From a virus: a DNA stretch of 64,000 nucleotides. Shown here in pieces: positions 1 to 64,000 of the stretch. The translations under genes and the position numbers were made by a program. The notes under the pieces are model-generated. The model was given only the letters and a program-made list of their open reading frames with translations, ran no database searches and was not told the origin of the DNA. Numbering within the stretch: the stretch's first letter is position 1; every line of letters starts with the position of its first letter. Where the stretch lies: positions 17,758-81,757 of the IMG/VR virus record IMGVR_UViG_3300020180_000016, one strand, 5' to 3'.

Positions 1-1
1 A

Positions 2-1000
2 TTCTGTAAAGGCAAGTATTTCTGGATTGTTGGAGAATCATCGTCAGGCAAGACGTTTCTGACACTCGGTGTGTTGGCGGAAGCTGCCCGTAATAAGAGT
101 TTCGATGACTACGATCTCATCTTCGATAATGCCGAAGATGGGGCTCTGATGGATGTGGACCGGTATTTTGGTCACCAACTGGCTGAACGACTTCAGCCGC
201 CAGCCGTAGACGAAGACGGTGAACCCATCTATTCAAGGTTGACAGAAGAGTTCTATTTCAATCTGGACGACAGACTTATCCAGGTCGAGAAAGGGAAAGC
301 CAAGCCATTCATTTACCTGCTGGACAGCATGGACTCTTTGGGTACGAAATGCGCCAGAGAGAAGTTCAAAGAGAACAAGACGGCAACTCGTAAAGGTACG
401 AAGCCCAAAGGTGATTACGGTGACGGCAAGGCTAAGATAAACTCGACGTGGATTCGAGACATCACGTCTAGGATTCGAGACACCAATTCTATTTTGATCG
501 TGCTCTCGCAAGAGCGAGACAAGATGGACGCGACGATGTTCGATCCTGAGAAAGCCGTCGTCGCTGGTGGTCGAGCTCTGAAGTTCTACGCGTCTTTTCA
601 ACTCTGGTTGTCGGTCGGTAGGACTTTGTACAAGAACGTGAACGGCAATAGACGGCAGACCGGCATCATTTGCCGGACGTCGATCCGCAAGAACAGATTG
701 TCCGGAAAACAGTGGAGCGTCGAGGTCCCGATCCATTGGTCCTACGGTATCGACGACATTGGGTCGATGGTGGACTTTCTCGTCAAAGAAAAGAAATGGA
801 AGCGGGGTAAATCAGACGAGGGAGACAGCGGACCGATCACAGCTGAGGATTTTGGCTTCGTCGGTCCTCGAGAAGAGTTGATTGATTTGATCGAGACTGG
901 TGGTAAGCCGATGGAGTTGAGTCTGGTAGACCTCGTGGAAGAGGTCTGGAAGGATATTGAAGTCCAATGCACATTGGACAGGAAACCTAAGTACGATTAA
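2..1000 (+). CDS. recA: RecA/UvsX-like recombinase (5' end outside window)
   Basis: Frame is open from base 2; Walker A GESSSGKT upstream of the track start, Walker B YLLDSMDSL, SQERDK, GGRALKFYAS and KNR motifs. Confidence 0.9.
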   Translation, partial: FCKGKYFWIVGESSSGKTFLTLGVLAEAARNKSFDDYDLIFDNAEDGALMDVDRYFGHQLAERLQPPAVDEDGEPIYSRLTEEFYFNLDDRLIQVEKGKAKPFIYLLDSMDSLGTKCAREKFKENKTATRKGTKPKGDYGDGKAKINSTWIRDITSRIRDTNSILIVLSQERDKMDATMFDPEKAVVAGGRALKFYASFQLWLSVGRTLYKNVNGNRRQTGIICRTSIRKNRLSGKQWSVEVPIHWSYGIDDIGSMVDFLVKEKKWKRGKSDEGDSGPITAEDFGFVGPREELIDLIETGGKPMELSLVDLVEEVWKDIEVQCTLDRKPKYD

Positions 1001-1012
1001 GGAGATGGCACG

Positions 1013-1204
1013 ATGCTCGTACTGTCCAGGCAGAAAAATGAGTCAATCATCATCGGCGACAATATCGTCATCGCGGTATTGGACATCCGAGGGGACACGG
1101 TTCGGATGGGAATTCAGGCTCCTAAGAACGTGACTGTCCACCGTCAAGAGGTGTACGAGTTAATCAAGCGAGAGCAGGCTCGGTTAGGAACTCCTCCACC
1201 GTGA
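1013..1204 (+). CDS. csrA: Carbon storage regulator CsrA/RsmA
   Basis: [18 protein letters not shown]...[16 protein letters not shown] is the canonical CsrA pattern; AAGGAG RBS. Confidence 0.95.
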
Positions 1205-2058
1205 CAACCACACTCTTGGTAGACTGTCATTATATGGCTTGGCGTGCATTCTACACGACAGGAAAGATGAGTCACGAGGGACAGTTTACGGGAGTGGCTT
1301 TTGGCATTCTGAGAGACATCGCTGGGTTAGTCCAATTGCATGGAGCGACCCGGGCGGTGTTGGCATTCGACAGCAAGGTTAGTCGGCGGAAAGAGATTTA
1401 CTCCGACTACAAAATTCGGCGAAGTAAAGAAAATCAAACCGAAGAGCAGCTCCGAGATCGAGAGGCATTCTTCCAGCAGATTGGTCGGCTGAAGAATGAT
1501 TTGCTGGGTCGATGGGGTTATCGCAACATCCTGGAGATTGTCGGTTACGAGGCTGACGACATCATTGCGGCTATCGCAGCCGATTTACCAACCAAGGATC
1601 AGGCGGTAATCATATCTGCTGATAAGGATTTGCTGCAATGCCTCCGGCCTAATGTCGTGCTTTATAATCCGACACAGAAAAAGGCCACCACTTACGAGTC
1701 GTTCCGGACAAAGTGGAAACTCCATCCGATGCAGTGGGCTGAGGTCAAGGCCATTGCTGGTTGCGGGACAGACGACGTGCCGGGAATTCCAGGGGTGGCT
1801 GAAGCGACGGCTGCTCTGTGGGTGCGAGGTTTGCTCAAAGAGAAGTCGAAGAAGCGGCAAGACATTGAGAACAATCTCGATATGATTAGTCGCAATAGGA
1901 AGCTCGTCGACTTGCCGTTTCCTGGATTGGTTCTACCGCCGCTGCAAGACGATCAGATCACAGATGCCACTAAGGCCGACGTTGAGGCTGAGCTTGGTAT
2001 CCGAGCAAAGCGAGTATCTGGATCAAGAAAAGACGATGCACGGAAGGGGTTCTGGTGA
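1201..2058 (+). CDS. 5'-3' exonuclease (Pol I N-terminal / flap endonuclease type)
   Basis: [39 protein letters not shown] motifs. Confidence 0.9.
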
Positions 2059-2960
2059 TGTTTTGGATTCAGACACTCGAGGGGTTTCCGTTTGATCTTG
2101 AAAATCCTGAAGCTGGTAAGATCAGTCCTGGGGCAATCTCTACTGGATTGTCAAGGCGATACTGGCGGCACCGCGGGAACATGCCGCTGATGCAGCCTGA
2201 CGTCTCACCCGTGGCCATCAATCAGCTCCGGGATGCGATCTCGGCGTACTTCCGCCAGAACGAGGGGCGTGGCCACCGTTGCACGGTCGACGCCTACTTG
2301 AGGGTGAATCGGTATCACTACTTCTTCGCTTACCCGGACGACTACGCGGACACGTACCTGGGACATGATGAACAAGGTCAGTTCATCCGTCGCCCCCAGC
2401 GTCCGGCGTTCGAGATTATCTTTCTGTTCGACCCTGTAGACGGAACGCTGGATATCTACGCCCACGGCGGAAAGGTCGTGCAGGAGTCGCTCCAGACGAT
2501 CTTCTGTCGCACTCTGCTCGGCCAGGAATTGCCTCCGGAGTCTCCGCTGGGCCATCCGTATGAACTCAACGGCCTCAAGTCTCGCAACTTCCTGACGACC
2601 GCCCGGCAGACCGATCCCGAAGACGGCATCGAAGAGATTCAGATCCGCAAGCTCAGGCTCTCAGTCCTGGGTGGGGCCAAGCGCCGGATCACCCTCGAGG
2701 CCGATCCCGATGGCGGCCCCAGATCGATCTACAACATGCTGGATGAATGCCTCAACCGCCACAATCTGCCGGACGCGATGTTCAACATCACGCTGGCCCA
2801 GTTCCACTTCCGCTTCGTCCACACCGGGCAGGGCCGCCAGCGGACGCTGACATTCGAGGTGTCCCACCCCAACAGCAGCAACCTCAAAAGCTGCCGTCAC
2901 GAAGATCTACGGATGATCGGAGACAAGTACATGCGCCGCTGGGAAATCGACCGTGCTTGA
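2055..2960 (+). CDS. Chimeric ORF: 34-aa HD-hydrolase N-terminus fused in frame to the 3' part of a foreign hypothetical gene
   Basis: [25 protein letters not shown] resembles YfbR/HD N-termini; codon style becomes GC-richer at about 2157. Confidence 0.55.
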   Translation: MMFWIQTLEGFPFDLENPEAGKISPGAISTGLSRRYWRHRGNMPLMQPDVSPVAINQLRDAISAYFRQNEGRGHRCTVDAYLRVNRYHYFFAYPDDYADTYLGHDEQGQFIRRPQRPAFEIIFLFDPVDGTLDIYAHGGKVVQESLQTIFCRTLLGQELPPESPLGHPYELNGLKSRNFLTTARQTDPEDGIEEIQIRKLRLSVLGGAKRRITLEADPDGGPRSIYNMLDECLNRHNLPDAMFNITLAQFHFRFVHTGQGRQRTLTFEVSHPNSSNLKSCRHEDLRMIGDKYMRRWEIDRA

Positions 2961-3096
2961 TATTCCCCCAATTCATCCTGGACCGCAAGCGGTCGAACGC
3001 GCCCGTCTTCACTTCAGAAGAGGTTGCTCGGTGGCCCCATGGGTTGGTGGACCGACTCGTCGCTGATGGGCGGGCTCCGTGGTCGATGTCCTCACG

Positions 3097-3156
3097 CTGT
3101 GCCGATATCTAGGGCATTGCTTGTCGTTCTATTCTGTTCTGGCGGCGGTTAGCTGA
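3097..3156 (+). pseudogene. Continuation of the interrupted HD-domain (YfbR-like) phosphohydrolase, truncated
   Basis: LCRYLGHCLSFYSV continues ...GLSR from 2156, giving the family pattern LSR.CR(F/Y).GH...FYSV; stops before the HD catalytic residues. Confidence 0.65.
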
Positions 3157-3177
3157 TTTGATCTCAGAGAGGAATAC

Positions 3178-3651
3178 ATGACAGAGGGTGTTACTATTCT
3201 TGCGGTAGATCCTGGAACTAAGACTGGGTGGGCCCATTCGTGCGGCACCTCTGGTACCTGGGATCTAAAGGTCAAAAAAGATGAATCTTCAGGGATGCGA
3301 CTTATCCGTCTGCGTGGTAAGTTGACAGAGATGAAGGCGAATGTAGGTGTGACGATTCTGGCCTACGAAGCTAATCGCTATTCCGGACAAGGTAAGAGAG
3401 GAAGTGCCCAAGTCGTACAATCGGAGTTCCAAGCTCTGATTAAAGTATGGTGCCTAGACAACGCTGTGGAGTTCTCCGGCTTGTCGTCTTCCGAGATCAA
3501 GAGCTTTGCGACCGGCAGAGGTAACGCCAGCAAGCAAGAGATGATCGATGCTGCAATCAAGAAATGGCGACGACCGTTCGACGAGAAAGACAACAATGAA
3601 GTCGATGCTCTGTGGTTGCTTGAGTTCGCAAAAGAAAGATTCTTAGTGTGA
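3178..3651 (+). CDS. RuvC-like Holliday junction resolvase
   Basis: ILAVDPGTKTGWA, YE, IKSFATGRGNASKQEM, NEVDA. Confidence 0.85.
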   Translation: MTEGVTILAVDPGTKTGWAHSCGTSGTWDLKVKKDESSGMRLIRLRGKLTEMKANVGVTILAYEANRYSGQGKRGSAQVVQSEFQALIKVWCLDNAVEFSGLSSSEIKSFATGRGNASKQEMIDAAIKKWRRPFDEKDNNEVDALWLLEFAKERFLV

Positions 3652-4658
3652 TCGACCATCTTTTAATCCAGAATTTCCAGAAGTTTAGTAGGCTGAGGGT
3701 CGATTTCGACCCTCAAATCACGGTGTTGGTTGGCCCTTCAGATACCGGTAAATCCACCACACTGCGAGCTCTGCGATGGGTTGGATTGAATGCGGCCGGA
3801 GACTCGTTCATCAAGCACGGTGAGCGAGGCACCACCGTGCAGGTGTTTGCCGAAGGTCGAAAGATTACTCGCCGTCGTGGAGATAACGTCAACACGTATC
3901 TCTTAGACGATGCAGAGTTCAAGGCTTTTGGGGTCAGAGTCCCAGATCCCATCCAGTCGGTGCTCAATCTGAGCCCACTCAATTTCCAAGATCAACACGA
4001 TGCAGCCTACTGGTTTTCGTCGACCGCTGGTGAAGTGTCGCGGCAGTTGAACGCGATTGTTGACTTGAGTGTGATTGATGAATCACTTTCGGCAATCAGT
4101 AAACGAATTCGGTCCAGTCAACTTGCCGTTGAGATAAATCGAACGACACTGAGCGAGGCCAAATCACAACGAGATTCTTTGGCTTGGGTCCTCACCGCCG
4201 ATATCGAGCTCCAGCACCTGGAAGCTCTCAACCAAAAGAAGGTGCTTAAAACCACCTACACGGTGCGGTTGGCTGACCTAATACTACGTACCAGGTCACG
4301 GCAGCAGCACCAGCAAACGGTAAGGCAAGCCATTTCTTCCGGCGTTGCCGTTGTTGAGCTGGGGGCTGCCGTGCAAAGGCAAAAGATGAAGGTTGATCGG
4401 CTGTTGGTCTTGACCTCAAGAATCAGAAAGTCGGAGAAGATTCGCCAAAGGCCGATCCCTGATATCACCAGGTTGGAAGATCTCAAGAAACAAATCCAAT
4501 CAAAATCAACAGGTCGTCTGATTCGTTGGATTCAGACCTTTAAGAAATCAAAAGCCACACACGATGCGTTGGTGCGAAGATATGAAGGTTTGAAGGAGAA
4601 GAAAGAGGCGGTGACTGGAGTTATTTGCCCAACCTGTCGGAGACCTATAGATGTCTGA
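3648..4658 (+). CDS. SbcC/Rad50-like ATPase, N-terminal half
   Basis: IQNFQ, Walker A GPSDTGKS, Q-loop, coiled coil, ends at zinc hook CPTC. Confidence 0.8.
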   Translation: MIDHLLIQNFQKFSRLRVDFDPQITVLVGPSDTGKSTTLRALRWVGLNAAGDSFIKHGERGTTVQVFAEGRKITRRRGDNVNTYLLDDAEFKAFGVRVPDPIQSVLNLSPLNFQDQHDAAYWFSSTAGEVSRQLNAIVDLSVIDESLSAISKRIRSSQLAVEINRTTLSEAKSQRDSLAWVLTADIELQHLEALNQKKVLKTTYTVRLADLILRTRSRQQHQQTVRQAISSGVAVVELGAAVQRQKMKVDRLLVLTSRIRKSEKIRQRPIPDITRLEDLKKQIQSKSTGRLIRWIQTFKKSKATHDALVRRYEGLKEKKEAVTGVICPTCRRPIDV

Positions 4659-5619
4659 ATTGCTTGCGGTGCTGTGCTCCGATCTTCATTTCTCATTAAA
4701 TCCGCCGTCAGCCAGATCAGTTGAGACTGACTGGTACGGTGTGATGGAGCGGCAGTTTCGTCAGATCATTGATTTGCAACAGAACGACAACGACCCGGTG
4801 CCTTTGATTGTGGCCGGGGATATCTTTGATAGATGGAATCCGCCACCAGAGCTCATCAACTTCGTGATGCGGTTGTTTGACGAGGTGTGTGTCGATCCTC
4901 AAGATTATGGGACTGGAGTCTACTCGATTCCTGGGCAGCATGATCTGCCTAATCATCAACTTAGCCAGATTCATAGATCGGCATATGGAAGTCTGGTGCA
5001 GGCCAAAATGGTCACCGACCTGCATACACCTATTGAGATTCATGCAAATCAAGTGAATCTGATTCTGCATCCGTTTCCGTGGGGAGTTCCGATTACACCT
5101 CGAGTGAGGGTGGAAGCTAGATATCCTACCATTCATCTCGCAGTGGTTCACAGTTTCATTTGGGTGCCTGGTTGCGGTTATGAAGGCGCTCCGGTTGGAA
5201 AACTATCCTCATCTTACGCAGAATCGTTGGCCGGCTATGACGCAGCCGTGTTCGGAGACAACCACCAAGGATTCAGTCGTGACGAGATGTGTGGGGATGC
5301 AATCTGCCGTGTCGTCAACTGCGGGACGTTTCTTCGCCGACGGATTGATGAAGTCAAATATCAGCCTCGGGTAGGTTTGCTCTATGATGATGGAACCATC
5401 AAAGAGCATTACCTAGATGTCGCACAAGATAAATTCCTGGAAGAGCCGTTAGCTCGGATTCACGAGAGGTTAGAAATCGACGCAACCAAGCTCTTGGACG
5501 GTTTTCGTTCGTTGGGCTCTGATTCGTTAGATTTCAGACAGGCTCTTCAGATTTGTTTTGAATTACAGAGCACAGACAAAGCCGTTCGTGATATTGTGAT
5601 GGATTGTATGAAATCGTGA
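4651..5619 (+). CDS. SbcD/Mre11-like metallophosphoesterase nuclease
   Basis: SDLH, AGDIFD, PGQHD, GDNH motifs. Confidence 0.85.
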   Translation: MSELLAVLCSDLHFSLNPPSARSVETDWYGVMERQFRQIIDLQQNDNDPVPLIVAGDIFDRWNPPPELINFVMRLFDEVCVDPQDYGTGVYSIPGQHDLPNHQLSQIHRSAYGSLVQAKMVTDLHTPIEIHANQVNLILHPFPWGVPITPRVRVEARYPTIHLAVVHSFIWVPGCGYEGAPVGKLSSSYAESLAGYDAAVFGDNHQGFSRDEMCGDAICRVVNCGTFLRRRIDEVKYQPRVGLLYDDGTIKEHYLDVAQDKFLEEPLARIHERLEIDATKLLDGFRSLGSDSLDFRQALQICFELQSTDKAVRDIVMDCMKS

Positions 5620-5855
5620 CATACTCAGAACCACCTTACATTCCGACACCAGACGAAGTCCGTGACCGGCTCGAGGCTTTGAACTGGATGCGAGAGATGT
5701 CTTGGCACGTCGAGGTGGTTGACACAATTTTCTATCACGATACACCAGAACTACCCACCGTCCGGTTGATGGTGTGGAAATACGGTCCGGTAGAAGCTTA
5801 TCTTCGGATAGTAGCGATTCTAGATTTGGAGCATGTCTTAGATGAATCTCGATGA
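5604..5855 (+). CDS. Hypothetical protein
   Basis: Fills the gap in a tightly packed operon. Confidence 0.45.
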   Translation: MYEIVTYSEPPYIPTPDEVRDRLEALNWMREMSWHVEVVDTIFYHDTPELPTVRLMVWKYGPVEAYLRIVAILDLEHVLDESR

Positions 5856-6087
5856 GTATGAACGGATCAAGCGAGAAGTTGACGTCGCCAAATCAGATGC
5901 TGAGCGTGAGGCTGGTGTAATCCAAGAACAGCTTCGTAGTCTGAAGCAGGAGTTTGGCGAGGATTCTCTTGATGCCGCTGAGATCTTGCTCGAGAAAGAG
6001 ACTCAGGTTCTGGCCCAGTTAGAATCCGATTACACCGCTGAGATGGTGAAGTTTCGTGAGGTGTGGAAGGATTTGAAATGCTGTTGA
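5842..6087 (+). CDS. Small coiled-coil protein (possible SbcC middle segment)
   Basis: Heptad-rich; lies between the two SbcC halves. Confidence 0.55.
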   Translation: MNLDEYERIKREVDVAKSDAEREAGVIQEQLRSLKQEFGEDSLDAAEILLEKETQVLAQLESDYTAEMVKFREVWKDLKCC

Positions 6088-6171
6088 AAGACATAGCCGA
6101 TCACAATATCCGATCAGTCGCTCTGAAACTATCTTAGATGATAGGTTTCATGTACACCTTAGGGGTTTTGT

Positions 6172-6753
6172 GTGATCCAAGATTTACGGCGGCAGTTGAA
6201 TCTATTGTTGGATCGACACAGGTCTCTCGAGATGGTAGTGCAGAGAGAATCTCAAGGACTGATTCAATCGGTTGAGCTTCTCTCTAACTGCGAAGAGGCT
6301 GGTAAGATTCTCCAGGCCGTCGCCGTCAAGGTTCAGCAGGACGCCCATCAAGGGATTGCGGCTGTGGTGAGTCGGTGCCTCGAGACAATCTTTGACGAGC
6401 CGTATCGATTCGAATTGCAGTTTGAGCAGAAGCGAGGTAAGACCGAAGCTCAGTTGACTCTGTTGCGAGGCGATCTGACATTTGTCGATCCGTTGCATGA
6501 GGTGGGTGGTGGGGTGATCGACGTCGCCGCCTTTGCTCTGCGTCTTGCATGTCTGGTATTAGAACGTCCGCCAAAGAGGCGAGTGCTGATTCTTGACGAA
6601 CCTTTCGGAAATCTTCGCGGCCAGCACCATCGACGAAAGATGCGAGCTCTGGTACAGGCTCTGGCTGAGGATTTCCAAGTCCAGTTTATCATCAACATCG
6701 ACCACGATCAGTTTCCCGAGTTCTTGGATTGCAAGGTTATTGAATTTAGTTAG
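6172..6753 (+). CDS. SbcC/Rad50-like ATPase, C-terminal half
   Basis: Coiled coil, signature-like GGGVIDVAAFALR, Walker B/D-loop LILDEPFGNL. Confidence 0.8.
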   Translation: MIQDLRRQLNLLLDRHRSLEMVVQRESQGLIQSVELLSNCEEAGKILQAVAVKVQQDAHQGIAAVVSRCLETIFDEPYRFELQFEQKRGKTEAQLTLLRGDLTFVDPLHEVGGGVIDVAAFALRLACLVLERPPKRRVLILDEPFGNLRGQHHRRKMRALVQALAEDFQVQFIINIDHDQFPEFLDCKVIEFS

Positions 6754-6762
6754 GTGAGAAGA

Positions 6763-7779
6763 ATGCCGTCGAATGACTCAGTCGCGAATGATTTGCGGTG
6801 GAAGAAGTTTCCGTTGCTCAGTGACGGATTTGTGTGCCTAGTCGATGTGATGGGAGATGATTACTCGGTTGTGCAGGCCGCCCGAGTAAGCTACGGTAAG
6901 GATACCAGGTTTAATCAGGTCTGCTCTGGTGGTGGTGAGCCTTATTTGGATCAGAGCGAGAAATCGAAGAAAGAGGATCTCAATCTTCTTCGGTACCTGA
7001 TGCGGCATCGACACACCACTCCGTTCGAGATGGCCGAGGTGAAGTTGCTCATCCGGGTTCCGATGGATTTGTGGCGGCAATGGATTCGGCACAGGACGGC
7101 GAATGTGAATGAGTACAGCACCCGCTATGCGCCGGCGATTGACTCGATGGATGTTACACCACCTGATGCCTGGCGGTCTCAGAGCGGTGCAAATAAACAA
7201 GGTTCTTCGGGTTTTGTGACTGAGTGGCCGAAGGCATTGAAACCTGATGGTGAAGGGTTGATTTCTGCTGGTGACTATCTTTCGACGGAAGAGAGGAATT
7301 TCCACGATCAGGCCAGGAGACTTTATGAGAAGAGGTTGGCCTTAGGCGTCGCCAAGGAGCAGGCCCGGAAAGATCTCCCTCTAAGCAATTATACTGAGGC
7401 TTACTGGAAGTGCGATTTGCATAATGTGCTCCATTTCCTCGGGCTGCGGATGGACAGCCATGCTCAGAAGGAGATCCGAGACTATGCGACGACCGTCGGC
7501 GAGCAGATCATCAAGCCGTTGTTCCCGGCGGTCTGGGAAGCCTTCGTCGACTACCGAATGAAATCCATGCAATTGACACGGCTGGACATCGAGATTATTC
7601 AAGAGATTCGATCGCTTGAAGGATTCCTTTTGGTCGGTGAGCATGAGGCTGCCGACAAAGAGAAGAGATTTCTTGCAGCCTGCACGAACCTCGGCTTCTG
7701 GCCAGAAGACAAAAGCAGAGAGCGAGACGAGTGCCGAGCCAAATTGGAACGGCTCAGTCTGCTCCCTACCAAGATATGA
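6763..7779 (+). CDS. thyX: Flavin-dependent thymidylate synthase
   Basis: AARVSY, HTTPFE, RHRTANVNEYSTRY (RHRx7S), EQAR..LP, LR.DSHAQ.EIR. Confidence 0.95.
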   Translation: MPSNDSVANDLRWKKFPLLSDGFVCLVDVMGDDYSVVQAARVSYGKDTRFNQVCSGGGEPYLDQSEKSKKEDLNLLRYLMRHRHTTPFEMAEVKLLIRVPMDLWRQWIRHRTANVNEYSTRYAPAIDSMDVTPPDAWRSQSGANKQGSSGFVTEWPKALKPDGEGLISAGDYLSTEERNFHDQARRLYEKRLALGVAKEQARKDLPLSNYTEAYWKCDLHNVLHFLGLRMDSHAQKEIRDYATTVGEQIIKPLFPAVWEAFVDYRMKSMQLTRLDIEIIQEIRSLEGFLLVGEHEAADKEKRFLAACTNLGFWPEDKSRERDECRAKLERLSLLPTKI

Positions 7780-7782
7780 AAG

Positions 7783-8010
7783 ATGGCGATGCGAGGAAAA
7801 CCGACTCGGCATGTTCCGGGAACAGAGGGTAAAGTCCTAGCCCTCATCAAAAGGTATGAGGATGGCTTTGATATGTTTCATCCACAAGATGCGACGTATG
7901 ACGGTCGAGTGCTGGCTACTGATGACGGTAAGAAGGTGGCCGATAATCGCGGTCGACGACCCAAGAAGATGAAACCTTTGCAAGAAGATTCTACCGACGT
8001 CGTAGAATAG
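7783..8010 (+). CDS. Hypothetical protein
   Basis: Operon position directly after thyX. Confidence 0.5.
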   Translation: MAMRGKPTRHVPGTEGKVLALIKRYEDGFDMFHPQDATYDGRVLATDDGKKVADNRGRRPKKMKPLQEDSTDVVE

Positions 8011-8028
8011 TGTGAAAGGAGATCTTTT

Positions 8029-8280
8029 ATGCCTAGCACACTCACGATGCCGGACATGGTGGAAGTACCCGTCACGTCTCCGCAGATGAAGAAGAAGTTC
8101 CGATACGACCATTGTTGTCCGTCGTGCGGCGAGTCGATTTCGTTTCAATCATTTTTGGCACTCTTCGCTGGTGAGCCTGTTCAGAAATTCACGGCGAGGA
8201 AGAGATCAAGATGTCCGCTGTGTGGTGATTTTGTTGAGGTCGAGCTCTGTCTGGAGTTCTCAATCCGAGAGGTGAGGTAG
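8029..8280 (+). CDS. Zinc-ribbon protein
   Basis: CPSCG...CPLCG; AAGGAG RBS. Confidence 0.6.
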   Translation: MPSTLTMPDMVEVPVTSPQMKKKFRYDHCCPSCGESISFQSFLALFAGEPVQKFTARKRSRCPLCGDFVEVELCLEFSIREVR

Positions 8281-8856
8281 ATGAGGAAGATCTTTTGTGT
8301 GCCGACTCGATGGGTCGGCGGCTACGTGAATATGGACACGTTGAATTTTGCACCCGATCGGATTAACTCTGTGAGGCGGCTGCTCGAGCAGGGCGAGATG
8401 CGGCCGATGGGTGAGCATAAAGAATTGGAAGACGACGAGAACTGGAAGCAGATCATCCCGTACATCGTCTTCCGGTGCGGGCCGTTCTTCTTGCAATACA
8501 ATCGCGGATCAACGGCCGGTGAGCAGCGGTTGAAGGAGTTCACTTCGATTGGAATCGGTGGGCATATGGAAAGCCCACATCTGATTACCAATATGCTCCG
8601 AGAGGTCGAGGAAGAGGTCTCGATCAGCGGTCTCTGGAGCCCTACGTTCCGCTATTGTGGGCTGGTGTATGATCCGACGACACCGGTTGGCCGAGTCCAT
8701 CTGGGTTTGGTGTTCGTTGTCGAGGCTCCTCATCCGGACAGGTTTCGATTCGAGGCTCGAAAAGAGACGAACAAGCTGCGATTCAATCTGCTAGGCGAGA
8801 TTGAGAAATACGAGCAATGGTCGCAGGCGATCATCAACAACCTCAAGGGTCTCTGA
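8281..8856 (+). CDS. Nudix-family phosphoesterase (COG4112-like)
   Basis: KQIIPY, EQRL...SIGIGGH, REVEEE, VGRVHLG. Confidence 0.8.
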   Translation: MRKIFCVPTRWVGGYVNMDTLNFAPDRINSVRRLLEQGEMRPMGEHKELEDDENWKQIIPYIVFRCGPFFLQYNRGSTAGEQRLKEFTSIGIGGHMESPHLITNMLREVEEEVSISGLWSPTFRYCGLVYDPTTPVGRVHLGLVFVVEAPHPDRFRFEARKETNKLRFNLLGEIEKYEQWSQAIINNLKGL

Positions 8857-9156
8857 TGATGCAGATTGACCGTGAGGTATATCTGCTTGGTGTCAAAATA
8901 GGCGGCTCGGCACGTTGGCGGTATGATAGACGTGTCCGAAATCGTAATAGGCTGCACAGAACCAAACCCATCAAGACAAGATGGAGCCTAGGATGAAATT
9001 CCCTCTTGAGATGTATCCGATTGTTCTGATGCTGCTGCAACCAGTGGTCACTCGGTACACTCACATTCCGCCGTGGAGCGAACTGTGCCACCCACTCTTA
9101 AGACGATTGATGGGCAAGAAGTGGTTCGACGTAAAATTCTTCACGGTGAATAGATT

Positions 9157-10026
9157 ATGCCTAGTGGTGACGATCTCCAAGAAAGTCGTAATGGCGGACT
9201 TCGTAGGAATCAGGTCAGAGCCCGCCTACGAAAACGGCTTACACGAGTCGAGGAATTGATGCTGAGAGGCGTCACGTCTCCTAAGCAAATCGCTCTGGCT
9301 TTTGGCGTCTTGCCAAGACGAGCCAGTATCTGGATGAAAAAGATTCGTGATTCTTGGCAGACCCGAGACAAAGAACGTACCCAAGAAGATCGACGAACAA
9401 TCCGTATCAAGCAACTGGAAAATATCGCGATTCTGGCTCTCAGTGAATTTGCCCAGTCCAAGAAAAATTCAAAAGAGAAGGCAGTAGTGAGTCAGACGTG
9501 CCGGCAATGCCACGGCGACAAGATTGTCATGGACAAGAATGAAATCTGTCAAACTTGTGAAGGACTGAAAATCGACGAGACATTTCCAGGCCAATACTCG
9601 ATGTGTATGGACTGTAATGGCACAGGATTCGGAACTAAAAGATGTCGAGAATGTAGAGGCACGGGAGAGACAAAGATCAATACGTTAAAGGTGAAGCAGG
9701 AGTGCGGTGACCCGGCATATCTCACTATTGCGAAAGCCGCCTTTCTTGAATGTGCCCGACTTGAAGGCCTGACCTTCGACAGTAGAATAACCCTTGGAAA
9801 ACAGCTTATTGAAGCGTCTGCTGGTGTAGACGGTGTGATTTCGCAGAAGATTGAAGAGATATACTTTGATGCACCCGTCGATGTAATCATTCAAGCTATG
9901 GCGGCGATGGATGAGTTGAGACGGAAAGGTACGAGAATTGACCCACCACCAAATACTGACCAGACGGCCAGGGGCGAACCCGGTACTGGGTTGACCATAG
10001 AGATTGACCCGACTAAGAATGAATAG
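9157..10026 (+). CDS. HTH protein with DnaJ-type zinc finger; candidate terminase small subunit
   Basis: N-terminal HTH-like segment (PKQIALAFGV), four CxxCxG repeats, TerS-like helical C-terminus. Confidence 0.45.
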   Translation: MPSGDDLQESRNGGLRRNQVRARLRKRLTRVEELMLRGVTSPKQIALAFGVLPRRASIWMKKIRDSWQTRDKERTQEDRRTIRIKQLENIAILALSEFAQSKKNSKEKAVVSQTCRQCHGDKIVMDKNEICQTCEGLKIDETFPGQYSMCMDCNGTGFGTKRCRECRGTGETKINTLKVKQECGDPAYLTIAKAAFLECARLEGLTFDSRITLGKQLIEASAGVDGVISQKIEEIYFDAPVDVIIQAMAAMDELRRKGTRIDPPPNTDQTARGEPGTGLTIEIDPTKNE

Positions 10027-10209
10027 GTGGGTTCGTATAGTTTCACAGCCGTTGTAGTAGGTTTGCCGGCTAAATGCCGGCATTTCCATAGAGATTAATC
10101 TGCGAAAACGGTAAGAATGTGGTCGAATAGTACCAAAACACCAAAAGCGCCCTAGGACCAAATGTGCTTTTGGTGGTGAATTTAGGCTTTTACCAGAATG
10201 AGGCCAAGC

Positions 10210-10653
10210 ATGATTAATAAGCCATTTGAATTGCGAGTCGAAGCGAACGGCAATGGAGACTACGGACTCGCCCTGTTCCGCGTCCCGGCCCGAGGGGAAA
10301 CCGCCAACGGGGAACACTCGGAATTGCAACTGGTAATCCGCGTTCATGGGACTCCCATGCGGGCGGTGATGGACCAGGTTCTCGGAACCATCAAGCAGGC
10401 CGGTTATCGGTCGTCTGATCTTGCCCGCAACCGAAAGGCTCCGTTTCAGCTCCCCGAAGAACCAGGCGTTCGACTGGGCCTTTTGCTCATGGCGGTCAAG
10501 CCGTTGCGTAAATCGTCGCGGATGACAGACATCTCTGAGCAGGTTCAGTCGATGGCCGACGAGGAAGCGTACTATTGGTTCAGCAAGATGACAGATCACC
10601 GCGTCGGGCAGCGGTCGCAGAAAGCCATGCGGATTCTGCTGGCCTGCGAATAA
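10210..10653 (+). CDS. Small protein of the type found in DUF499/DUF1156 restriction-like defence operons
   Basis: GVRLGLLLMAVKP..EEAYYWFSK motif; lies upstream of a DUF1156 fragment; GC-rich. Confidence 0.5.
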   Translation: MINKPFELRVEANGNGDYGLALFRVPARGETANGEHSELQLVIRVHGTPMRAVMDQVLGTIKQAGYRSSDLARNRKAPFQLPEEPGVRLGLLLMAVKPLRKSSRMTDISEQVQSMADEEAYYWFSKMTDHRVGQRSQKAMRILLACE

Positions 10654-10675
10654 GGCCAGCGAAAGGAGAATCCCG

Positions 10676-10750
10676 ATGGCCGAAGGCAGTCGGGTCCGAG
10701 ACCCCGTTCACAACTTCATCGATCTGACCGAGAAAGAAGGAGGAACATGA
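10676..10750 (+). pseudogene. HD-superfamily phosphohydrolase (COG1078/YwfO-like) reduced to a 24-codon stub
   Basis: AAGGAG RBS, MAEGSRVRDPVHNFIDLTEKE then GGT-stop, overlapping the next ATG (ATGA). Confidence 0.65.
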
Positions 10751-11283
10751 TGGATGCCCGCGATTTCGTGGCGATGACGCTCCTGGCGTCCGGTGGCCAT
10801 GTGCAAGGCAAAACGAAGCTTCAGAAGCTCGTGTATTTTGTGGGCGTCCTGACGGACTCTCTCGAGGAGTTGGGCTACCGCCCGCATTTCTACGGGCCGT
10901 ACTCGGATGACGTGGCGTATGCAATTACGCAACTCAAGGCGATTGGTGCGCTCGACCAAGTGGTCTCGGAATGGGGCTACCACTTTACGCTGAACGACCC
11001 CGGCAAGGCATACGCCGCCGGCGTTTCGCAGCGTTGTTCAGACCTCTGGCGGCGAGTGCAGAAGGCTGTCCAAGCATACAACGAAGCGGGCGACAAGGAC
11101 TACATGGCATTGTCGATTGCTGCGAAGACCTACTTCCTGTTGGGCCATAAGAAGGCTCCGGCAACCGATGAGGAACTGACGCAACTGGCATCGCAATTCG
11201 GTTGGACCGTCTCGGTCGACCAGGTACGGCAAGCTGCGGAATATCTGTCCCGGCTTCACCTGATCGAGCCCTCAACAAACTGA
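10747..11283 (+). CDS. YwgA/SocA(Panacea)-like putative antitoxin
   Basis: GKTKLQKLVYF and HFYGPYS motifs. Confidence 0.7.
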   Translation: MMDARDFVAMTLLASGGHVQGKTKLQKLVYFVGVLTDSLEELGYRPHFYGPYSDDVAYAITQLKAIGALDQVVSEWGYHFTLNDPGKAYAAGVSQRCSDLWRRVQKAVQAYNEAGDKDYMALSIAAKTYFLLGHKKAPATDEELTQLASQFGWTVSVDQVRQAAEYLSRLHLIEPSTN

Positions 11284-11308
11284 TCTCTGTCGAAAGCGAT
11301 GCCTTCTT

Positions 11309-11731
11309 ATGTCCCGTCCCCGTGTACTCATCGAACAGTGGCTCCCCATTGACCAGATCGGGGCCGAGTGCATGCGCGAGCGGGGGGCGTCTTCGGCGTT
11401 GCCCCCGCTGTATTTTCTGCACGTCTGGTGGGCGCGGCGGCCGCTCACGGTCAGTCGCGCGGCGATTCTGGCCAGTCTGCTGCCGGCTTATCCGACTGGC
11501 GACGACGACAGCGTCCGGGCCTGGCCGCAGAAGTTTCTCAAGCGGTTTCCGACGTTCGACGCCTACAAGCAGTGGTTTCTGAAGCTGATCGGCATTCAGG
11601 GGAACCCGGCCACCAGCCGAAAAATTATCGACTGGGCCAAGACCCAGGGGCTCAAGCTGACGCCGGCGTCGCACTGGCGCTCGTGCCGGAGATCAAGGTG
11701 GTGCCCATCAGCGGGGCCGCTAAATGGCTGA
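11309..11731 (+). pseudogene. DUF1156 adenine methyltransferase, N-terminal fragment
   Basis: LIEQWLP..RER..LHVWWARRPL..SRAAILASLLP; similarity ends near 11655, no MTase motifs. Confidence 0.8.
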
Positions 11732-11847
11732 CACCCGAAAAGGCGATGATTGGACTGAATCTGCGAGGGAAGAGCAACGACCGCTTCTGGTTCACGTTCT
11801 TCCACGAGGCGGGACACATTCTCAACGACCGCAAGAAAGAGACGTTC
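11656..11847 (+). pseudogene. HigA-ImmA/IrrE metallopeptidase fragment
   Basis: GVALALVPE..SGAAKWL..LNLRGKSNDRFWFTFFHEAGH (HExxH). Confidence 0.75.
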
Positions 11848-11862
11848 ACGGAGTCGACAAAA

Positions 11863-12669
11863 ATGAATGATTTGCAGCAGGACTCTGATGCGAAGAACGA
11901 TAGTCCGCTGATGATTGCGGCAAAGTTCGGCCGGCTGTTCGTGGGGGTCAACGTCATGTTGATTCCTGATCGGGACCGTGCCGGTGAAGATGTCGCACAG
12001 CATTCCGGGCGCGTCCTGCGCGGGATTGCGAAGTCGATCCGCATCGCAGTGCTGCCCGGTGAATTCAAAGAGAGTAACGGCGAGGACGTTCGAGACGTTC
12101 TCCGGCGGCCGGACGGGCAGCAGCAGGTCGAGCAAGCCATCGCTGACGCCCAACCAACCGAGCCGATCGAGAATGACGCGGCTGAGAAGGAGACGGTGCC
12201 ACACACCCCGGTCGGCGATGTCTCAGAATCCGTAACCGCCAAAGAGATTGAGAAGCCTGTTCGGCCGGATATCCAGAAGCTCCGGATTGCGGAATTGGAA
12301 GGTCGGCGGGATGCCTTGCAGCAGCATCTTAAGAATGCACAGAACGCTGTCGACGAGGCGAAGAAGGAAGATGCGGACAGATGCTGGGGTTTGGGCAAAC
12401 CGCCAACCCCAGCATCTCTTGAGACGGTGCAGCATGGCGGCAGGCATTACAAAGGTATGGCAATCCAACCGGCCGAGTATTGCCATAAGAACGGATTCAA
12501 ATTTTGTGAGTCGGAGGCGATCAAATATCTGTCACGGTTTCGTAGTAAGAAGGGCGAGGAAGACGTCCGCAAGGCGATTCACTTCTGCCAGATGATTCTG
12601 GACATGGAGTACAGTGTCCAGTCGAATGTGATCTACCCGGAGACTAAATCATCGAAGAGCCCGACTTGA
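11863..12669 (+). CDS. Chimeric protein: TOPRIM fragment + linker + C-terminal DUF3310 domain
   Basis: GGAG RBS and ATG at 11863; PDRDRAG/GEDVRD TOPRIM motifs; QHGGRHYK..IQP..AIKYLSR..K.G.EDV.KA DUF3310 motif. Confidence 0.6.
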   Translation: MNDLQQDSDAKNDSPLMIAAKFGRLFVGVNVMLIPDRDRAGEDVAQHSGRVLRGIAKSIRIAVLPGEFKESNGEDVRDVLRRPDGQQQVEQAIADAQPTEPIENDAAEKETVPHTPVGDVSESVTAKEIEKPVRPDIQKLRIAELEGRRDALQQHLKNAQNAVDEAKKEDADRCWGLGKPPTPASLETVQHGGRHYKGMAIQPAEYCHKNGFKFCESEAIKYLSRFRSKKGEEDVRKAIHFCQMILDMEYSVQSNVIYPETKSSKSPT

Positions 12670-12929
12670 AACACCCAGCCGTTAATCTTTCTGGTTTGGA
12701 TGGTGCCGCGTCTTGGATTCGATTTCGAGCAATAAACGAAGACACGCTCGATGAGATTCTGCCTGCTGAATTCTTCGTTGAAGGTCTAACCTGCGAAGAC
12801 CAGAAGAACAATATCTGGAAAGTGACGTATCGACATGGCCAAGAAATTGCCGGCGGTTTTAACTCCAGCAGAGAAACTTGCCAAGGAGAAGTCGACGAGA
12901 TTTGGAAGCCTAATCCCTCACCATCGTAG
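12666..12929 (+). CDS. Hypothetical protein
   Basis: Overlaps the previous stop codon. Confidence 0.4.
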   Translation: MKHPAVNLSGLDGAASWIRFRAINEDTLDEILPAEFFVEGLTCEDQKNNIWKVTYRHGQEIAGGFNSSRETCQGEVDEIWKPNPSPS

Positions 12930-13204
12930 AAAGCTCAAGGATGAGATTTTTATTGGTCATTGTTGCCTTGTCCAGCTCTGGTTGCCTCTTTCTCCCTCAC
13001 AAGTCCGAATGGAAAGATTGCCGCAATGGCCCAGCTCCCATTATGTCGAGTTCTGGAGATAACCGACTACTGGGAGAACCGCATTCGCGTTGATTTCAAA
13101 TATAGGCATTTGGCGGTGACACCAGCACAGAAAGACTTTCGTCGTCGTATCTTTCATTTGTGTGTCCTCAAATGTCGGCAAGAACGAGCCTCAAGAGATA
13201 GAGC

Positions 13205-14161
13205 ATGAAAACCAAAACCATCAAAGCCGTTATTCTCAAGAAGATGAGTGACTGGTGGAAATCCATCGAGGACGAGAAGCTCCGTGAGAGAGTGCAGCAA
13301 GGCACCATCGTCACTGGCGGCTGCATCCCGTCCATGTTGCTGCGTGAGCAGGTCAACGACTATGATGTCTATCTCCGCAGCCAGGATCTTGTCAAGGACT
13401 TGGCTCGATACTATGTGAATCGGTTCCAGGTGAAGACGAAGAGTGGAATTGACTGTGCAATTTTCGTCCGAGAAGAGCCTGACGGCCGGATTAAGATCGT
13501 TGTCAAGAGTGCCGGCGTGGCCAGTGAGAAGAGAAGTGAGAAACAGTACGAGTATTTCGAGGGGGCTGAGGATTCCGCAGGCGGCGAATACGTCCGTGAG
13601 GTGATGCAGGATCCTGGGGCCATCCAAGATCGACATGATGAGACTGAGGCTGCTATTCTTGAAGGAGCTGACAAGGGGCCGGCCTATCGACCAGTCTTTC
13701 TGTCTACCAACGCAATCACTTTATCGTCCAAGGTTCAAATCGTGCTCCGGTTCTATGGCGAGCCTGATGAGATCCACAAGAACTACGATTTCGTTCACTG
13801 CACGAATTACTGGTCAAGTTGGGACAATCAGTTGGTGTTGAGGCAGCCAGCCCTGGAATCCATCTTGACGAAAGAGTTGAAATACGTCGGGTCGAAATAT
13901 CCGCTCTGTTCGCTCTTCCGTATCAGGAAGTTCGTTGGTCGGGGTTGGACGATCAATGCTGGGCAGATCCTCAAGATGGCGATGCAGGTGCATGACATCA
14001 ATCTCCACGATCCGATGGTTCTAGAAGATCAGCTTACCGGAGTCGACGTCGCCTACTTCGCCGATCTGATTCATCGGTTAAAAGAGAAAGACGAGAATGG
14101 TGAACCTCGTCGTACAATTGACACGGCGTATCTGGTAGAGATCATTGACAGGATGTTTTAA
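13205..14161 (+). CDS. Nucleotidyltransferase-fold protein
   Basis: VTGGCIPS..VNDYDVY (GG/DxD) and YDFVHC motifs. Confidence 0.65.
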   Translation: MKTKTIKAVILKKMSDWWKSIEDEKLRERVQQGTIVTGGCIPSMLLREQVNDYDVYLRSQDLVKDLARYYVNRFQVKTKSGIDCAIFVREEPDGRIKIVVKSAGVASEKRSEKQYEYFEGAEDSAGGEYVREVMQDPGAIQDRHDETEAAILEGADKGPAYRPVFLSTNAITLSSKVQIVLRFYGEPDEIHKNYDFVHCTNYWSSWDNQLVLRQPALESILTKELKYVGSKYPLCSLFRIRKFVGRGWTINAGQILKMAMQVHDINLHDPMVLEDQLTGVDVAYFADLIHRLKEKDENGEPRRTIDTAYLVEIIDRMF

Positions 14162-14558
14162 TATAACTCCAATGAGAACTGGATTCTTCCCACCCGACCA
14201 TAAACCAAAGATCATCGGGATTGTCGGATCTCGTCGCCGAAATTCAACGGCTGACGAGATTTTGCTTGAAGAGGCATTCTTCCAGGTCTATCAGCCCGGA
14301 GACCGGATTGTATCTGGTGGTTGCTCGCAGGGTGCTGACGCCTTTGCCGAGGTGCTGGCACGCCGTCACGGTATAACGATCATCATACACTACGCCCGGT
14401 GGGCAGACGGTAAGGCATCTGGCTTGGCACGCAATACAAGCATAGCTCGGGATGCTGACGTGCTCTTGGCCGTCGTAGCTTCTGATAGAACCGGTGGGAC
14501 TGAAGACACGATCGACAAGGCTCGACGATTCGGCAAGAAGATCATCACCATATTGTGA
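14145..14558 (+). CDS. SLOG-superfamily (DprA/YspA-like) protein
   Basis: IVGSR, VSGGCSQGAD, RN..I, GGTEDTI. Confidence 0.75.
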   Translation: MTGCFNITPMRTGFFPPDHKPKIIGIVGSRRRNSTADEILLEEAFFQVYQPGDRIVSGGCSQGADAFAEVLARRHGITIIIHYARWADGKASGLARNTSIARDADVLLAVVASDRTGGTEDTIDKARRFGKKIITIL

Positions 14559-14888
14559 GGCTGAGTGATGCCATGATACCTGAGCGACTCGCGGAAATGG
14601 ATGAGGTGGACAACTGTAAAGCCCGAGGTGACTGGATTACGGAAATCGCCATCCTCGAGCTTGTGGCAGAAGTGAAGCGGCTGCAAGATCTGATTAAGAA
14701 ATTTCAGGATCGACGAGTCGAAATCTAAATGTACCTTTTCACCGTCGAGTACCTAGTCGCTCAAGAGCGCCGGATGTCGGAAGTTGAGGTGACCGACACC
14801 AACGACGAGAAAGAAGCTCGATTGGTGGTGTTGAGGCATTACATCTCGCGAAAGATTCGAGTCGTTGCTATTCGTCGAGGAGGGTTTG

Positions 14889-16496
14889 ATGACGGGGCCT
14901 AGGAAAGCTACCAGGGTCGATCTTGTCAAAGAAGAAGGTCGGGTCAGGAAAGCCTACCAGAAGATGAGTGCGACCTCTTTCGAGGTATTTTATCGTGGTT
15001 TGACAATCGAGTCTGCCACAGGTCCGCGAGTCTTTGAAACCTGCTCTGCCGATTTCCAGAAAGAGTTCTTTGAGGACGTGGGGCCATCTTTACTCGCCGT
15101 TCAGTTAGGGATTCTACCTCCACGAAGACGGTTCTGGCTCGAGCGGACGAAGAAGTCCTCTAAGGATGCTGACTTAGCCATTATTATGATGTGGCTGATA
15201 GCATTTCCACAGAGGCCGCTCTATCTTCAGGTCGGTGCTGCCAATCGTGTGCAGGCGGCTATCGTCAAAGACCGAATGACCCATCTACTTCACTGGAATC
15301 CTTGGTTAACTGAACACGTCGAAATTGTTCAGTGGGAGGTCCGTAGTAAGAAGAAAAATCAAGCCGGATCCCATATGGCGCTTTTGCACATCATGAGCTC
15401 GGACATTTCTGGTGCTCATGGTGGTATCCCTGATGTTCTGATCGTCAACGAATTAAGCCACGTAGATAAATGGGAGTTTGTTGAGAATTTGATGGACAAT
15501 GCGGACGGCGTGGCTCAGGGAATCGTCATCATAGCCACCAATGCCGGGTTTGTCGGGACGAAGGCTGAGGTGTGGCGCCTGAATGCAATGAAATCACCGC
15601 AGTGGTGCTTTCATATGCTGGCTCGACCAGCTCCGTGGCACAGCAAAGAAACAGTCCTTGAGGCTGAGCAGAGAAATACATCCAGATCACGGTTCAGACG
15701 TCTGTGGCACGGCGAGTGGCAGACCGATAAAGGTGATGCTCTTAATCAGACTTTGATCGAGCGAGCTTTCACCCTCTCAGGGCCAGCCGGTAAGGCTGAT
15801 CCGACCTGGGATTATATCATGGGCTTGGATCTCGGCATTACCCATGACCATTGTGGGTTGGTGTGCATTGGCGTTAATCAGACACTCCGCAAAATCAGAT
15901 TAGCCTATATGGAAGGTTTTGCCCCAAACGGGGGCGAGGTGTTCCTTCCAGATGTGGAAAAGGCTTGTGACCGGATTGCTAAGATCTTTCGGCCGTTATG
16001 TCTGATCTATGATCCGCACCAAGCTATTCTTATGGCTCAGCAACTCCGAGGGAAAGGAATCCCGACCAGGCAGATGGTATTCAGTAGTCCAGGTAATCTG
16101 GGACGAATGGCGTCTAGTCTCGTACAATGTTTTGAGCACAACCTGATCGAGCTCTACGATGAAGATGATCGATTAAAGAGGGACTTGAATAAGTTCAGCA
16201 TCGTCGAAAAGCAATATGGTCTCAAGCTCGAGGCTACTCGAGATGAATACGGACATGCTGACGTCGGCACAGCCTTAGTGATAACTCTTCCGGCTGCTAT
16301 TGATCTCCTGGAAGGCTTATGGAATCCAGAGTTTGATGGCGATTTGATTGCTGTCGAGACTGAGGACTTGACCAAGGAAGAGATCGCAGAGCTACCCGAC
16401 CATTTCCGTGATTTGTTCGACATGGAAGATGGTGTGAAGAAAGAACGGCAGATCGAACAAGGTTGGGACGACAGCCCGTTTAAGGATTTGACATAA
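14889..16496 (+). CDS. Terminase large subunit
   Basis: GGAGG RBS; degenerate Walker A (RTKKSSKD), Walker B LIVNE, motif III ATN, RNase H-fold MGLDLG / YDP / HAD. Confidence 0.8.
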   Translation: MTGPRKATRVDLVKEEGRVRKAYQKMSATSFEVFYRGLTIESATGPRVFETCSADFQKEFFEDVGPSLLAVQLGILPPRRRFWLERTKKSSKDADLAIIMMWLIAFPQRPLYLQVGAANRVQAAIVKDRMTHLLHWNPWLTEHVEIVQWEVRSKKKNQAGSHMALLHIMSSDISGAHGGIPDVLIVNELSHVDKWEFVENLMDNADGVAQGIVIIATNAGFVGTKAEVWRLNAMKSPQWCFHMLARPAPWHSKETVLEAEQRNTSRSRFRRLWHGEWQTDKGDALNQTLIERAFTLSGPAGKADPTWDYIMGLDLGITHDHCGLVCIGVNQTLRKIRLAYMEGFAPNGGEVFLPDVEKACDRIAKIFRPLCLIYDPHQAILMAQQLRGKGIPTRQMVFSSPGNLGRMASSLVQCFEHNLIELYDEDDRLKRDLNKFSIVEKQYGLKLEATRDEYGHADVGTALVITLPAAIDLLEGLWNPEFDGDLIAVETEDLTKEEIAELPDHFRDLFDMEDGVKKERQIEQGWDDSPFKDLT

Positions 16497-16532
16497 TGAG
16501 GGCTACCACCGGGGAATCGAGCACCTCTAAAT

Positions 16533-16725
16533 TTGAGCACTCGGATGTGCTGATGGCGACCATCGAGCACTTGTGTGGTCAGTCCGTTGATGCCGAAAGG
16601 CGTTGAGCACGAAGTAATTCCGATCAGAAGCTACGCGGTCGGGAGACATTCGTCCGTTGATGCCGAAAGGCGTTGAGCACGAAGTAATTCCGATCAGAAG
16701 CTACGCGGTCGGGAGACATTCGTCC
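16533..16725 (+). CRISPR. Cas-less mini-array of type I-B/Myxan-like repeats (two 36-nt repeats, duplicated 34-nt spacer, partial terminal repeats)
   Basis: Repeats at 16575-16610 (GTGGTCAGTCCGTTGATGCCGAAAGGCGTTGAGCAC) and 16645-16680 share 29 identical 3' nt with a GCC-GAAA-GGC hairpin and TTGAGCAC handle; spacers 16611-16644 and 16681-16714 are identical; an extra TTGAGCAC ends at 16540, in the same 70-bp register. Confidence 0.8.
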
Positions 16726-16817
16726 TAGGCATTAAACTGAAGCTCTAACTCAAATCAATTTTAGGTGTTGCTAATCTCCCAACAAGGCCGCTACCATACA
16801 CCCACCGTTCTAGGTGG

Positions 16818-17279
16818 GTGCGTTCATTTAAACATAGCGGTTCCCCCTCTCCACCGCGTAGACCTGTGAGGGAGACTTCGTTGTTCGATGGGATCGAGGC
16901 CGTGCATCGGATCAGGCTCAACTATGACCTGGTTGGAGCTCTTGTATCTTTGATGTTCTTGGATATCGTTTCGGGTGTTCTTCTTGCGGTGTTGATGAAG
17001 AAGGTGAGCTCGCCAGTCTGTCGAAAGGGTATGTCGGTCAAGGCCGGTATCTTTCTTCTCATTTGTGTGGCGGCTATTATCGAGCCTTATGCAAATGGAT
17101 TGCCAGCCGTTCAAGTCTGTGCCATCTTCTATATCGGCTCTGAGTCGATATCCATTCTAGAGAAGTTGCAAAGAATTGGGGTTCCCATTCCTAAAGTCTT
17201 TGTCGAATCTCTCGTGGAAATGAAGGACAGAATGAACGTATTCACTAAGGGGAAGAAAGATGAAACTGCAGACGAGTAG
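16818..17279 (+). CDS. Phage holin (Phage_holin_4_1-like)
   Basis: Hydrophobic helices, D..SG, K, ESISILE.L..IGVPIP motif; true start probably internal. Confidence 0.8.
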   Translation: MRSFKHSGSPSPPRRPVRETSLFDGIEAVHRIRLNYDLVGALVSLMFLDIVSGVLLAVLMKKVSSPVCRKGMSVKAGIFLLICVAAIIEPYANGLPAVQVCAIFYIGSESISILEKLQRIGVPIPKVFVESLVEMKDRMNVFTKGKKDETADE

Positions 17280-17724
17280 CTCCTTGCAGGCCGGGTGTCT
17301 CATCTTCTGTGTCACGCTTATGATTGGGTTCGCTCAATTTGTGATCGCGGGTAATCTCCCTTTCTTGTGGTACCCTGCTCCGGATTGGGTTCAGAACCCG
17401 GCTTTTAAGATCAAGGCTACACCCAAGGTCAGAGTCTACGTCTACGGAGATTTCTCATCCGGTAAGTCACTCCTTTCGACACGGCTGCGAAAGGAGTGGA
17501 TTGATCTCACCCCGTCACAGACGACGGCTTTACCCTATGAATTTGTCTTTGAAGAGGATATCCCTACGTGGGCGAGGACTGTACCATTGCTGCACTGGCA
17601 AGACAAATCAGGTGAATGGCATCAATGGGACTGGGCTGCAAAACAGATCACCACCCCAACTCTCAGACAAAATTTCGATGAAGTGTACCAAGCCACAGAG
17701 CGGTACGTTGCAGTTGCTAAGTAA
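17260..17724 (+). CDS. Membrane-anchored hypothetical protein
   Basis: N-terminal TM helix; operon position. Confidence 0.55.
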   Translation: MKLQTSSSLQAGCLIFCVTLMIGFAQFVIAGNLPFLWYPAPDWVQNPAFKIKATPKVRVYVYGDFSSGKSLLSTRLRKEWIDLTPSQTTALPYEFVFEEDIPTWARTVPLLHWQDKSGEWHQWDWAAKQITTPTLRQNFDEVYQATERYVAVAK

Positions 17725-17742
17725 TTTGATAAGGAGAAGAAG

Positions 17743-18054
17743 ATGAGCGAAGATAAGCCGGATCGGATTTTTGGTTTGACGTTGGCGACGTGGCAAGGTT
17801 TCATCGCTTTGCTCATTCTGTCGTTCGGTCAGGTTATGGCGATTTTGAGCAACAATCAGAATGCCGCAATAACCCAAGCCAAGGTGGAACAGCAGATGGT
17901 TGTGGCTGAGCAGGCCCGGGCCGAGGCTGTGGTGGCTGCAAACAAGACGGCCGAGGTGGCTGAAGAAAAGATTGAGGGTCTGAAGACCAACCTCGCTGAG
18001 CAACATGCCGAGACGGTGGATGCTCTGCGAGCTGTCACTGAGATGATGAAGTAA
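17743..18054 (+). CDS. TM + coiled-coil protein
   Basis: Single TM helix followed by a coil; RBS. Confidence 0.55.
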   Translation: MSEDKPDRIFGLTLATWQGFIALLILSFGQVMAILSNNQNAAITQAKVEQQMVVAEQARAEAVVAANKTAEVAEEKIEGLKTNLAEQHAETVDALRAVTEMMK

Positions 18055-18084
18055 GGATAGAATGCGTAAAATCTTCGTAGTCCG

Positions 18085-18495
18085 ATGAAAGGGAAGAGCA
18101 TGGCCAAGACTAAGACACCGATTGGGTTCGCTGCAACGGAAATCAAGAATGACTTGATGAAGACTCCGGAGTTCTCCTTCTTCGATCCGTCAGCTCTGTT
18201 GTCGATTCTGATGACGTTGATTCCGATCATCTTCAAGGGCTGCCAGACGACGGAAGGCGATCTGAGTGCATCGGCCGTCAAGTCTCGGGTCATGCGACAT
18301 TGGCGAGCCAAGAAGAAGGACTGGACTTCTGGCATTGTGAAGCGGGTGCAGGAGCAGGCCTTGGAGACGGCAGAAGAAGAAGGTGCTCCGATTACGAGAG
18401 ATCAAGCCAAGGTGTTGGCGATTTCGTCGCTGAACCAGATTCGCACGAACCAAGAAGAGCGGATCGGTGACGTGGTGATGCAGAGCATTGACTAG
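18085..18495 (+). CDS. Hypothetical membrane protein
   Basis: Hydrophobic segment LLSILMTLIPII. Confidence 0.55.
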   Translation: MKGKSMAKTKTPIGFAATEIKNDLMKTPEFSFFDPSALLSILMTLIPIIFKGCQTTEGDLSASAVKSRVMRHWRAKKKDWTSGIVKRVQEQALETAEEEGAPITRDQAKVLAISSLNQIRTNQEERIGDVVMQSID

Positions 18496-18541
18496 GTTTC
18501 TTCCCACCCACCTACTCACAATTTCTTTTGCAGGATACAGA

Positions 18542-19375
18542 ATGAGAAGAATGATTCTGTTGTTGGTTCCTCTGCTCATTGCAGCGGAACCTATGCCGCC
18601 TAAGGCTGGGATTTTGTTCCCAGTCCCAACCATCACACCTGTGGTGGTGCACGACCCGGTACCTGATCCTAAGACGGATCAGTCGGCCTTGCTGGATGAT
18701 GAGTTCTATGTCATTTCGTCTCCAGAGGAATTCTGGATTCGATGCGTGCCAATGAAGTCGCCGTTGATCGACATCACATATCAAGAAGGCCCGTTGAATA
18801 TTCGGGCCAAGTTCTTTGACGGCGACGGTAAATATGAGACGAGAAAGTTTACGGACAAATATCTCGTTCTCGTGAATGCGACGAAAGGGGCTCTGGGAGC
18901 AGTTGATCTGATCGGTATTCCAAAGGGAGTGGATACCGAAGACAAGATTCAACAAACCACGCTCAAGATCGGTAATGGTCCTAGGCCCCCGCCGGAACCT
19001 GATGTCGATGTCGATCCAGAACCTGACACAGATACCATTCCAGCCCCGGTGGGGTTTCGTGTCATTTTCAAGTATGAAAAAGATGACTTGACTCCGGAAC
19101 ACTCGATTATGATGGGTGGTGATCCTAGGATTGTGGATTACCTGAATGATCGATGTGCGAAGGATGCCGAAGGTTATTCGGAGTGGCGGGCATTTGATAA
19201 GGACATCCAGTTCAAATCCGGAGCCTCACCGTCGATTAAGGCTCTTTGGGAGACATCTAACGCCGACGCCCAGCCGTTGCCGAAGGTGGTTATTGCTGTG
19301 AATGGAAAGGCTCGTGTCTTTCCGTTCCCTGAGAATGGTAAGATGCTTGAACTGCTCAAGAAGTGGGGCGGTTAG
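18542..19375 (+). CDS. Secreted protein with Pro/Asp-rich linker
   Basis: Signal-peptide-like MRRMILLLVPLLIAA; PRPPPEPDVDVDPEP linker. Confidence 0.65.
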   Translation: MRRMILLLVPLLIAAEPMPPKAGILFPVPTITPVVVHDPVPDPKTDQSALLDDEFYVISSPEEFWIRCVPMKSPLIDITYQEGPLNIRAKFFDGDGKYETRKFTDKYLVLVNATKGALGAVDLIGIPKGVDTEDKIQQTTLKIGNGPRPPPEPDVDVDPEPDTDTIPAPVGFRVIFKYEKDDLTPEHSIMMGGDPRIVDYLNDRCAKDAEGYSEWRAFDKDIQFKSGASPSIKALWETSNADAQPLPKVVIAVNGKARVFPFPENGKMLELLKKWGG

Positions 19376-19391
19376 AACCTAGGAGAAGAAC

Positions 19392-20180
19392 ATGCCGTCG
19401 TCGCCGTTGTACAAAGGGGAAATCGTCATTGATGATGATTTTCCGGATAGCAAGATCGAAGAGATCAGCCGTAACATGCCCAAGGGCCTCAATAAGGGAT
19501 TTGGGGCCAACTACGGTAATCGCGGACTGACCGCCCTTCCGAAGAAATGGCTGATCCCTCGTAATGAGTGGCAGCCTCGGATCGAAGAGATTCATGCCAG
19601 AAAGATGTTACTTTCCGATCGGATTCGGAAAGCCGGTGTGAAGATGAAGAACCAAGCCAGCCTGAATTACTGCTGGGTTTTTGCAGTCGTCCACAGCTAT
19701 GAGATCAATCGGCTGTCGGCGAATATGCCGTACAAATCTTATTCACCGGTTTCGGTGGGTGGGCCTATCAAGGGCTGGGCAAATGTAGGTGGTTGGGGCT
19801 CTGAAGCCATCCAACGAATGGGCCAAGAAGGAGTCAATGAGACAGCCGACTGGCCGGACACGGCTCTGGACAAACGGTATTATACGGCGGCTAATCGAGA
19901 GAAGGCTCTCGAGAATCGGGTCACAGAGTGGTTTGAATGCGAACCGCGAAACATTGACGAGCACATCTCTCTTCTGTTGCATCTACGGTCGGCTGCTGCT
20001 GGGCGAAGTTGGTGGGCTCACGAGATTACCGACGTCGACGCCGTCTGGGTGAATGGGGCGATCGGTGTTCGGTACCGGAATCAGTGGCTTGGTTTCGGTG
20101 ATGATGGATTTGCGATTCTGCAAGGCAATCGCATGTTGGCTGATGACTTGGTTTCCCCTCAGGTGTCGATGGCGGTTTGA
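19392..20180 (+). CDS. Papain-like (C1) cysteine peptidase
   Basis: Q....CW..A (QASLNYCWVFA), catalytic H (WWAH), N in RNQW..FGDDG. Confidence 0.75.
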   Translation: MPSSPLYKGEIVIDDDFPDSKIEEISRNMPKGLNKGFGANYGNRGLTALPKKWLIPRNEWQPRIEEIHARKMLLSDRIRKAGVKMKNQASLNYCWVFAVVHSYEINRLSANMPYKSYSPVSVGGPIKGWANVGGWGSEAIQRMGQEGVNETADWPDTALDKRYYTAANREKALENRVTEWFECEPRNIDEHISLLLHLRSAAAGRSWWAHEITDVDAVWVNGAIGVRYRNQWLGFGDDGFAILQGNRMLADDLVSPQVSMAV

Positions 20181-20193
20181 AAGAGGAGACGAA

Positions 20194-20883
20194 ATGAGTT
20201 GGTTCTTAATCGTTGCTGTTCTGCTCAACCCAGCCTACGAGCTGGTTCCGTCTAATACCCAGAAGCCTTTATTCGAATTGGTAGACGACAAATCTACCAT
20301 CATCGGATACACCTTAGGCGACGGATGTGTGCCGTGCAAACGAGCAGCGAGCGACGACACGCAAGGCAACCTCTCAGTTCACATCGAGTGGAAGGCTCCG
20401 CCGGATTGGTACATCAAGGATTTTGTTGAGAAGCATCCAGGCGAGTATGGTTTCCCGGCCTTCCACTGGAAGAACAAGAAAGGGATGTGGGTCGTCAAGT
20501 CTGGATATCTGGATGCCAAATCTTTCAATGCGATGTTGAACCACGCTGAGATGGAGATGGAGATGGCAGTGGCCGGACCCAAGACAGGTGTCTGCCGATG
20601 TCGCGGATCGAACGAGGGGGTTTGCTTCTGCCGTCAACGAGGAGTGGTTTGTCGATGTAATGCGTCGACGGGCTCCGTCTGGACATTGGACACGAAGAAT
20701 AAGCCAATTGCCAAGACCGGTCAGTATGCAAACCCCAATACCGCAGCACCTGCAGGAACCAACAAGAATGCACCAAGGACCACCGACCAGGCACCGGGCA
20801 GTAGCGTAGGTGGTCGGTGGGTTTTGCAGCGGCAATGCACCAGGCGTGGGTGTTTCTACAATCAGGTTTGGGTTCCGGAATAA
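20194..20883 (+). CDS. Secreted thioredoxin-like / Cys-rich protein
   Basis: GAGGAG RBS, hydrophobic N-terminus, CVPCK and cis-Pro-like FP, Cys-rich tail. Confidence 0.55.
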   Translation: MSWFLIVAVLLNPAYELVPSNTQKPLFELVDDKSTIIGYTLGDGCVPCKRAASDDTQGNLSVHIEWKAPPDWYIKDFVEKHPGEYGFPAFHWKNKKGMWVVKSGYLDAKSFNAMLNHAEMEMEMAVAGPKTGVCRCRGSNEGVCFCRQRGVVCRCNASTGSVWTLDTKNKPIAKTGQYANPNTAAPAGTNKNAPRTTDQAPGSSVGGRWVLQRQCTRRGCFYNQVWVPE

Positions 20884-20886
20884 TCA

Positions 20887-21648
20887 ATGGTCACCAAGTC
20901 GAATACGTCGATACCTATCAGTTATCTTGATACTGATGGGACGCTTGCTGCAAATTCAGATGTGACGGTGGCGACTCAAAAAGCCACGAAGAGCTACGTC
21001 GACAGTGTCGCGACGGTGGCGTCTGATACGATCTGGGACGCCAAGGGCGACATCGCGGCCGGAACTGCGGCGGACACGGCTGCCAAGCTGACCGTGGGGA
21101 CGAATGGCTATGTGCTCACGGCGGCCAGCGCCGAAACGACCGGTTTGAAGTGGGCAGATCCGGGCACGGTGTCCAGCCCGACGGCAAAGGTACACATCGC
21201 GGCGGGGACCGCGACCGCCAACACGGCCCCTTTGAAGCTGACGAGCGGAACAAACCTGACTACTCCAGAGGCCGGGGCGGTCGAGTTCGACGGCAGCACG
21301 ATATTCTTCACCAACTCGACGCCGACGCGCATCCCGCTCACGGCTCCTCTGGTCGCGACGACCTACGGGGGCACGACGACATTTGATCTGGCCGTCGGCC
21401 GCGTCCACACCGTCACCTTGACCGGCAATCCGACGCTGGCGCTGAGCAACGTGACGAACCGGCCCTTCTCCATCTGTCTCAAGCAGGACGGGACCGGCTC
21501 GCGGACGGTGACCTGGTTCAGCACGATCGCCTGGGCGGGCGGCGTCGCCCCCACACTCACCACCACCGCCAACAAGTCCGACCTGTTCGGATTCTTACCG
21601 ATCGGCGGCGGCAACTACCTCGGCCTCGTGTTGGGGCAGAACGCATAA
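20887..21648 (+). CDS. Tail fibre / virion appendage protein
   Basis: TQKATKSYVD, KGDI, GTNGYVLTA..GLKW, QDGTGSRTVTW fibre motifs; Thr/Gly/Ala-rich. Confidence 0.7.
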   Translation: MVTKSNTSIPISYLDTDGTLAANSDVTVATQKATKSYVDSVATVASDTIWDAKGDIAAGTAADTAAKLTVGTNGYVLTAASAETTGLKWADPGTVSSPTAKVHIAAGTATANTAPLKLTSGTNLTTPEAGAVEFDGSTIFFTNSTPTRIPLTAPLVATTYGGTTTFDLAVGRVHTVTLTGNPTLALSNVTNRPFSICLKQDGTGSRTVTWFSTIAWAGGVAPTLTTTANKSDLFGFLPIGGGNYLGLVLGQNA

Positions 21649-22325
21649 TGGCCACTGAAACAAAAATTGCAGGGGCGGGCAGTAGCGTAAACCGTGGCAC
21701 CGACACTGCATGGAGTAGCCCAGGGTTGGTCACCGCTTCTGATTCATACGATGCGATGTGTACAACCACGGCAACCGGAGATAATACGCAACATCTACGT
21801 GCGTCAAGCTTCGGGTTCGGCCTACCGAGCGGGTCGCAGATTACAGGTATTACCGTCGTGTATCGCCGCAAGGCGCAGTATGCGTCTTCCGCCGTCGAGG
21901 TGGAAGTGAAAATCGTAGACGGCAGTACGCAACTTGGCAGCAACAAAGCCAGTGGGACAACCTGGGGTCAGTCCTACGAGTTGCGCACAGTAGGCGGGTC
22001 TGCGGATACCTGGGGGATTACCGGTGGCAATCTGACAACACTGTCGGACAACGCCAATTCGACAATTGGCGTTGAAATTCAAGCAGAATCCAACCTCTTC
22101 GCGCCGTGCGATTTCAATATCGACTACGTGGAAATGACATTGGAATACACTGCCGGCGCCGCCGGCACGTACAATGGCACTACGATCGCCAAGGGGGCCA
22201 GTGCCTTCTGGCTATTACTGTGCGATGCGTCGCGGGTGGCGAGTGACAAACTCTGGACGCCGGAGCGGCCCTTGTGGACGCCCCGGCCGGCATATTCTCC
22301 CGAGAAACTAGCCAAGGCTGATTAG
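21648..22325 (+). CDS. Virion structural protein (beta-sandwich)
   Basis: FGFGLP...ITGI.V and GG..DTWG motifs; Thr/Ser/Gly-rich. Confidence 0.6.
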   Translation: MATETKIAGAGSSVNRGTDTAWSSPGLVTASDSYDAMCTTTATGDNTQHLRASSFGFGLPSGSQITGITVVYRRKAQYASSAVEVEVKIVDGSTQLGSNKASGTTWGQSYELRTVGGSADTWGITGGNLTTLSDNANSTIGVEIQAESNLFAPCDFNIDYVEMTLEYTAGAAGTYNGTTIAKGASAFWLLLCDASRVASDKLWTPERPLWTPRPAYSPEKLAKAD

Positions 22326-22327
22326 TT

Positions 22328-22984
22328 ATGGCTGTGAAGGTGACATACAATCCTGGACTTTCCGGAAAGACTCTCTTCGCAACTGCACAAAGGTTGTCGG
22401 ACGGATTCTTCTGGAACGAAAGTGGTGCAGCTTGGGAGGCTGCACCTACTTTGGCAAATCAGAAATTGTCGCTTTCGGCAGGGAGTGCAAGTAAGGTCAC
22501 GGTGTATGAAGCCTCGTTTTCGGCAGGGATGGGTGATGCTGGGCGAATTCTTATCTTCATCCATGATGATGACGTATCCGGTGACCTTGTTATAGACACA
22601 ATGCCGACGATTGATGTCTATGGTGGTGTTGAAGTCCAGAACATGTCCGCCGTGGCCGGCAGTGTCTCCGCCGCGACGAACGTGAAAAATTCAGCCCTTG
22701 CAATTACCTCAGGCACCGTAGTTGCTGCTTTTGGTTCAGCAAATACGGCTTTGACTTTCGACACCGATCTTGAAGTTGACGTTGATGACTATTATGGGAA
22801 TGCAAATGGCGGTACTGTGCTCGCATTCTTGGATACGGCTGAGAATCGACACGTTGCTCGGAGAGTGGTGGCTTCGACTACTGCTGGATCGAATACAAGA
22901 GTGACGGTGGAAGAAGTCTTTCCTAATATTCCTGTGGTAGGCGATCCGTTCGTCATTCTTGGTAGGATTACGGAGCTATCGTAG
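22328..22984 (+). CDS. Virion structural protein
   Basis: DDYY, GD.FVI motifs; structural context. Confidence 0.55.
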   Translation: MAVKVTYNPGLSGKTLFATAQRLSDGFFWNESGAAWEAAPTLANQKLSLSAGSASKVTVYEASFSAGMGDAGRILIFIHDDDVSGDLVIDTMPTIDVYGGVEVQNMSAVAGSVSAATNVKNSALAITSGTVVAAFGSANTALTFDTDLEVDVDDYYGNANGGTVLAFLDTAENRHVARRVVASTTAGSNTRVTVEEVFPNIPVVGDPFVILGRITELS

Positions 22985-23425
22985 ATGTATCAGCTCTGGC
23001 AATACTACCTTCAGAGTGTAGTCACTACGCAGTCGAGCTCGTCATCTCAATCAAGCTCGTCGAGTTCTGAATCAAGTAGTTCTTCAATTTCTTCGAGTAG
23101 CAGCCAATCATCGAGTTCGAGCTCCACGTCGTCATCCAGATCTTCGAATTCTTCGAGCAGTAGTCAATCTTCTAGTTCATCTCTTTCGTCGACATCGTCG
23201 TCACCTTCATCTCAGAGCTCGTCTTCGTCCTCATCAAGTAGCTCCCTTTCCAGTCAATCATCAAGTTCATCGTCAAGCTCGAGTTCCTCGAGTTCACAAT
23301 CATCTAGTTCTAGTTCTAGCCAATCCAGTTCGTCAAGCTCGTCTGCTGTTGTAAAGAGCCCGGCCGGAAAGACAGTAGATCACATCGGCCCGGCCGGTTT
23401 GACATCTAGAAGAGTGGGCTTGTAG
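22985..23425 (+). CDS. Poly-serine protein
   Basis: About 100-residue Ser-rich tract with mixed TCN/AGY codons; starts directly after the previous stop. Confidence 0.65.
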   Translation: MYQLWQYYLQSVVTTQSSSSSQSSSSSSESSSSSISSSSSQSSSSSSTSSSRSSNSSSSSQSSSSSLSSTSSSPSSQSSSSSSSSSSLSSQSSSSSSSSSSSSSQSSSSSSSQSSSSSSSAVVKSPAGKTVDHIGPAGLTSRRVGL

Positions 23426-23471
23426 GTTCTGGTGTTGTTCTTAGCCGATGTTCTAGTTATTATAGACGGTT

Positions 23472-23840
23472 ATGACTCTAATCTACGCCTATCAAAATCG
23501 AGGCTTGACAGAAGACATCACTATCGTGGATGCTGACGGAGCTACGGTAGTTCCGGGTGTCAACGATAAGGTGCGAGTCATCATCGGAAGAGAAGGTCGG
23601 TTGGGTGTGGACTTAGCCGATGCCCAGTTGGTGGTTGTGAATGACGCACCGACAGCCAATGGCAGCACCTTCAGTAAGAACACACCGTCGTCGGGAGTGA
23701 ATAGGCTTCGTCTGGATGCTTCCGATTTGGCTTTGATTCCATTCGGGTCGTGGACGTTGTTCGTGGATATGCTCGATAACGCAGACAGCAGTGAGTGGAA
23801 GAATGTTTCTCGTCAGGTATTTGTTGTGGAGCAGACATGA
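23472..23840 (+). CDS. Ig-like/BppU-like structural protein
   Basis: Beta-rich pattern; context. Confidence 0.5.
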   Translation: MTLIYAYQNRGLTEDITIVDADGATVVPGVNDKVRVIIGREGRLGVDLADAQLVVVNDAPTANGSTFSKNTPSSGVNRLRLDASDLALIPFGSWTLFVDMLDNADSSEWKNVSRQVFVVEQT

Positions 23841-24029
23841 GTCGGTCTAAGGCTGAGGCTTCGAAACAGAGATCCGCAGCCTTAAAGGCTCAGATATATA
23901 TATATACTGGACGCCTTGAAATTGCGAAAATCAAGGGTGGGTGATCTCGTGGCTTCAGACTTTGATCGGCCACACCAAGAACCTGTCCAGCCTGTCTGAT
24001 CGGCTTGATAAGCTTGTGGAGATTCTTCA

Positions 24030-24830
24030 GTGAAGCCTATCGCAGACATGTCTGAGATGTTGCTTCTTCTCGGGCTAGACGACTCAGCAACAACCCGACA
24101 ACGGGCCTTGGCTCAATTGTGCATTCGTCGAGCCGAAGCTGCCGTTCGTAGTTGTATTGGCTACGATCCGGTACGGACTTCACGGACTGAGTTCTACCCA
24201 CAAGGGGATATGTCTCGCTCAGGTCGAACGGCGATTTGGGAAGTTGATGACACGTCGGCTTACATCCGCCAATTGTCCGAGGCATCGACGGATGAGTTGC
24301 AACTCAAACATCTTCCGTTAAGAGAGATCACACATCTCTATATTGATTATGATGGTCGGGGTGGGCAACGTACCGGATCATTTGCTGCTGGAACTGAAAA
24401 GGTGCTGGGTCAAGATTTCTGGATGTCGGCTGACGGACTCGACTCTGATGGTGACCTTTATTCGCTGGACGGTATTCTTCGATCACATGGTCGGTGGCCA
24501 GACATCGCAGGTTCCGTGAAGGTGGTGTACGAGGCTGGATACTCCGATAATGAACTGCACGGCAATGATGATGTGCTGGACGCCTCAGCAATCCTGGAGT
24601 CCGTGACCGACGAAGCCACTCGTAGATTCCATAAGGCTTTGAGTCGTGCAAAGAGGCGGTTGGCTGGGTTCTCAGGGCCGGTGACATCAGAGTCGTTGGG
24701 AGATTACAGCTATTCCGCAGATTCTGCTATGTTGTCGGCGTTGGTTGGCACTAATTTGAATGTGGCAGCGGATGTTCAGATCCGCCTCCAAGAAGGTGGC
24801 TTTACCCGGTTTGACATGGGAGTGATGTGA
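24030..24830 (+). CDS. Head-tail connector/adaptor
   Basis: VKVVYEAGY and SESLGDYSYS motifs. Confidence 0.7.
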   Translation: MKPIADMSEMLLLLGLDDSATTRQRALAQLCIRRAEAAVRSCIGYDPVRTSRTEFYPQGDMSRSGRTAIWEVDDTSAYIRQLSEASTDELQLKHLPLREITHLYIDYDGRGGQRTGSFAAGTEKVLGQDFWMSADGLDSDGDLYSLDGILRSHGRWPDIAGSVKVVYEAGYSDNELHGNDDVLDASAILESVTDEATRRFHKALSRAKRRLAGFSGPVTSESLGDYSYSADSAMLSALVGTNLNVAADVQIRLQEGGFTRFDMGVM

Positions 24831-25195
24831 GCCTCCTCGACGAACTTCCGAATCGCTGTTCCATTTACCGTAAAGTCAGAACGGTAGATGGGATGTCTGG
24901 GAACATCGACACTCGAGTCTTGGAGCAGTCGAATGTTGAGTGCTGGCGACAGAGTGCGAACTCGTCAGAAGTGACGACCTTCCAGAAGCAAGACATCACC
25001 GTTTCATGCAAGATATATTTCTCGGAGAATCCACAAGTCACTGAGCAGCATTCCATCGTAATCACTAAGATGAATGGTGAGGCTGTGACGGAAGAGTTCT
25101 ATGACGTGGTGAGCTATGCTGTGCCGGATGCCGGTGCAGGCTTAGGGGTTCTCTACCGGGTTATGGTCAACACGAGCACAGGACGAACGAATTGA
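24827..25195 (+). CDS. Head closure protein
   Basis: Size, beta pattern, follows the adaptor. Confidence 0.6.
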   Translation: MSLLDELPNRCSIYRKVRTVDGMSGNIDTRVLEQSNVECWRQSANSSEVTTFQKQDITVSCKIYFSENPQVTEQHSIVITKMNGEAVTEEFYDVVSYAVPDAGAGLGVLYRVMVNTSTGRTN

Positions 25196-25253
25196 AATCG
25201 TCTACCAGAATTAAGGTTCTGAAAGCTGTCAAATCAGCGATCAAGTATTCAGT

Positions 25254-25595
25254 ATGAAAGTCAGTTGCCTTAGTATCGCTGATTATCTCGAGAACCTTCA
25301 CACGGTGAAAGATGTCTATGACAAGACAATCCGCGTGTCTGTTATTCGTCGACCTGTGGATGGGACATCAAGAGATGCCATCAAATTTGATGTGGTTCTT
25401 CAATCGTCCACGGTGGTTTTGGTTAATGAAGAATCTGAATATATTCTTGAGGCGGGGGAGACGTGCGGGGTTGACTATGAAGAATCGACCCCGGAGAGAA
25501 AAGGCTCAGAGCGGGCCCAGGAGTTGAAGAAACAGATTGTGGAGTTGGCCGTTGGTAAGGGATGGCAGGTTTTGCCGGGGATCATTTCGGAGTAG
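25254..25595 (+). CDS. Hypothetical protein
   Basis: ORF in operon. Confidence 0.5.
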   Translation: MKVSCLSIADYLENLHTVKDVYDKTIRVSVIRRPVDGTSRDAIKFDVVLQSSTVVLVNEESEYILEAGETCGVDYEESTPERKGSERAQELKKQIVELAVGKGWQVLPGIISE

Positions 25596-25606
25596 AGAGA
25601 AGAACA

Positions 25607-26029
25607 ATGCCTAAAGAAGAACACAGGTCAGCGGCAGAGTGTCTGGAGAGAGCTTTTCTTTATCTCCACGAAGTTGCTCTTAACGCGCAGCATCCAAAAG
25701 GGCCGTGGATGGCGGCCTTCTGGAAGATTGAGAATGGGAATGTCTTTCTCTATCGCACCACCTGTCAGTACCCTAGCCAGGACCTGATGGCGGCTTTGGA
25801 TTTGTTGAAGTCAAATCTCCAGGAAGACATCAACCAGAAGATTTCCGACCAACCACTGCCGTTGGCCCATCATATCATCAACGAATTGACAAAGAGAGAA
25901 GAAGAAAATGTTCAAGTGGTTGTTCCTGCTGATTCGGCGGAAGGAAGTGTCTCTGCTGCAGAAGGATCTGTATCAGGGGAACCAGAGGATCAATCAACTA
26001 ACGAAGGACAGAATCAAGTCGGAGGCTAA
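25607..26029 (+). CDS. Hypothetical protein
   Basis: ATG preceded by the GAGAAGAA leader. Confidence 0.5.
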   Translation: MPKEEHRSAAECLERAFLYLHEVALNAQHPKGPWMAAFWKIENGNVFLYRTTCQYPSQDLMAALDLLKSNLQEDINQKISDQPLPLAHHIINELTKREEENVQVVVPADSAEGSVSAAEGSVSGEPEDQSTNEGQNQVGG

Positions 26030-26297
26030 GCTGACTCAGCTCCGGGAAGAACTTGACGAGGCCAAGAAAAAGACGGATGAGATTGTCCGTAAGACGAAGA
26101 TTGAGATTGACCGGGCCGAGGGGCTGAATAAGAGACTGGAATTGGCTCTGGATGGATCTCAAGAGGCTCTGCGAATTGCCGAGGACACGATCATCCCGGC
26201 TCTAACCGCAGCTAATTTGACGTTTCAGAAGACGTGGGATTGCCAATCGGCTCAGCTTGAATTCTACAAAGTCGTTAAAGGACAAGGACAAGAATGA
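25908..26297 (+). CDS. Coiled-coil protein
   Basis: ATG preceded by the GAGAAGAA leader; heptad pattern. Confidence 0.5.
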   Translation: MFKWLFLLIRRKEVSLLQKDLYQGNQRINQLTKDRIKSEAKLTQLREELDEAKKKTDEIVRKTKIEIDRAEGLNKRLELALDGSQEALRIAEDTIIPALTAANLTFQKTWDCQSAQLEFYKVVKGQGQE

Positions 26298-26596
26298 ACA
26301 CATCTAAAGTTATCCAGGCCTTATCGAATACCATCACCCAGGGTCTTCAAACTAATCCCAAGAAGACTGGATCGACCTCGACATGGAAGGTCGAGGGAGT
26401 TGAGTACGTCACGGCCGCCAAGCAAACTCTCTCCAAGCTCGTCAGTGAGGATGGTTTTCAGAAGGTGCGTAATGTGAAGAAGGACGGCATTCTTCATGTG
26501 GAACTGAAGCACCCTCTGGGTTTGTCGGTGAATGCAAAAATTGACGGGGTCGCTCGGTCAATGGGTGATGGCTTTGCTGAAATCAATCTCGACTGA
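26294..26596 (+). CDS. Hypothetical protein
   Basis: ATGA overlap with the previous gene. Confidence 0.5.
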   Translation: MNTSKVIQALSNTITQGLQTNPKKTGSTSTWKVEGVEYVTAAKQTLSKLVSEDGFQKVRNVKKDGILHVELKHPLGLSVNAKIDGVARSMGDGFAEINLD

Positions 26597-26623
26597 TGGT
26601 TCTGGTTTGGGTGATATATATAT

Positions 26624-26654
26624 ACGGACGCCGTCAGAGACGGCGTCCGTTTTC
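26624..26654 (+). terminator. Intrinsic terminator
   Basis: ACGGACGCCGTC-AGA-GACGGCGTCCGT followed by TTT. Confidence 0.6.
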
Positions 26655-26687
26655 AGCTCTTCAAAGACAAAATCACTTCGTACCTAA

Positions 26688-28307
26688 TTGGAAGTTTCGA
26701 TGAAAGCCGTCGAAAGAGCCTTAACGCGGTCTCGTGATCTGGCAGCCACAGCGAACGCCTTGGCTAATCGGGCCAAGGCTGGAGCGACTGCGGGTGATCT
26801 GATTTCACCGTCCGCTTCCGGCCCGTTTGAGAAATACAGAACCGCCGCCAACAATAAACAGAAATACGCTCAGTTTCGAGGCTGGGTGTATTCGGCTGTG
26901 AATGCGATTGCGGAAGAGGCTGCCAAGCAGCCAGTCCAGATCGGCAAATTAGCTGGCAGTACAAGAGGAAAAGGTAAGCCGAAGTCGTCGAAATATCTGC
27001 AAGGTCACGATCGGCTGATGATGGCTAAGACCATCCAGAACAAGGCCGCATCAAAGCAGATTGAGATGATCCTAGATCATCCGTTGGCAACCGTGCTGGA
27101 GAAGCCGAATCCGATCCAGTACCGCTGGCAATTCGTCTATTCGTTCGTTGCCAATCTGTGTATGACGGGTTGGGGTTACATTATCGGGGACTACGACGAA
27201 GACGGTAATCCTACCTTCTTCTCAGTCCCGACAAGTTGGGTGGCACCGAAGCACGACAAGGGTTTGTTCTCTGAATTTGAGATCAGGAACCCAGACAATC
27301 CGTCGGCCAAAGGTGAAGTCTTGGATCGGGATCAGGTGGCGTTCGCCTACCTTCCGAATCCAGGCAATCTGATGTCGGCCTACTCTCCGACCTCAGCTCA
27401 ATCAGCCGCCATCAAGATCGACGACAACATCCAGTCTTGCGAGCTGGCGTTCTTCGACAACGGTATCTTTCCGTCTGTCATTGTCACGATGGGAAAGAAT
27501 CCGCACCCTGATGGAAAGAGTGACGGTGTTCGTCAGCGGTTGACGGCTACCCAACGAAGGCAAGTCTATGCCGCCATTCGTAAGGTTTCCGGTGGTATCG
27601 CCAATTACGGCAATCCGGCTATCGTCGATTCGCTGATTGAGCGAATTGACCGTTTGTCAATGACCCAGAACGAGCTGGGTTGGGACAAGTCTGAGACGAA
27701 GGTTCGGTCTCGTATCTTGTCCATCTTTGGTGTGCATCCGTTCATCCTCGGCGAGGAGATGGCTGGGAGTTACGCCCAAGCCTTTGTCGTGCAGGATCGG
27801 TTCTGTGGTAAGGTGAATGTCTTCTTGGATCTCTTGAGCACAATCATGACTGATTTTGCTCCGAGGTTTATAGATGATGAAGACGATCTTTTGGTGTGGT
27901 GGCGAGCAGCGACGGCAAACGATCCGTCGATGGAGAAAGGTGTCTACGAAGGGGCTCGTGGACGGAATGATATCACGCAGAATGAATTTCGAGCCTGGAT
28001 GGGTTTGCCGCCAGATGAAGATCGAAACGAGTCACAGATTGATAAATCGTCAGTTGGTGCAGTCGCCGGTGTTGCCGCACAGGTGACAAAAGGCGAGCTC
28101 ACTCCGGAACAGGCTACGGCGATTCTTACAGCCTTAGGCTTGGCTGACGACATCGCGAAGAAGATTGCTGGGACTGGACCTAAAGAGCCTGTTGAGAATC
28201 CAGAGGATCAAGGATTCGACGAGGACAATTGGGACCAACCTGATGAGGGTGGGTTTCGAAGTGGTCAGGCTATTCTGAAATGCGTACAAGGGATGACATC
28301 TGCGTAG
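26688..28307 (+). CDS. Portal protein (HK97-type)
   Basis: WVYSAVNAIA, HPL..L.KPNP, FFDNG.FPS, FGVHP, ITQNEFR..GLPP. Confidence 0.9.
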   Translation: MEVSMKAVERALTRSRDLAATANALANRAKAGATAGDLISPSASGPFEKYRTAANNKQKYAQFRGWVYSAVNAIAEEAAKQPVQIGKLAGSTRGKGKPKSSKYLQGHDRLMMAKTIQNKAASKQIEMILDHPLATVLEKPNPIQYRWQFVYSFVANLCMTGWGYIIGDYDEDGNPTFFSVPTSWVAPKHDKGLFSEFEIRNPDNPSAKGEVLDRDQVAFAYLPNPGNLMSAYSPTSAQSAAIKIDDNIQSCELAFFDNGIFPSVIVTMGKNPHPDGKSDGVRQRLTATQRRQVYAAIRKVSGGIANYGNPAIVDSLIERIDRLSMTQNELGWDKSETKVRSRILSIFGVHPFILGEEMAGSYAQAFVVQDRFCGKVNVFLDLLSTIMTDFAPRFIDDEDDLLVWWRAATANDPSMEKGVYEGARGRNDITQNEFRAWMGLPPDEDRNESQIDKSSVGAVAGVAAQVTKGELTPEQATAILTALGLADDIAKKIAGTGPKEPVENPEDQGFDEDNWDQPDEGGFRSGQAILKCVQGMTSA

Positions 28308-28380
28308 GTGGCTTACACACCCACCTTGACCTGGGTGGGTGCCGTGGTCAGTTGGTGTGCAGATCTACCGTTTACGGTAG

Positions 28381-31300
28381 ATGGTAGGTAGTCTTCACCA
28401 TGGTAAAGGTGTGCAGTTGAAGACCAAAAACAAGAAGCGAGCGAAAGCCGCTCTGGGTTATCTGAAAGACGCTCTGGGTTATCTGGAGTCGGCTTTCTCT
28501 TCATTTGTAAAGATGGAGAAGAAGCGAGCCTTTGCAATCTATCAGAAAAAGGTTGCAGTCTCCGTCTTCCAAGCTCAGCAGAAAGAGCTTGAGGATGATC
28601 TGTCTGTTCGGGTGGCTGGATTCATTCGAGGTCAGATTGTTGATGCTTCTAAGAATCTGATTTCGTCGGCAAAGGATTTTGAGGCTGGCGGCGAATCTAA
28701 ATCTGTTAAGGGACTAGCACCGAAGGTCTTCAACCCACGAGATTGGGATCTAGAGCTCATCCAGACTGTCGCCAAGCCGTTATCAGAAGCGGCTTGCAAG
28801 GCGATGGTGGCTCAGTCCATTGAGATGCGGTCTCAGATCAAATCTTATAGTCGACTTGGATTCAAGGCATCAACAGCATCAGATTATCTTGATGCTCGAG
28901 AATTGCATTTCAAAGACTACCCTCTACCAACACCTTACGGTGAAGTCTTTATCCGCGTCCCTACGGAATTTCCGCCGTGGATGAAAGATGCAATCAAATC
29001 AAATCTCCAGGAGTCGTTCAACCAACCCTACTGGGCTGGAATCAATGATACGACGGATGGGGATATTGATGGGTTTCTTGAGCAGGCCATCACAGACGGA
29101 ATGGCTCCTCGAGAGACGGCGAAGACGATGTTGCAGCGATATGGGTCGGATTACCCGATGACCCGCGGTTTGAATATCGCTCGCACAGAGTCTGGGAATG
29201 CACTCAACGGAGCTCGGTCGAAGTCGATGGATGCTCTCATCGACGAACTAGGGATGGCCGATGTCATTAAGAAGGTGTGGCTGTCCGTCTTGAGTAAGAC
29301 GACAAGAGACGAACATGCTCATCTAGACGGTGTGCCGGCGGCGAGTGATGGGACTTGGGTGTTGGCTGGGATTAAGATTCGATGGCCGAGTGATGTGCGG
29401 TTACCGGCTAGCCAGAGATGCAATTGTTTCTGCACGATCGTCTCTCAATTCGGAATGACGAATAGCACCGCCGACGAATTGATACAAGAATACAACGACA
29501 TTACGACTAAAAGTTTCTGTCCGACGGGGCCGGGCGGTGGAGTGGATCCGACGTGTAGTCCAGGTAAATCCAAGACGAACCTTCTTAACATACCAACTGG
29601 GGTCGGTGCGGCTTCTTCCTACCATCAAGCCAATCTTAAATCGTTGCAGAAGATGATGGATAGTGGCGACCACACTACGGCCTTGGACACAGCTCAGAAA
29701 TTGCATGACTTGAAGGTTGATCCTTTATATTCCAAAGCCTATCAAACAATCAAAGACGAAGTCGATTCTCAAGCCAACAAACCACCCGCCGGAGCAGTAC
29801 CGACAACTGCGCCTGGAGTCTCATCCGGATCCAATTGGGTAAAGACCGGCCCTCAGCTAGGGACTGAAAAGGGCGGCACCTATGAGATGGGTGGTCAAAA
29901 GTTCTACGTGAAGCAGCCAGACAATCCTGATCGAGCTCTCAATGAAGTGGTGGCTCTCAAGTTATATGCGGCGGCTGGTGCCCAGGCTGTAAACGGTCAT
30001 ATCGTAGACATTGACGGTAAGATTTCTGTGGCTACAGATTGGCTGGATTCTCAGAAAGCCAATTGGAAGGATCCATCCACGAGACAAGCGGCGGCCGAAG
30101 ACTTTGCCGTTCATGCCTGGTTGAATAATCGAGACGCCGTCGGGGCTGGGTCAGAGAATCCGATGGATAATATCCGGATTGCTGACGGGCAGCCGGTGTT
30201 GGTCGACGCTGGTGGGTCATTGGCTTACTCAGGGATGGGTGGTAGTGGTAAGAAGATATTCGAAAAAGATGCCACCGTCGAATTCAACGCTATGCGAAAT
30301 TCAGACATCAATCCGTCGATGGCTAAGGTGTTCGGAGATATGACACCGGAGCAGCTCGTCAAATCGATTGATAAGCTGAAGAATATCGACGACCAGACCA
30401 TTAATCAACTGGTAAATAAATACGGTCCTGGAAATACTGTCGAGAAAGCAATTCTAATCAATACCTTGATTGACCGCAAGAAGAGCTTGATCGACATGGG
30501 TGAGGCCATGAAGAAGGTATTGCAGCCCAAGGCGAACGATCCGCCACCAGCAGTACCTAAGGCCGCGGCCAAGAGTGGGGCTATGACGGTACCGCCGCCG
30601 CCAGCATTGACGTCGAAGTCTGCTCAGAGTTGGCAGGAGAAGATGAATGCGATCTACGAGGCGTCTAAGACTGGAGACGTGAATAAGGTCCACCAAGCCG
30701 TCAAAGTCAACATGGAGGCTACCAGTCCGTATCCGAAGAAATTGGCTGAGTACAAAGCTCAGGTGATTGCCGCGATGCAGAGTGGTGGCGAGCCGCACAC
30801 GAAGATTCCAGGTAAGGTGACACCGTCGCCGACACCAGATCTACTCACCACCCTAAAGATTGATCCATCGAAATTTCTAAAGCCTCCGATATTTTCCTCG
30901 AAAGACTTCGCCAAGGTTGCAGAGAATCAAGCTACGGTGGCGAAGGCTTGGGATATGGCTGCGGCCGGAGATTTGGCTGGGCTTCAGTCTCTTCAATCAG
31001 CGTCTCCTAAGGTTCAGGCTTGGAAAGCTCAATTAACGTCTACCGTCGCCGATCAGTTGAATCCCTCACCACCACAGAAATATCTAGTCCCAGACTTCGC
31101 TGATATAGTAGCCGCAGCACCCTCGGCGAAGTCACCAGTTCTATCTAAGATTGGATACTGGAATGTTCTTGGGTCGGTGTCGGTGGCCGAAGAAGGTTAT
31201 AGTGAGAGCCAGTATGCATCACCAGACGTGAAGGCTAAATTACACAACGACGGTGAATCTGTAGTTGTTAGTCTGGATCTTAGACCTCACGTCCAGTATT

Positions 31301-31740
31301 ATACAGGTATTGGTTACCATGATATGAATGATTCTTTGCGAGAGAGTAAACCCACAGGTGAAGCCGCAGCTCTTGCACAGAAAATCATCAAGAGCGGAGT
31401 GTCTATTCCAGTTGGTACTAGACTGGAACGATCGCACAAGGACCTGGGTGGGTGGGATAATGTTAAACCAGGCACGGTGATGACGGACAAAGGTATTCTT
31501 AGCACGTCGCTTTCTGAAAGAGATGGATTTAATGGATCTATTCGTCTTATCATGCAGGTAGGGTCTGGTGTGAAAGGTTTGCCGGTAAAGAATGTAAGTG
31601 GGTTCAAGCTCGAGGACGAGATTCTTTTGGCACCGAATCAACGGATTATGGTGACTAAGGTTGAGCCTGGGGTTTACGGCTCCAAATTAGTCCACGCTGT
31701 AATTCTTCCTACAGAAGATAACCAATGCTGCCCACCTTGA
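28381..31740 (+). CDS. MuF (SPP1 gp7-like) minor head protein fused to kinase-like and ADP-ribosyltransferase domains
   Basis: IARTE, KVW..TRDEH..LDG, CNCFC (MuF); FYVK..NEV..WLNNRD..N...VDAGG (HipA/PI3-4 kinase-like); YTG..Y..MN..LR, R, STS, EDE (ART R-S-E). Confidence 0.8.
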   Translation: MVGSLHHGKGVQLKTKNKKRAKAALGYLKDALGYLESAFSSFVKMEKKRAFAIYQKKVAVSVFQAQQKELEDDLSVRVAGFIRGQIVDASKNLISSAKDFEAGGESKSVKGLAPKVFNPRDWDLELIQTVAKPLSEAACKAMVAQSIEMRSQIKSYSRLGFKASTASDYLDARELHFKDYPLPTPYGEVFIRVPTEFPPWMKDAIKSNLQESFNQPYWAGINDTTDGDIDGFLEQAITDGMAPRETAKTMLQRYGSDYPMTRGLNIARTESGNALNGARSKSMDALIDELGMADVIKKVWLSVLSKTTRDEHAHLDGVPAASDGTWVLAGIKIRWPSDVRLPASQRCNCFCTIVSQFGMTNSTADELIQEYNDITTKSFCPTGPGGGVDPTCSPGKSKTNLLNIPTGVGAASSYHQANLKSLQKMMDSGDHTTALDTAQKLHDLKVDPLYSKAYQTIKDEVDSQANKPPAGAVPTTAPGVSSGSNWVKTGPQLGTEKGGTYEMGGQKFYVKQPDNPDRALNEVVALKLYAAAGAQAVNGHIVDIDGKISVATDWLDSQKANWKDPSTRQAAAEDFAVHAWLNNRDAVGAGSENPMDNIRIADGQPVLVDAGGSLAYSGMGGSGKKIFEKDATVEFNAMRNSDINPSMAKVFGDMTPEQLVKSIDKLKNIDDQTINQLVNKYGPGNTVEKAILINTLIDRKKSLIDMGEAMKKVLQPKANDPPPAVPKAAAKSGAMTVPPPPALTSKSAQSWQEKMNAIYEASKTGDVNKVHQAVKVNMEATSPYPKKLAEYKAQVIAAMQSGGEPHTKIPGKVTPSPTPDLLTTLKIDPSKFLKPPIFSSKDFAKVAENQATVAKAWDMAAAGDLAGLQSLQSASPKVQAWKAQLTSTVADQLNPSPPQKYLVPDFADIVAAAPSAKSPVLSKIGYWNVLGSVSVAEEGYSESQYASPDVKAKLHNDGESVVVSLDLRPHVQYYTGIGYHDMNDSLRESKPTGEAAALAQKIIKSGVSIPVGTRLERSHKDLGGWDNVKPGTVMTDKGILSTSLSERDGFNGSIRLIMQVGSGVKGLPVKNVSGFKLEDEILLAPNQRIMVTKVEPGVYGSKLVHAVILPTEDNQCCPP

Positions 31741-31783
31741 TTGTCTGGGCTGTGTCGTATAGTCTGGACAGAAAGGTTTAGTC

Positions 31784-32314
31784 ATGCCTCGCGATTTAGA
31801 AAAAGAAGTCCTCTTCACACCTGCATTGGATGCGTCTAAGAGCGGGTACTATCTTGGAGACCGACGCACCGTTGAGCTGATTCTTCGGTTAGCGATTTCC
31901 GACATCATGGAACGAATGCTGACCGCCAAGACCGATGACGCGAAGAAAGATATCCTCAATTCGGTCATGACCAAATACGCCAAGATATTCCTTGGCAAGG
32001 TTTCTGAGTATCAGCCTCTTCGTCGATGGAACGAACCTGGTGGAATAGATGGATTCGTTGCCAAGTGGACAGGGTCTGCTGAAACTGATCCAATGGAGAG
32101 GGTGAGGCACGGTGTCTTGAAGTTGTATGGTGAGGTGTTGGATTTGAACACCTACGCCAGCACACCCGGAATTCTCAAAGAGCAGTGGGAGTGGCAGCTC
32201 GATGCCATTTTCAATCGATACGCTGGGATATTCATTGGAATGTCTCCAGCCCAGCAGGAAGCCTTGACGTTATCCTCAACACCAGAGAAGAACAATGTCA
32301 GCAACGAAGAGTAG
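31784..32314 (+). CDS. Hypothetical protein; candidate immunity protein for the MuF toxin
   Basis: Immediately downstream of the MuF-ART gene, with a TATAGT -10-like element in front. Confidence 0.45.
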   Translation: MPRDLEKEVLFTPALDASKSGYYLGDRRTVELILRLAISDIMERMLTAKTDDAKKDILNSVMTKYAKIFLGKVSEYQPLRRWNEPGGIDGFVAKWTGSAETDPMERVRHGVLKLYGEVLDLNTYASTPGILKEQWEWQLDAIFNRYAGIFIGMSPAQQEALTLSSTPEKNNVSNEE

Positions 32315-32630
32315 AGGTGAGGGTCGATGGGGTAAAGATTTCCTTCGACCATCGGATGTTGACACGGTTACTTTCAATGAAGAGTTGAAAGCCCGATTCA
32401 TTCAACTTACCAAGGATTATCTCAAGGCTCGGAAGGTGCCGCTCAACATTCCGAAAGACTTGGATTCCGACATGCTGTTGTGGCGGACCTTGGCTGTCCG
32501 CCATGCAAAGGGAGACCGACGGCATACGCTTGATGAGAAGAAGGCGATGCCGAGAGTGGCCGAATGGACTCTTAGAGTGAAGGGGGATCTGACTGGACAA
32601 GAGCTACCAATTCCGGAATGGAGAAACTGA
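32295..32630 (+). CDS. Hypothetical protein
   Basis: GAGAAGAA leader; overlap. Confidence 0.45.
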   Translation: MSATKSRGEGRWGKDFLRPSDVDTVTFNEELKARFIQLTKDYLKARKVPLNIPKDLDSDMLLWRTLAVRHAKGDRRHTLDEKKAMPRVAEWTLRVKGDLTGQELPIPEWRN

Positions 32631-33019
32631 TGACATCTCCATTATTAGGCGATTTGAATTCACAGCTCCAGGTAAATCCTGGAGATAGGATTCTGGCTCG
32701 GGTTAGTATTGACTTGACCCGAGATCAATATCGCAATCTGTATCGACAGGTTCGTCGATTCCTCGGAGAAGACGTTCGGCTGTTGGTTGTCAATTGTTTG
32801 ACGACTACGATTCTTCGACAACGTTTTAAGACTGAGAGACTGGCCGGGCCAGAAGACATTAAGATTGGCGGTAGTCCTAGGATAGTCTTGGACTGTTCCG
32901 TGATCGATTTGGTGTCGACAGATATATTGATGGTGATCTGTCAATCGTCTGTCCTAGACAAGAAAGCAGATCAGATTCGTGAGTGGGCTGGTAAGGAGAT
33001 CGCAGTTCGAGGTGTGTAG
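32618..33019 (+). CDS. Hypothetical protein
   Basis: ORF in operon. Confidence 0.45.
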   Translation: MEKLMTSPLLGDLNSQLQVNPGDRILARVSIDLTRDQYRNLYRQVRRFLGEDVRLLVVNCLTTTILRQRFKTERLAGPEDIKIGGSPRIVLDCSVIDLVSTDILMVICQSSVLDKKADQIREWAGKEIAVRGV

Positions 33020-33133
33020 GTTATCTGCCAGATTCGTGTAGAATCTTTTGGATAGGTATTGTGGTAATATGAAGAGCCAGCTACTGTCAATATCAATCAC
33101 TTTGTTGTCGACTCTGCCGAAGGATTTCGAGAG

Positions 33134-33607
33134 ATGGCCCACAAGAATAACGTGACGTTCGCTCTAGGGACACCTTTTGGCCTGACATCTCGGAACTTGG
33201 TCGTCCGCCGAATGGACCGAGCAGGGGATGTGCTCCCCATCTCAGCCGAGTACGACGACGACCTGGCCGGCGACGCAGAAAGTGCCGTCGTCGCTCTTCC
33301 GATCAACACCATCTGGCAGGCTCTTCTGACGGACACGAAGACGACCGGTGAAGTATCCAGAACTCAGGTTCTTGGATTCAACACGTCCGAGCTTCAATTC
33401 CCCGGCCCGGCACTGCCGACGGGATTTGGAGTTTACGCGACGGAAGACTTGTCGAGCTCTTCGAGTTCGTCCAGTGATTCGTCCAGTTCCAGTTCGTCGT
33501 CGAGCTCGGTATCCAGTTCGTCGTCGAGCTCGGTATCCAGTTCCTCGCCGTCGTCGAATTCAAGTAGCTCATCGAACTCATCCAGTAGCTCGAGTTCGAG
33601 CAGCTAA
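33134..33607 (+). CDS. Structural-region protein with C-terminal poly-serine tail
   Basis: About 50-residue terminal Ser-rich tract. Confidence 0.65.
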   Translation: MAHKNNVTFALGTPFGLTSRNLVVRRMDRAGDVLPISAEYDDDLAGDAESAVVALPINTIWQALLTDTKTTGEVSRTQVLGFNTSELQFPGPALPTGFGVYATEDLSSSSSSSSDSSSSSSSSSSVSSSSSSSVSSSSPSSNSSSSSNSSSSSSSSS

Positions 33608-33622
33608 TCCTAGGGGATGTGA

Positions 33623-33934
33623 ATGGCGATGCGTCAGCCCGATCAGTCCGTTGCCTTGCATGAGCAGGGTTTCAATAGTGTCATTCGATATCTCAAGATG
33701 TCGAGTCTTGACCGCGTGAAGGATCTCAACCGGCGATGTCTGGAGCAGATGCAAGCTCTTGGCTTGGAGCCGACTCCGGAAGCGGTCGTGGCGGGTATTC
33801 CGAACGGTAGCGATCATTCTGACATGGGGACTCTTCTCAATTGGTTGAGTCGCATTCAAATGAATGATGCTGACGGGGTTGCTCAGTTGCAAGCCTTGCA
33901 AGCCACGGCTCAGCACCGAATTGATGGGGTCTAA
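33623..33934 (+). CDS. Hypothetical protein
   Basis: RBS; operon position. Confidence 0.5.
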   Translation: MAMRQPDQSVALHEQGFNSVIRYLKMSSLDRVKDLNRRCLEQMQALGLEPTPEAVVAGIPNGSDHSDMGTLLNWLSRIQMNDADGVAQLQALQATAQHRIDGV

Positions 33935-33943
33935 TACCAATCC

Positions 33944-34234
33944 ATGTTCCTGTCCTACCAACAAGCAGACTGCACCTTGCCGGCCGTGCAAACGGCTTCG
34001 GCTTTCGACATCCCCAAGAATGCGTCTGGGGTGATGTTGCAGGCTCAAGGCGACGGGGACGTCAACTATACGATGGACGGAACTCAGCCTGGTGCATCGA
34101 GCGGGATGATTTTGCAGGCTGGATTGGCCCCCGAAGAGTTTCTTATCGAAGATTTTCTTCGAATTCGGTTTGTCAAGAGCGATGATGTGACGAAACTGAA
34201 CGCTCATTTCTTTGGTGGCCGCGACATCAACTAG
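33944..34234 (+). CDS. Small beta-rich structural protein
   Basis: YTMDGTQP motif. Confidence 0.5.
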   Translation: MFLSYQQADCTLPAVQTASAFDIPKNASGVMLQAQGDGDVNYTMDGTQPGASSGMILQAGLAPEEFLIEDFLRIRFVKSDDVTKLNAHFFGGRDIN

Positions 34235-35638
34235 GTGAGCTTGGATACTGAAATGACTTTACAAGAGCTGCTGCAAGACGTCCGCTTTCGTCAGAAGGAT
34301 AATCCGTTTGGTTACGGAATCCAGACGGCAGACCGGTTCACGAAGAATATCGAGGACTGCTGCGGCTCGAAGATGTGCTACCGTTTTGGTTCTACCAGAT
34401 CGGATAGCTGGACGGATGTGATGCGGAAGGCGGCCAAGACGCTGACCTATCACAATCAAGAGATGATCCGCGAAGATGCCTTGGATCTCTCCGCCAGCCT
34501 CAAGACTTTCAAATCTGCCCTTGGGTCAGAAATTGAGCTGCCCAAGAATACGCTGTTGGTATTCAAGCACGTCATCACCACACCGACGAAAGATCGGGAT
34601 GGCGACATACTGCGAACGGAAGGTGCGAAGCCTGACCCGAATATGTGTGGATTGTTCAACCATGCCCACACCTTGCCGATCGGTAAGCACCTGGCAGTAG
34701 CCGAACACACGGCACGGAAATTGTCGTCGATCTCTGCGATTGTGGATGTGAATGATTTAGCCCACGACTCGGTTGTGATGATCGAGAATAAGATGGGCCG
34801 GTTCAGTCATGGATTTCGGGCGATCGACTTCGTCAAGAACAAACAAGAATCGGGCGGTAAGGCTGCTGTTGGTTTTGACATCAAATCGTTCGAAATTATG
34901 GAGTGGTCCTTGGTGACCGTGCCGTCGAACGTGGATGCTCAGACTGAAGAGATCCTGCTCGACCTGGTTTCGAAAGGCCAGTTGAAATCTCCGATCGTGA
35001 AAACGATGGGTCGCAAAATCAAAGAGAAGAGGCCGGCGTTTTCTGCAGGGGGTTTGCCAATCACTCTCAACATCAATGTCAAATCCGGTGGAGAAGAAAA
35101 TGGCACCAAAGAAACCAAATGCGGCTGTGGGCAAAAACCAAAAGAAGAACAACAAAGCCCACGAGTCGAAGAAGATGACAAAGCCTCAGAATCGAAAGAC
35201 GCCGACAGCGACGAAATGAAATGTCCCGAATGTGACGGGGCGATGAAAGACGGTGTCTGCTCCAAATGCGGATACAAGGCTTCTGCTGAGAAGGGTGCCA
35301 AGGCTGGTCGGGTAATCAGCTCTTCCAATAAGGGCAAGTTGTCCACAGCCCGCGACCATCTCGAAGAAGTCTACAATAAAGAAGCTCTACTTTCCCGTGG
35401 TGGGAAGACTATGACCAAGGAAGCTCATAGGTTGGTATCAGAAGTGATTGACTCGGCGGAGGTTATGGATGCCCCGACCGAACGAACCTACACCGCCTCA
35501 GAGGCAATGGCCGTGTTCCTCGCCAAGTCTACTCAGATGGAACGGGAACGGATGGCCACATCGTTGGTCGCTTTTAAGACTGTTGAGACCAACGAAAAGG
35601 TAGCTGCCGAAATGCAGGGACTTCTGGGTTTGAATTGA
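34235..35638 (+). CDS. Prohead protease (HK97/U35) with C-terminal extension
   Basis: DRDGDIL, LFNH..PIGK, FSHGF, EWSLVTVPSN. Confidence 0.85.
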   Translation: MSLDTEMTLQELLQDVRFRQKDNPFGYGIQTADRFTKNIEDCCGSKMCYRFGSTRSDSWTDVMRKAAKTLTYHNQEMIREDALDLSASLKTFKSALGSEIELPKNTLLVFKHVITTPTKDRDGDILRTEGAKPDPNMCGLFNHAHTLPIGKHLAVAEHTARKLSSISAIVDVNDLAHDSVVMIENKMGRFSHGFRAIDFVKNKQESGGKAAVGFDIKSFEIMEWSLVTVPSNVDAQTEEILLDLVSKGQLKSPIVKTMGRKIKEKRPAFSAGGLPITLNINVKSGGEENGTKETKCGCGQKPKEEQQSPRVEEDDKASESKDADSDEMKCPECDGAMKDGVCSKCGYKASAEKGAKAGRVISSSNKGKLSTARDHLEEVYNKEALLSRGGKTMTKEAHRLVSEVIDSAEVMDAPTERTYTASEAMAVFLAKSTQMERERMATSLVAFKTVETNEKVAAEMQGLLGLN

Positions 35639-35702
35639 TTCACCGGCGGTCGGTAATTTTAGCAATCCCAGATTTTATAGCTGATACGAAAGGAGCACAT
35701 TC

Positions 35703-37385
35703 GTGCGACTGTCAGCCATGTTGAAGAAATTCCTTGTCGACAATTGCGGAGCCAAAGAGACCGCAACCGACGACGAATTTCGTGCGGCCGCCGGCGAGGC
35801 GTTTGCAGACGGTTCGTTGACTGCGGAAAAATATCAAGAACTCGTGACGACCAAGAGCGAGGCTGAGGCCGGCTCGATGCTGGGCTTCTTCAAGGGATTC
35901 GGCGATTCTTTGGCGGCCATTCGGAAAAGTCTGGAGCAGGATTCCGAAGAGGACGATGAAGAGGAAGACGATGAAGAGGAAGAGCCGGCCACCAAGAGCA
36001 AGAAGGGTGGCAAGGCTGCGACGAAGGCCACCAAGCAGCCCAGGACAAACCTGGAAAAGATGGTTACCCGTCTTGGAATGGGTTCGGCAAACGACGACGA
36101 TGATGGCGACGATGGCGAGGAGAAGTCCTTCTCGGTTCGCGTCAAGAGTGTTGTCGAGAAATACGACGGCACCAAGTCGGCGGCCATCTATCCGTCGACG
36201 ACGTCCAAGGGACGAGCTCATCCGTTGGCTGGTCAGCGGATGACGGATTACAATGAGACCGGCTTCGCCCGTCCGCTGGACAATTCGTCCGAGCGGGACA
36301 AGGCCGTCGCCGGAGCCTACGGTCAGTTCATCGTCAACGTGGCCATCAAGAAGAGTCGCACCCTCGGTTTCATGTCCATGCCGGAAGAGAGTCGTGATCT
36401 CCTCCTATGGGCGATGGACAATGAGAAGTGGGGTGGGTCGACGGATGGTGGTCAGTTTGCTGACATTGCGGGTCGCAAGTTGACTCCGCATGAGCAGAAG
36501 GCCCTGATCGACGATGCGACGAGTGGTGGCCTTGAGGCTGCCCCTATCGTCTTCGACGACCAGATTATTCAGACTCCTCTGCTCAACGGCGAGCTCTACC
36601 CGTGGGTCAACACCAAGCCGCTTGATCGCGGTCGTCGCGTGGAAGGCGTGGCTACGGGAACGGTTACGTCGAGCTGGGGTGGTGTCGACGACACGGCCAT
36701 CACGCTCTTCAATACCGCTTCATACGTCACGGCTTTCGACACCACAATCTTCCGGTGGGAAGGTGCCATTCGGATTGGGTTGGACTTCCTCAGCGACACC
36801 CCCATCGACTTCAACGCCCATATCACCGAGCAATACGGTGAGCGGCTGCTGGAGGACTTGGACGACGTGATTGCGACCGGAAACGGCACGACCCAGCCAG
36901 AAGGTATCATGGTCAAGGCCGGAACGACGTCCATCAATTTCGGCGGCACGACGACGCTCGGTAACTATGAATCACTTCGATTCGGAGTTGCCAAGCCGGA
37001 GCACAAGGGAAGTGCGAAGGCATCCGCGGTCTTCTGTGGAACGGAAACGAGCTATATGCGAGCTCGTGCCATTCCCGTCGGTTCGTCCGACGCTCGTCGA
37101 CTTGGTGGAAGCCAAGCCACAATCGGCGGTGTGACGGATTACAGCGATTACTCATGGATGGGCGTCCCGTACAAGATCAACGAGAGCATGACGAATGCCA
37201 AGGTCTTTTACGCGATTCTGGCTCGGTACCGGATGTACCGGCGGCGTGGGTTTACCATCCGCACCTCGACGGAAGGCGATACGCTTATCCGGAACAACGA
37301 GATGCTGATGGTGGCCATGGCTCGATACGGTGGTCAGCTTGAACGTGGAGCCGTTGCCGCAGTGACGTCGACGGCTCCTGCGTAA
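35703..37385 (+). CDS. Major capsid protein (HK97 fold) with N-terminal scaffolding segment
   Basis: SGG..AP, GNGTTQPEGI, follows the protease, AAGGAG RBS. Confidence 0.9.
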   Translation: MRLSAMLKKFLVDNCGAKETATDDEFRAAAGEAFADGSLTAEKYQELVTTKSEAEAGSMLGFFKGFGDSLAAIRKSLEQDSEEDDEEEDDEEEEPATKSKKGGKAATKATKQPRTNLEKMVTRLGMGSANDDDDGDDGEEKSFSVRVKSVVEKYDGTKSAAIYPSTTSKGRAHPLAGQRMTDYNETGFARPLDNSSERDKAVAGAYGQFIVNVAIKKSRTLGFMSMPEESRDLLLWAMDNEKWGGSTDGGQFADIAGRKLTPHEQKALIDDATSGGLEAAPIVFDDQIIQTPLLNGELYPWVNTKPLDRGRRVEGVATGTVTSSWGGVDDTAITLFNTASYVTAFDTTIFRWEGAIRIGLDFLSDTPIDFNAHITEQYGERLLEDLDDVIATGNGTTQPEGIMVKAGTTSINFGGTTTLGNYESLRFGVAKPEHKGSAKASAVFCGTETSYMRARAIPVGSSDARRLGGSQATIGGVTDYSDYSWMGVPYKINESMTNAKVFYAILARYRMYRRRGFTIRTSTEGDTLIRNNEMLMVAMARYGGQLERGAVAAVTSTAPA

Positions 37386-37418
37386 TTGATTCGTAGCTAG
37401 GCTGGCCTAGCTCGCAAC

Positions 37419-37463
37419 CACCCGGCAGAGGGTAAATTCTTCTCCCCTCTGCCGGGTGTCTTT
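37419..37463 (+). terminator. Hairpin/terminator after the capsid gene
   Basis: CACCCGGCAGAGGG / CCCTCTGCCGGGTG 14-bp stem then TCTTT. Confidence 0.6.
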
Positions 37464-37512
37464 GAATGAGAAGATACCAGATTCATAGAGAGAAGAAAAG
37501 AGAGAAGAAAAC

Positions 37513-38097
37513 ATGGCATTAGTTGTGACAGAGACGGCAGGTGGCATTATCGTAGCTCCGTTTGCAATCCAAGCCAACCATCCCAGGATGTCGGATCTCT
37601 ACATCCAGAGTATTCCTGGATGCCGGCTGCGATCGACGGTGTCGGCGATGCGGCCCGGCCCTCGAGGAATTCCGCTTGACCAGGCCCGCACATTGTCGAT
37701 GATTCCGGAAGTGCCTGGAATGATCCTCGCCGTCAACCCAGCCAAGTTGGCTTATCAGATTTCTGATCCGTTGGTTGATGATCCGGAACTTCAATTGGCG
37801 ATTGGTCGGTACCTTCGGCAACAGATGGGCTCGTCGAATGGGGCTGTCAAGGGAGTCCCGAAACTCGATGCCTACTTGGATGTTCATCGAATCAAGACGC
37901 TGGTACGTGAGATGGTTGCTCTGGTGAAGAGCAATGAGGCAACCCTCAAGCACGGCTCACTTCCGGATGACTCGGATACTGACATGCTGCCGGGTAAGTT
38001 CCTTCTCAACCCAGGATCTCGTATCGCAAATCAGCAGCCGGTGTTCGAGGCTGATTGGGACGATTGGTTGCAGAATCTTGTCCGTGCCGGTGGGTGA
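37513..38097 (+). CDS. Hypothetical structural-region protein
   Basis: Follows the capsid gene; leader motif. Confidence 0.6.
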   Translation: MALVVTETAGGIIVAPFAIQANHPRMSDLYIQSIPGCRLRSTVSAMRPGPRGIPLDQARTLSMIPEVPGMILAVNPAKLAYQISDPLVDDPELQLAIGRYLRQQMGSSNGAVKGVPKLDAYLDVHRIKTLVREMVALVKSNEATLKHGSLPDDSDTDMLPGKFLLNPGSRIANQQPVFEADWDDWLQNLVRAGG

Positions 38098-38615
38098 TGG
38101 CCGATTACAGTAAAGCCGTTGAGACTGCTCGGGCTCGTAGGTCAGCGAAGGCTGGAGCCCGAGCCGTCGAGATTGAGTGGTTCATTGACGAGGTTTGTGA
38201 CAAGGTCAATCTCACTCTTAAACAGAGAGTGAAGTTGGCAGTTGAGCTGGTCCATTCCAAGATCACTAGCAACGTCTCAATCCCAGTTGTCCGCCAAGTC
38301 TATACCAGACACGAGAAGCCATTAAACTCGGACGGGACTGTTAACCTGGCTGGTAAGGCCAAGAAGGTTTCCCGATCACGAGTTATTGAGAGGTCGAAGC
38401 CTGGAGAGTTTCCTCGGGCCGATTTGACGCAGTTGATGAAATCATTATTCAGTGGAGTAGACGAACCTGTTAGAGGGTTCTACGATGGGTTTATCGGAAC
38501 ACCACTGGATTATGCTGTCGTGCTCGAGCTTCAAATGAACCGTTCGTTTCTGTTGCGAACGTTCAATGAAGAACGGTCTAAGGTGATGCGGATCCTATCA
38601 GGGCCGATCGCATGA
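38097..38615 (+). CDS. Tail completion protein (HK97 gp10-like)
   Basis: SKPGEFPRAD, GT.LDYA..LE...R.FL. Confidence 0.7.
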   Translation: MADYSKAVETARARRSAKAGARAVEIEWFIDEVCDKVNLTLKQRVKLAVELVHSKITSNVSIPVVRQVYTRHEKPLNSDGTVNLAGKAKKVSRSRVIERSKPGEFPRADLTQLMKSLFSGVDEPVRGFYDGFIGTPLDYAVVLELQMNRSFLLRTFNEERSKVMRILSGPIA

Positions 38616-39115
38616 CCAGCACCGCCGATCTTCACACTGCCGTCACTTCGATCTGGAATGCATCGACACTCAATACAGAATTCAATTCATATTGGACGGC
38701 GGCTCAAAGATTAGGTTTCGCTGTTCTGCACGATCAACTGGCAGGGCCTTTACAGCCGTTTCCGTATTGTGTCTTTGAGCAAACTCAAGGAGATACGGAA
38801 ACAAGGATGTCTAGTGGGGTAGGGAATCCAGGTCGAAGAGAGATTCGGCGAGTACCTTGGAGCTTTACCGTCCAGACTAGAAAAATGAGCGGAGTGGCTC
38901 TGTCGGCCAAGGCAATAGCCGCCGATCTTGTTGATGAGATTATGAAGGTGTTTGGGGGCCACCCTACCGCAGCCCCAGCGAATTTCCCAGACCTCACTCA
39001 AGGTTACATTCTTCAATGTACCTATGAGAATGAGCTGCCGATCAGGATTGAAGACGATAATTTCTCGTGGAAGTTGATGTACGCGTTCCGTTTAGATGTT
39101 CCAGTTCGCGCCTAG
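38612..39115 (+). CDS. Tail terminator-like protein
   Basis: PFPYCVF motif; position. Confidence 0.6.
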   Translation: MTSTADLHTAVTSIWNASTLNTEFNSYWTAAQRLGFAVLHDQLAGPLQPFPYCVFEQTQGDTETRMSSGVGNPGRREIRRVPWSFTVQTRKMSGVALSAKAIAADLVDEIMKVFGGHPTAAPANFPDLTQGYILQCTYENELPIRIEDDNFSWKLMYAFRLDVPVRA

Positions 39116-39124
39116 GAATTTGCA

Positions 39125-39913
39125 ATGACTCGTTCGCTGTCGAATGCAAAGGTCAGTCTGGCGTTGACTGGGACGGTCCGAAATGCGATGACGTTCAACA
39201 CGTCTCGCGTCGCTTCTGGGGCTATCAGTCACACCGTCGATACGTCGTTGTCGGATGGAGTTTCTTCCGGAGAAGCGAATCGGGCTTGGGAGTACAAGGC
39301 AGAGCTGGCCAGCGGAGCGAGTGAGACAATTGACCTGTCTACCATGACCGGCATCAATCTTGGTGCTGGTGATGGCAACGACATCGTCGGCCAGACCATG
39401 AATCCGATTGCTGAAATTGTAGCCATTGTCGTCAGCAACGAAAACGCTAGAACGGTGGCTGGCTACCTTGAAGTTGAACCTGGTGCTGCTAATGGGTGGG
39501 CTGGTTTGGGTACCCATACGGTAGCGACAACAGGTGCCTTGGGTGGACAAGGCACCTTGTTTAAACAGCAGCCCGGTGACCCAGGCTTTGTGCTGGACGC
39601 GACGCATAAGAATCTCAAACTGACCGCAAGTGGTGGCGATCTCACATACAAGATCACATTATTTGGTCGACATGATGAGGATGAGAGTTCTTCGAGTAGT
39701 GTGTCATCAAGCTCGTCAAGTCCGTCATCGCAATCCAGTTCGTCCTCGAGTTCGTCGAGCTCGCTGTCCTCTTCGTCAAGCTCGTCAAGTAGTGTGTCAT
39801 CAAGCTCGTCAAGTAGTTCATCATCAAGCTCGTCAAGTAGTTCATCATCAAGCTCGTCAAGTAGTTCATCGCCAAGCTCGTCAAGTAGTTCATCGTCTAG
39901 CTCTACCAGTTAA
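39125..39913 (+). CDS. Tail-region protein with C-terminal poly-serine tail
   Basis: Beta-rich body plus about 75-residue Ser-rich tract. Confidence 0.7.
   Translation: MTRSLSNAKVSLALTGTVRNAMTFNTSRVASGAISHTVDTSLSDGVSSGEANRAWEYKAELASGASETIDLSTMTGINLGAGDGNDIVGQTMNPIAEIVAIVVSNENARTVAGYLEVEPGAANGWAGLGTHTVATTGALGGQGTLFKQQPGDPGFVLDATHKNLKLTASGGDLTYKITLFGRHDEDESSSSSVSSSSSSPSSQSSSSSSSSSSLSSSSSSSSSVSSSSSSSSSSSSSSSSSSSSSSSSSPSSSSSSSSSSTS
39770..39895 (+). repeat. 24-bp tandem repeat encoding Ser8
   Basis: TCATCATCAAGCTCGTCAAGTAGT-like units, about five copies. Confidence 0.75.
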
Positions 39914-39921
39914 GGAATGCC

Positions 39922-40350
39922 ATGTCATCCGAAAATACCAAGACAGGGCGACTCGGCAAATTCGTCGTCGAGAGCACCCAAGTCGCTCGAACGAAGAAGT
40001 GGGCCGTCAGCAGGACACTGGCATCAAAGAGCGAATGGGGCGATTCAGACTCTGGCGGTTTTACCAATCGGGCTGCCGGGCGTAAAGACGCAACCTTCGA
40101 TGCAGAAGGTGTGTATGCGACGAACGCTGAGCAATTCGATTTGTTCAAACCGGAAGACATCGCTAAGGCCGTCCTGTGGATGGACAACCTGACCTTGTAC
40201 TGGGTGTTTCCGAGAGCCTTGTGTCTGGACTTCAAGATGGAAGTCGACATTGACGGCGAAACGGTCATCGGCTGGAACTCCAGTTGGGGTGCTGACGGCA
40301 TTTACTACGCACCTGGCGAAGACAATGCACCGACTGAGACACTGCCGTAA
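39922..40350 (+). CDS. Tail tube protein
   Basis: Size, beta pattern, upstream of the chaperone and tape measure genes. Confidence 0.6.
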   Translation: MSSENTKTGRLGKFVVESTQVARTKKWAVSRTLASKSEWGDSDSGGFTNRAAGRKDATFDAEGVYATNAEQFDLFKPEDIAKAVLWMDNLTLYWVFPRALCLDFKMEVDIDGETVIGWNSSWGADGIYYAPGEDNAPTETLP

Positions 40351-40452
40351 AGTTCGAAATCGTAGTTCTGTGGAATCACGCCTCTGCCTAACTCCCGTTG
40401 AGTGTGGTTGGGGCGTGATTGACTTTGCCTGAGAGAAGAAAAGAGAAGAACC

Positions 40453-41094
40453 ATGTCGGAAGACGTCGCTCGGATTGTTGGGGCTCCATCCCCTACCACA
40501 GTCACAATCAATGGGAAGGCTTGTCAGCTCCGTCCGTTGTCGTTGGTCGAGTTGACTGAGGTGGAACGGGAGTGTCTCCGACATTACCGGAAATCGTACC
40601 TTGAGTGCTTCGCAGACAATGCGGCCTCATTGGGTGAGAAGGGCATGGACATCCTTGAACGCAAAATGGAAGAAGCGGCTCGGTGGGGTGTCGAGGACCT
40701 ACCATTTAAAGACGCGTTTGACTCCGAGAAGATGGTTTTCAACGAAAAGGTTCTGGAGTGGCTCAAAGGTAAGATCGAATTCGATCTGAGCCCTACCGTT
40801 AAGGACTACGAGAAGAAGTGCAAGAAAGTCATCGCCGGGCTTCTCGACAACAAGATGTTGCGAGTGCCTGAATATGAAGCGATGACGGGGCACACACCCA
40901 AGCCTGTTAAGATTCCGTACACTAATTGGTGGATTACCGGTTGTATGGATGGCATGATTACCTTCGTCTGGGTGGCTTACCGAAGTAATGGCGTGTCTCG
41001 TGAAGAGGTGGCTCGAGAATTGGGTCACAATCCTAGCCTAATGATTCAGCTCTCTCAAGAGCTTGAACGGATGAGTGCTCCGGGAAATGGGTAG
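40453..41094 (+). CDS. Tail assembly chaperone (G)
   Basis: Position; ends at the slippery heptamer GGGAAAT. Confidence 0.7.
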   Translation: MSEDVARIVGAPSPTTVTINGKACQLRPLSLVELTEVERECLRHYRKSYLECFADNAASLGEKGMDILERKMEEAARWGVEDLPFKDAFDSEKMVFNEKVLEWLKGKIEFDLSPTVKDYEKKCKKVIAGLLDNKMLRVPEYEAMTGHTPKPVKIPYTNWWITGCMDGMITFVWVAYRSNGVSREEVARELGHNPSLMIQLSQELERMSAPGNG

Positions 41095-41525
41095 GGCTCT
41101 CTTCTAAAGACAGATCTGGAGAAGAAGAGTCCACACCGACCAAAGATCTGCTCTGTGGAATAACACCACGTCATATTCGAGCTCTGTGCGAGAATCCTTG
41201 GGAAGGTGGTCGAGCGTACACTCCTCGAGAAGTCGGTGACATGACTCTCGACATGATTTATATGCTGCTGGTCGATTCTAGTAGATTGCGAGGAAATCGA
41301 CCGCTATCAATAGATCCTGAGTCCGTGCCGACTTCTAAGGATGGCCGAGCCAAAGGTCGAGCAGAAGACGGAACCGTTTTCTATGCTAAGGTGGGTGGTA
41401 AGAGTCAGGTTCAGTTAATCCGAGAACGAGCTGAGCAGACTCGGCAAGCTGAGTTAAAATCCCAGCAAGAGCGACGAGCTCGAGAACGAGAAGAACGATC
41501 AAAGAGGCGCCGACGTGGGACTTGA
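41082..41525 (+). CDS. Tail assembly chaperone -1 frameshift extension (GT)
   Basis: -1 frame is open from 41082 to 41525; YTPREVGDMTL motif. Confidence 0.65.
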   Translation, partial: GKWVGLSSKDRSGEEESTPTKDLLCGITPRHIRALCENPWEGGRAYTPREVGDMTLDMIYMLLVDSSRLRGNRPLSIDPESVPTSKDGRAKGRAEDGTVFYAKVGGKSQVQLIRERAEQTRQAELKSQQERRAREREERSKRRRRGT

Positions 41526-43542
41526 ACTAGCCAGAGCCTTTATCCGCATCCGTGGTGACTCGACTGAACTTCCTGGTGACTTAGAAGATACCAAGGACAA
41601 GGTCAAGGAAGCTCTTGGCGATATCACTTCCGGAATCTTTAGCACCTTGGCTTCTTTTGCCATGTTTGGAAGGGGGGTGATAAATCGAGGTTTGCAAGCG
41701 GCTGGGGAATTCGAGAAGACTACCGTTGAAATGGAAACGCTTCTTGGGTCAGCCGAAGAGACATCGAAACTGCTGGCGAAGCTGACGAAATTCGCCGTCG
41801 AAACTCCTTTTGAGATGCCCGGTATTCTTCAAGTCACTCAAGGCCTCATCCAGTTTGGTGAGCGGGGTGATGAGCTGATGAGCACCTTGAAAATCTTGGG
41901 CGACGCCTCCGGTGGTACATCCCAGAAATTTCAACTTCTGGGCATGGTTTTCAACCAAGTCCGCGGTGTGGGTAAATTGCTGACTCAAGACTTTCGTCAG
42001 CTCAGCACCCGCGGAATCATCTCACTGCAAGACATCGCGAAGCATTATAAGGTCACTACCACAGTGGCTGAGCATATGCTGTCATCTGGAAAAGTCAAGT
42101 TTGAAGACTTCCGGAAGATTATGAAGGGCTTGACGGAAGAAGGTGGCCGATTTGCCAACGCGATGATAAAGCAGTCCACTACTCTGTTAGGCTTGAATAG
42201 CACTCTCTCTGATGCTCGTAATATTGCAACCCGCATCTTGGTGATGCCGCTTGTACCGGCTGTGAAAGCCCTCACGCAGGTGTTCATTGCCTTGGCTGGA
42301 TCCGTTGAAACTGTGGTCAGAATAGGTGGTTCTGCGGTATCCTTTGCGTTTGTAGGTGCGACGGCCGTGGCCATGCTGGGTGGTGCGGTTAGCGGCTTAA
42401 TCGTCGTCTTGAATCTTCTTGGACTGACCATCCGGAAAGTCATCATCGGCACAGGGGTCGGGGCCGTCATCATTCTAATCGGAGCTGCGATTGGTTTCTT
42501 GATTGGGATGATAAAAGACTATGTAGTCGTCCAAAAAGCCTTCAATGCGGTCTGGGATGGATTGATCGAGGCTGCTCGTCCAGCCTATGATGTTTTGATG
42601 AAGTTCTGGAAAGACAATGAAGCCAATTTACTCTACATCAAGAGTTTGTGGAGTGAAGTTGTAAGAAACAGCATGTCGTTGTTGACAGAATTTGGAGATA
42701 AGGCTTCTTCAATTTTTGAGATGTTTATAAGCCTTGTTGGCCGAGCCGGTGAACTTTTCGCTCAAAGATTTATCGTGATGGCAAGTGTCGCTCTTCGTTT
42801 TATATCGCTATTCTTGGAAGGCTTGGCGATTCTGGTGACCGACTGGACGATGACTTGGGATATGATGAAGTTGATTGTGGCTTTGGCTGCTCTCCAGATT
42901 ACGTCGAGTATGGTGTATGCCTACGATTCTATCGTGGCCGTGGTGATTGCGTCATCATTCGCGATGGTGCAGATAATGAAAGACACGGCCTACAATCTGG
43001 TCTTACCATTCGTCGCGGCAACTCAAGCCATTAAAGGTCTCTTCATTGCCCTGTGGGAAGGAATCAAAACCAAGTTCGCTGGGGGTGATTTCACAGACGC
43101 TTTTTTCGCCAAGCTGAACGAAGAGATGGCCAAGGTGGACACCAAGCTCCGACCTATTGGAGAGAAAGCGGCCAAGGCTTACAAGGCGGCCTACAAACCC
43201 CCTGGAGATCCTTATAAGGATTTGATTGACACGACAAAGAAAAATATCCAAGAATTGTGGGATAAGATGAAGGGTGCTCGGAACACGAAGTTGACGGCAG
43301 ACCAAATGATTGCCGACCCAGCAGCTCCGGGTGGGCCAGCGGCCGTCGTCCCGGAAGCTACCAAGGCTATGCTCAATACCGGTCGATACAGTTTTTCGGA
43401 TTTTGGCAATAAAATCCAAGATTCTTTGTTAGGTACGAAAGATCATGGTGCTCAGCAAGTCGAACTGATGAAGTTGGGTAACGACAAGCAAGACGAGCTC
43501 ATCAAAGCCGTTAAAGATGCACCCAAACCAGGATTGGAATAA
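41515..43542 (+). CDS. Tape measure protein
   Basis: FAVETPFEMP, LGDASGG, QLSTRGI, GG.FANAM..QS.TL.G tape-measure domain. Confidence 0.9.
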   Translation: MGLELARAFIRIRGDSTELPGDLEDTKDKVKEALGDITSGIFSTLASFAMFGRGVINRGLQAAGEFEKTTVEMETLLGSAEETSKLLAKLTKFAVETPFEMPGILQVTQGLIQFGERGDELMSTLKILGDASGGTSQKFQLLGMVFNQVRGVGKLLTQDFRQLSTRGIISLQDIAKHYKVTTTVAEHMLSSGKVKFEDFRKIMKGLTEEGGRFANAMIKQSTTLLGLNSTLSDARNIATRILVMPLVPAVKALTQVFIALAGSVETVVRIGGSAVSFAFVGATAVAMLGGAVSGLIVVLNLLGLTIRKVIIGTGVGAVIILIGAAIGFLIGMIKDYVVVQKAFNAVWDGLIEAARPAYDVLMKFWKDNEANLLYIKSLWSEVVRNSMSLLTEFGDKASSIFEMFISLVGRAGELFAQRFIVMASVALRFISLFLEGLAILVTDWTMTWDMMKLIVALAALQITSSMVYAYDSIVAVVIASSFAMVQIMKDTAYNLVLPFVAATQAIKGLFIALWEGIKTKFAGGDFTDAFFAKLNEEMAKVDTKLRPIGEKAAKAYKAAYKPPGDPYKDLIDTTKKNIQELWDKMKGARNTKLTADQMIADPAAPGGPAAVVPEATKAMLNTGRYSFSDFGNKIQDSLLGTKDHGAQQVELMKLGNDKQDELIKAVKDAPKPGLE

Positions 43543-44543
43543 TGGCTTCTAATTTCGACGATCCTAGTTTGTGGCGGATGCGAACTTCCGGCGGGCTTGC
43601 CGTCAAATATCTCGGAATTGAAGGTTCGTTTGCCCCTGAGAAAGCCCAGGTTACTGTCAAGTACCTGATTCGAAGTAGTGATATAGTCTCTTTTATGCTG
43701 GAGATGTTTCCAAACCCTATTCGAATTGGTGAGATTGAGGTACCGCAGAGCACACCGCTTCCAGGTTTGCCGGGATTGATTGCCAATAACGTCACCTTCA
43801 AACAATTCGACGACGGCAAACCGGCTGACCCATTCGGTTTCGATCCGTCTGCTCCGGCAGGTACCTATTACCCAGTCATTCAAGTCTCTGTTGATTATGG
43901 CCAGCCCAAGGCCTCGCAGGATCCTAAGGCCGACGACCCGAAAACATTCTTAGAGATCAGTGGGCATGCTACGGGCGATTACTTGACTACGACGGCACCG
44001 AAAGGTAAGTGGATCCCTAAGACTAAGAACCCTGAGTCTCTGCCTGAGACGAACGTACCTAACGAGGGTGACATTCCGTTTGAAGAATTGCGGCTGCAAA
44101 AGCCTGTGGTTGAGAAAAAGGTAGCCGTCAAAGATCCGACGATCCCCATCATCCTTCCAGTTCCGCAGACGGAATGGACTGTCAAGTGGTCACAGATCCC
44201 ATTTGATTATTTCCAGAACGTCCTGATCTACCGCCTTCGTTGGGGGATGGGGATGGTGAATAGTACCGCCATGCCAGTTCTCTTCGCAGCTCTACCGGAA
44301 ACGATTCTGTTTGCTGGGTACTCTTACCAACAATCGTACACCTGGCGAGATGGTAAGATAGGAACTCCTCCCGTTTCGGTTGAGATGAAGTTCCTCGAAA
44401 AACGGATCCTTTGGGGTGGTGTTCTGCGGACTCATAATGATTTCTGGCGTTCCGGTACCGGGTGGGAGACCCTTACCCTTGACGGTACTCGAAAGGTGTT
44501 TGAATCCCGTGATTTGAATGGTTTGTTCCAGATCGGTTCGTAA
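43542..44543 (+). CDS. Distal tail / hub-like protein
   Basis: Follows the tape measure gene. Confidence 0.55.
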   Translation: MASNFDDPSLWRMRTSGGLAVKYLGIEGSFAPEKAQVTVKYLIRSSDIVSFMLEMFPNPIRIGEIEVPQSTPLPGLPGLIANNVTFKQFDDGKPADPFGFDPSAPAGTYYPVIQVSVDYGQPKASQDPKADDPKTFLEISGHATGDYLTTTAPKGKWIPKTKNPESLPETNVPNEGDIPFEELRLQKPVVEKKVAVKDPTIPIILPVPQTEWTVKWSQIPFDYFQNVLIYRLRWGMGMVNSTAMPVLFAALPETILFAGYSYQQSYTWRDGKIGTPPVSVEMKFLEKRILWGGVLRTHNDFWRSGTGWETLTLDGTRKVFESRDLNGLFQIGS

Positions 44544-44544
44544 A

Positions 44545-46038
44545 ATGGCAGAACCATTCCCAGATAAGAAGCCGGGTGACCAGCTCTCTGCTGAGCACGT
44601 CAACAATCTGAACAGAGCTGGTCGCTGGGTGCGAGACCGAGCTGGCAGCTCTTTTCTTTCCATGGCTGGTGGACATCCATTAGCACCGTCACCTCACAAT
44701 CAACGAATTGTGATTGTGGTTGGTATTCAGATTGAAGAAGAATCCGATCATTCTTCGTCCTCGTCGAGTTCTGATTCCGCATCGTCGGCTTCGTCTGCAT
44801 CTTCTGGTTCATTTTCATCCTCAGAAGGTTCCGATGGGTGGGACTGTGAAGGTGCCAGCTATCAAGTCCGGATGCGATATTATGACACCGATGATAATGA
44901 GTGGAAGACGAATGCCGACGACGAATCATTCTGTATGGACGCATCCGAATTTGGAGATCCATTCTCTGTAGGTGACGTTCTTGTTGCTTGGTGGGATCCT
45001 CAAAGAGGTGCCTTCGTCCCTGGTAATGTTTCAGGAATAAATGATTCGACCGGTGTGTCGAATGCAACCAAATTTGCAAGAGTGACTAATGGATTGAATA
45101 GAACGACCGCCTTGAATCCAGCGTTTTTGCAAACAAGTCTTGGAGTGTACACAGAGGCTATTACCGTTGATCGGACATATTTCAGTGGGTATGCCTTTCC
45201 TAACGAAATTGTAGAGGTGCGAAGGGAGCCGACGGGTTGGTTTGCCTACGGACGCGGGCACACAAAGATTAAGGGAGTTCTTAAGACTGATTTAGAGTCG
45301 CGAGGTACCGCCCTTGTTTGGGTGTCGACTCTTACCATTACTTCGTCAGACGGATCTAGTGACGGCTTCTATGATACCTTCACTTCGTCTGTTAGGGTGA
45401 TGGAGGCTGTTGGAATTCCGGACGGTGTATTTGTGGCTGGTACTGAAATAACTGCTGATTGGCATGACCAAGGGCGGATGTTCCTTGTTGATGTGACCTC
45501 AGCTTGTCCGGATACAGTATCATCCCAATCCGGATCGACTTCCTCGTTGTCGGTAAGCTCTAGGTCAAGTTCGTCCAGGTCAAGTTCTAGTCAATCCAGT
45601 TCCGCATCTGTTTCCGACGTGTCAACACAATCGTCGCAATCTGGATCGACTTCTTCCGCATCTTCTGATTCGTCGGTAACACCGTGCGATGTGTCGGCTA
45701 TCACAAATCTTACATGGTCCATGTCTGGTGTAGTCTCAGCATCCTGCTCAGCCTTGTGTGGCGTCTTTAATGGTAGTTGGGCTGCTTCTGGTGTTGCTGG
45801 GGGTACGTGGATTGGGTCATTAACCGGTTCTGCTTGTGACGGACCGATTGTTTGTAATGTTGATTGGAATCTAACTACTTTCAATAAAGTGACAATGAAA
45901 TTCATCAGTGGTTCAGTCGAATATGCGAGATATGTAGGAAATTGTGTTAGTGTCTTAGGTGACGTATTTGTTCTTCAAGTTCCTGATGGCGGTCAATGTG
46001 ATGAATGGCCTGTCAATATCACAGTGACAGGGACATAG
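44545..46038 (+). CDS. Tail protein with two internal Ser-rich tracts
   Basis: GDQLSAEHVN start; two Ser-rich linkers; Cys-containing C-terminus. Confidence 0.6.
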   Translation: MAEPFPDKKPGDQLSAEHVNNLNRAGRWVRDRAGSSFLSMAGGHPLAPSPHNQRIVIVVGIQIEEESDHSSSSSSSDSASSASSASSGSFSSSEGSDGWDCEGASYQVRMRYYDTDDNEWKTNADDESFCMDASEFGDPFSVGDVLVAWWDPQRGAFVPGNVSGINDSTGVSNATKFARVTNGLNRTTALNPAFLQTSLGVYTEAITVDRTYFSGYAFPNEIVEVRREPTGWFAYGRGHTKIKGVLKTDLESRGTALVWVSTLTITSSDGSSDGFYDTFTSSVRVMEAVGIPDGVFVAGTEITADWHDQGRMFLVDVTSACPDTVSSQSGSTSSLSVSSRSSSSRSSSSQSSSASVSDVSTQSSQSGSTSSASSDSSVTPCDVSAITNLTWSMSGVVSASCSALCGVFNGSWAASGVAGGTWIGSLTGSACDGPIVCNVDWNLTTFNKVTMKFISGSVEYARYVGNCVSVLGDVFVLQVPDGGQCDEWPVNITVTGT

Positions 46039-47052
46039 ATGTATTCATACGGTCCTGATTGTTGCTGCGATGAAGTATCACCCACCATAAATCAGTGTGG
46101 TGCAGGTGCCTGTTATCCGAATGAGAACATCGCCTTTATTGTCCAAGATCAAGGATTCACTGAAGGCTGTGATGTACTGATCGGAGATTATCTACTCTGC
46201 CGTTCAGGTGAGTGTAGCTGGACGATGGGACTCTTCTACGCTTGGTCATTATCATGGAATTCAGGCACACCAGGATATTGGGAGTTAGTCGGTCCGTCAT
46301 TGACTGGGACTGGATTCAAATACAGAGCTGCTCGAGATGCTGTCGATTGTGTGACGATGGCTCCGGTTGTCTTTGAATTGTATAAGTATTTTGATAGGGC
46401 TTGTGAAGATTACCCACCGCTACCAACCACAGTCATTCTTCAACCAATTCCACATCCGACCTATGAATGGGAATGGTCTGAGTGGTTTTTGGCTGGATCT
46501 GGTCGCACTGAGCAACCACCAATCGGAGTTGATTTGGATAATCCCCCGTGGACGGATCCTAATGAAATCTCAATAGACAATGACACCGGAGCTTCAGTTC
46601 TTCTTGGCACGTCAGGCACTTCGGAGTATTTGTACGCTGAAGACTTCCCTCTTGCATTTCCTGAGAATATCTATGCAAATCACTTTCAACTCGCAATTCG
46701 AGCTAGGTCACCTACGCCAGGATACTCATTCGATCTACACCAACCTTTGGTGACGATTCTTGGAGGATATTCTATGGGAGCTGGAGCTCCTGTCCCTACG
46801 CCTGAGACAGTGACAGGTGATTGGTCGACATTCGTTTGGGACCCTCCGTTTCAATCAACATTTCCCTACGGTAGTATTCTGGGGCAGCCTCGGGCTGCAG
46901 AACTCATAGAGAACGTGAACGTCAGAATTACTGCAATATCACAATTTGGCGCCGCCGCTGACGGTGTTGCTGAAATCGATTGGGTCAAGATTCGGTTCAG
47001 ACTTGGGTATTGTAGAGAAGGATACTCCGAGTGGGTGAAATACCAAGAATGA
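46039..47052 (+). CDS. Cys-rich tail/receptor-binding-like protein
   Basis: PDCCC N-terminus; C-terminal beta-sandwich resembling the 21648 protein. Confidence 0.5.
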   Translation: MYSYGPDCCCDEVSPTINQCGAGACYPNENIAFIVQDQGFTEGCDVLIGDYLLCRSGECSWTMGLFYAWSLSWNSGTPGYWELVGPSLTGTGFKYRAARDAVDCVTMAPVVFELYKYFDRACEDYPPLPTTVILQPIPHPTYEWEWSEWFLAGSGRTEQPPIGVDLDNPPWTDPNEISIDNDTGASVLLGTSGTSEYLYAEDFPLAFPENIYANHFQLAIRARSPTPGYSFDLHQPLVTILGGYSMGAGAPVPTPETVTGDWSTFVWDPPFQSTFPYGSILGQPRAAELIENVNVRITAISQFGAAADGVAEIDWVKIRFRLGYCREGYSEWVKYQE

Positions 47053-47498
47053 AACCTTGCCGATTTTCGCGGATTAGTCTCACGACCGTTGTCTGTCTCG
47101 ATTGCGGTCAAGTTGTTGAAACACGAGATGCTCCGGAACGAGTTCACGCATCCTGCCAACCTGCCGCTGACCGACCAGAGATCATCAAAGGTGCGGCACT
47201 GACCGGGGGGCCTGGGACGGAGCTAAAGGCTCTACTCAAGTCCATCGGAGTATCACCGTCACCGAATTGTGATTGTAATCGTGTTGCCGCCGAGATGGAT
47301 CGAATAGGTACCAAGAGATGTATCGAGCGGAAGGCTGAATTTGTCGAGAAGTTGCAAGCCGCCTATCTCAAATCTTCATGGTTGCAGAGAATCACTGCTG
47401 CGGGGATGGCTTTGAAGACGGGTGTGGCCTTCAAAATCAACTGGATTAATCCAGTTGATGGGCTCTTTGATGAAGCCTTGCGTCGATCTGTCAAATAA
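47049..47498 (+). CDS. Cys-containing hypothetical protein
   Basis: GPGTELK..L...G....C.C....MD motif. Confidence 0.55.
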   Translation: MKPCRFSRISLTTVVCLDCGQVVETRDAPERVHASCQPAADRPEIIKGAALTGGPGTELKALLKSIGVSPSPNCDCNRVAAEMDRIGTKRCIERKAEFVEKLQAAYLKSSWLQRITAAGMALKTGVAFKINWINPVDGLFDEALRRSVK

Positions 47499-47530
47499 GA
47501 AATTCAGAGACGGTGTCGGTGCTCGTAGTA

Positions 47531-47590
47531 TTGAGGAGGGTTTTGTCATGTTGAGGATGGTTTTGTCCTATTGAGGAGGGTTTTGTCATG
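47531..47590 (+). repeat. Three tandem 20-bp units containing RBS and start codon
   Basis: TTGAGGAGGGTTTTGTCATG / TTGAGGATGGTTTTGTCCTA / TTGAGGAGGGTTTTGTCATG. Confidence 0.85.
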
Positions 47591-47974
47591 TTGAAGTCAA
47601 CGGTTGCTGCTCTGGTTGTGTTGGCCTTGGGCGGCAGCACCCAAGCCGAAGAGATTTACAGTGTGGGGCAGATTCAGCGGATGGCTGAGCGTATCTGGGA
47701 AATCCAAGAAAGAAATGCCGTCCAAGAAAGAAATGCCGTCCAAGAAAGACGTCCAATCACGAAATTGACGCCAGTCTCTCGTGATTGGCATTCGAAGCAA
47801 GGTGTGATTCTGTATCACGGCCGATTCATCGAGTTCAAAGACAATCAGATCACCTTGGAGCTTGACAATCATTCCAAGGTGAAGGTCAGGATGGCCAGCC
47901 TGACTGAGAAAGACAAACGGTTTATTCGCAATTCCATCAAGGTTCGAAATCAATTGATCCCCAAGAAGAAATGA
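47588..47974 (+). CDS. Secreted SHD1-domain protein
   Basis: Signal peptide; R.W....G......F.......L......V.V....L...D..FI pattern. Confidence 0.65.
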   Translation: MLKSTVAALVVLALGGSTQAEEIYSVGQIQRMAERIWEIQERNAVQERNAVQERRPITKLTPVSRDWHSKQGVILYHGRFIEFKDNQITLELDNHSKVKVRMASLTEKDKRFIRNSIKVRNQLIPKKK

Positions 47975-48999
47975 TGGATTGCGTCTACCTAAGAGAAGAG
48001 ACCAAAGAGAAGACGCCTGACGATCGGATCATCCATCACTGTCTGATCCACGGCAGTTGCACGAAGTCCGGAAAATCTCATCCGGTAGCTTCGTGCACCG
48101 ACTGCCGTAAGTCGTTGACGTTGAATCAAAACCTATCTGGATTTCTTGACCATCTGACCATGCTGGATCGGACAGGTAAATCCAATAGCTCACTTCGAAA
48201 CCTACTGGCCGGCCGACCATCATTCTTAGTTTGCGGAGGCCCGTCAGCGAAAGACCTACCACTCGAGAACTTGACGAGACGGGGTATTTGGTCTCTAGCT
48301 GTGAACAACATGGCCGGGATGATCCCCGTCTCGTCATTCATTTGTTCGGATCCACCATCGAAATTCCATAACGGAATCTGGTTGGATCCAAATGTCATGA
48401 AGTTTGTGCCCACTCCAAAGATGCGAGGATGCCGCGGTCGACTTCGTGAGAAGGTGGGTGCTGAGTTTCGCCAATTGCGACTGGGCGGTAAAGATGTGAC
48501 TGTTGAAGATTGCCCCAATATCTGGGGTTTCGAGCGTCGATCTTGGTTACTGCCCGATGCCACATTCTTTACAGAGACGTCAGCCGCCTGGGGTAACCAT
48601 CAATCCGGAGTCAATCGGACTGGGTTGTCAAAAACTGTCTGCACCATGCTTCTCGGACTCCGCATCCTTTACTATCTAGGGAGTCGGCGGATTTACCTTG
48701 TAGGGGTGGATTTCAATATGAAATCCGGTGTGGGTTTGAAGGACAACTATGCCTTCGGGGAAAAGCGAGATGCATCTGCCGTAGCCTCGAATAATGACCA
48801 ATATCGTATAGTCAACGGCTGGTTGCAGACCTTGCAAACTGATGGCGTTTTTCAGAAGTTTGGGTTAGAGATATTCAATTGCAATCCAGCATCCGGCCTC
48901 CGAGCTTTCGCTCATGTTCCGTTCAGGCTTGCAATTCAAGACACGATTAAAGATTACCCGTCTGAGCCCTTTGACTTGGAAGCTTGGTACGAGAAATGA
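47971..48999 (+). CDS. Maf/DUF115-like glycosyltransferase-fold protein
   Basis: VCGGPS, AVNN, YYLGSRRIYLVGVDF, IFNCNP motifs; Cys-rich N-terminus. Confidence 0.65.
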   Translation: MMDCVYLREETKEKTPDDRIIHHCLIHGSCTKSGKSHPVASCTDCRKSLTLNQNLSGFLDHLTMLDRTGKSNSSLRNLLAGRPSFLVCGGPSAKDLPLENLTRRGIWSLAVNNMAGMIPVSSFICSDPPSKFHNGIWLDPNVMKFVPTPKMRGCRGRLREKVGAEFRQLRLGGKDVTVEDCPNIWGFERRSWLLPDATFFTETSAAWGNHQSGVNRTGLSKTVCTMLLGLRILYYLGSRRIYLVGVDFNMKSGVGLKDNYAFGEKRDASAVASNNDQYRIVNGWLQTLQTDGVFQKFGLEIFNCNPASGLRAFAHVPFRLAIQDTIKDYPSEPFDLEAWYEK

Positions 49000-49394
49000 C
49001 GCCGGATCGAGAAGCAAAAGTTTGGGGTTCGGTTATCCACCTCTTTGACAATTCCGTCTCCGTGTCCATCCTCCGAGTTGAGGCTGGACACTGTTGTAGT
49101 CGGCATTGGCATGCCAAGAGGTGGAATCGTTTTGAGGTGATTCGTGGTTGTATCGATGTCATCATATACAGCCTCAATGCAGACGGGGATTTAATCGTCG
49201 TCAGTCGTCAACGGCTGCGAGCTGCGGATGGCTATCCCGTGCCTCCTAATATGATTCACCGATTCGAAGTCGTTGAGTCTGGTGTGGTAGTGGAAACCTA
49301 CTGGACGACGGACGGCTCTGACGTTTGTCATGACGACATCCATCGAATAGACGAAGGTGGGAGGCTATGGAGTACACCACCGTATTGGGTGTAG
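48996..49394 (+). CDS. Cupin-fold sugar isomerase/epimerase-like protein
   Basis: KVWG, SRHWH..F.V..G, P....HRF, E motifs. Confidence 0.7.
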   Translation: MTPDREAKVWGSVIHLFDNSVSVSILRVEAGHCCSRHWHAKRWNRFEVIRGCIDVIIYSLNADGDLIVVSRQRLRAADGYPVPPNMIHRFEVVESGVVVETYWTTDGSDVCHDDIHRIDEGGRLWSTPPYWV

Positions 49395-50152
49395 ATAAGA
49401 ATCACGTCGAGCATCTGAGATTGGTGTGGCCTACGTGGCAGCGACACAAACCAGACATCTTCGATAACCCCATGATTATTTTTTACGATCATGGTAGCAC
49501 AGACCGAAAGGTTATCGAAGACATCGTTCAAGATCATCCTCGTCTAGATATCTTGGTTTGGCCGGTTCCGTCGGCAGCACCGTATCTAGGCGACCCGTCG
49601 ATTGGTCGATTTGGTGAATCTCAGCGTGAAAAGATGCTGTCTGGGTTTGTCTACGTACCAGCCTATCATGTCAGCACTCCATATTGGCTAAAACTCGATT
49701 TAGACGTCGTCGCATCCGGAATGCCTTGTTGGATTGATCCTACCTGGTTTCACGGATCTCCTGCCATTGTCGCTCATCGATGGAGCTACACCAAGCCTGC
49801 GAATCAGATGCAGGTTCTAGATGACTGGGTTACTCGAAATCCTGGTCTACGATTAGCTGTGTACCCACCATTGAACATGATTCCAAAGCCTGATGCGACT
49901 AGTCTACCACACCAACGAATCATATCGTGGTGTGGATTTTTCAAGACAGATTTCACTAGGTTTGCGGCACAAGAAGCTTTCATGTCTTGTGGTCCTGGAC
50001 ATCTACCAGTGCCGTCGCAAGATGGTTATCTGATGTATGTGGCTCAGAGACGTGGTTTGCCGATTCATCGAGTAAACATGAAGGCTCGAGGTTGGATTCA
50101 CTGTTCGCGACTAGATCAAATCAAATCGGCGGTGGGGGATTCTCTTGCCTAG
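49367..50152 (+). CDS. GT-A fold glycosyltransferase
   Basis: YWLKLDLDVV DxD motif, QD, C-terminal H. Confidence 0.55.
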   Translation: MEYTTVLGVDKNHVEHLRLVWPTWQRHKPDIFDNPMIIFYDHGSTDRKVIEDIVQDHPRLDILVWPVPSAAPYLGDPSIGRFGESQREKMLSGFVYVPAYHVSTPYWLKLDLDVVASGMPCWIDPTWFHGSPAIVAHRWSYTKPANQMQVLDDWVTRNPGLRLAVYPPLNMIPKPDATSLPHQRIISWCGFFKTDFTRFAAQEAFMSCGPGHLPVPSQDGYLMYVAQRRGLPIHRVNMKARGWIHCSRLDQIKSAVGDSLA

Positions 50153-50795
50153 AATTGCACGTCGCAGCAGCAACGCTCTGATCGACTACATGAAGTTAAT
50201 TGATTGGACACCTACCCGTATCTGTATGGTTGGTGTTGGTGTGCGATCGGAAGAGCCTCAGGCTTTTCTAGAGGCTTGGCCCCAGGCAATGTTGATTGGA
50301 TTAGAACCTAATCCAGATACCTTCACAACTATCGACGAATCTTTTCCTGGAGTCCTGCTACCGGCAGCGGCGTCGGATAAGAGTGGTTGGGCTGTTCTGC
50401 ATTCCAAGACAAATTGGAAAGATGGGTCTACTGTCTTTCCATTTGAGGATGCTTCGCATAGGCACCAAGTCCAAACGGTCCGTTTAGATCATATTGTCAC
50501 TATTCACGAGCAAGACAAGTTCTTGCTCTGGTTGGATTGTGAAGGTTCAGAGCTTTTGGCTCTTCAAGGGGCCCACCACATCCTTGAAGACGTACAGGTC
50601 ATCAATGTCGAGATGACAGGTAAGCCTAGGATTCCAGGATGGTGCTCTCCGAAAGATGTTCACAATCTTCTTTTGTGTCATGGATTTACTCAATGTTGGG
50701 TGCACACCATTCGGCCGCCGATCGCTCAGTTTGATGCCATCTACGTTCGTAATGATTTAGTTCAAGAGCAATTCAGTAGCTGCATCCCTTCATGA
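50145..50795 (+). CDS. FkbM-family methyltransferase
   Basis: LEPNP, AASD, TVRLD, WLDCEGSEL.ALQGA. Confidence 0.85.
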   Translation: MPRIARRSSNALIDYMKLIDWTPTRICMVGVGVRSEEPQAFLEAWPQAMLIGLEPNPDTFTTIDESFPGVLLPAAASDKSGWAVLHSKTNWKDGSTVFPFEDASHRHQVQTVRLDHIVTIHEQDKFLLWLDCEGSELLALQGAHHILEDVQVINVEMTGKPRIPGWCSPKDVHNLLLCHGFTQCWVHTIRPPIAQFDAIYVRNDLVQEQFSSCIPS

Positions 50796-51085
50796 AACGA
50801 GTGAGCAATCCAGCACCGTCGACTATAAAATCTCGCCGTCGATATTGTCGACGGAAAGAGCAATTGATTCTATTATTAGGTGGTGCCTGTGACGATTGTG
50901 GGACTACCACTGAGAAGAGATTGCAATTTCATCACACACAACCCAGAGACTGGGACGTAACTCGTGTTCATGGACTAAAGCGACTTCGGCTCTACATCGA
51001 AGAAGCGATAGCCGGTAAAGGGGTTCTTCTTTGTGATCGATGTCACGGAGAGCGAACAAGAGCCGATTCAGATGATAGTTTCTAG
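50792..51085 (+). CDS. HNH endonuclease
   Basis: LGGACDDCG..LQFHH..LLCDRCH. Confidence 0.75.
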   Translation: MKRVSNPAPSTIKSRRRYCRRKEQLILLLGGACDDCGTTTEKRLQFHHTQPRDWDVTRVHGLKRLRLYIEEAIAGKGVLLCDRCHGERTRADSDDSF

Positions 51086-51100
51086 CCTTCGAGACCGCAT

Positions 51101-52030
51101 ATGATTCAAGTTTGCTACCTGATGAGCGGCCCTGCCCATTTGCCGTACCTTGCCGTTAGTTTGGCCACCCTGCGTAGGTGGTACGCTGGTCGGGTGGTAG
51201 TGTGCGCCTACCCGGAGTCCCACCCCGCTGTGGTGCGGATAGCGGCTGATCCTAGGTGCAACGCAGATGCCCGGCTGTGGCATCCGCACAACCGAGGAAA
51301 GAACGGTCAGTTCATTGAAAAGATCAGAATGATGTCGAAGCAGATAGACAACACCACGGTCTATCTGGATGCCGACACCATGATTACAGGCAAGTTGGAC
51401 GAACTCGTCGTCGCCGCTCAAGATCATGGATTCGCCGCGACTCAATTTTGTAATTGGCAGTCCAATCGAGGTTCGCCGGCAGGTCGAATTCGTAGGTTGC
51501 TGGATCGCCAACCTATCGACCAGGCCGCCGTGAAGAAAATTCTCGCCGAGCCGTGGCCGTCTGTGAATGGTGGAGTCTTTGCAAGCCATCCAGATTCAAA
51601 GTCGTGGTTTCTGAATCAATGGCACCAGTGGACCCTAGCCGTCAAAGATATCTTCATCGCAGACGAAACGGTACTTCATGCTCTGGTGGCCTATCAGCAC
51701 GTCTATGCCGACGAGCTGATGAAATCTGGAATACCTGCCAAGAAATGTGCGGTGATGGAAGGCGGGTCGTTCAACTGCTCACCTAGGTATCAGCCCAAGA
51801 ATTTACTTGACTCAGATGTCAAGATTTGGCATTTCCACGGCGATTCAAATGTTCGGCCGAATAAGTCGAAGAAGGGCTTCGACCTGTGGTGGCCTGAGTA
51901 CCAGAAGTGTCTGTCGGAGAATTGGGGCTATATTCAGGAGTGGGTGGGGGCCTGTGGAAATCAATGGATCACAGATCTGGAAGCTGCCCAAGGCCAAAAT
52001 CATCGACCGGCAGACGTCGTTGTTCCCTAA
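51101..52030 (+). CDS. GT-A fold (GT8-like) glycosyltransferase
   Basis: VYLDADT, VNGGVF, DE, IWHFHG. Confidence 0.75.
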   Translation: MIQVCYLMSGPAHLPYLAVSLATLRRWYAGRVVVCAYPESHPAVVRIAADPRCNADARLWHPHNRGKNGQFIEKIRMMSKQIDNTTVYLDADTMITGKLDELVVAAQDHGFAATQFCNWQSNRGSPAGRIRRLLDRQPIDQAAVKKILAEPWPSVNGGVFASHPDSKSWFLNQWHQWTLAVKDIFIADETVLHALVAYQHVYADELMKSGIPAKKCAVMEGGSFNCSPRYQPKNLLDSDVKIWHFHGDSNVRPNKSKKGFDLWWPEYQKCLSENWGYIQEWVGACGNQWITDLEAAQGQNHRPADVVVP

Positions 52031-52256
52031 TGACCGATTGCTCACTTCGCAAGGGGTGGCTAGATGGGCGACTGGGGATTTCTTTGAAGACGTCACAGCC
52101 GCACTGACTGGAGCAATTCGACTGTGGACCGACAGCACCAAGAAGATTTGCCCCGATTTGCATTATTCGAGAAACATTTTCTTCGAATCCAAATCGTCCG
52201 GAAAGTCAGGTGCTGTGATACTTTACAAATGTCGTCAGATTTCATTCGGAGCTTGA
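51984..52256 (+). pseudogene. Truncated PD-(D/E)XK nuclease remnant
   Basis: GDFFE...PDL.....FESKS pattern, followed by an early stop. Confidence 0.35.
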
Positions 52257-52889
52257 TTGATGTATCCATTTGACCCGCTACCAGTTGAGATGCGAGTCCC
52301 TCTAAATAAGCAGGAACACGATTTTCAATTTACTCGCCGATGGTTTGAGTACCGGAATCTGACGACGTGGTCGACTTTCTTGCTCCCACGATTCGGACTT
52401 CAGCAGCCGGTCAATATGTTACAGATCGGAGTCTTCGAGGGGATGGACTTGGTGTGGTGTTGCCAGAATCTTCTGCAGCATCCGGATAGTCGAGCCGTGG
52501 CGATTGATCCTTGGCTAGAGACTACGAAGCTGAAGTCAGAGCAGATGCTGGCCGTTCGAGATCGGGCGGCTCACAATCTGACACCTTGGGATAAGAAGAT
52601 TCAGTTGATTCAGCGATTCAGTCAAGATGTAGTTCCTCAATTGCCAGCGGAGCAATTCGATCTAGCGATTATCGACGGTGACCATAATCGTCGACCGGTT
52701 TATGACGATGCCGTCAATTGTCTTCGTGCAGTGAAGTCGGGTGGGTGGCTCGTATTTGACGATGTCCGCAACCGGGTTAAGAAAGCCGATCATGTTCAAG
52801 CTGGTTTGGATGACTTCTTGAAAGATCACGGTGGATCGGTTCTATTTGAATGGCGGCATCGGTACTGTGACTGTTATTCAAAGAGGTGA
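52257..52889 (+). CDS. Class I SAM methyltransferase (Methyltransf_24-like)
   Basis: QIGVFEG, IDPW, FDLAIIDGDH, GGWLVFDD. Confidence 0.85.
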   Translation: MMYPFDPLPVEMRVPLNKQEHDFQFTRRWFEYRNLTTWSTFLLPRFGLQQPVNMLQIGVFEGMDLVWCCQNLLQHPDSRAVAIDPWLETTKLKSEQMLAVRDRAAHNLTPWDKKIQLIQRFSQDVVPQLPAEQFDLAIIDGDHNRRPVYDDAVNCLRAVKSGGWLVFDDVRNRVKKADHVQAGLDDFLKDHGGSVLFEWRHRYCDCYSKR

Positions 52890-52892
52890 CTG

Positions 52893-53408
52893 ATGATTCA
52901 GGTATGTGGTATCGACTTTGCCGCTCCTCCGATGGAGTACACGACCTGGTTTCTTGAGGCGGCTCGCAAAGGTTGTGTCTCTGTGACGGGCGATAATCCG
53001 TACAGTGTTCCAGATGAGCGGCGGCCGTACCTATTGAGCTTGGTTCGCCACCCATTCTTGTTCTTGTCAGAAGTCTATTGCACACACAGGTTTATGCCGA
53101 TCAACAATAATCTGCCGCTGAAGCAGATTATTTCTTTGATTGAGCCTGGATTTAATGTGCTCGACTTTATTCGAGCCGTCACCAATCATCCTGGAGCTGT
53201 CGAAAAGATTTTCGACGCGTATCAGGCCTCGTCCGTTTTGAAATGCGAAGATCTACCGTGGGCGGCCATTCATTGTTTGAGATTGAATCGCAGCCGGGTC
53301 TTAGAACATCGAACACCTGTAGCTGACCGGGTCATCGGCTCGCAGCATCTTCGAGACTCTCTCCGATCGTCAGAGAAAGGTCTCTACGAAAGGTACGACT
53401 ACCGATGA
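52893..53408 (+). CDS. Sulfotransferase-like protein (degenerate)
   Basis: LVRHP....S.Y 3'-PB-like motif and EDL; 5'-PSB loop not canonical. Confidence 0.4.
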   Translation: MIQVCGIDFAAPPMEYTTWFLEAARKGCVSVTGDNPYSVPDERRPYLLSLVRHPFLFLSEVYCTHRFMPINNNLPLKQIISLIEPGFNVLDFIRAVTNHPGAVEKIFDAYQASSVLKCEDLPWAAIHCLRLNRSRVLEHRTPVADRVIGSQHLRDSLRSSEKGLYERYDYR

Positions 53409-53950
53409 AGTTGCACACATCCAGTCTTATCCGGATAATCAAGTCGCTGCCGATTGAGATTAATCGAGGAGCTGAAGTTGGAGTTTACCGTGGTGAGGCT
53501 TCTAAAGATTTGATCCAAGCCTTTCCTTATCTTAAGCTCTATATGATTGACATTTGGTCAGATTCGTTCACTACGGACAAAAGGCTGGGTGGTGCGTCGC
53601 AAAAGGTTTGGAATGAGATTCGAGAGCAGGCTCGACAAAATGGTGTTGATTCTGAAGGATATCAGCGGGGAATCATCTGGCAGGCTCGTAGTATTGAGGC
53701 TGCGGTAATCGTCGTCGATCACTATTTTGATTTCGTCTTCATTGACGCTGACCATCGATACGAACAGGTGCAGCAGGATATTCAGGCTTGGTATCCTAAG
53801 GTGAAGGTCGGTGGGCTGCTGTGCGGGCACGACTACGATGGGAAGAACGATCGACGAGGTATCTGGGGTGTGAAGCGAGCCGTCGATGAAGCCTTCGGCG
53901 ATCGTGTTCTGACCGACCGTGGATTGATTTGGGGGGTGATTAAGACATGA
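53405..53950 (+). CDS. Class I SAM methyltransferase (Methyltransf_24-like)
   Basis: AEVGVYRG, FDFVFIDADH.Y, GGLLCGHDY, GVKRAVDE. Confidence 0.85.
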   Translation: MKLHTSSLIRIIKSLPIEINRGAEVGVYRGEASKDLIQAFPYLKLYMIDIWSDSFTTDKRLGGASQKVWNEIREQARQNGVDSEGYQRGIIWQARSIEAAVIVVDHYFDFVFIDADHRYEQVQQDIQAWYPKVKVGGLLCGHDYDGKNDRRGIWGVKRAVDEAFGDRVLTDRGLIWGVIKT

Positions 53951-54159
53951 TGAAAAGAGATGAAGTTTTGGATTTGGGAAGTTGTCTGAATCGAGCAAAA
54001 GAAGATGAGCTGATGTTCGTTCTTCTTGAAAGAGACGCATCAGCCCCCATTGCCATTCAAGCGTGGATTGACCATCGAATTAGTTCGGGAAAAAATCATC
54101 CAGATGATGCCCAAATTCTTGAAGCTCGAGAGTGGATACAGAAAGCAGGAAAGACATGA
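53947..54159 (+). CDS. Hypothetical phage protein
   Basis: SCLNRA.EDE..FVLL.RD..AP motif. Confidence 0.55.
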   Translation: MMKRDEVLDLGSCLNRAKEDELMFVLLERDASAPIAIQAWIDHRISSGKNHPDDAQILEAREWIQKAGKT

Positions 54160-54878
54160 GCATCCGCATCGTCAGTCATGTCTTTGCCCGAGATCTACCC
54201 CAGTTTGGGGTATTTCTACGAGCACAGTTATCCAGCCTGGTTCTTCATCCGCCTAAGATCCCGGTGGCGATTACGGTGTGCCTGAGCAGCGATGCCGACC
54301 CGATGTCGGTTCAGGTTTGTCATGATTTTTCTTTGGCTCTCCACGAATCTCTGGATATAATTGATTTGTCGCTGGGCGGACTCTTCCGTCGAGCGATTGG
54401 TCGGAATCTGGCAGCCTTGTCCAGCTCTGAAGATTTTGTCTGGTTTACGGATGTGGATTACATCTTTGGTCCTGGTTGCCTGGATAATGTCTACCTACAA
54501 GCCCAGGAATTCGACCGTGGAATGATTTGGCCGGATTCGGTGTTGATTGATCCTGACTATGGATCAGCCGATCAATTCTGGGAATCGAATCTGGAATCAA
54601 AAGGCTTGATCTACCCAGACACGACCCGGTTTGTGAAGAAGACGTATAGCCGGGCGATTGGTGGGGTACAGATCGTGCCTGGGGCGGTTGCCCGCGATGG
54701 GTATCTAAATAACACGAAGTGGCAGGAACCGCAGAACCCAGATAAACCATTTCCGTGTTTCCGAGACGACATTGCCTTCCGTCGCTTATCGCGAGGCACG
54801 CTCCATCAGATTTCAGCGCCCAATCTGATTAGGTTGCGGCACTCAAAAATTACCTACAAAGGTGCTGCAAATTCTTAA
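54156..54878 (+). CDS. GT2-like glycosyltransferase
   Basis: GRNLAA, VWFTDVDYIF, DD. Confidence 0.7.
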   Translation: MSIRIVSHVFARDLPQFGVFLRAQLSSLVLHPPKIPVAITVCLSSDADPMSVQVCHDFSLALHESLDIIDLSLGGLFRRAIGRNLAALSSSEDFVWFTDVDYIFGPGCLDNVYLQAQEFDRGMIWPDSVLIDPDYGSADQFWESNLESKGLIYPDTTRFVKKTYSRAIGGVQIVPGAVARDGYLNNTKWQEPQNPDKPFPCFRDDIAFRRLSRGTLHQISAPNLIRLRHSKITYKGAANS

Positions 54879-54975
54879 GCACCGTCGTATACTTTGATCG
54901 ACGGCGTCCGGCCGGACGAGCTCAGCCTCAAATGGAAACCCGGCAGGGTCTACATCCTGCCGGGTTGTTTCATGT

Positions 54976-55293
54976 TTGGAGTTTCTAATGAAATTCATGT
55001 CAACAATCCGCCGATGGCTTCGATCCTGGGTCAAGTCATTCCTCTTCGAGGAAGACGACAATTTCCTGGAGGTTCGGATTGACGATACGGTAGAGCGAGT
55101 GGATGCCTACCAGACGGTCGGGTCGTATTTAATGTGCATCCGCCAGGACGGCAATCGACTTGTTCACGTTGCTCAGGCTGTATCACCTGATCGGTTTGTC
55201 ACGCTCTGGCATCGATTATCCAGCCATCAGGCAGTGACATGGCCGGACGGATCTCCGTACAACCCGTTTTCCAGCAGCAACGGACCGTTCTAA
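54976..55293 (+). CDS. Hypothetical protein
   Basis: ORF before the promoter repeat. Confidence 0.4.
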   Translation: MEFLMKFMSTIRRWLRSWVKSFLFEEDDNFLEVRIDDTVERVDAYQTVGSYLMCIRQDGNRLVHVAQAVSPDRFVTLWHRLSSHQAVTWPDGSPYNPFSSSNGPF

Positions 55294-55308
55294 CCGTAGA
55301 CGACACAT

Positions 55309-55420
55309 CACCTTCCACATCTTCATCAAATTCTTCCAAAATATCTCCAAAAACGGCACAGTCGCGGTTGCAATAATCCCGATCTTGTCGTATAGTGTTG
55401 TGAATGTAACGTATGTAACA
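55309..55420 (+). promoter_or_regulatory. Repeated sigma70-type promoter, copy A
   Basis: TTGCAA(55368)-17 bp-TATAGT(55391); 55366-55420 identical to 63935-63989. Confidence 0.8.
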
Positions 55421-55449
55421 CGTTCGACAGATCAAACGAGGAGAAGAAG

Positions 55450-55668
55450 ATGATGCGAGACTTGATTATTAACCGAATCATCGAAATCAACCCCAACGGC
55501 TTGCGGAACTACGTCTACCTCGAACGATGGCTTAAGTCTGTCTCGGACGATCGCCTGCTCGCCATGTTCGAGATTATGATCGAAGAGTCGGATCTCCCGC
55601 CGGGCTTTGTGGTGGAGTGGATGGTCGGCGACGAGCACGAAGAAGAGACCGATCATGCCTGCAGGTGA
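55450..55668 (+). CDS. Hypothetical early protein
   Basis: GAGGAG RBS downstream of the promoter. Confidence 0.55.
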   Translation: MMRDLIINRIIEINPNGLRNYVYLERWLKSVSDDRLLAMFEIMIEESDLPPGFVVEWMVGDEHEEETDHACR

Positions 55669-55924
55669 GATTAAGACGACGACAAATCTGGTGGTGCTCG
55701 TACAGTTTCAGCGAGGCATCCGATTCCCAAAGGTGATTAAGAAACTTCCCAAATCCGAAGCGGCCGAAACAAGTCTGCGAGACTTGGCCGCTCGGAAAGG
55801 CATCCAGTTGATTTAAGGACAGGCGATGGCCAAGAGTTCAGCTACCGGAGACGATTGCACGCACGAAACGAGTGATCGCGAAGCAGCAGGAGCAAGTCGC
55901 ATGACACACACAGGAGCAAGTCGC

Positions 55925-56302
55925 ATGATCCAGATCACACATCGCTGGTCGCCCAAGGTGCTGTGGGAGGGTGCCGCGGATTCGCTGTGGCAGGCTGTTG
56001 AAATGGCGGTATCGGCGGGTGCCGACCTCAGTCACGCCGACCTCAGTCGCGCCGACCTCAGCGCCGCCAAGCTGAGTCGCGCCAAACTAAGCGACGCCGA
56101 CCTTAGTTACGCCGACCTCAGCGGTGCTGACCTCAACAACGCCGACCTCAGCGACGCAAAACTCAGCGGTGCCGACCTGAGCAACGCCGACCTAAACGCC
56201 GCCAAACTAAGTCGCGCCGACCTTAGTTACGCCGACCTCAGCGGTGCTGACCTCAACAACGCCGACCTCAGCGACGCAAAACTCAGCGGGCTCACAGGGT
56301 GA
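55925..56302 (+). CDS. Pentapeptide-repeat protein
   Basis: A(D/K)LSx repeats; AGGAG RBS before MIQITHRW; exact 75-bp internal duplication 56095-56169 / 56215-56289. Confidence 0.85.
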
Positions 56303-56428
56303 TTGTAGAAGCCGTGCTGTGCGCGGTGACGCCTGACGACCCGGTACGAAGGGGAGTCCGCCATCTGCGAAACCTGCCGGGTCGCTGCACAGTTGGAATC
56401 GGCAAACGACCGACTCAATAACCGTGGG

Positions 56429-56457
56429 TTGCATGCCGTGGCTCACGATGTTACAAT
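56429..56457 (+). promoter_or_regulatory. sigma70-type promoter
   Basis: TTGCAT-17 bp-TACAAT with extended -10 TG. Confidence 0.6.
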
Positions 56458-56497
56458 GCACACGTCGCTTACAACCCACCAGAGAAGGAGACACAGA

Positions 56498-57007
56498 ATG
56501 GATGCTCGGACTGACACCTACAACGACGTGCGAGGATTGATTATCCACACCGTGCAGCGGTTCAATCGTCGGTTCCGCGGTGACTTCGACGAGCAGGTGT
56601 GCGAGGCCAATTATGTTTTCATGGCGGTGTACGACAGGTACGACGATAACCGTGGGTCATTCACGTCGCTGCTCGTCCGGTCGATTTGGAATCGGTTGAC
56701 CGATGTGTCGGTGATCGAGCGCCGCAAGTCGATCAAGACGGAAGGTGGTGAGTCGACCACCTTCGTCGCCAATCGGTCCGTGTCGTCTTTCTCAATCACC
56801 GACTTCATGGATACGGTGAGTGACGACGCCCGCATCCTCGTACAGTTGATCGTCGAGGCCCCGGCCGAATTGGCCGAGGTGGCCACCGGCAAAGGAGACA
56901 CACCGTGCAACTGGCGTTCCAGCCTACGCGAGTACCTTCGTCAGCGTGGTTGGGGTCGTGACCGGATCAATTCCGGGATGGCAGAAGTAAAGGCCGCTCT
57001 GCAATGA
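56498..57007 (+). CDS. Sigma-factor-like protein
   Basis: Region-2-like D.DE...EA...F......YD..RGSF.S....I.N.L; AAGGAG RBS. Confidence 0.6.
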   Translation: MDARTDTYNDVRGLIIHTVQRFNRRFRGDFDEQVCEANYVFMAVYDRYDDNRGSFTSLLVRSIWNRLTDVSVIERRKSIKTEGGESTTFVANRSVSSFSITDFMDTVSDDARILVQLIVEAPAELAEVATGKGDTPCNWRSSLREYLRQRGWGRDRINSGMAEVKAALQ

Positions 57008-57207
57008 GCAGAGGAACCGAGACGTGCGACTGCCTCTTTTGCACAGCCCACAACCCAGATCGGTTGTGGGCTGTGGTCGATGAAGCCTGGGCTAAGTTTA
57101 TGGCCGAGATGTACCTGAGCAGGATTCCGTCGATTCGATTTGATGATTCTGTGTGCAAAGGTTTGCGGCTCTTGGACCGAGATGGTGAGTTGAGGAGGCG
57201 ATCGTAG

Positions 57208-58596
57208 ATGCCGGTGACCTTGTATCCGTACCAGAGCGAAGATCAGGGCCTCATCGATCAATTCGGAGGTCGAGTGATTCTGGGGTACGCGATGGGGTTG
57301 GGGAAGACGGTCACCTCAGCCTTCTGGGCTCTGAATCATCCCGACCGGCAACCGATCTGCGTTGTGTGCCCGGCGAGCGTGAAATACAACTGGGAATTCG
57401 AAAGCAAGAAGTTCTTCGGAATCACACCAGCGATCTGCGAAGGTCGACGCCCGCCGGCCTACCATAGTCATGGATTTGGGCCGCCACCTCCAATCACCGT
57501 CATCAATTACGATGTGCTGAAAGACTGGCTGGGCTACCTCAAACGGATGAAGTTCAAGACGGTGATCTTTGATGAGGGGCAGCAACTCTCGCATCACACC
57601 TCGAAACGTAGAGTTGCTGCCAAGGCCTTGATAGCGGGGGTGCCGCACGTCTTCATCTTGAGTGGCACCCCGTTTATGAACAAGGTGATCGACCTCTGGT
57701 CAGTCGTCAATCTATTGTGGCCGGAGGAGTTTCCGTCACAATGGAGTTTTGCTCAGCAATACTGCTCACCTAGGTGGACGCCGTGGGGCTGGAATCTCAA
57801 CGGCGGGACTAATCTAGATGAGCTGGGACGAAGGCTGAGGAAGATGGGGTTCATTCGCCGTCGAAAAGAAGACGTGCTCAAGGACTTACCGGACAAGGTA
57901 TACCGTATTGTGCCGTGTTCTGTTGACCAAGAGCAGTACGACGAAGCGGCTAATGATTTCCTGGGTTGGTTGAAGAAGACGATGAGTCACAAAGTAGAGA
58001 AGGCCGCCAAGGCCGAGAAGGTGACTCGCATTGGGTACCTCATCCGGCTGACGGCAAGACTGAAACTACAAGGCCCAGTTGAATGGGCTAATCGTTTCTT
58101 GACGGAGTCATCTGACACGAAAGAGAAACTTGTCATCTTTGCCGTGCATCAAAAGGCGATCGAGGCGATTCATCGTAACCTGGATTTCAAAGGTGTGGTG
58201 ATTAACGGCGAGGTGTCAGGCCGGAAGAGGCAGGCTGCGATCGACCAGTTCAACAACGATCCAGATACTAGATTCGTCGTTGCAAACTATTTGGCGGGAG
58301 GCGTCGGCACCAATCTGCAATCTGCCTCAGAAGTCGCTCTGTTTGAGTTTCCATGGCGGCCCGGTGACATTATGCAGGCGATCGACAGATGCCACCGCAT
58401 CGGCCAGAAGAAGACGGTGTTCGTTAATTTCCTTGTCGCCGGTGGAACGATAGAAGAGGATCTTGCTCGGCTTCACCATCTTAAGCAGACACAGATATCG
58501 ACCGTGCTTGATGGTGGTGCTGACGCCGGCGGCGATATTGATCTGTACGACGAATTGTTGCGGGTGCTCGAAGGTCGATTGGTGCACTCAAAATAG
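57208..58596 (+). CDS. SNF2-family helicase
   Basis: MGLGKT, DEGQ, LSGTP..N, GGVGTNL, QAIDRCHRIGQ. Confidence 0.9.
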   Translation: MPVTLYPYQSEDQGLIDQFGGRVILGYAMGLGKTVTSAFWALNHPDRQPICVVCPASVKYNWEFESKKFFGITPAICEGRRPPAYHSHGFGPPPPITVINYDVLKDWLGYLKRMKFKTVIFDEGQQLSHHTSKRRVAAKALIAGVPHVFILSGTPFMNKVIDLWSVVNLLWPEEFPSQWSFAQQYCSPRWTPWGWNLNGGTNLDELGRRLRKMGFIRRRKEDVLKDLPDKVYRIVPCSVDQEQYDEAANDFLGWLKKTMSHKVEKAAKAEKVTRIGYLIRLTARLKLQGPVEWANRFLTESSDTKEKLVIFAVHQKAIEAIHRNLDFKGVVINGEVSGRKRQAAIDQFNNDPDTRFVVANYLAGGVGTNLQSASEVALFEFPWRPGDIMQAIDRCHRIGQKKTVFVNFLVAGGTIEEDLARLHHLKQTQISTVLDGGADAGGDIDLYDELLRVLEGRLVHSK

Positions 58597-58612
58597 AGAG
58601 AGGTTTCGTATA

Positions 58613-58858
58613 ATGTCACAGCGTAAGTTTTGTGCAACCTGCCAAGGTCAAGGGGTGGATGAGACAATGCCCGGAACTCTTGTGGCCTGTCCAGACTGCT
58701 GCGGTCTTGAGCGGCTCGTGTCCATCAACATCCGATGCGTGCCGGAGAATAGTCGACGAGCTCTTCGTCGACGATGTCTGGATGCTGGGATTACGATGGA
58801 GGCGGCTCTCGTGAAAATCATCCAGCAGGTTGCCAACGACTCGATTTCAATCCTATAA
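58613..58858 (+). CDS. Zinc-finger plus ribbon-helix-helix-like small protein
   Basis: CATCQG..CPDCCG followed by SINIRCVP..helix-helix. Confidence 0.5.
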   Translation: MSQRKFCATCQGQGVDETMPGTLVACPDCCGLERLVSINIRCVPENSRRALRRRCLDAGITMEAALVKIIQQVANDSISIL

Positions 58859-58865
58859 GAGAAGA

Positions 58866-60602
58866 ATGGGTAGCATGGACATCCGAATCACAAAATCGCT
58901 CTGGGACGGCTACGGCGATATCTTCGAGGAGCTCTTTCCGTCTCTGGTAGACGTTCGATGGGACTACCGAGATGACGTCGTGCAGAGCATCCGGCCTGTG
59001 AAGAATGAAGCCCTGCTCAAGCTCGCGGAGGAGCTGGAGAGTGGCCCGAATATTCGCGGGTGTAAGACGATGGCTCGCGACATCAAGACGTGGGTCGCCG
59101 CCGTGAGTGATGGTGGGAACATCGCTCTCGTGCGGGCCCGGAATGTCCGCCAGGGATTCAACCTGGTGGTCGAGCGTCTGGCTCGACTTCCGAATCACCA
59201 CGTCTACGAACGTCGGCAGGAAGACGAGGAAGGTGTCCTGCTGCCGTACTATGTCGACAAGGTTGAGTTTCACGAGGCGAATCGAGATCACACACCGGCT
59301 CACTTCGACATCCGATACGTCTATTTCCATTTTGGCCAGATCTGTGCCACGTCGAAAACCTACTGGGCGGAAGACTGTCAAGGGCTGACCGCAGATGAGA
59401 TTTTGCTTGGTCAAGGCAATCTCGTCGAAACTGAAGTCATCCGTCAAGGATTTCAGGAGACGTTGACTCGATGGGCCGAGGTAAAGAACGGAGTAGGTGA
59501 CCAGTATCTTGCTCGTGGGTTGGCTGATGATCGCGGAATCGACGGTAATGAGTCGGAGAGAGACGATTGGTGGTTTTCTTGGAAGAAGACTCAAGTCCGG
59601 CTCGACAAGGATGGCCGGCCGAGTAAGGTGGTCGTCGACGTGTTCCAGGAAACCGCCAACAAAGATTCGAAATCGGATGCCCATGTCAGCACCTACTTCT
59701 GGGCGACGTACAAGAAGAGGGGCAGGACTGAAGATTACGAGGATGGTGACGAATCACTGGACGAAGACCAGCCGCGGCGACCTACCATTCCCGTTCATCC
59801 CTACGTCGCCTGCTTTGACCTAACCAAGCACAAGCGGCTTCGGATTCACATCGACAATCTCAGCTCGTATGAGTACAACACCAAGATCCTCGAGAAGCTC
59901 GTTCTGCCGGAGAGCCATTCTCGGCTGATTGACACCTTGCTGGAAGACGGTAGTGGTCAATTTTCGGATGTGGTGGCTGGTAAGACCGGCGGCATCATCG
60001 TTCTGTGTCAAGGTATCCCCGGCACAGGCAAGACGCTGACCGCCGAGATCTACGCCGAAGCCTTGCGGAAGCCTCTGTACACAATCCAATGTAGCCAACT
60101 GGGTGTTGAATCCAAGAACTTGGAAAGCAACTTGATGAAGGTGCTGGCTCGCGGACGTCGATGGGGTGCTGTGGTACTGCTCGACGAGGCCGATGTGTAC
60201 GTCCATCAGCGTGGGTCGAATCTTATCCAGAACGCGATCGTGGGTGTGTTCCTTCGTGTCCTCGAGTACCACACCGGAGTTCTGTTCCTCACCACCAATC
60301 GAGGTGATTTGGTGGACGACGCCATCCTGTCACGTTGCACAGCTCGCATCCCGTATGACATTCCGTCTGTTGAAGATCAACGTCGGATCTGGCTCGGTTT
60401 GGCCGATTCGAACAATGTGGCTCTTGGTGTGCTGCAACTGGACGAGATCATGGACGTCCATGATAACCTGTCTGGCCGGGATATCAAGAATCTGTTGAAG
60501 CTGGCGATGCTGGTATCCCGATCGACTGGTCGATCGATCGATGCAGACCTGATTACCGAGATGCAGATGTTTAAGCCGACCGGTCAACAGAGACCTGGCT
60601 AA
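58866..60602 (+). CDS. AAA+ ATPase
   Basis: GIPGTGKT, LLDEAD, LTTNR, D.AILSR. Confidence 0.9.
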   Translation: MGSMDIRITKSLWDGYGDIFEELFPSLVDVRWDYRDDVVQSIRPVKNEALLKLAEELESGPNIRGCKTMARDIKTWVAAVSDGGNIALVRARNVRQGFNLVVERLARLPNHHVYERRQEDEEGVLLPYYVDKVEFHEANRDHTPAHFDIRYVYFHFGQICATSKTYWAEDCQGLTADEILLGQGNLVETEVIRQGFQETLTRWAEVKNGVGDQYLARGLADDRGIDGNESERDDWWFSWKKTQVRLDKDGRPSKVVVDVFQETANKDSKSDAHVSTYFWATYKKRGRTEDYEDGDESLDEDQPRRPTIPVHPYVACFDLTKHKRLRIHIDNLSSYEYNTKILEKLVLPESHSRLIDTLLEDGSGQFSDVVAGKTGGIIVLCQGIPGTGKTLTAEIYAEALRKPLYTIQCSQLGVESKNLESNLMKVLARGRRWGAVVLLDEADVYVHQRGSNLIQNAIVGVFLRVLEYHTGVLFLTTNRGDLVDDAILSRCTARIPYDIPSVEDQRRIWLGLADSNNVALGVLQLDEIMDVHDNLSGRDIKNLLKLAMLVSRSTGRSIDADLITEMQMFKPTGQQRPG

Positions 60603-60617
60603 AGTGGCACCTAAGAA

Positions 60618-61499
60618 ATGAATATCGCCGACCTTCTCCAGCAGCATGGAGTCCAGACAGCCAGCAGTTCACACCATCACGTCCGTCATGGATGGATAGG
60701 TGTGGACTGTCCACGGTGCTCTCCTGGGTCGCTTCGCTATCGTCTGGGCTTTGACACCACCTCAGGCCGAGCGAATTGCTGGGTGTGTGGTCGGGTGGCT
60801 GACCCGGTTGCCGTGTTGGCTGATCTCTGCGGGTTGCCTTACCGTGCCGTGGTAGCTGTAATGGGCCGCAGTGTGCAGCCCCGCACGCAGGCCCCACCGC
60901 ATAGCGGTACATTTAAGCCACCTCTTGGGTGTGGTGCATTGCTACCAGCACACCGGCAATATCTGATGCGGAGAGGATTGGACCCAGACGCGATTGAGCG
61001 TATCTGGGAAATCCAAGGGATTGGGATTGCTGGCAATCTGGCCTGGCGAATCTTCATCCCGATTTTCGACGCCGACGGTGAGCCGGTTTCGTGGACGACC
61101 CGAGCGTTGGTAGACGATGGCGGTCTACGATATGTGTCTGCCCAGAGCGAGCAGGAAGCGATTCCGCACAAGAACATCATCTACGGTGCCCATCTGGCCC
61201 AGCACGCGATTGTCGTGGTGGAGGGTCCTCTGGATGCGTGGGCTGGTGGGCCGGGCTTCTGTGCGACGTGCGGTGTTGGATTAACGGAAAAGCAGATACT
61301 GGCGGTCAGTCGGTATCCTGTGCGGGCTATTTGCCTGGACGCTGAGCCGGATGCCCAACGACGAGCTCGTGAGATCTGCCGCAAGCTGGCGCCGTTTCCG
61401 GGATCGACGGAGAACATCGTCCTTGAGTCGGGCAAAGACGCCGTGCGGGCCGATCCGCAGGAGATCGACGAGATCCGCCGCACGTATCTCAGCATCTGA
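60618..61499 (+). CDS. DNA primase (Zn finger + TOPRIM)
   Basis: CPRC..CWVCG, YL.RRG, VVEGPLD, CLD.EPD, KD. Confidence 0.85.
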   Translation: MNIADLLQQHGVQTASSSHHHVRHGWIGVDCPRCSPGSLRYRLGFDTTSGRANCWVCGRVADPVAVLADLCGLPYRAVVAVMGRSVQPRTQAPPHSGTFKPPLGCGALLPAHRQYLMRRGLDPDAIERIWEIQGIGIAGNLAWRIFIPIFDADGEPVSWTTRALVDDGGLRYVSAQSEQEAIPHKNIIYGAHLAQHAIVVVEGPLDAWAGGPGFCATCGVGLTEKQILAVSRYPVRAICLDAEPDAQRRAREICRKLAPFPGSTENIVLESGKDAVRADPQEIDEIRRTYLSI

Positions 61500-61583
61500 A
61501 AATATCTCCACAATCGAAACAATCCAGGTTGCAATAATCCACGGTGCGTCGCACTATTGGTCATGTAACAAATGTTACATGAC
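61499..61583 (+). promoter_or_regulatory. Promoter repeat copy B with palindromic operator
   Basis: 61499-61540 identical to 63907-63948; GTCATGTAACA-AA-TGTTACATGAC at 61560-61583. Confidence 0.75.
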
Positions 61584-61609
61584 TGAACGAGACACTTGGA
61601 GACACAGCC

Positions 61610-62644
61610 GTGCAGTTTTTCACGTTGCAGACGACCCGAGATCACCTCAAGGATTACGTCGACGAAATGTATCGCCAAGGTCGTCGACCGCATACGGTGA
61701 GCAAAGCTCACGAGCGGGTCAAGACCATGGATTATCGTTCTTATTATCGGTACCTGCTTGAGAACAACAGCAACCACGAAGTCTGTGTAGGTTTGGAATC
61801 GGAACTGCGATATCTCGATACAGGAAAGCCGTATTACAAAGTCTACCCGGCAATGGCCAGCATGATGTCGGATGTCTCGATCGACATTCCTGTGCAGGCA
61901 ATTCCATTTCCGTATGAGGCCTTTGCGATCTTGCTCGCAGACGATCCGGCAAACGATATCCGCGACGAAGGCGGTCCTCTGCTGAAGTGGGCTCTGGTAT
62001 ACAAATTCAAGACGTACCGGATTGACGATGTCAATTTCAGTATGAGTCCAAGATATCCAGGGCATCTGGCATCCGAGGCCTTGCACGTGAATTTCGAGTT
62101 TAACCAACGACGACCCGATTACGAGCCGATGCAGTTCCACAATGTCATTCCTCTGGACGTGACTCAGTCCGTCGCAAGCCTGATGGATGAGGACTGGAAA
62201 GGCTTTGCGACGGAGTACCCGAACGAGTACCTGCCCACGGAAACTCTCTACAAGCGAATGATGAGCTTGGTGATTGCGACGTGCTTCTTTGGGGTGGACC
62301 GACATGAGGTGGTGCTGCCCGACTTGCCGAGAAAGAAGCTGGATGCCAAGATCCGCACTCACGGCGAGGCTGCTATGGGTAAGATTCGTGAGGAACGTGC
62401 AGACGGCCGGAAGTGGACGATCGGTCGCGAAATCACGCTACCTAAGCCGATCGCCGCAGCCGTCGATCACACGTCGGTTGCTGGGAGATCTCTGTCACAT
62501 CGTTACGTCCGCCGTGGGCATATGCGGTACCAAGCCGTGGGTGAGGGTCGCACGAAACGGAAGTTGATATTCGTGCATCCTCATATGTGCGGCGATTCGT
62601 CGTTGCCGCTCAAGCAGCATGGTTTCCGGATTTCGGGAGAATAA
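61610..62644 (+). CDS. Hypothetical protein
   Basis: 344-aa ORF; C-terminal RRGH.R....G.GR motif common in phage proteins. Confidence 0.65.
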   Translation: MQFFTLQTTRDHLKDYVDEMYRQGRRPHTVSKAHERVKTMDYRSYYRYLLENNSNHEVCVGLESELRYLDTGKPYYKVYPAMASMMSDVSIDIPVQAIPFPYEAFAILLADDPANDIRDEGGPLLKWALVYKFKTYRIDDVNFSMSPRYPGHLASEALHVNFEFNQRRPDYEPMQFHNVIPLDVTQSVASLMDEDWKGFATEYPNEYLPTETLYKRMMSLVIATCFFGVDRHEVVLPDLPRKKLDAKIRTHGEAAMGKIREERADGRKWTIGREITLPKPIAAAVDHTSVAGRSLSHRYVRRGHMRYQAVGEGRTKRKLIFVHPHMCGDSSLPLKQHGFRISGE

Positions 62645-62810
62645 TTGATGGCCAAGAATCCTGAGTTGGTTGTTCTGTACCAGCAAATGGCAGATTTGCT
62701 GGAATGATTCTCCAATTTGCCAAAGTAACCGACAAAAAACCGTTTCGGCTGTCGTACAATTTGGCGATCGGCTTAGGTAGCACCAAACCAACAGAACAAG
62801 GAACACGAGA

Positions 62811-63824
62811 ATGGGACACGAGATCACCAAGACGGACGCAGTGGTATTGAAAGATGAGTCGGCTTGGCATGGACTGGGAATGGTCATCGACCAGGCCCTC
62901 ACTCCCCGCGAAGCGGCGAAGATCGTTTTCCCGTGGACTGTGATCCAAAAGCCGCTCACCTACAAATTCAACGATCGGACGGTCGTCGTCGACGCCGCCA
63001 AGATCAACGTCCGCAGCGACAACGGAGCCCAGCTCGGGTTGGTGGGTGACAACTATCAGGTCGTCCAGCCGTTCGAGATCGCCGATTTCTGCGAAGCGAT
63101 TGCGAAGGAAGACGAGAAGGTCACGATCGAGACGGCCGGCAGTATCCGTGGTGGTAAACGAATTTGGTACCTGTGCAAGACCGAGGCCTTCGAGATCGGC
63201 GACGCCGGTGACGCGATCGTGCCGTACCTCGCAGTGAGCAACGGTTTCGATGGTGGTAGCAGCCTGCGGATCACACCGACGACGATCCGCGTGGTGTGCA
63301 GTAACACCTTGCACATGGTGATCCCGACTGATGAAAAGACGTTGAAAGAATCTGCCTTCGTGCTCCGGCACACGAGCAATTTGAAGGATCGGATCGCTGA
63401 CGTGAAGCAGGCCCTCAAGACATACGCCAAGACGACTGAGGGGATGAAGAAGGTGATGTCGGCGATGTCCAAGGTCGAGGTTAATCAGGCCGACCTGGAA
63501 AAGTTCTTCTTCGACTGCTACCAGGTCGCGATCGACCCGATCCCGGAAAACCCGGTGACCAAGGTAGACATGAACAAGCGGGCCCGAGCCATGTCCGCGT
63601 TCCAGAGTTTCAGCAAGCGGTTTGACGATGAGTCAACGGTTGCTGGTACGTCGGCCTGGAATATGTTCAACGCCTTCTCCGGGCTCGTTCAGCACGACCG
63701 CAAGGCCCGCGGCACAGACGACACGGACCGGGTCGAGAAGAAGGCTGCTGACAACCTGTTCGGGCTTGCCCAGAAGCGGACCCAGACCGCTTTGCGGATG
63801 GCTTGGAAAATGGCGGTGGTCTGA
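62811..63824 (+). CDS. DUF932 (phage/plasmid-like TIGR03299) protein
   Basis: AWHGLG, ETAGSIRGGK, NGFDG, RVVCSNT, RHT. Confidence 0.9.
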   Translation: MGHEITKTDAVVLKDESAWHGLGMVIDQALTPREAAKIVFPWTVIQKPLTYKFNDRTVVVDAAKINVRSDNGAQLGLVGDNYQVVQPFEIADFCEAIAKEDEKVTIETAGSIRGGKRIWYLCKTEAFEIGDAGDAIVPYLAVSNGFDGGSSLRITPTTIRVVCSNTLHMVIPTDEKTLKESAFVLRHTSNLKDRIADVKQALKTYAKTTEGMKKVMSAMSKVEVNQADLEKFFFDCYQVAIDPIPENPVTKVDMNKRARAMSAFQSFSKRFDDESTVAGTSAWNMFNAFSGLVQHDRKARGTDDTDRVEKKAADNLFGLAQKRTQTALRMAWKMAVV

Positions 63825-63840
63825 GAATCAGATGTCGGAT

Positions 63841-63868
63841 GGGATTGGGCTTCCGTGTCCAATCCCTT
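63841..63868 (+). terminator. Hairpin after the DUF932 gene
   Basis: GGGATTGG/CCAATCCC stem; short U-tract. Confidence 0.45.
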
Positions 63869-63877
63869 GCTGCCCGC

Positions 63878-63989
63878 CACCTTCCACGTCATCGTCGAAT
63901 TCTTCCAAAATATCTCCACAATCGAAACAATCCAGGTTGCAATAATCCCGATCTTGTCGTATAGTGTTGTGAATGTAACGTATGTAACA
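63878..63989 (+). promoter_or_regulatory. Repeated sigma70-type promoter, copy C
   Basis: TTGCAA(63937)-17 bp-TATAGT(63960). Confidence 0.8.
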
Positions 63990-64000
63990 AACATTTGAAA

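Follow-up and report, generated by a model that had tools for sequence, protein, structure and literature searches.

How does a phage that encodes no Cas protein come to carry, between its large terminase gene (terL) and its holin gene, a short run of CRISPR-type repeats with one and the same intervening sequence twice, and what could such an element do? The locus lies in a window of 64,000 nt (the whole stretch of DNA analysed here, to which all coordinates refer) belonging to an 81.7-kb IMG/VR virus record that is 87% complete, and the initial annotation had described it as a cas-less CRISPR mini-array. Its account of the setting was correct: the PHROG matches of the two neighbours (phrog_9 and phrog_199) identify terL and holin, which lie with the element on the + strand, that of the late genes, and the search of the entire 81.7-kb record for cas homologues was negative, with neither a Cas6/Cmx6 match nor any tblastn match better than E 0.03 to eight host Cas proteins. 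The features on which the argument rests, some of them defined by comparison with the sibling contigs L034 and L035, are as follows.

14865..16496, + strand: terL (large terminase), upstream neighbour (E 3.1e-16)
16468..16497, + strand: weak sigma-70-like promoter match overlapping the terL stop (9/12 consensus, TG extension)
16533..16540, + strand: the word TTGAGCAC, equal to the repeat 3′ end; left edge of the 69-nt segment missing from L034
16541..16574, + strand: S0, 34 nt that arrived jointly with R1 (absent from L034, alignment A1)
16575..16610, + strand: R1, full 36-nt type I-MYXAN CRISPR repeat (solitary repeat unit), by host-repeat identity, DR33 match and hairpin
16611..16644, + strand: S1 copy 1, native phage intergenic DNA, identical in L034 and L035
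16645..16680, + strand: R2, chimeric repeat (first 7 nt, GACATTC, native flank; last 29 nt a copy of the R1 hairpin and handle)
16681..16714, + strand: S1 copy 2, an exact second copy
16582..16721, + strand: two 70-nt duplication units (100% identity; absent from L035; supported by unitig depth in run X1)
16799..16820, + strand: terminator-like hairpin closing the intergenic unit (8-bp stem, 6 GC pairs, T-rich tail)
16818..17279, + strand: holin gene, downstream neighbour (E 3.5e-13)

The element is built on a perfect direct tandem repeat, positions 16582–16651 being 100% identical to 16652–16721 over 70 nt, after which GTCC stands once more at 16722–16725. Each unit consists of the 29-nt 3′ part of a CRISPR repeat, which runs from GTCC through the hairpin GATGCC-GAAA-GGCGTT to GAGCAC, followed by the 34 nt of S1 and by GACATTC; the GTCC words that bound the duplication lie one within the repeat and the other 70 nt downstream. 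The 22-nt word formed by hairpin and handle occurs exactly twice in the window compared to zero times in 100 shuffles, and the S1 34-mer likewise occurs exactly twice (16611–16644 and 16681–16714) and never in shuffles. Both the 70-bp duplication bounded by GTCC and the twofold 34-nt spacer of the initial annotation are thus as described there, whereas its two 36-nt repeats need qualification: R1 is full, while R2 is chimeric and identical to R1 at only 31/36 positions, with 29 nt shared exactly and the first 7 nt differing (GTGGTCA in R1, GACATTC in R2) because the duplication boundary falls inside the repeat. The truncated third repeat that had been proposed must be given up, since GACATTCGTCC consists of the last bases of the duplicated unit and the GTCC microhomology and is, with 8–12/36 identical positions, no closer to host repeats than chance.

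Upstream of R1, the word TTGAGCAC keeps the exact 70-nt register of the element (starts at 16533, 16603 and 16673), and the 36 nt that end in it at 16533–16540 resemble host repeats only at chance level (12–15/36 identical). A hairpin, GAUGCC-GAAA-GGCGUU, with a single-stranded GAGCAC end is predicted in both R1 and R2; S0 has a predicted hairpin of its own, followed by GAGCAC (−12.8 kcal/mol, z −2.4), and may have been brought along from a host array as a spacer. Local alignment of the flanks against shuffles gave no significant sign of decayed repeats (p 0.07–0.9). We also observed that 5 of the 18 GAGCAC copies of the window fall within 160 nt (16519–16680), one of them (16519–16524) being present in the repeat-less sibling as well, and that ATCGAGCAC stands in native upstream DNA (16516–16524) and again within S0 (16562–16570). 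These words may represent microhomology that guided the capture of the repeat, or extra handle mimics.

Short perfect repeats are prone to mis-assembly and the sibling contig L035 has a single copy, so that the duplication might not exist in the phage at all, a concern that the initial annotation had itself raised. In the independent Logan unitigs of run X1 (a microbial mat), the junction that only the duplication creates (16626–16681) was present at a depth of 48.9, compared to 41.5–44.8 for the flanks, and the 70-nt unit reached 96.2 (about twofold). The frequency of the duplicated allele in this run is close to full, and we regard the probability of an assembly artefact as negligible.

The repeat itself could be assigned to a family and, through it, to candidate hosts. 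Against the Rfam model CRISPR-DR33, R1 gave a full-length match (16574–16610, 30.5 bits, E 6e-5) and R2 a match to model positions 14–37 only (23.7 bits); neither reaches the gathering score of 39, because the 5′ half of the repeat is variable. R1 is identical at 34/36 positions to the repeat of L027 and at 33/36 to the commonest Pirellulales variant, and R2 at 28–32/36 to host repeats, a lower figure explained by its first 7 nt, which do not derive from a repeat. A 27-nt repeat core matches exactly the arrays in 14 loci of metagenome-assembled genomes (MAGs) of Pirellulales (Pirellula, Pirellulaceae, Anatilimnocola, Thermoguttaceae and other Pirellulales/Planctomycetia), and hairpin and handle are still 100% identical to those of the host. 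The host repeats are 36 nt long and nearly all host array periods are 70–75 nt. As typed by NCBIfam, the arrays adjoin genes for Cmx1/Cas8a1, Cas7/DevR, Cas5 (DevS/Cmx5), a Cas4-Cas1 fusion (MYXAN), Cmx8 and Cas3, with Cas6/Cmx6 on the same contig as the L023 array. The search of host arrays that the initial annotation had proposed therefore succeeded, and its attribution of the repeat to Myxan systems is upheld: an identical core in arrays beside I-MYXAN cas genes shows the subtype assignment to be right.

Our best guess is that the host is probably a Pirellula-like planctomycete (Pirellulales). None of the 239 spacers from the host arrays matches the phage, so it is repeat identity that makes this link. 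In run X2, also from a microbial mat, repeat-core 31-mers (16585–16612) were found in several unitigs at a depth of 18–135, the phage being at about 7, which suggests that arrays with this core are present in that mat, perhaps those belonging to the host. Single I-MYXAN repeats outside arrays also occur in Pirellulales genomes (L022, L027, L028, L029 and L031). That of L022 resembles a leader followed by one repeat, the sequence upstream of it being similar to that of the L026 array, and those in L027 and L031 are not beside cas genes, their neighbours being a pectate-lyase-like gene and BlaI/BlaR-like genes; ARAGORN found no tRNA where a tRNA fragment was sought beside the L027 repeat.

The hairpin-and-handle family recurs in 17 other IMG/VR viral contigs (L003–L019), as solitary copies in at least five (L005–L008 and L018), as two-repeat units (L003/L011, L013, L016 and L017), as small clusters (L014/L015) and as full arrays of 39–54 repeats (L009 and L012). 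In the true 39-repeat array of L009, one pair of neighbouring post-repeat 34-mers is identical, so even regular arrays of the family can contain identical neighbouring spacers. For the other viral mini-arrays, the identity measure used for duplicated neighbouring ‘spacers’ failed to separate them from true arrays.

The phage belongs to a lineage that is very thinly sampled, as is evident from its TerL, which has 345 homologues at E<=1e-30 among 5.8 billion proteins, the nearest 99% identical (P0001) and the next 57%. A locus search with TerL words returned no close relatives, the downstream-flank pattern had 0 matches in IMG/VR, megablast found no match among GenBank phages, and no phage ORF had a tblastn match in L003–L033 that would indicate a prophage copy. 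A metagenome scan with the S1 pattern returned only two contigs, L034 and L035, both ∼99% identical to the phage, and these proved decisive for the history of the locus. In L035 the locus contains a single repeat and is not duplicated. The repeat is absent from L034, whose S1 is intact and 100% identical, with everything downstream unchanged (alignment A1); this contig reads ...AAATTTGGGCATG, then directly S1, and has TTTGGGCATG at the position of 16533–16540. As S1 is present in the repeat-less L034, it is the phage's own intergenic DNA and not an acquired spacer.

Compared with L034, the alleles that carry the repeat contain an additional 69 nt, made up of a repeat end (AGCAC, completing TTGAGCAC at 16533–16540), S0 and R1, a layout equal to one period of a host array. 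Microhomology marks the junctions of both events, TTG(A/G)GCA that of the insert and GTCC that of the duplication, and the siblings carry 0, 1 and 2 modules. None of 28 more distant relatives (TerL 38–54% identical) has the repeat within 3 kb of terL, so that the repeat is most simply a recent gain. The repeat-less state of L034 may, less simply, have arisen by deletion instead of being ancestral; a plain deletion between the two TTGAGCAC words predicts a junction that differs from L034 at three positions. Taken together, the alleles lead us to conclude with high confidence that a solitary I-MYXAN repeat was captured and later duplicated with its flank, and that the ‘spacer’ is native, a history read from sequence comparison.

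Two freshwater runs extend this picture. Run X4 showed the repeat-less joint alone (from 16539 to 16681 with an intervening TG), while both this joint and a contiguous repeat-bearing piece (16506–16640) were present in run X3, in which the flanking SNPs (16471, 16473, 16779 and 16809–10) are all of the L034 type. This suggests that the 69-nt insert sits on two backgrounds and moves by recombination, a point for which the contig depths are too crude to be pressed.

The native origin of S1 bears directly on the purpose that the initial annotation had given to the element, in which the spacer would serve, as an acquired guide of doubled dose, to target a host gene or a rival element. In favour of this reading, the repeat type and the candidate hosts were confirmed, and two-repeat units of the family do exist in other viral contigs. 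However, the spacer is native flanking DNA that is also present in the repeat-less L034, the second repeat is chimeric, and the matches proposed as a check in IMG/VR and host genomes did not materialize. In IMG/VR, S1 had 0 matches as an exact 26-mer and 0 with a pattern tolerant at every 6th base; with up to 3 mismatches, it had 0 matches in five host MAGs and 401 sampled Pirellulales genomes; in the phage's own record only its two copies were found, and the metagenome scan gave no protospacer besides the siblings. S0 fared likewise, with 0 matches in IMG/VR by exact and every-6th-base-tolerant patterns, 0 in 61 genus-level genomes, and none in the phage's own genome or the fetched host loci. 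A comparison of a 58-spacer host array with GenBank phages, from which a PAM might have been inferred, gave no match. The acquired-spacer reading is contradicted by L034 and L035, and we consider it very improbable; what is left of the doubled guide dose is the 70-nt duplication, which is real, and since S1 is native and no target was found, the event is more aptly described as the duplication of a solitary repeat with its flank.

As a further possibility, S1 or S0 could pair partially with a host cas or toxin promoter and silence it in the manner of Cracr/crlRNA regulators. The TTGAGCAC-S0-R1 and R1-S1-R2 arrangements are degenerate repeat-spacer-repeat layouts that resemble viral crlRNA genes (10.1101/2024.10.29.618823). 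In a comparison of the PAM-proximal ends with host array and cas loci totalling 112 kb, S1 had 0 matches over its first 9 nt and S0 had 1, compared to 0.86 expected by chance; over the first 9–11 nt neither S0 nor S1 matched more often than chance. Such chance-level matching lends no support to a guide against cas promoters, and this regulator has, in our judgement, an even slimmer claim than the acquired spacer.

Rather than a weapon with a captured spacer, the element is more likely an RNA mimic of the host's CRISPR RNA. The reading that we favour, tentatively and with a probability of roughly 0.45, is that the phage took a solitary repeat unit from a host array, that this unit was subsequently duplicated, and that it acts as a mimic of host crRNA, akin to the RNA anti-CRISPRs (Racrs) described in other phages. 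On this reading, the terL–holin intergenic region received a solitary I-MYXAN repeat from a Pirellulales host array, the captured piece arriving as one unit of repeat end, 34 nt and repeat, which in this strain a 70-nt tandem duplication between GTCC words then expanded. Transcription would accompany or directly follow that of terL and extend to the hairpin at 16799–16820; host Cas6 (Cmx6) would bind and cut the two identical hairpin/handle modules, and the products would occupy host Cas6 and Cascade as crRNA mimics, as a Racr-type RNA anti-CRISPR does. The duplication would double the number of mimic modules. As its by-product, if transcribed and cut, a 70-nt RNA of exact crRNA dimensions (8-nt handle, 34-nt body and 28-nt 3′ part) would arise, while the single-repeat allele would yield only a 5′-processed RNA.

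Several lines of evidence are consistent with such a crRNA mimic: the identity of R1 to arrays flanked by I-MYXAN cas genes, the Rfam match with hairpin and handle intact, the intergenic site on the late-gene strand of a record without cas genes, and the promoter-like and terminator-like sites that bracket the element. Siblings with 0, 1 and 2 modules and 28 distant relatives with no repeat near terL mark the repeat as a recent accessory insert beside a native S1, the same family is found in solitary and two-repeat form in other IMG/VR contigs, and the GAGCAC handle words are clustered (5/18 within 160 nt). In light of earlier work, we note that published viral solitary repeat units are intergenic and matched to the host subtype, and that some are proven inhibitors (PMC10651486; PMC11656645). 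Other observations point away from it: the site behind terL suggests late expression, which would suit an anti-CRISPR badly; none of the neighbours was identified as acr-like; the host is deduced from repeat identity, with 0/239 spacers matching the phage; SRUFinder rules would file the allele of the window as a mini-array; the product after duplication would be a normal-looking crRNA and not an aberrant one; and polymorphism among near-identical phages fits a weak effect or none.

The signals that would govern expression are themselves ambiguous. One sigma-70-like site was found compared to 0.5 expected by chance, so the promoter match is a hint only, and the promoter-like and terminator-like matches are at chance frequency. 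The terminator-like hairpin is predicted to be stable (−16.5 kcal/mol, z −4.5) and differs between siblings in its loop only, by a TC/CT swap at 16809–16810 in L034 and run X3 and a 2-nt deletion in run X4, the stem being unchanged. Judged from the sequence, the holin gene probably begins near 16881, within the annotated ORF. As a separate observation, the 3′ half of S1 (16631–16645 and 16701–16715) is complementary to 16847–16861 at 13/15 positions plus one G-U pair; this stretch lies just upstream of the holin ribosome-binding site, beyond the terminator-like hairpin, and is present in all alleles. The pairing may mean nothing, the number of inverted repeats in the region being near chance.

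The duplication could also have given the element a different use. With a repeat placed 5′ of native DNA, S1 would become a guide against siblings that lack the repeat; the duplication would add the 3′ Cas6 site so that a complete crRNA is made, and host Cascade–Cas3 would attack co-infecting relatives of the L034 type, in which S1 has no repeat before it and the 5′ flank is CATG. Carriers would escape, each of their S1 copies being preceded by the repeat end (CAC), and the outcome would be superinfection exclusion or a homing-like spread of the insert through recombinational repair. The R1-S1-R2 unit is indeed canonical in size (its 70-nt period lies within the 70–75 nt of most host arrays), the 100% conservation of S1 in the repeat-less allele means that a candidate target exists in nature, the presence of both alleles in run X3 with L034-type flanking SNPs only suggests that the insert moves by recombination, and virus-borne mini-arrays are known to target related viruses, often near the array (PMC6858448). 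Nevertheless, the alleles coexist in run X3 and the protospacer is unmutated, as would not be expected if interference, at least that of the single-repeat allele, were strong, and we rate this self-made guide as possible but rather doubtful. Its fullest form is a mini-array born without spacer acquisition, a captured repeat and a 70-nt duplication sufficing to yield a crRNA against insert-less siblings while the insert removes the PAM in carriers; as a chain of predictions from sequence, it seems to us improbable enough to be put forward only as a conjecture. If true, this birth without acquisition would amount to a protein-free exclusion or homing element, and would explain why viral mini-array spacers frequently match array-adjacent regions in related viruses.

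Finally, neither event need have had a function: a fragment of a host array may have been pasted in by illegitimate recombination at TTG(A/G)GCA and enlarged later by a replication slip at GTCC. This would account for the microhomology at the junctions of both events, for the circulation of all three states in ∼99%-identical phages and for the lack of any target for S0 or S1. On the other hand, hairpin and handle are still 100% identical to those of the host, a random slip would rarely hit a period of 70 that falls in the host range of 70–75, run X1 contains the duplicated allele at close to full frequency even though perfect tandem duplications are unstable, and the clustering of GAGCAC is left unexplained. 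A neutral scar is thus an unlikely account of the locus, though one to be kept in mind beside the crRNA mimic that we prefer.

Phage solitary repeats and mini-arrays are already known; how they arise or interconvert is not. The three natural states found here in near-identical phages (no repeat, one captured repeat, and the repeat duplicated with its flank) provide a direct snapshot of a route. They also show that a ‘repeat-spacer-repeat’ unit of a phage need not hold an acquired spacer, which calls for caution in predicting hosts or targets from spacers, and they suggest an origin, open to testing, for those mini-array spacers whose matches lie in neighbouring regions of related viruses. An uncultured 82-kb phage is linked to Pirellulales hosts by repeat identity, and the little-studied I-MYXAN subtype joins the systems that phages appear to mimic.

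Among systems described before, crlRNA (Cracr) genes (10.1101/2024.10.29.618823) share with the locus a degenerate repeat, a short guide and a repeat on a phage with presumed loading of host Cas proteins, but the known examples target V-A, I-B, I-C, I-E and I-F loci in Pseudomonadota, Bacillota and Actinomycetota, and S1 and S0 of our phage are without a PAM-proximal match above chance in host cas loci. Cas-less mini-arrays (Medvedeva et al., 2019, PMC6858448; Faure et al., 2019, as cited there) have the same repeat-spacer-repeat layout and host-like repeats. Virus-borne mini-arrays target related viruses, often close to the array, the origin of this proximity being unexplained (PMC6858448; reviewed in PMC11656645), and here too the only spacer matches are in close relatives of the carrier, beside the array position. 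Unlike in those arrays, the phage ‘spacer’ is its own adjacent DNA, repeated by tandem duplication and not acquired, with no foreign origin or protospacer elsewhere found for S1; in addition, its second repeat is a chimera, its two ‘spacers’ do not differ from each other, and a leader like that of the host is lacking. In comparison with the Pirellulales I-MYXAN arrays (Rfam CRISPR-DR33/DR23), the phage has one full repeat, no adaptation or interference genes and no leader, while it shares with them the 27-nt core, 34/36 positions of R1, the hairpin and the GAGCAC end.

Viral solitary repeat units (SRUs) are intergenic, often lie behind a promoter and match the host CRISPR subtype in 83% of cases (Camara-Wilpert et al., 2023, PMC10651486); inhibition of CRISPR-Cas was demonstrated for RacrIF1 and RacrIC1, and many SRUs are reported to act as Racrs (PMC10651486; reviewed in PMC11656645). 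In the publications consulted, we found no I-MYXAN or planctomycete-phage example. Unlike those units, that of our phage came with 34 extra nt (S0), its activity is putative only, and it is duplicated with its flank, so that it is not ‘solitary’ under the SRUFinder rule of no other full or partial repeat within 100 bp (PMC10651486): R2 lies 70 nt downstream in the allele of the window, while L035 is without R2 but has the repeat-like stretch at S0. The likeness to them consists in R1 being a full-length, host-type repeat with hairpin and handle intact, in an intergenic region of a cas-less phage record, with a promoter-like site upstream and of the same subtype as the I-MYXAN cas genes of the Pirellulales MAGs that carry this repeat, the candidate hosts to which the repeat itself points.
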